Shown: piece after piece, positions 1-24,000 of the stretch | Layout: each line of letters starts with the position of its first letter | Position numbering within the stretch: the stretch's first letter is position 1 | Assembly: GCF_009857645.1 (NCBI RefSeq) | Contig: NZ_WWCW01000029.1 | Length of the DNA stretch: 24,000 nt | Reading direction: 5' to 3' (one strand) | Source of the DNA: Duganella vulcania | GTDB lineage: Bacteria; Pseudomonadota; Gammaproteobacteria; Burkholderiales; Burkholderiaceae_D | Notes under the pieces: model-generated | The model's database searches: none | Told to the model about the DNA's origin: nothing | The model's input: the letters and a program-made list of their open reading frames with translations, nothing else | Program-made: the position numbers and the translations under genes

Positions 1-17
1 GATACGACCGCAGCGCG

Positions 18-1256
18 TTGACGATGATGTCCAGCGACATGGGCAGCAGCGGCCAAATCCCGTTGATGCTGGAACTGATAGCCCCGGCCTTCGACGAGCA
101 TCACCACGATCCGATGGCCGGCCTCAACCTGCTGCGCGCCTGCCAAGCACTCGGCAAGGTGGAAGAGGGCGAGGCGCTGCTCAACCGCATGTATGCGCTG
201 GGCTTCCCTCCCATCAAGCAGCACCTGGATCAGTTCGCCGAAGTGTTTGATCGGATGCGCGCGCAAGCGGCGCACTCCACGCCGCTGGACGAAGCGAACC
301 TGGAAATCGCCCACGTCTCGTTGACCCGGCCGATCTGGCAATACGGCCTGCGCGATGCGGACTGGCTGTTCGCAGACAAGCCCGACAGCGCCCCGGGCAT
401 CGCCTTCTTCGCGCTCACAAAAATCACCGATGGAACCGGGCGCGAAGACGATCTGGGACGCGAATCCCGCGCGATTCCGCTGTACCTGGCGGAAGCCGCG
501 CACTACTGGAGTGACTACGCGGCCAGCTGCAACATCCCGATCATGGAAGGCAACGGCCCGGTCCTCTCGGGCACCGAAAACGACGCCCAGGCACTGTTCG
601 ACATCGTGCCGGCGGGGATGAAATACATCGTCACCGGCGAAGTCGGCTGCACAGGCGAAGGCAAGTCCGCCCGTTGGACCATCGCCCTGCACCTGTGGGA
701 TTGCGGTACGCGAACCGAACAGGAGAGTGTACGCGGCAGCGCAACGGAAGACGAATTGAGCGCCCTGGTGCTGTCGCTGGAAGAGCGCCTGCTGGCGCAC
801 ATCGGCCACAAGCGCGAGCAGCCGCTGGACGCTTTCTACCAGCGCCCCACGTTCGAAGTCATGGGGGCGTATCTGACCGAGCTGGGGCAGTCCTTCATGC
901 TGCACTTGCTGGCCAGCGGACACATGCCCAAATCCGCGATGTGGGGCGAACGCTCGATGCTCGACTGGCCGCTCAACATCGCGCTGCACTGGTCCACGGC
1001 CGATGTTCCAAAGTTGATGTATCTCTCCACCCTCGGCAAGGCACGCGGCTACCAGTCGGACGTGCTGCCGGAATACAAGGAGCGCAGCCTGGAACTGCTG
1101 CGTGACGCCGGGAAGGCGGACAGCGTGGCCTCCCGCGTGGCGCCGTTCGTGTGGGCGCTGTTCGGCATGACCGACGAGCTTGAAAAATTCATCCATAACC
1201 AGCCTGCCGACGCCGACCCGGCCTACGTGGCATGGCTGAAGCGCATTGCGGAGTAA
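18..1256 (+). CDS. hypothetical protein, possibly 5'-partial
   Basis: 412-codon ORF. The frame stays open to position 1, with no upstream in-frame stop, so the true start may lie outside the window. The sequence is non-repetitive and protein-like. The TAA stop at 1254-1256 is 3 nt before the GST start, which looks operon-like. I recognised no family by eye. Confidence 0.6.
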   Translation: MTMMSSDMGSSGQIPLMLELIAPAFDEHHHDPMAGLNLLRACQALGKVEEGEALLNRMYALGFPPIKQHLDQFAEVFDRMRAQAAHSTPLDEANLEIAHVSLTRPIWQYGLRDADWLFADKPDSAPGIAFFALTKITDGTGREDDLGRESRAIPLYLAEAAHYWSDYAASCNIPIMEGNGPVLSGTENDAQALFDIVPAGMKYIVTGEVGCTGEGKSARWTIALHLWDCGTRTEQESVRGSATEDELSALVLSLEERLLAHIGHKREQPLDAFYQRPTFEVMGAYLTELGQSFMLHLLASGHMPKSAMWGERSMLDWPLNIALHWSTADVPKLMYLSTLGKARGYQSDVLPEYKERSLELLRDAGKADSVASRVAPFVWALFGMTDELEKFIHNQPADADPAYVAWLKRIAE

Positions 1257-1259
1257 GCC

Positions 1260-1925
1260 ATGATCCTCTACCACAGCATCGCCGCGCGCTCCTTCCGCCC
1301 CTTGTGGATGCTGGAGGAACTGGAGCTGCCGTACGAACTGCGCATGATGGCCTTCCCGCCACGCGTGCACGACAAGGCCTACCTCGACATCAATCCCTGC
1401 GGCACCGTGCCGGCCTTCTTCGACGGCGACATGCGGATGACGGAATCGGCGGCGATCTGCCAGTACCTGGCCGAGCGCCATCCAGCGGCGCGGCTGAACG
1501 TCGGGCTGGACGAGGCGGACTATGGAGCCTGGCTGAACGCCCTGCACTTCGGCGAAGCCACGCTGACCTTCCCGCAAACGCTGGTGCTGCGCTACAGCCG
1601 CTTCGAATCGCCGGAACGCCTGCAGCCGCAGGTGGTGGAGGACTATTCGCGCTGGTTCCTGTCGCGCCTGAAAACGCTGACGCCGCGCCTGGAGCAGCAC
1701 GAGTTCCTGTGCGCCGGCCGCTTCACGGCAGCCGACGTCTCGGTCGGCTACGCGCTGCTGCTGGCCGAACAACTGGGCCTGCACACATCATTCACACCAG
1801 CCGTCGCCACGTACTGGCAGCGGCTGCGCCAGCGCCCCGCCTTCCTGCGCGCGCAAGCGGCGGAACGTGCCGCCGCATCGGCGCAGGGCGTACCATTGCG
1901 GCCCGCGACCGAGCTGCCTGGGTAG
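1260..1925 (+). CDS. glutathione S-transferase family protein
   Basis: 221 aa. The N-terminal thioredoxin-like GST region reads INPCGTVPAFFDGDMRMTESAAICQYLAERHP and is followed by a helical C-terminal domain. ATG start is tightly spaced after the upstream gene. Confidence 0.9.
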   Translation: MILYHSIAARSFRPLWMLEELELPYELRMMAFPPRVHDKAYLDINPCGTVPAFFDGDMRMTESAAICQYLAERHPAARLNVGLDEADYGAWLNALHFGEATLTFPQTLVLRYSRFESPERLQPQVVEDYSRWFLSRLKTLTPRLEQHEFLCAGRFTAADVSVGYALLLAEQLGLHTSFTPAVATYWQRLRQRPAFLRAQAAERAAASAQGVPLRPATELPG

Positions 1926-1936
1926 TCGGGAGCGGA

Positions 1937-2248
1937 TCAGGGCGAATTTGTCTTCAGCCAGTCGCGCAAGGCCTCGTTCATGCGTGCCTGCCAACCGTCT
2001 CCCGTGGCCTTGAAGACGGCGACGATGTCAGCGTCGACAAGCATAGTCAGTGATTGCTGTGGAGTGATTCGCGCGGGCTTGCTGTTGCGGATAGCCTCTT
2101 CGGCGGCTATGGCAAATTCCTTCTTCGTGACGACTCGGTCGCCTATCATCGGCGTCGCGTTTTCAAAGAAATCGTCGGTCAATTCAGGCGCGTCGTCCGG
2201 GTCAATCCACGTGTCGCGTGTAGCGTTTGATTTCACGTTCATTTGCAT
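1937..2248 (-). CDS. brnA: BrnA-family type II antitoxin, orphaned
   Basis: 103 aa. The N-terminal acidic WIDPDDAPELTDDFFENA segment and the C-terminal LTMLVDADIVAVFKATGDGWQARMNEALRDWLK segment match the BrnA pattern as I remember it (...RLD.DVL.WFK..G.GYQTRIN..LR..). The start may be the ATG at 2248 or 2242, or the GTG at 2236. It overlaps the 3' end of the brnT remnant, as in brnTA operons. Confidence 0.8.
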   Translation of the reverse strand: MQMNVKSNATRDTWIDPDDAPELTDDFFENATPMIGDRVVTKKEFAIAAEEAIRNSKPARITPQQSLTMLVDADIVAVFKATGDGWQARMNEALRDWLKTNSP

Positions 2249-2384
2249 ACCTCATCGAAATGATGCGGCGTGCCGTGCCGCGTGGCGTCCCAACTGCCTC
2301 TGCTTGTAGTTCTAAAGAGGATGCCACATACGCGTACTTGGTGGCGCAGGTGCATACCGGTCTGCGGAGCCGGCGATCTACTAC
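2202..2384 (-). pseudogene. brnT: BrnT (DUF497)-family toxin remnant, 5'-truncated
   Basis: My own minus-strand translation gives VVDRRLRRPVCTCATKYAYVASSLELQAEAVGTPRGTARRIISMRYANEREIKRYTRHVD*. The RIISMRxAxxxExxxY tail is the characteristic BrnT C-terminus. Only about 60 codons remain open, and they contain no in-frame ATG upstream of the RIISM Met. The frame is closed by TAA at 2385-2387, exactly where GC content collapses. The N-terminal FxWDxxK/KHG region is absent. Confidence 0.6.
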
Positions 2385-2419
2385 TTAATCATTTCAAAAT
2401 ATCGATAGTTATATTTTTC

Positions 2420-2448
2420 TTTAGATGTTTATAGTTTAGAGCTAGACT
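2420..2448 (+). promoter_or_regulatory. candidate sigma70-like promoter of the MerR-like gene, possibly giving a leaderless or very short leader mRNA
   Basis: TTTAGA at 2420-2425 and TAGACT at 2443-2448 are separated by 17 nt. The -10-like hexamer ends 6 nt before the ATG at 2455, and no Shine-Dalgarno sequence is visible. An alternative -10 is TATAGT at 2430-2435. The region is AT-rich and contains TTTAGA and ATAGTT direct repeats. Confidence 0.25.
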
Positions 2449-2454
2449 CAATAG

Positions 2455-2907
2455 ATGAGAAAAAATTCGCTAACTGCTTCTACCGATACCTACTCCACAA
2501 GGGCAGCTGCCCGTATTTCTGGACTAAGCATCGATATGGTGAACTACCTGCACAGGCATGGGATTGTTCGAACTACTCCAGAAGACAGAACAGGCAGAGG
2601 TGTCGCCAGAGGCTATCGTTATGCTGATTTACTGCTGTTGCGTTTACTTTCAAGATTACTGGATCAAGGGATCTCAGTCCTGCGTCTGAGGAAGTGCTTG
2701 GTTGCTTTTCAAAAGCGTGGAGAAGATTTGACCTTGCTGACGTCGAAACGTTTTGTTGCCACTGACGGGCAGGAGGTCTATTTTGGAAGCCGCGACGTTT
2801 TGGAAAAATTGGGGACTGGGCAAATGGCTTTTGCATTTGTGCTTGAGCTCGGGGCACTCGGAAGTGAAGTGCGGGCCAGGATTTCCATTGAGAGCCGGGC
2901 AGCTTAG
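2455..2907 (+). CDS. MerR-family HTH transcriptional regulator with a C-terminal domain I cannot assign
   Basis: 150 aa. YSTRAAARISGLSIDMVNYLHRHGIV is followed by RGYRYADLLLLRLLSRLLDQGISVLRLRKCL. This fits the MerR layout of HTH, then wing (R.Y), then helix (G.s...i...L). The ATG is the first codon after an in-frame TAG. Confidence 0.8.
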   Translation: MRKNSLTASTDTYSTRAAARISGLSIDMVNYLHRHGIVRTTPEDRTGRGVARGYRYADLLLLRLLSRLLDQGISVLRLRKCLVAFQKRGEDLTLLTSKRFVATDGQEVYFGSRDVLEKLGTGQMAFAFVLELGALGSEVRARISIESRAA

Positions 2908-2947
2908 CGCATCTACGTCTGCTGTAGCGTAAGGATTGGTAGACATC

Positions 2948-2984
2948 GTAAGCGAGTAAAATGGTCGTGTACCATACTCGTTAC
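2948..2984 (+). promoter_or_regulatory. composite inverted repeat, either an operator or a hairpin ending the MerR-like gene transcript
   Basis: Sequence is GTAAGCGAGTA-AA-ATGGT-cgtgt-ACCAT-ACTCGTTAC. The inner 5-bp arms are perfect. The outer arms pair over about 9 bp with one bulged G. No T-run follows the structure. It lies between the MerR-like stop (2907) and the next start (3028). Confidence 0.4.
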
Positions 2985-3027
2985 ATGGCAGCCGGAGCTG
3001 ACCTGGGCTAATAGTTGGGAGGCATTC

Positions 3028-3753
3028 GTGGGCAAGCAGTGTCATCTGAATCATGCACCGATTGTTGAGGCGTTAATTGATATTCAATTTGCGCCTGTGG
3101 CTGACATGGATATGTCGGCTATTGCCGTTGAACTCTCAACAGGAAAGAGTGCATCGATTTCCGATCTTTTCGAAACTTTGTTTGAGTTGCGAGTGGACGA
3201 TGATGCGTTACCTTACTCTTCCAGCAGCGGGAAACGGCTTGATTTTGGTGTAGAGCATAGAGTTATTCAAATACGTAGTAATAGCTTTACGTTCAGCAAA
3301 TTGGCCCCATATGATACATGGGAAGAAATGCTTGAGCCGATGCTCGTCGCTTGGCAACATTTCCTGAAATACCTTGGGACAGGCACGATCAATCGTGTCG
3401 CGTTGCGCTATATAAATGTGCTGGAGCTACCGCTTCCATTAGATAGCTTCGACCGCTATCTCACTTCTCCACCTCAAGTCCCCCAAGGTCTTCAGCAGGG
3501 CATTTCCGGCTTTCTTACCCGGGTCTTATGCCCGTTAAAAGAAGATTTGTTGATCATCACGCAGTCACTGGAACGGGAGGCTAGTGATAATTCTGCTGTC
3601 AAAGTCGCCCTCGATATCGAGGTTTCGCATGAACATCAACTTGACCGCTCGGATGTTGCAGCACTTAATCTGGTTTTGAACCGGCTGCGAGCGGCAAAAA
3701 ATGATGCATTCTTTGCTTACCTTACTGACGATGCATTGGAACTCTTCAAATGA
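3028..3753 (+). CDS. TIGR04255-like family protein of unknown function
   Basis: 241 aa. GTG start is preceded by GGGAGG (3017-3022) with a 5-nt spacer. The N-terminal HAPIVEALIDIQF and the central NRVALRYINVLELP match my recollection of the TIGR04255 signature (nAPL.Ea..e.rF ... R.GLRYiN.i). This needs HMM confirmation. Confidence 0.8.
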   Translation: MGKQCHLNHAPIVEALIDIQFAPVADMDMSAIAVELSTGKSASISDLFETLFELRVDDDALPYSSSSGKRLDFGVEHRVIQIRSNSFTFSKLAPYDTWEEMLEPMLVAWQHFLKYLGTGTINRVALRYINVLELPLPLDSFDRYLTSPPQVPQGLQQGISGFLTRVLCPLKEDLLIITQSLEREASDNSAVKVALDIEVSHEHQLDRSDVAALNLVLNRLRAAKNDAFFAYLTDDALELFK

Positions 3754-4202
3754 ACTATATCTCTGGTTTCGTTTCCCATATCCAGCCTCAGACACAGGCC
3801 GCCAGTGATGTGGCACAGGAGGTAGAGCGTACAAGTCGTCGAGTGATTGCGAACGTGAAGCTCGGTTCTCCCGGTCGTTCGCGGCCAATGGAGGAACTTA
3901 CTGCTGTCGCAAATGCCCATGGAATGTTGAGTACATTTCCTGGATTGGCTACGTATGAACGAGCAGCGCGTTTCTTGACCGTCCTGCCTCTGTCGGCTTC
4001 TCTACCTGAAATATCGATTGACCCTGATGGAGAAGTTGCCTTTGACTGGGTTGTGGATGACAACATGCTTTCTGTGAGCCTTGGCGCGTCAGGACAGCTT
4101 TCTTTTGCTGCGGATGTCGAAGGAAAAATATCTTCTGGTGCGGCTTTCTTTGGTGCTGTGCTGCCAGATGAGCTCTCTTCGGTGCTGGATAATTTCGGAT
4201 AA
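3750..4202 (+). CDS. hypothetical protein, 150 aa, no recognised family
   Basis: The ATG at 3750 overlaps the upstream TGA (ATGA at 3750-3753), which suggests translational coupling. The C-terminal ~90 aa looks like a small beta-rich domain (LPEISIDPDGEVAFDWVVDDNMLSVSLGASGQLSFAADVEG). An alternative start at Met47 (3888) lacks an SD. Confidence 0.65.
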   Translation: MNYISGFVSHIQPQTQAASDVAQEVERTSRRVIANVKLGSPGRSRPMEELTAVANAHGMLSTFPGLATYERAARFLTVLPLSASLPEISIDPDGEVAFDWVVDDNMLSVSLGASGQLSFAADVEGKISSGAAFFGAVLPDELSSVLDNFG

Positions 4203-4205
4203 ATC

Positions 4206-4610
4206 GTGGCCGATCTGGAGAACATAGTTGTTTCTAACGATGAGCCGGCGACGCGATTCATTTATGACTCCGATAAGATTTTTCAGAACGGAAGCGTTAA
4301 ACCTGCTGCTTTTTTGCCTACGCCAGATAAGACTTCAGGTAGATTGGAAACTTCGATATGTCGCATAAAGGACTGCACCGAAGAACGCATATGGCACTTG
4401 GCGAAGACGCAGCGTCAGGATAAGACAGTCAAGGGGCGTGCGGACCATTCTGTTCAGTCAGCACATGACGCTGGGTTGGAGTGCATTGCGGCACCTGTTA
4501 CGGATTTCCCTGAGCATGCTGTTCTTTTAGGATGGCCGGCAGATAAGCCAGCATGTAAGGTGATCGCGATGATGCTCTCAAAAGCAAGCAAGGGTGTGCT
4601 TGCTCCCTAA
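4206..4610 (+). CDS. hypothetical protein, 134 aa, no recognised family
   Basis: The GTG start is 3 nt after the upstream TAA. The sequence is protein-like, with RFIYDSDKIFQNGSVKPAAFLP, GRLETSICR and PEHAVLLGWPADKPACKVIAMMLSKAS. There is no internal ATG until near the C-terminus. The TAA stop at 4608-4610 shares bases with the LysR stop on the other strand. Confidence 0.65.
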   Translation: MADLENIVVSNDEPATRFIYDSDKIFQNGSVKPAAFLPTPDKTSGRLETSICRIKDCTEERIWHLAKTQRQDKTVKGRADHSVQSAHDAGLECIAAPVTDFPEHAVLLGWPADKPACKVIAMMLSKASKGVLAP

Positions 4611-5554
4611 CGGGGCAATGGTTCATCCACGGACAATTCCCTTGCTATTTCTTGCTCCCGCGCCTCATCGCGCAGGAAGTCCGAGAACCACGCCAGCGCC
4701 TCCTGCTCGGTGCGGGTGGGGCGCCAGCACATGTAGTAGGCGCCCTGTGTCGACAGCGTCTGGCTGAAGGGACTGACCAAGGTCCCGCGCCGCAGGTCGT
4801 CGCGGATCAGCGCCATGCGGCCCAGCGCGATGCCCTGGCCGTTCAGCGCCGCCTGCATCAGCGCGTTGCTGTCGTCGATCAGCGGCCCGCGCAGCGCCAG
4901 CGACGGCGCCAAACCCGCCTGCTCGAACCAGCGTTCCCAATCGTCGCAGCTGTCCTCGTGCAGCAGCGTGTAGTGCGCCAGATCGGACGGCTCCAGCAAC
5001 GGCGGGCCGTCCTTCAACAGCGCCGGTGAACACACCGGCAGCAGCTCGGTGCCGAACAGGCGCTCGCACTCCACGCCCGGCCACTTGCCATCGCCCCACC
5101 GTATCGCCAGGTCGATGCTGTCGCGACCCAGGTCGGTATGCATCACCGTATGCACCAGCCGCACCTCAAGCTGGCTATGCGCCGCCAGAAAACGGTCCAG
5201 CCGATGCACCAGCCAGCGCGAGCTGAAGGCCGGCGTCACCGCCACCGTCAGCCGCCTGCGCGCGCGGCCCTCGCCCTGCGCCAGCTGCGCCAGCACGCGG
5301 TCGATGCGGCCGAAGGCGTCGACCAGGCTGCGCTGCAAAATCGCGCCTTCGCCGGTCAGCGTGATGGCCCGCGTCATGCGCTTGAACAGCTTGATCTGCA
5401 GCGCCTCCTCGAGCGTCTTGATCTGGTGGCTGACCGCCGCCTGCGAAATGCACAACTCATCGGCGGCACGGGTAAAACTCATGTGCCGCGCCGTGACTTC
5501 AAACGTTTTCAACTGCCGTAACAGACTGGAAGAATGAACCAAGGCGCTCTCCAT
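4607..5554 (-). CDS. LysR-family transcriptional regulator, GcvA-like
   Basis: 315 aa. The N-terminal HTH reads LRQLKTFEVTARHMSFTRAADELCISQAAVSHQIKTLEE. The protein is colinear with E. coli GcvA as I recall it (…LLPVCSP…, …TLLH…, …GQG(I/V)AL…). It is divergently transcribed from the gcvPA/PB-like operon. Confidence 0.92.
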   Translation of the reverse strand: MESALVHSSSLLRQLKTFEVTARHMSFTRAADELCISQAAVSHQIKTLEEALQIKLFKRMTRAITLTGEGAILQRSLVDAFGRIDRVLAQLAQGEGRARRRLTVAVTPAFSSRWLVHRLDRFLAAHSQLEVRLVHTVMHTDLGRDSIDLAIRWGDGKWPGVECERLFGTELLPVCSPALLKDGPPLLEPSDLAHYTLLHEDSCDDWERWFEQAGLAPSLALRGPLIDDSNALMQAALNGQGIALGRMALIRDDLRRGTLVSPFSQTLSTQGAYYMCWRPTRTEQEALAWFSDFLRDEAREQEIARELSVDEPLPR

Positions 5555-5586
5555 GCATGAATTTTTCTAATGTATCGCATGCATAC
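5550..5586. promoter_or_regulatory. candidate LysR/GcvA operator
   Basis: Sequence is CCATGCATGAATTTTTCTAATGTATCGCATGCATA. Imperfect inverted arms TGCATGAAT and ATCGCATGCA flank a CTAAT core at 5567-5571. It sits at the 5' end of the LysR gene, in the divergent intergenic region. Confidence 0.4.
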
Positions 5587-5654
5587 TGATCATTTGTCAA
5601 TGTTATTTCGCTCCTACAAGATGGGGTATCCATCCCCGATCAACAGGAAATGAC

Positions 5655-7052
5655 ATGGAACCTGGCAAACCCTTTATCCACCCCTACATCCCCAACTCGG
5701 TGCCCGCCGTGCGCGAGGCCATGCTGCGCGCCGTGGGCGCCGCCAGCACCGAGGACTTCTTCGCCGACATCCCCGTCGCGCTGCGCATGCAGGCGCCGCT
5801 GGCGATCGCCGCGCCGCACCTGTCGGAGGCGCGCCTCAAGCGCCACGTGGACGGCCTGCTGCGCAAGAACAGCCACTGCGCCGGGCAGCTCAGCTTCCTG
5901 GGCGGCGGCTGCTACCAGCATCACGTGCCGGCCGTTTGCGACGAGATCAACGGCCGCAGCGAGTTCGCCACCGCCTACGCCGGCGAACCGTACGACGACC
6001 ATGGCCGCTTCCAGGCGCTGTTCGAATACTGCAGCATGATGGGCGCGCTGCTGGAGATGGACGTGGTCAACGTGCCGGTGTACGACGGCATGCAGGCCGC
6101 CGCCACCGCCGTGCGCATGGCGGGCCGCCACACCGGCCGGCGCCGTGTGGTGGTCGCCGGCCACGTCAACCCGGACAAGCTGTCCATGATGAACACCTAC
6201 GGCCGCGCCGATCTCGATTTCATCACCGCGCCGTTCGATCCGGCCACCGGCCTGCTGGACCTGGCCAAGGTCAAGCGCCTGCTCGACCAGGACACCGCCG
6301 CGCTGTACGTCGACATCCCATCCTTCCTCGGCACCATCGACGACGGCGCCGCGCTGGCCGCCGCCGCGCATGCGGTGGGCGCGTTGTTCGTGGTGGGCGT
6401 CGATCCGGTGTCGCTGGGCGTGCTGGCGCCGCCGGCCAGTTACGGCGCCGACATCGTCTGCGGCGACATCCAGCCACTCGGCATGCACATGAACTACGGC
6501 GGCGGCCAGGGCGGCTTCATCGCCAGCCATGACGATCCCGCCATCGTCATGCAGTATCCATCGCGGCTGTTCGGCATCGTGCCCACCAGCGTGCCGGGCG
6601 AGTACGGCTTCGGCGACGTGGCCTATAGCCGCACCTCGTTCGACAAGCGCGAGAACGGCAACGAATTCGTCGGCACCGCGGCCGCGCTGTGGGGCATCAC
6701 GGCGGGCGTGTACCTGGCGCTGATGGGACCACAAGGCATGACCGAACTGGCCACCGGCATCGTCCAGCGCACCGCCTATGCCAGGCAGCGCATGGCGCGC
6801 ATCCCCGGCGTGCGGATCGCGCACGCGGGCAGCTGCCACTTCCGCGAGTTCGCCGTCAACTTCGACGGCACCGGCCTGCCGGTGGCCGCCGTCAACGCCG
6901 CCTTGCTGCAGCAGGGCGTCTTCGGCGGCCATGACCTGAGCGCCGCCTTCCCCGCGCTGGGCCAGTCGGCCTTGTACGCCTTTTCCGAAGTCCACACGCA
7001 GGAAGACATCGACCTGCTGTGCGCAACGCTAGAGAAAGTCCTCCAACAATGA
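5655..7052 (+). CDS. gcvPA: glycine dehydrogenase (aminomethyl-transferring) subunit 1-like protein, divergent GcvPA paralog
   Basis: 465 aa. The N-terminal HPYIPNSVPAVREAMLRAVG and FADIP, and the segments ALFEYCSMMGALLEMDVVNVPVYDGMQAAATAVRMA and GADIVCGDIQPLG, follow the GcvPA layout. AGGAAA lies 5 nt upstream of the ATG. Confidence 0.85.
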   Translation: MEPGKPFIHPYIPNSVPAVREAMLRAVGAASTEDFFADIPVALRMQAPLAIAAPHLSEARLKRHVDGLLRKNSHCAGQLSFLGGGCYQHHVPAVCDEINGRSEFATAYAGEPYDDHGRFQALFEYCSMMGALLEMDVVNVPVYDGMQAAATAVRMAGRHTGRRRVVVAGHVNPDKLSMMNTYGRADLDFITAPFDPATGLLDLAKVKRLLDQDTAALYVDIPSFLGTIDDGAALAAAAHAVGALFVVGVDPVSLGVLAPPASYGADIVCGDIQPLGMHMNYGGGQGGFIASHDDPAIVMQYPSRLFGIVPTSVPGEYGFGDVAYSRTSFDKRENGNEFVGTAAALWGITAGVYLALMGPQGMTELATGIVQRTAYARQRMARIPGVRIAHAGSCHFREFAVNFDGTGLPVAAVNAALLQQGVFGGHDLSAAFPALGQSALYAFSEVHTQEDIDLLCATLEKVLQQ

Positions 7053-8635
7053 ACGCCATGGAAAACATCGCCCACCACCGCAAGCAGCAGATGCGCCGCT
7101 ACCACCAGGCGCGCTGGGACGAACCGGTCATCTTTGAACTGAGCCAGCCCGGCGAACGCGGCATCCTGGTGCCGGAAGTGGAGCCGGACATCGTGCGTGC
7201 AGCAGGCCAGCCGCTGGCCGGGCTGCCCGCCGCCATGCTGCGCCAGCGCGCGCCGGCGCTGCCGGAGATGTCGCAGAACCGCGTGCTGCGCCACTACCTG
7301 CGCCTGTCGCAGGAGACGCTGGGCGCGGACCTCAACGTCGACGTGGGGCAGGGCACCTGCACCATGAAGTACAACCCCAAGATCAACGACCAGCTAGCGC
7401 GCCAACCCGGCATGGCGGAGCTGCATCCGCGCCAGCCCGACAGCACCGTGCAAGGCATGCTGGAGGTGATGGACAAGCTGGAAGGCGTGCTGCGCGAAGT
7501 GTCGGGCATGGATGCCGTATCGCTGCAGGCGCGCGGCGGATCGCAGGCCATCTTCGCCAACATGGCGATGGTGCGCGCCTGGCACGAGAGCCGTGGCGAA
7601 GCGGATCGGCGCGATGAAGTCATCACCACCATCTTCTCGCACCCGTCGGACGCCGCCTGCGCCAAGCTGGCCGGCTACCGGGTCATCACGCTCTACCCGG
7701 ACGCGAACGGCTACCCGGACCTGGAGGCGTTGAAGGCGGCCGTGTCGCCGCGCACGGCGGCGCTGGTGATCACCAATCCGGAGGACACCGGCATCTTCAA
7801 TAGCCGCATCCGCGAATTCGTCGACGTGGTGCACGCGGCCGGCGGCTTGTGTGTGTACGACCAGGCCAACGCCAACGGCCTGCTGGGCATCGCCCGCGCG
7901 CGCGAGGCGGGCTTCGACCTGTGCCACTTCAACCTGCACAAGACCTTCGCCACGCCGCACGCCTGCGGCGGCCCGGCGGTCGGCGCGGTGTGCTGCACGG
8001 CGGCGCTGGCGCCGTTCCTGCCCGGCCCCCTGGTGCGGCACAAGGACGGCCGCTACACGCTGGTGGATGGCGCGGCGCAGTCGATCGGCAAGATCAGCAG
8101 CTTCACCGGCACCGCCTCCATCATGCTGCGCGCCTATGCGTGGATCATGAACCTGGGCGCCGAGGGCTTGCGCACCGTGTCCGAGATCGCGGTCCTGAAC
8201 AACAACTACATGATGCACGAGCTGCTGAAGATCAACGGCATGGCCGCGCCCTACGCGGCGGGCAAGCGCCGCATCGAGCAGGTGCGCTACAGCTGGGCGG
8301 GCCTCACCGAGGCAACCGGCGTGACGTCGGAGGAAATCGGCCTGCGCGCCGCCGACTTCGGCGTGCATTACTGGACCAGCCACCATCCCTACGTGGTGCC
8401 GGAGCCGGCCACCATCGAGCCGACCGAATCCTATTCGCGCGCCGACCTCGATGAATTCATCGGCGTGATGCGCCACATCGCCGGCGAAGCGCACAGCGAT
8501 CCGGACCTGGTCAAGACCGCGCCGCACAACTGCCCGGTGCACCGCGTGCAGGGCGAGATGCTGGACGATCCGGAGCGCTGGTCCATCACCTGGCGCGCCT
8601 ACCAACGCAAGCTGGGCGAGCGCGGGCTGGCATGA
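7049..8635 (+). CDS. gcvPB: glycine dehydrogenase subunit 2-like PLP enzyme, divergent GcvPB paralog
   Basis: I chose the ATG at 7049, which forms an ATGA overlap with the upstream stop at 7050-7052, rather than the track start at 7019. Supporting segments are EPVIFELSQPGERG and the PLP-lysine motif NLHKTF. The following loop reads PHACGGPAVG instead of the canonical PHGGGGPG. Confidence 0.85.
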   Translation: MNAMENIAHHRKQQMRRYHQARWDEPVIFELSQPGERGILVPEVEPDIVRAAGQPLAGLPAAMLRQRAPALPEMSQNRVLRHYLRLSQETLGADLNVDVGQGTCTMKYNPKINDQLARQPGMAELHPRQPDSTVQGMLEVMDKLEGVLREVSGMDAVSLQARGGSQAIFANMAMVRAWHESRGEADRRDEVITTIFSHPSDAACAKLAGYRVITLYPDANGYPDLEALKAAVSPRTAALVITNPEDTGIFNSRIREFVDVVHAAGGLCVYDQANANGLLGIARAREAGFDLCHFNLHKTFATPHACGGPAVGAVCCTAALAPFLPGPLVRHKDGRYTLVDGAAQSIGKISSFTGTASIMLRAYAWIMNLGAEGLRTVSEIAVLNNNYMMHELLKINGMAAPYAAGKRRIEQVRYSWAGLTEATGVTSEEIGLRAADFGVHYWTSHHPYVVPEPATIEPTESYSRADLDEFIGVMRHIAGEAHSDPDLVKTAPHNCPVHRVQGEMLDDPERWSITWRAYQRKLGERGLA

Positions 8636-9765
8636 AGATCGGATTGGTGGTCAATCCCTGGGCCGGCATCGGCGGCCCGGCCGGCCTTAAAGGATCGGAT
8701 GGCGCGGCCAGCGTGCAGGCGGCGCTGGCGGCCAGCAGCACGCCGCAGGTGGCCGCGCGCATGGCCACCATGTTCGCGGCCTGTGGCGGCGCGGCGCAAG
8801 CCGTCAGCTGGTACACGGCCGACGGCGACATGGGCCTGTGCGCGCTGCATGCGGCTGGCCTGCAGGCCAGCGCAGTGGTGCCGGTCGCATCGCCGTCACA
8901 GGCGGCTGACACGCGCCGCGCCAGCCGCATCCTGGCTGGCATGGGGATGGACCTGCTGCTATTCGCCGGCGGCGACGGCACCGCGCGCGATGTGCTGGAC
9001 GGCCTGCGCGATGCCGGCGCAATCGGCAGCTTGCCGGTGCTGGGCGTGCCGGCCGGCGTGAAGATGCAGTCGGCGGTCTTCACCAACCATCCAACCGCTG
9101 CGGGCCTGTTGCTGCGCCAGCTGCAGCAGAACGGCCTGGCCGTCTGCAGCGACGCCGAAGTGATGGACCTCGACGAGGACGCGCTGCGGCATGGCCGGAT
9201 CGAGCCGCGCCTGTACGGCTACCTGCAACTGCCGCTGGCGCCGTCGCTGACGCAGGGCGGCAAGTCGCGCCACGCCAGCGGCAGCGGGGCGCAGCGCATG
9301 GCCATCGCCCGAGGCTTCGCCGAAGGGATGGCGGCGCGCTCGCTGTACCTGGTCGGCCCCGGCACGACCACGCAAGCCTTGCTGTCGCTGCTGGGCGTGG
9401 ACGGCACCCTGCTGGGCGTGGACGCGGTGCAGGGCGACGGCACGCTGCTGGCGCGCGACGCCTCGCGCCGCGAATTGGAAGACCTGGCCGGCGATTGGCA
9501 ATCGCCGCCGCACCTGGTGCTGTCGCCGATCGGCGGCCAGGGGCTGGTGCTGGGGCGTGGCAACCAGCAGATTTCACCGCGCCTGCTGCGCGCGGCCGGC
9601 CGGCGCGGGCTGCACGTGCTGGCGCCGCCGGACAAGTTGATGTCGCTGCACGGCGGCGTGCTGCGCATCGACAGCGGCGATGCGGAACTCGATGCGCAAT
9701 TCAATGGGTATTTGCCGGTGACGACCGGCTACCGGGAGCAGACCATGTGGCCGGTCTCGGTGTAG
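8632..9765 (+). CDS. ATP-NAD kinase family protein, AcoX-like
   Basis: 377 aa. MKIGLVVNPWAGIGGPAGLKGSDG and FAGGDGTARDV are typical of the NAD-kinase/diacylglycerol-kinase-like fold family. The start forms an ATGA overlap with the gcvPB-like stop. Confidence 0.8.
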   Translation: MKIGLVVNPWAGIGGPAGLKGSDGAASVQAALAASSTPQVAARMATMFAACGGAAQAVSWYTADGDMGLCALHAAGLQASAVVPVASPSQAADTRRASRILAGMGMDLLLFAGGDGTARDVLDGLRDAGAIGSLPVLGVPAGVKMQSAVFTNHPTAAGLLLRQLQQNGLAVCSDAEVMDLDEDALRHGRIEPRLYGYLQLPLAPSLTQGGKSRHASGSGAQRMAIARGFAEGMAARSLYLVGPGTTTQALLSLLGVDGTLLGVDAVQGDGTLLARDASRRELEDLAGDWQSPPHLVLSPIGGQGLVLGRGNQQISPRLLRAAGRRGLHVLAPPDKLMSLHGGVLRIDSGDAELDAQFNGYLPVTTGYREQTMWPVSV

Positions 9766-9809
9766 CGGCAGCAAAGCAGCACATAACGATAACTATCTGG
9801 AGATTCCAA

Positions 9810-19673
<9,864 letters not shown>

Positions 19674-20453
19674 TTATGCCGATCCGGCCAGGCCGCCGCC
19701 GTCCACCACCAGCGCGTCGCCGGTGACGAAGGATGCGCGGTCCGATGCGAGGAACAGCACCGCCTGAGCGATCTCGCGCGGCTGGCCCACGCGCATCAGC
19801 GGCCGTCCGGCGCCGGCCGCCACCAGCGCGGTTTCTTCAAGCCCCAGCTGCTGCGCTTCGTTGCGCAGCATGGGGGTGTCGGTATCGCCGGGGCAGACGC
19901 AGTTGACGCGGATGTTCTGCGGGCCGTGGTCCACCGCCATCGCCTTGGTCAGTATCACCACCGCGCCCTTGGAGGCGCAATAGGACACGGCGTCCTTCCC
20001 GCCCACCAGCCCCCAGCCGGAAGCCGTGTTGATGATGCTGCCGCCGCCTTGCTTCTGCATCACCGGCACCGCGTATTTGCACATCAGGAAAATCGATTTG
20101 ACGTTGACCGCCATGACCTGGTCCCATTCCTGTTCGGTGGTGTCGATCACGTTGGCGCGGCGGGTGATGCCGGCGTTGTTGAACAGGACGTCGAGCCGGC
20201 CGTAGCGCGACACGGCTGCCGCCACCGCCGCCGCGCAATCGGCGGCCACGGCGACGTCGGTGCGGATGAAGGAGGCGCGCGCGCCGCCCTCCACCAGCGC
20301 CGCCACCGCCAGCTCGCCGGCGGCGCCGTCGCGGTCGGCGATCAGCACCGTGGCGCCTTCGCGCGCGAACAATTCCGCCGTGGCGCGGCCGATGCCGGAC
20401 GCGCCTCCCGTCACCAATGCCACCTTGCCTGCCAGTTCGCCGTGCTGATGCAT
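19674..20453 (-). CDS. SDR-family oxidoreductase
   Basis: 259 aa. The Rossmann motif is VTGGASGIGRA. NNAG and the catalytic YCASKGAV (YxxxK) are present. GGAGA lies 7 nt upstream of the ATG. It is the first gene of the SDR-ebgA-ebgC-permease operon. Confidence 0.93.
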   Translation of the reverse strand: MHQHGELAGKVALVTGGASGIGRATAELFAREGATVLIADRDGAAGELAVAALVEGGARASFIRTDVAVAADCAAAVAAAVSRYGRLDVLFNNAGITRRANVIDTTEQEWDQVMAVNVKSIFLMCKYAVPVMQKQGGGSIINTASGWGLVGGKDAVSYCASKGAVVILTKAMAVDHGPQNIRVNCVCPGDTDTPMLRNEAQQLGLEETALVAAGAGRPLMRVGQPREIAQAVLFLASDRASFVTGDALVVDGGGLAGSA

Positions 20454-20522
20454 GTGCCGTCTCCATTTTATGGGTTATGCACTATGTTGCCCTCATTTCG
20501 GGCGCGCTGACAAATGAAACCT

Positions 20523-20590
20523 CTGCATGGCATGCATAAGGCCTGCTAATGCGTGAAACGCTCCGGCGCGCACGGCAGCCATGCATGCAG
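20523..20590. promoter_or_regulatory. paired ATGCAT-core palindromic boxes flanking a CTAAT, either an operator or a long hairpin
   Basis: CTGCATGGCATGCAT (20523-20537) and CCATGCATGCAG (20579-20590) are mutually inverted, giving 11 bp with one bulge. CTAAT lies at 20546-20550. The region sits between the stop of the J-like gene and the start of the SDR-ebg operon. Confidence 0.35.
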
Positions 20591-20615
20591 TTGATGGATG
20601 CGACGGCCCGAATGT

Positions 20616-21842
20616 CTACGGATTCGATGGGATGGTGAAGGTCACTTCGAATTTCCTCGGCGTCGCCTGCGGGAAGGGGACCGACTGACGTATCGCCTTG
20701 GCGACGGCGTCGTCGTAGGCGGAGCTGTCGGATGTCCTGAGCATGTTCAGCATGTAGATTTCGCCATTCTGGTCCAGGTCCACGCGGAAGTTCACCTGAT
20801 GCGGGCCGTTGCCTGGAGGATGTACCGGCAGGCGCGGTATCCTGGCTTCGATCGCTTTCAGTTGATAGGGCGTCAGGTGCGGCGGCAGGTTTTCCTGTTT
20901 CTGCGTAATGATGGGCGGTGGCTGCGGCGGTGGCGTGTCCGATGCCGAAAAATTGCTGAACGCGATACGCACCATGTTGAGGACGATGAGAACGGTGCCC
21001 CAGGTCAGCCACATGTTCGGGCTTCTGGCCTTGGCGGTTTCGGGGGAGCGCTTCTTCTTGTCCTGCGGTAGCTGCAGATGGCGTTCGCGCCAGTGCTCAA
21101 CCGTCTTCAGGTCGACCATTATCGACATCCAGACGGGGAAATAATTCATCAGGATGTCCAGATAGTGCATGTCGTCGTGCAGCTGCTTGCTGGCCGGCTC
21201 GCCTGTCTTGCGCAGCCGCGCGATGACGGAGCGGTGGATCGTCTGCTGGGATTCCGGCAGCGAATCGAAGCCTTTGCCCTCGCGGATCGCCTGGTCGATC
21301 AGCATGCCGGACCGGCCCAGCGGCGCCAGCCGGCGCGAGTCCTCGGACCAATGGAAGTGCTGGACGGCGACGGGAAACAGCATCTCATGGCCCGGCCGCC
21401 AGCCGCCGGCTAGCCAGCCGGCGATGTGCGATTCGAAGAGGGCGCGCGCGTTCAGGTTCAGCAGCCGGTCGTCGTCCAGGCAGCTTTGCAGCGCGGCCTG
21501 CCAGCGCGTCAGATACTGGCCGGGATGATGCCGCGCCAGTTCAGCTGTCGTCTCGATGAATTCGTTGAAGACTGTCAGGCCGTGCTGTGGCGCCGGCATT
21601 GGCAATGGCAGCGGCGCTTGTGCAGGACCAGGCGCAGGCACAGGGCCTGGCTCAGGCACAGGCGCCTGGCGGCCGGCCCAGTGCAGCGCCGCCTCGTAGG
21701 CTTCGCGCAACGCCTGGAAGCCGGCGGCGTCCCGCTCCTGGTCGATCAGCTTCAGTTCGCGCGCGTAGGCGCGGCGGATGCTGCGGGCGTCGGCGTCGTC
21801 GTCCAGTCCCAGCCGGTGTAGAAAGGGCATCGTGTCGCGCAT
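20616..21842 (-). CDS. membrane protein with an N-terminal J-like domain lacking HPD and a C-terminal TonB-C-like domain
   Basis: The start is ambiguous: TTG at 21854, ATG at 21842 or ATG at 21830. LGLDDDADARSIRRAYARELKLIDQERDAAGFQALREAYEAAL aligns to a J-domain, with DQE at the HPD position. There is one TM segment (MWLTWGTVLIVLNMVRIAF). A Pro-rich linker (DTPPPQPPP) follows. The C-terminal HQVNFRVDLDQNGEIYMLNMLRTSDSSAYDDAVAKAIRQSVPFP fits the TonB C-terminal pattern. Confidence 0.8.
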   Translation of the reverse strand: MRDTMPFLHRLGLDDDADARSIRRAYARELKLIDQERDAAGFQALREAYEAALHWAGRQAPVPEPGPVPAPGPAQAPLPLPMPAPQHGLTVFNEFIETTAELARHHPGQYLTRWQAALQSCLDDDRLLNLNARALFESHIAGWLAGGWRPGHEMLFPVAVQHFHWSEDSRRLAPLGRSGMLIDQAIREGKGFDSLPESQQTIHRSVIARLRKTGEPASKQLHDDMHYLDILMNYFPVWMSIMVDLKTVEHWRERHLQLPQDKKKRSPETAKARSPNMWLTWGTVLIVLNMVRIAFSNFSASDTPPPQPPPIITQKQENLPPHLTPYQLKAIEARIPRLPVHPPGNGPHQVNFRVDLDQNGEIYMLNMLRTSDSSAYDDAVAKAIRQSVPFPQATPRKFEVTFTIPSNP

Positions 21843-21850
21843 GGTTGGCC

Positions 21851-23563
21851 TCAAGCGTCGGGATGGAGCAGGCTGTGCCGCTCAAGCTCGTCGAGCAGCT
21901 GGCCAAAGGCCTTGGCGGCCGGCAGGCACTGGTGCTTGTCCTGGCTCTCCAGCGCCTGCTCGAAGCGGACGATCTGCACGCCCAGGTGCTGGCGGAGGTC
22001 GCCGCGCAACTGCTGGTACAGCCGCTCGCCGCGCGCCAGCAGCGTGCGGTTCTCCATCTGGTCGCGCGGATGGATCTTCAGCGCCGACAGCGCGGCGAAG
22101 CGCTCGGCGATTTCCTCGTCCGACAGCAGGCCGGGATTGCCTGCGATGAGCAGCGACACGGTGTCGCCGGTCTTGAGGATGGTGGCCTCGACCTGCAGCA
22201 GGCCGTTGACGTCGTAGGTGAAGCGCACATCGACGCCGCATTCGTCGCGCGCGCCGTCGGGCAAGTCGATCAACAACTCGCCCAGCTTGATATTGTCCGC
22301 CGCCATGCGGGCCTCGCCCTGGAACACGTTGATGTGCAGCTGGCGCTGGCCATCGTGCAGCGGGAAGTAGCGCTTGACCCGGCTGACCGGCACCACGCTG
22401 TTGCGCTCGATGATCGGGTCGAAATGGCCGTGCGAGTAGCTGGCCTGGGTCACGCGCAGCGAGGTGTCGATGCCCAGCGAATACGGCGACACGTCGGTCA
22501 TCACCACCTCGTCCAGCGCCGCGTCCTTGGCCTTGAGGCCGGCCTGCACCGCCGCGCCCAGCGCGACCACCTCGTCCGGGTTGATGTCGCAGGCGGGCAG
22601 GCGGCCGAACATGCGCGCCACCAGGCGCCGCACCATCGGCATGCGGGTGGCGCCGCCGGCCAGCACCACGTTGTCCAGTTCGGCGCTGGGCAGCTGGGCG
22701 TCGCGCAGCGCGCGTTCGACCGGATCGCGCAGGCGCGCCAGCAGCGGGGCGCAGATTTTTTCGAACGCGGCCTCGTCGAGCTCCATCGCGAAGTCGGCGC
22801 CGTTGTCGCGGATGCGTATCGTGGTGCCGGGCGCCTCGCTCAGCGCGCGCTTGGCCGCCTCCACCTGCGCGCCCAGGCGCTGCATGAAGCCGGCGTCGTT
22901 CTTGTAGTGCGGCGACATCTTGTTGTGCTCGAAGAAGCGTTCGATCACGCAGGCCACGAAGTCTTCGCCGCCCAGGTAGTTGTCGCCGGCCGAGGCCCGC
23001 ACTTCCATCACGTTGTCGAACAGGTCCAGCACCGAGACGTCGAAGGTGCCGCCGCCCAGGTCGAACACCAGGAACTTCGACTCGCTGTCGCGCAGATGGA
23101 TGCCGTAGGCCAGCGCGGCGGCGGTCGGTTCGTTGAGCAGGCGCTCGACCTTCAGGCCCGCCAGCTGGCCGGCCGCGCGCGTGGCCTTGCGCTGGGCGTC
23201 GGAGAAGTAGGCGGGCACGGTGATGATCGCCTCGGTGACCGGCCGGCCCAGCGCGGCCTCGGCGTCGGCCTTCAGCGCGCGCAGTATCAGCGCCGACAAC
23301 TCCTCCGCCCGGAAGCCGCGCTGGCCGAGGGCGATCTGCTGGTCGCTGCCCATGTGGCGTTTGAAGGCGGCGGCGCTGAGGCGGGGATGGGTCTGCAGGC
23401 GTTCGCGCGCGGCGCGCCCGACCAGGATGCTGCCGTCGTCGTCGACGCTGACGCACGACGGCGTCAGCACTTCGCCCAGGCTGTTCGGTATCAGGCGGGC
23501 GGCGCCGTTTTCCCATACCGCGACGAGGCTGTTGGTGGTGCCGAGGTCTATCCCTATGATCAT
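21851..23563 (-). CDS. hscC: Hsp70-family chaperone, HscC-type
   Basis: I chose the ATG at 23563, with AGGGA 7 nt upstream, over the track start at 23611. The start gives MIIGIDLGTTNSLVAVWENGAARLIPN. VPAYFSDAQRKAT, NEPTAAALAYG and DLGGGTFDVSVL are present. The protein is colinear with E. coli HscC as I recall it. Confidence 0.9.
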   Translation of the reverse strand: MIIGIDLGTTNSLVAVWENGAARLIPNSLGEVLTPSCVSVDDDGSILVGRAARERLQTHPRLSAAAFKRHMGSDQQIALGQRGFRAEELSALILRALKADAEAALGRPVTEAIITVPAYFSDAQRKATRAAGQLAGLKVERLLNEPTAAALAYGIHLRDSESKFLVFDLGGGTFDVSVLDLFDNVMEVRASAGDNYLGGEDFVACVIERFFEHNKMSPHYKNDAGFMQRLGAQVEAAKRALSEAPGTTIRIRDNGADFAMELDEAAFEKICAPLLARLRDPVERALRDAQLPSAELDNVVLAGGATRMPMVRRLVARMFGRLPACDINPDEVVALGAAVQAGLKAKDAALDEVVMTDVSPYSLGIDTSLRVTQASYSHGHFDPIIERNSVVPVSRVKRYFPLHDGQRQLHINVFQGEARMAADNIKLGELLIDLPDGARDECGVDVRFTYDVNGLLQVEATILKTGDTVSLLIAGNPGLLSDEEIAERFAALSALKIHPRDQMENRTLLARGERLYQQLRGDLRQHLGVQIVRFEQALESQDKHQCLPAAKAFGQLLDELERHSLLHPDA

Positions 23564-23616
23564 GTGCTGTCCCTGCGGTGAAGATGCTGTCGGCATAAAG
23601 AATGTTGCCATACAGA

Positions 23617-23654
23617 ATCATACCGCAGATGACGGGAGTGTTGGCAAATTGCCA
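23617..23654 (-). promoter_or_regulatory. candidate hscC promoter overlapping a 13-nt palindrome
   Basis: On the minus strand, TTGCCA (+ strand 23643-23648) and TATGAT (+ strand 23617-23622) are separated by 19 nt. The -35-like hexamer lies inside the perfect palindrome TGGCAA-A-TTGCCA (23642-23654). The predicted transcription start would be downstream of the alternative ATG at 23611, which supports the 23563 start. Confidence 0.3.
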
Positions 23655-23760
23655 GTTTTTCCTCAGGCGCGGGTTTGCCGGTGGCGCAGCACGACGATGA
23701 CCACGGCCGCGACGACAAAGCCCGGCAGCGCGGGCCAGTCGGACGGCGGGGCGTTGAGCG

Positions 23761-24000
23761 TCAAGCCGCCTGCTCGGCGGGATTGTGGACGATCACGCAG
23801 TCGCGGCCGGCGTGCTTGGCGGCGTACAGGCAGGAATCGGCGGCGGCCAGCATGGCGGCGGCGTCGCACAGGCGGTGCTTGTCGAAGCTGGCCACGCCGA
23901 TGCTCATCGTCACGTGCGGGCGGGTGGCGGCCGGCGCGTGGGTGATCGCCAGCGCGGCGATGCGGGCGCGGATCGCCTCGGCGTGCTGGGCCGCCTGCTC
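23761..24000 (-). CDS. GGDEF-domain diguanylate cyclase, C-terminal fragment (5' end beyond the window)
   Basis: My own minus-strand translation gives ...AIRARIAALAITHAPAATRPHVTMSIGVASFDKHRLCDAAAMLAAADSCLYAAKHAGRDCVIVHNPAEQAA*. This matches the conserved GGDEF-domain tail (vTmSiGva ... AD.aLY.AK..GRd.v). It is absent from the ORF track because the ORF runs off the window. Confidence 0.8.
   Translation of the reverse strand, partial: EQAAQHAEAIRARIAALAITHAPAATRPHVTMSIGVASFDKHRLCDAAAMLAAADSCLYAAKHAGRDCVIVHNPAEQAA

Follow-up and report, generated by a model that had tools for sequence, protein, structure and literature searches.

Within the 24,000-nt stretch of DNA analyzed here (referred to as the window), a low-GC islet of ~2.2 kb in a Duganella/Rugamonas genome carries four ORFs on the same strand, with coordinates in the ORF list that agree with those originally predicted. 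The first (2455-2907, plus strand) encodes a 150 aa MerR-family helix-turn-helix (HTH) protein. After a gap of 120 nt (2908-3027), it is followed on the plus strand by g2 (3028-3753, 241 aa, GTG start), a member of the TIGR04255 family, g3 (3750-4202, 150 aa) and g4 (4206-4610, 134 aa, GTG start). The last three genes are closely packed: a Shine-Dalgarno sequence, GGGAGG, at 3017-3022 lies 5 nt 5´ of the g2 GTG at 3028, g2 and g3 overlap in an ATGA read directly in the sequence at 3750-3753, and 3 nt (4203-4205) separate g3 from the g4 GTG at 4206. Conserved homologs of g2, g3 and g4 are found in the same order in >100 other loci, and we therefore consider the three operon genes to be real genes. 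The foreign composition proposed for the region was also borne out, with a GC content of 0.47-0.51 from merR to g4 compared to 0.666 for the rest of the window (0.68 and 0.665 for the GST and lysR genes, respectively).

The right end of the islet is flush with the stop codon of the LysR gene. At its left margin, the lower-GC stretch adjoins a brnA antitoxin gene that lies outside the conserved cassette (1937-2248, minus strand, GC 0.56; Pfam BrnA_antitoxin, E=1.8e-19). The minus-strand translation of 2202-2380 corresponds to what we take to be a remnant of brnT, named for its position upstream of brnA and a C-terminal motif of the family; the last ~40-55 codons remain (...GTARRIISMRYANEREIKRY), and the frame is shut upstream by a stop codon. 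The islet had been placed inside a toxin-antitoxin (TA) locus. This is accurate for the left side to the extent that brnA is intact, but brnT is truncated, such that an intact BrnTA pair is not found next to the islet, and the right neighbor is the LysR gene. The AT-rich junction between the brnT remnant and merR (2331-2454, GC 0.41 by segment) has no ORF of ≥60 aa wholly inside it; the insertion probably begins here on its left side, and the junction would also contain the merR upstream region.

The HTH of the MerR protein was confirmed (MerR_1, residues 13-80, E=9.1e-7, 29.3 bits against a Pfam cut-off of 21.6), and NCBI names the protein 'MerR family transcriptional regulator' (WP_161096826). 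No Pfam family was assigned to its C-terminal ~70 aa, and no significant solved-structure relative of the protein was found. The original prediction gave the operon this protein as its dedicated regulator and described a palindrome in the 120-nt gap, which would then be the operator of a four-gene unit. The position of merR on the same strand 120 nt upstream, its equally low GC and the retention of the arrangement in Duganella contigs of 95% identity are consistent with this idea, as is the gap without a consensus sigma-70 promoter, which makes read-through from merR possible. However, a jackhmmer search over all loci recovered only the window copy, leaving 0 of 90 related loci with a MerR homolog, and the genes 5´ of the cassette vary by lineage (DUF2058 in one locus, an unknown 98-aa gene in another), with 141 neighbor families overall. 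The 95%-identical contigs, the only ones in which the arrangement recurs, are not independent evidence, since they come from one species and share a single insertion with the window. The "composite palindrome" reported in the gap proved to be one perfect 5-bp inverted repeat (ATGGT N5 ACCAT, 2961-2975), and at least one such repeat was present in 343 of 500 shuffles, which is chance level. A repeat search of 2908-3027 found no repeat, a promoter and terminator scan found no consensus promoter, and no palindromic MerR operator in a target promoter was detected in the gap. We consider it unlikely that the MerR protein is the dedicated regulator of a four-gene unit. The conserved functional unit is the three genes without merR, which would be a local, lineage-specific addition that at most controls transcription in its own lineage.

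For the three remaining genes, co-occurrence in other genomes, proposed as a check on the original prediction, is near-perfect whether loci are anchored on g2 or on g3. With g2 as the anchor, 74 genome loci extend far enough downstream to be scored; 61 of these carry g2, g3 and g4 in this order, and two others have g3 next to a third gene that is decayed or divergent. When 38 metagenome loci were instead anchored on the g3 motif, g2 was directly upstream in all of those with upstream sequence (37/37), and all loci with downstream room carry g4. The hosts belong to at least 15 phyla. The overlap between g2 and the second gene is also maintained (4 nt in 67 of 81 loci, 1 nt in six), and the three-gene layout is kept by distant TIGR04255 members of 23-28% identity. 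The window has the layout of what we define here as a TIGR04255-anchored three-gene cassette, with an overlapping first junction and two small same-strand genes following. Collectively, these data show that the three genes make up a single, tightly coupled operon, and that many phyla have retained it as a whole.

In 11 loci, the TIGR04255 gene is followed by a tightly coupled gene pair other than g3/g4. Swapped third genes encode Fic/DOC (E=4.3e-10, motif HPFINGNGRTSR), DUF7689 (E=1.2e-44) and, on a Vibrio plasmid, a zeta toxin (Pfam E=3.1e-12; annotated 'zeta toxin family'). Bona fide toxin domains (Fic/DOC and zeta toxin) thus fill the g4 slot in sister operons. TIGR04255 is the constant part, whereas the two genes behind it are replaced jointly, and the g2 subfamilies largely track partner type in a rough neighbor-joining tree.

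As had been suspected, g2 belongs to TIGR04255: residues 7-241 align to positions 2-252 of the 252-position profile (E=1.9e-27; 96.7 bits, cut-off 30), and NCBI names it a TIGR04255 family protein. To our knowledge, this NCBI-curated family has no known function, and our search of 8 million full texts found no mention of TIGR04255. Among 74 diverse sequences, seven residues are invariant (P11, E14, Y95, R127, N130, D196 and F228) and eleven more are near-invariant, most of them polar or aromatic and located on beta strands. The polar residues in the invariant set point to an enzyme or to a pocket for a ligand more than to a passive partner, and for this reason the role we assign to g2 below could be wrong. 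The AF2 model (pLDDT 91.9), read by DSSP order, has two beta-alpha-beta(n)-alpha lobes, possibly with a TBP-like saddle topology. Profile searches with g2 gave no Pfam family (SecB included) and no PDB relative, no match to a known antitoxin or to a DNA-binding family or structure was found, and searches with Pfam, NCBIfam and PADLOC profiles revealed no nucleotide-cyclase or signaling motif. Foldseek likewise returned no significant relative; the top matches include the triphosphate-tunnel enzymes Pct1 (E=6.9e-3) and YgiF, with fold matches at an rmsd of ~20 Å and a probability of ≤0.25. One profile match, to the de novo designed solenoid 9hnh_A (E=0.001), was discarded as a repeat artefact.

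Neither g3 nor g4 matches any Pfam or NCBIfam family, in agreement with their initial description as proteins without a nameable motif, and PDB profile searches with narrow and broad alignments of each gave only noise or designed helical proteins. For none of the operon proteins did the profile and fold searches lead to a housekeeping assignment. The g3 protein has a conserved C-terminal domain (consensus WDGYGAxP...PEIxxEPDGEIxFEW) and belongs to a family with 3301 cluster representatives in metagenomes at E≤1e-3. We detected no recognizable DNA-binding domain in g3, neither HTH nor RHH, and no match to a known antitoxin family. The N-terminal part of longer g3-domain proteins was also considered as a TIGR04255-like region, an idea we rejected when hhalign of the TIGR04255 alignment against a 446-aa example gave no similarity.

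The g4 alignment of 49 sequences has three invariant residues, P38, S50 and H104, and a near-invariant R17. The best PDB matches to the AF2 model (pLDDT 91.7) were repeatedly Tpt1/KptA (9lda_A with E=0.17, probability 0.77 and TMq 0.44, as well as 8tfi, 8tfz, 9ldg and 9ldc), and the model also matches AvrPphF (1s21) and a baculovirus RNA 2'-phosphotransferase in BFVD. None of these matches is significant (best E=0.17, TM 0.44), and we take the predicted structure to resemble, weakly, Tpt1/KptA proteins of the ADP-ribosyltransferase (ART) fold. No sequence match to ART, RES or Tpt1 families was found, and neither the H-Y-E and R-S-E triads nor the Tpt1 R-H-R-R tetrad was found across the 49 sequences. 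An R-S-E triad of R17, S50 and E103, read from a 15-sequence alignment and the strands of the model, was dropped given that E103 is not conserved; in the 49-sequence alignment, most homologs have Arg where the window protein has E103. The protein is similar to NAD-dependent ART toxins such as DarT of DarTG in being small, cytoplasmic and encoded in the toxin slot of its operon, but differs from these enzymes and from the RNA 2'-phosphotransferase Tpt1/KptA, likewise NAD-dependent, in its conserved residues, which are R17, S50 and H104 instead of the catalytic sets above.

The g3 and g4 genes were adjacent in all loci, and g4 was never found without g3. In five loci, g4 has decayed (by frameshift, truncation or reduction to a remnant) beside an intact g3, as expected for a toxin. 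We propose that g4 is a toxin-like putative effector and that g3 is its cognate neutralizer or adaptor. As in type II TA systems, the two are small, adjacent, co-oriented genes that are inherited together; a recognized toxin family and a DNA-binding or known antitoxin domain were not found in g3/g4.

The pair has a distant relative among defense candidates. PDC-M32 is one of 145 PADLOC candidates from 'guilt-by-embedding' in BREX, DISARM and type I restriction-modification (RM) loci (bioRxiv 10.1101/2024.01.29.577857). In 54 of 67 g3 family members, the core domain matches PDC-M32A near its C-terminus, at ~259-331 of the 375 model positions (best E=1.2e-7), and the window g3 itself gave no PDC-M32A match. 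Matches of g4-type proteins to the 123-position PDC-M32B model were weak (E=0.0046 and 5.9e-4, the former for the window g4), and five of the 49 g4 family members were detected. The order is the same, with a g3-like domain followed by a g4-like gene, and some TIGR04255 cassettes also adjoin type I RM genes. However, PDC-M32A is a single protein of ~375 positions, the N-terminal ~250 of which are matched by no TIGR04255 protein, whereas the cassette has a separate, translationally coupled TIGR04255 gene. The window has no adjacent genes matching both the A and B models, by which PDC-M32 membership is defined, and we would not expect a PADLOC call for it, as an E value of 0.0046 for g4 is too weak. 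By profile comparison, the relationship of g3/g4 to PDC-M32 is remote homology, not membership. The description of the system as undescribed has to be qualified in view of this relative of the g3/g4 pair. The third genes of Ralstonia-phage-type cassettes were also considered as g4 homologs and rejected (hhalign E=0.08, not significant); the hhalign alignment has colinear R, SVxR and HA motifs, and the only link between the two is that both weakly match PDC-M32B.

An anti-phage type of context had been suggested for the islet, and the settings of related cassettes agree with this. Among 139 nearest neighbors, the most recurrent were type I RM HsdS (5), RadC (4), ResIII (3) and AAA_21 (3); the neighbors are diverse, and most of them are ordinary genes. 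HsdR adjoins the cassette in one locus, two loci are in P2-like prophage settings, and other TA pairs, P2-like prophage genes and insertion sequences are found near the cassette in individual loci. A Ralstonia-type cassette is present on a provirus contig, and the Ralstonia cassette is flanked by IS21, Mrr and a recombinase. In curated collections the cassette is rare, with one phage record, two plasmids and five IMG/VR contigs; a tblastn search of phage and plasmid collections for g3-type proteins found only one Ralstonia record and no plasmid.

On balance, we lean modestly toward the view that 3028-4610 is a putative three-component TA-like conflict cassette that was acquired horizontally within the islet and whose likeliest role is in abortive infection or anti-phage defense. 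Counting against this view are the weak fold matches of g4 and its lack of a classical ART triad, the absence of a match between g2 or g3 and a known antitoxin family, the window g3 without a PDC-M32A match, the rarity of the cassette in curated collections and the mostly ordinary neighbors. A role in defense or toxicity is what we infer for the cassette, which might work as follows. The g4 protein, small and cytoplasmic, would be an enzyme of ADP-ribosyltransferase/Tpt1-like fold with R17, S50 and H104 as candidate active-site residues, stopping growth by modifying nucleic acid or protein, and the conserved C-terminal domain of g3 would bind and neutralize it. Through the ATGA overlap, TIGR04255 would be made in a fixed ratio with g3, and might act as a common sensor or regulator, holding both partners inactive until the effector is set free by a signal such as infection by a phage.

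The same operon could instead be a plain tripartite addiction module without a phage-defense role, in which TIGR04255 is a DNA-binding, omega-like autoregulator. The order regulator-antitoxin-toxin, with a zeta toxin in third position on the Vibrio plasmid, mirrors omega-epsilon-zeta, and autoregulation by TIGR04255 is suggested by the lack of an HTH or RHH domain in the antitoxin-like g3. The possible TBP-like topology of the g2 lobes, inferred from DSSP order, also fits, as does a gap with neither consensus promoter nor operator. However, g2 matched no DNA-binding family or structure, and E14, Y95, R127, N130 and D196 are more in keeping with a pocket than with a DNA-binding surface. In addition, the recurrent type I RM and prophage settings and the RM-embedded PADLOC relative fit defense above plasmid maintenance, and the cassette is rare on plasmids. 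We regard this explanation as distinctly unlikely. Still less probable is that TIGR04255 is an active enzyme or signal generator, with the downstream pair as its regulators or as signal-activated effectors in the manner of cyclic-nucleotide defense: the conserved polar and aromatic residues on beta strands, the constancy of g2 while effectors vary and the non-significant Pct1 and YgiF matches are in its favor, but those fold matches carry no weight, no nucleotide-cyclase or signaling motif was found, pair-wise swapping that co-varies largely with g2 subfamilies in the rough tree is typical of cognate binding partners, and Fic and zeta toxins, as in FicTA and epsilon-zeta, are normally controlled by protein antitoxins, not small signals.

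The three-component conflict cassette that we favor has parallels among known systems. Toxin-antitoxin-chaperone (TAC) systems have a SecB-like chaperone as third component. The likeness to these and to omega-epsilon-zeta, which rests on established knowledge of the systems and not on homology, is in three small co-transcribed genes, with a third partner that is neither toxin nor antitoxin. As in TAC, one accessory protein accompanies several unrelated TA families (for TIGR04255, the g3/g4, Fic, zeta and DUF7689 pairs), and as in omega-epsilon-zeta, one sister operon ends in a zeta toxin. In contrast to both, TIGR04255 is neither SecB-like nor an omega-type RHH protein, has no Pfam or PDB match, and stands first in the operon, overlapping the second gene. 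Panacea (PanA) is a hyperpromiscuous antitoxin domain paired with many unrelated toxin families in many phyla, and is similar in that one conserved family is combined with many toxins. However, Panacea systems have two genes and Panacea provides the antitoxin, whereas TIGR04255 is a third component that is always found with a partner-specific middle gene, and there is no homology between the two.

Beyond the window, it is possible, if short of probable, that TIGR04255 defines a class of widespread three-component conflict systems, in which this constant protein with no assigned fold would be combined, as a universal sensor or regulator, with interchangeable putative neutralizer-effector pairs and PDC-M32 would be a related variant. 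Besides at least three pairs that are still unassigned, the partners in such a class would be g3/g4 (with a new ART-like enzyme) and the pairs with Fic, zeta toxin and DUF7689. PDC-M32 would share the g3-like domain and g4-like partner and differ in its N-terminal part. A description of TIGR04255 three-component systems was found nowhere. With TIGR04255 nearly always at the head of a coupled three-gene cassette, and the two genes behind it exchanged jointly, the family now has a role that can be put to the test. It is also linked to the PADLOC candidate PDC-M32, and the cassette offers a compact 1.6-kb system for phage-defense and toxicity assays. Should the model fail, strict co-inheritance across at least 15 phyla would still need explaining. 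If it is correct, TIGR04255 would be a new promiscuous third component for TA and defense biology, g4 would be a new family of small effector enzymes with conserved R/S/H residues, and g3 would be a new neutralizer domain family with >3,000 metagenome sequence clusters.

ORF calling on the window placed the four same-strand ORFs of the islet exactly as in the original prediction, with a MerR-type gene (ORF 1, 2455-2907) followed across a 120-nt gap by g2 (3028-3753), g3 (3750-4202) and g4 (4206-4610). The translational signals were borne out by the sequence: the GTG of g2 at 3028 has a Shine-Dalgarno motif, GGGAGG at 3017-3022, 5 nt ahead of the start, g2 and g3 share an ATGA overlap at 3750, and a 3-nt spacer precedes the GTG of g4 at 4206. 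All four proteins are 100% identical to records of Rugamonas sp. FT82W, also named Duganella vulcania. The suspected foreign composition was also evident, with a GC content of 0.47-0.51 from merR to g4, whereas the GST and LysR genes on either side have 0.67-0.68. No tRNA, integrase or transposase gene lies in or beside the islet. Two other proposals did not hold. The composite palindrome in the gap is a lone 5-bp inverted repeat that was equalled by chance in 343 of 500 shuffles, and the islet, instead of sitting inside a toxin-antitoxin locus, borders, on its left side only, a complete brnA gene and what remains of brnT. At this edge (1937-2380, minus strand), brnT is cut to about its last 40-55 codons, and the cut coincides with a drop in GC to 0.41; the insertion may have destroyed the brnT toxin gene, leaving brnA as an orphan antitoxin beside the inserted DNA. 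At the other edge, the g4 stop codon (4608-4610) overlaps that of the convergent LysR gene (4607-4609), where the islet ends flush and GC rises from 0.50 to 0.665 (boundary at 4607-4610). A terminator scan found nothing terminator-like between g4 and lysR.

The g2, g3 and g4 genes co-occur when searched from either end, as the original prediction required. A g2-motif scan using one genome per species gave 248 relatives, the best 80 loci of which were kept and searched with g3 and g4 HMMs. Among the 74 of these 80 with enough downstream sequence, 61 had g2-g3-g4 in order, two had g3 followed by a third gene that was decayed or divergent, and 11 had a different gene pair after g2. In the reciprocal test, metagenomes searched with a g3 motif gave 38 loci; g2 was directly upstream of g3 in all 37 with upstream sequence, and g4 was present in every locus with downstream room. 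The junction between g2 and the second gene was a 4-nt overlap in 67/81 loci and a 1-nt overlap in six. Hosts comprised Burkholderiales, other Proteobacteria, Nitrospirota, Planctomycetota, Bacteroidota, Gemmatimonadota, Chloroflexota, Acidobacteriota, Verrucomicrobiota, Spirochaetota, Cloacimonadota, Nitrospinota and Cyanobacteria. Given the two-way co-occurrence, the coupling and this host spread, the trio is a genuine operon that is widely distributed and sporadically inherited. In five loci g4 was frameshifted, truncated or a remnant while g3 was intact, and g4 was never seen without g3 in the loci collected, a pattern in keeping with a toxin whose loss is tolerated but which is never left unguarded. 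The cassette is decaying in a Gemmatimonadota lineage (L008, L009 and L010, around 5900-6900; proteins P0032 and P0037), in which the first ~26 codons of the TIGR04255 gene are joined in frame to g3, g4 is full length in L008 and truncated in L009 and L010, and a 5´-3´ exonuclease gene overlaps the g2 start.

For loci lacking g3 and g4, two small coupled genes still follow the TIGR04255 gene. These pairs encode 143 aa and DUF7689 (E=1.2e-44), ~130 aa and Fic/DOC (E=4.3e-10, motif HPFINGNGRTSR), 97 aa and ~175 aa, or 178 aa and ~200 aa proteins; a Vibrio parahaemolyticus plasmid carries TIGR04255 with a 179-aa protein and a zeta toxin, and a Crinalium plasmid carries another pair. Distant TIGR04255 members (23-28% identity) share the three-gene layout, as in cassettes of 252+186+127 aa adjoining HsdR, 251+220(+147) aa and 243+162 aa+DUF7689. 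Another distant cassette (L105/L106, around 2500-8000) lies amid a run of unannotated short genes, close to a MUG113/T5orf172-type gene, in a region that looks phage-derived. Partner types were largely clade-specific when g2 was placed on a rough neighbour-joining tree, indicating that g2 diversifies along with its pair, with occasional pair exchange. Fic/Doc and zeta belong to the classical toxin enzymes, each normally preceded by its own protein antitoxin. By position, an effector or toxin would thus fill the third slot, and its cognate partner the second. We therefore propose that g4 may act as the effector, g3 as its cognate neutraliser or adaptor, and the TIGR04255 protein as a constant partner, made in fixed ratio with g3, that would sense or regulate. 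In this model the conserved C-terminal domain of g3 would touch g4, and g2 would touch g3; toxicity, neutralisation, a trigger and a role in defence are what we infer for the candidate cassette. The same slots could, less probably, be read as a simple addiction module in which g2 plays an omega-like regulatory part; the zeta toxin of the Vibrio plasmid speaks for this rival, and the restriction-type surroundings described below speak against it.

As anticipated, g3 and g4 contain no nameable motif: neither matched Pfam, NCBIfam or PHROGs, and profile searches of PDB sequences gave no match. The g3 family nonetheless comprises 3301 cluster representatives at E<=1e-3. The predicted g4 structure is confident (pLDDT 91.7). 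Its best PDB fold matches, none significant, were the recurrent Tpt1/KptA (E=0.17, probability 0.77, TMq 0.44) and AvrPphF, all of which have the ADP-ribosyltransferase fold, and a viral RNA 2´-phosphotransferase recurs among its BFVD matches. The residues conserved in the alignment (R17, S50, H104, P38, W63 and W110) fit no classical ADP-ribosyltransferase triad. Since the fold matches are not significant and the triad is absent, ADP-ribosyltransferase-like chemistry in g4, suggested by the model, is a lead and not a finding. One locus (L090, 6011-7219) encodes a 403-aa protein in which a g4 domain (E=3e-23 over HMM positions 9-116) makes up the N-terminal part and is joined to a ~280-aa C-terminal part without assignment, a possible effector fusion that could give a clue to what g4 targets or does.

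The assignment of g2 to TIGR04255 proved correct, with a full-length match (E=1.9e-27); the full-text literature searched made no mention of this family. The predicted structure is confident (pLDDT 91.9) and has two beta-alpha-beta(n)-alpha lobes and no structural match in the PDB at E<=0.001; a profile match to 9hnh, a designed solenoid, was spurious. Seven residues are invariant (P11, E14, Y95, R127, N130, D196 and F228), which suggests a pocket or active site. These residues speak for a second, less likely rival, in which g2 is an enzyme or signal generator and not the sensor or regulator proposed here. Relative to 245-aa close homologues (78-92% identical), g2 of the window lacks four residues at ~60-64, in the loop of lowest model confidence.

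The N-terminal HTH of ORF 1 matched MerR_1 in Pfam (E=9.1e-7), and its C-terminal half is without family assignment. A third rival, a four-gene unit under MerR regulation, is suggested by the position of this gene; against it, no MerR homologue was found among 90 other loci searched. The sole other copy is on a metagenome contig (L095) that is 95% identical across merR and both flanks and therefore represents a single insertion shared within one lineage. Either the MerR gene is a local passenger or it is a regulator peculiar to this lineage. Its slot upstream of the cassette is taken in the closest non-Duganella relatives by a DUF2058 gene (E=1.8e-63; L006, 4342-4878 and L007, 974-1510), and thus the upstream genes are not conserved.

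The cassette is remotely homologous to the PADLOC phage-defence candidate PDC-M32. Of the g3 family proteins, 54/67 matched the C-terminal part of PDC-M32A (about 259-331 of 375; best E=1.2e-7), whereas TIGR04255 proteins never did. The g4-type proteins matched PDC-M32B weakly, and such a match by g4 was the sole PADLOC signal for g3 and g4 of the window. The PDC systems are 145 candidates picked because they are embedded in loci of BREX, DISARM or type I RM systems (bioRxiv 10.1101/2024.01.29.577857). The commonest families among the 139 nearest cassette neighbours were HsdS (5), RadC (4), ResIII (3), AAA_21 (3), N6_Mtase (2) and EcoEI_R_C (2), consistent with the embedding that defined the PDC candidates; the neighbours fall into 141 families altogether, so no fourth gene is conserved alongside the trio. 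In Ralstonia the cassette is flanked by IS21, Mrr and a recombinase, IS66 remnants also occur among its surroundings, and PIN/AbrB-like and RHH-like pairs were seen by eye in translations nearby. The cassette occurs only rarely in curated collections of phages and plasmids. It has a P2-like prophage setting in L093 (Ralstonia phage YO139_2, by record taxonomy) and L101 (by eye from neighbour genes), and L100 is a further provirus contig. These three carry TIGR04255, a g3-like gene and a ~146-156-aa third gene (L093, 380-2061; L100, 3947-5659; L101, 2871-4512). That third gene differs from g4, has the motifs YRRV, PSV[DE]R and N.AHA, and matches PDC-M32B better than g4 does. From translations read by eye, an Mrr-like nuclease gene lies near the cassette in L100, and adjacent genes in L101 resemble phage tail and lysis genes.

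Collectively, the original finding is real and on a better footing than its author could know. Judged from sequence, the islet carries a three-gene TIGR04255 cassette that is conserved and modular and of candidate toxin-antitoxin or defence kind, related to, yet distinct from, PDC-M32, and offering good experimental tractability.
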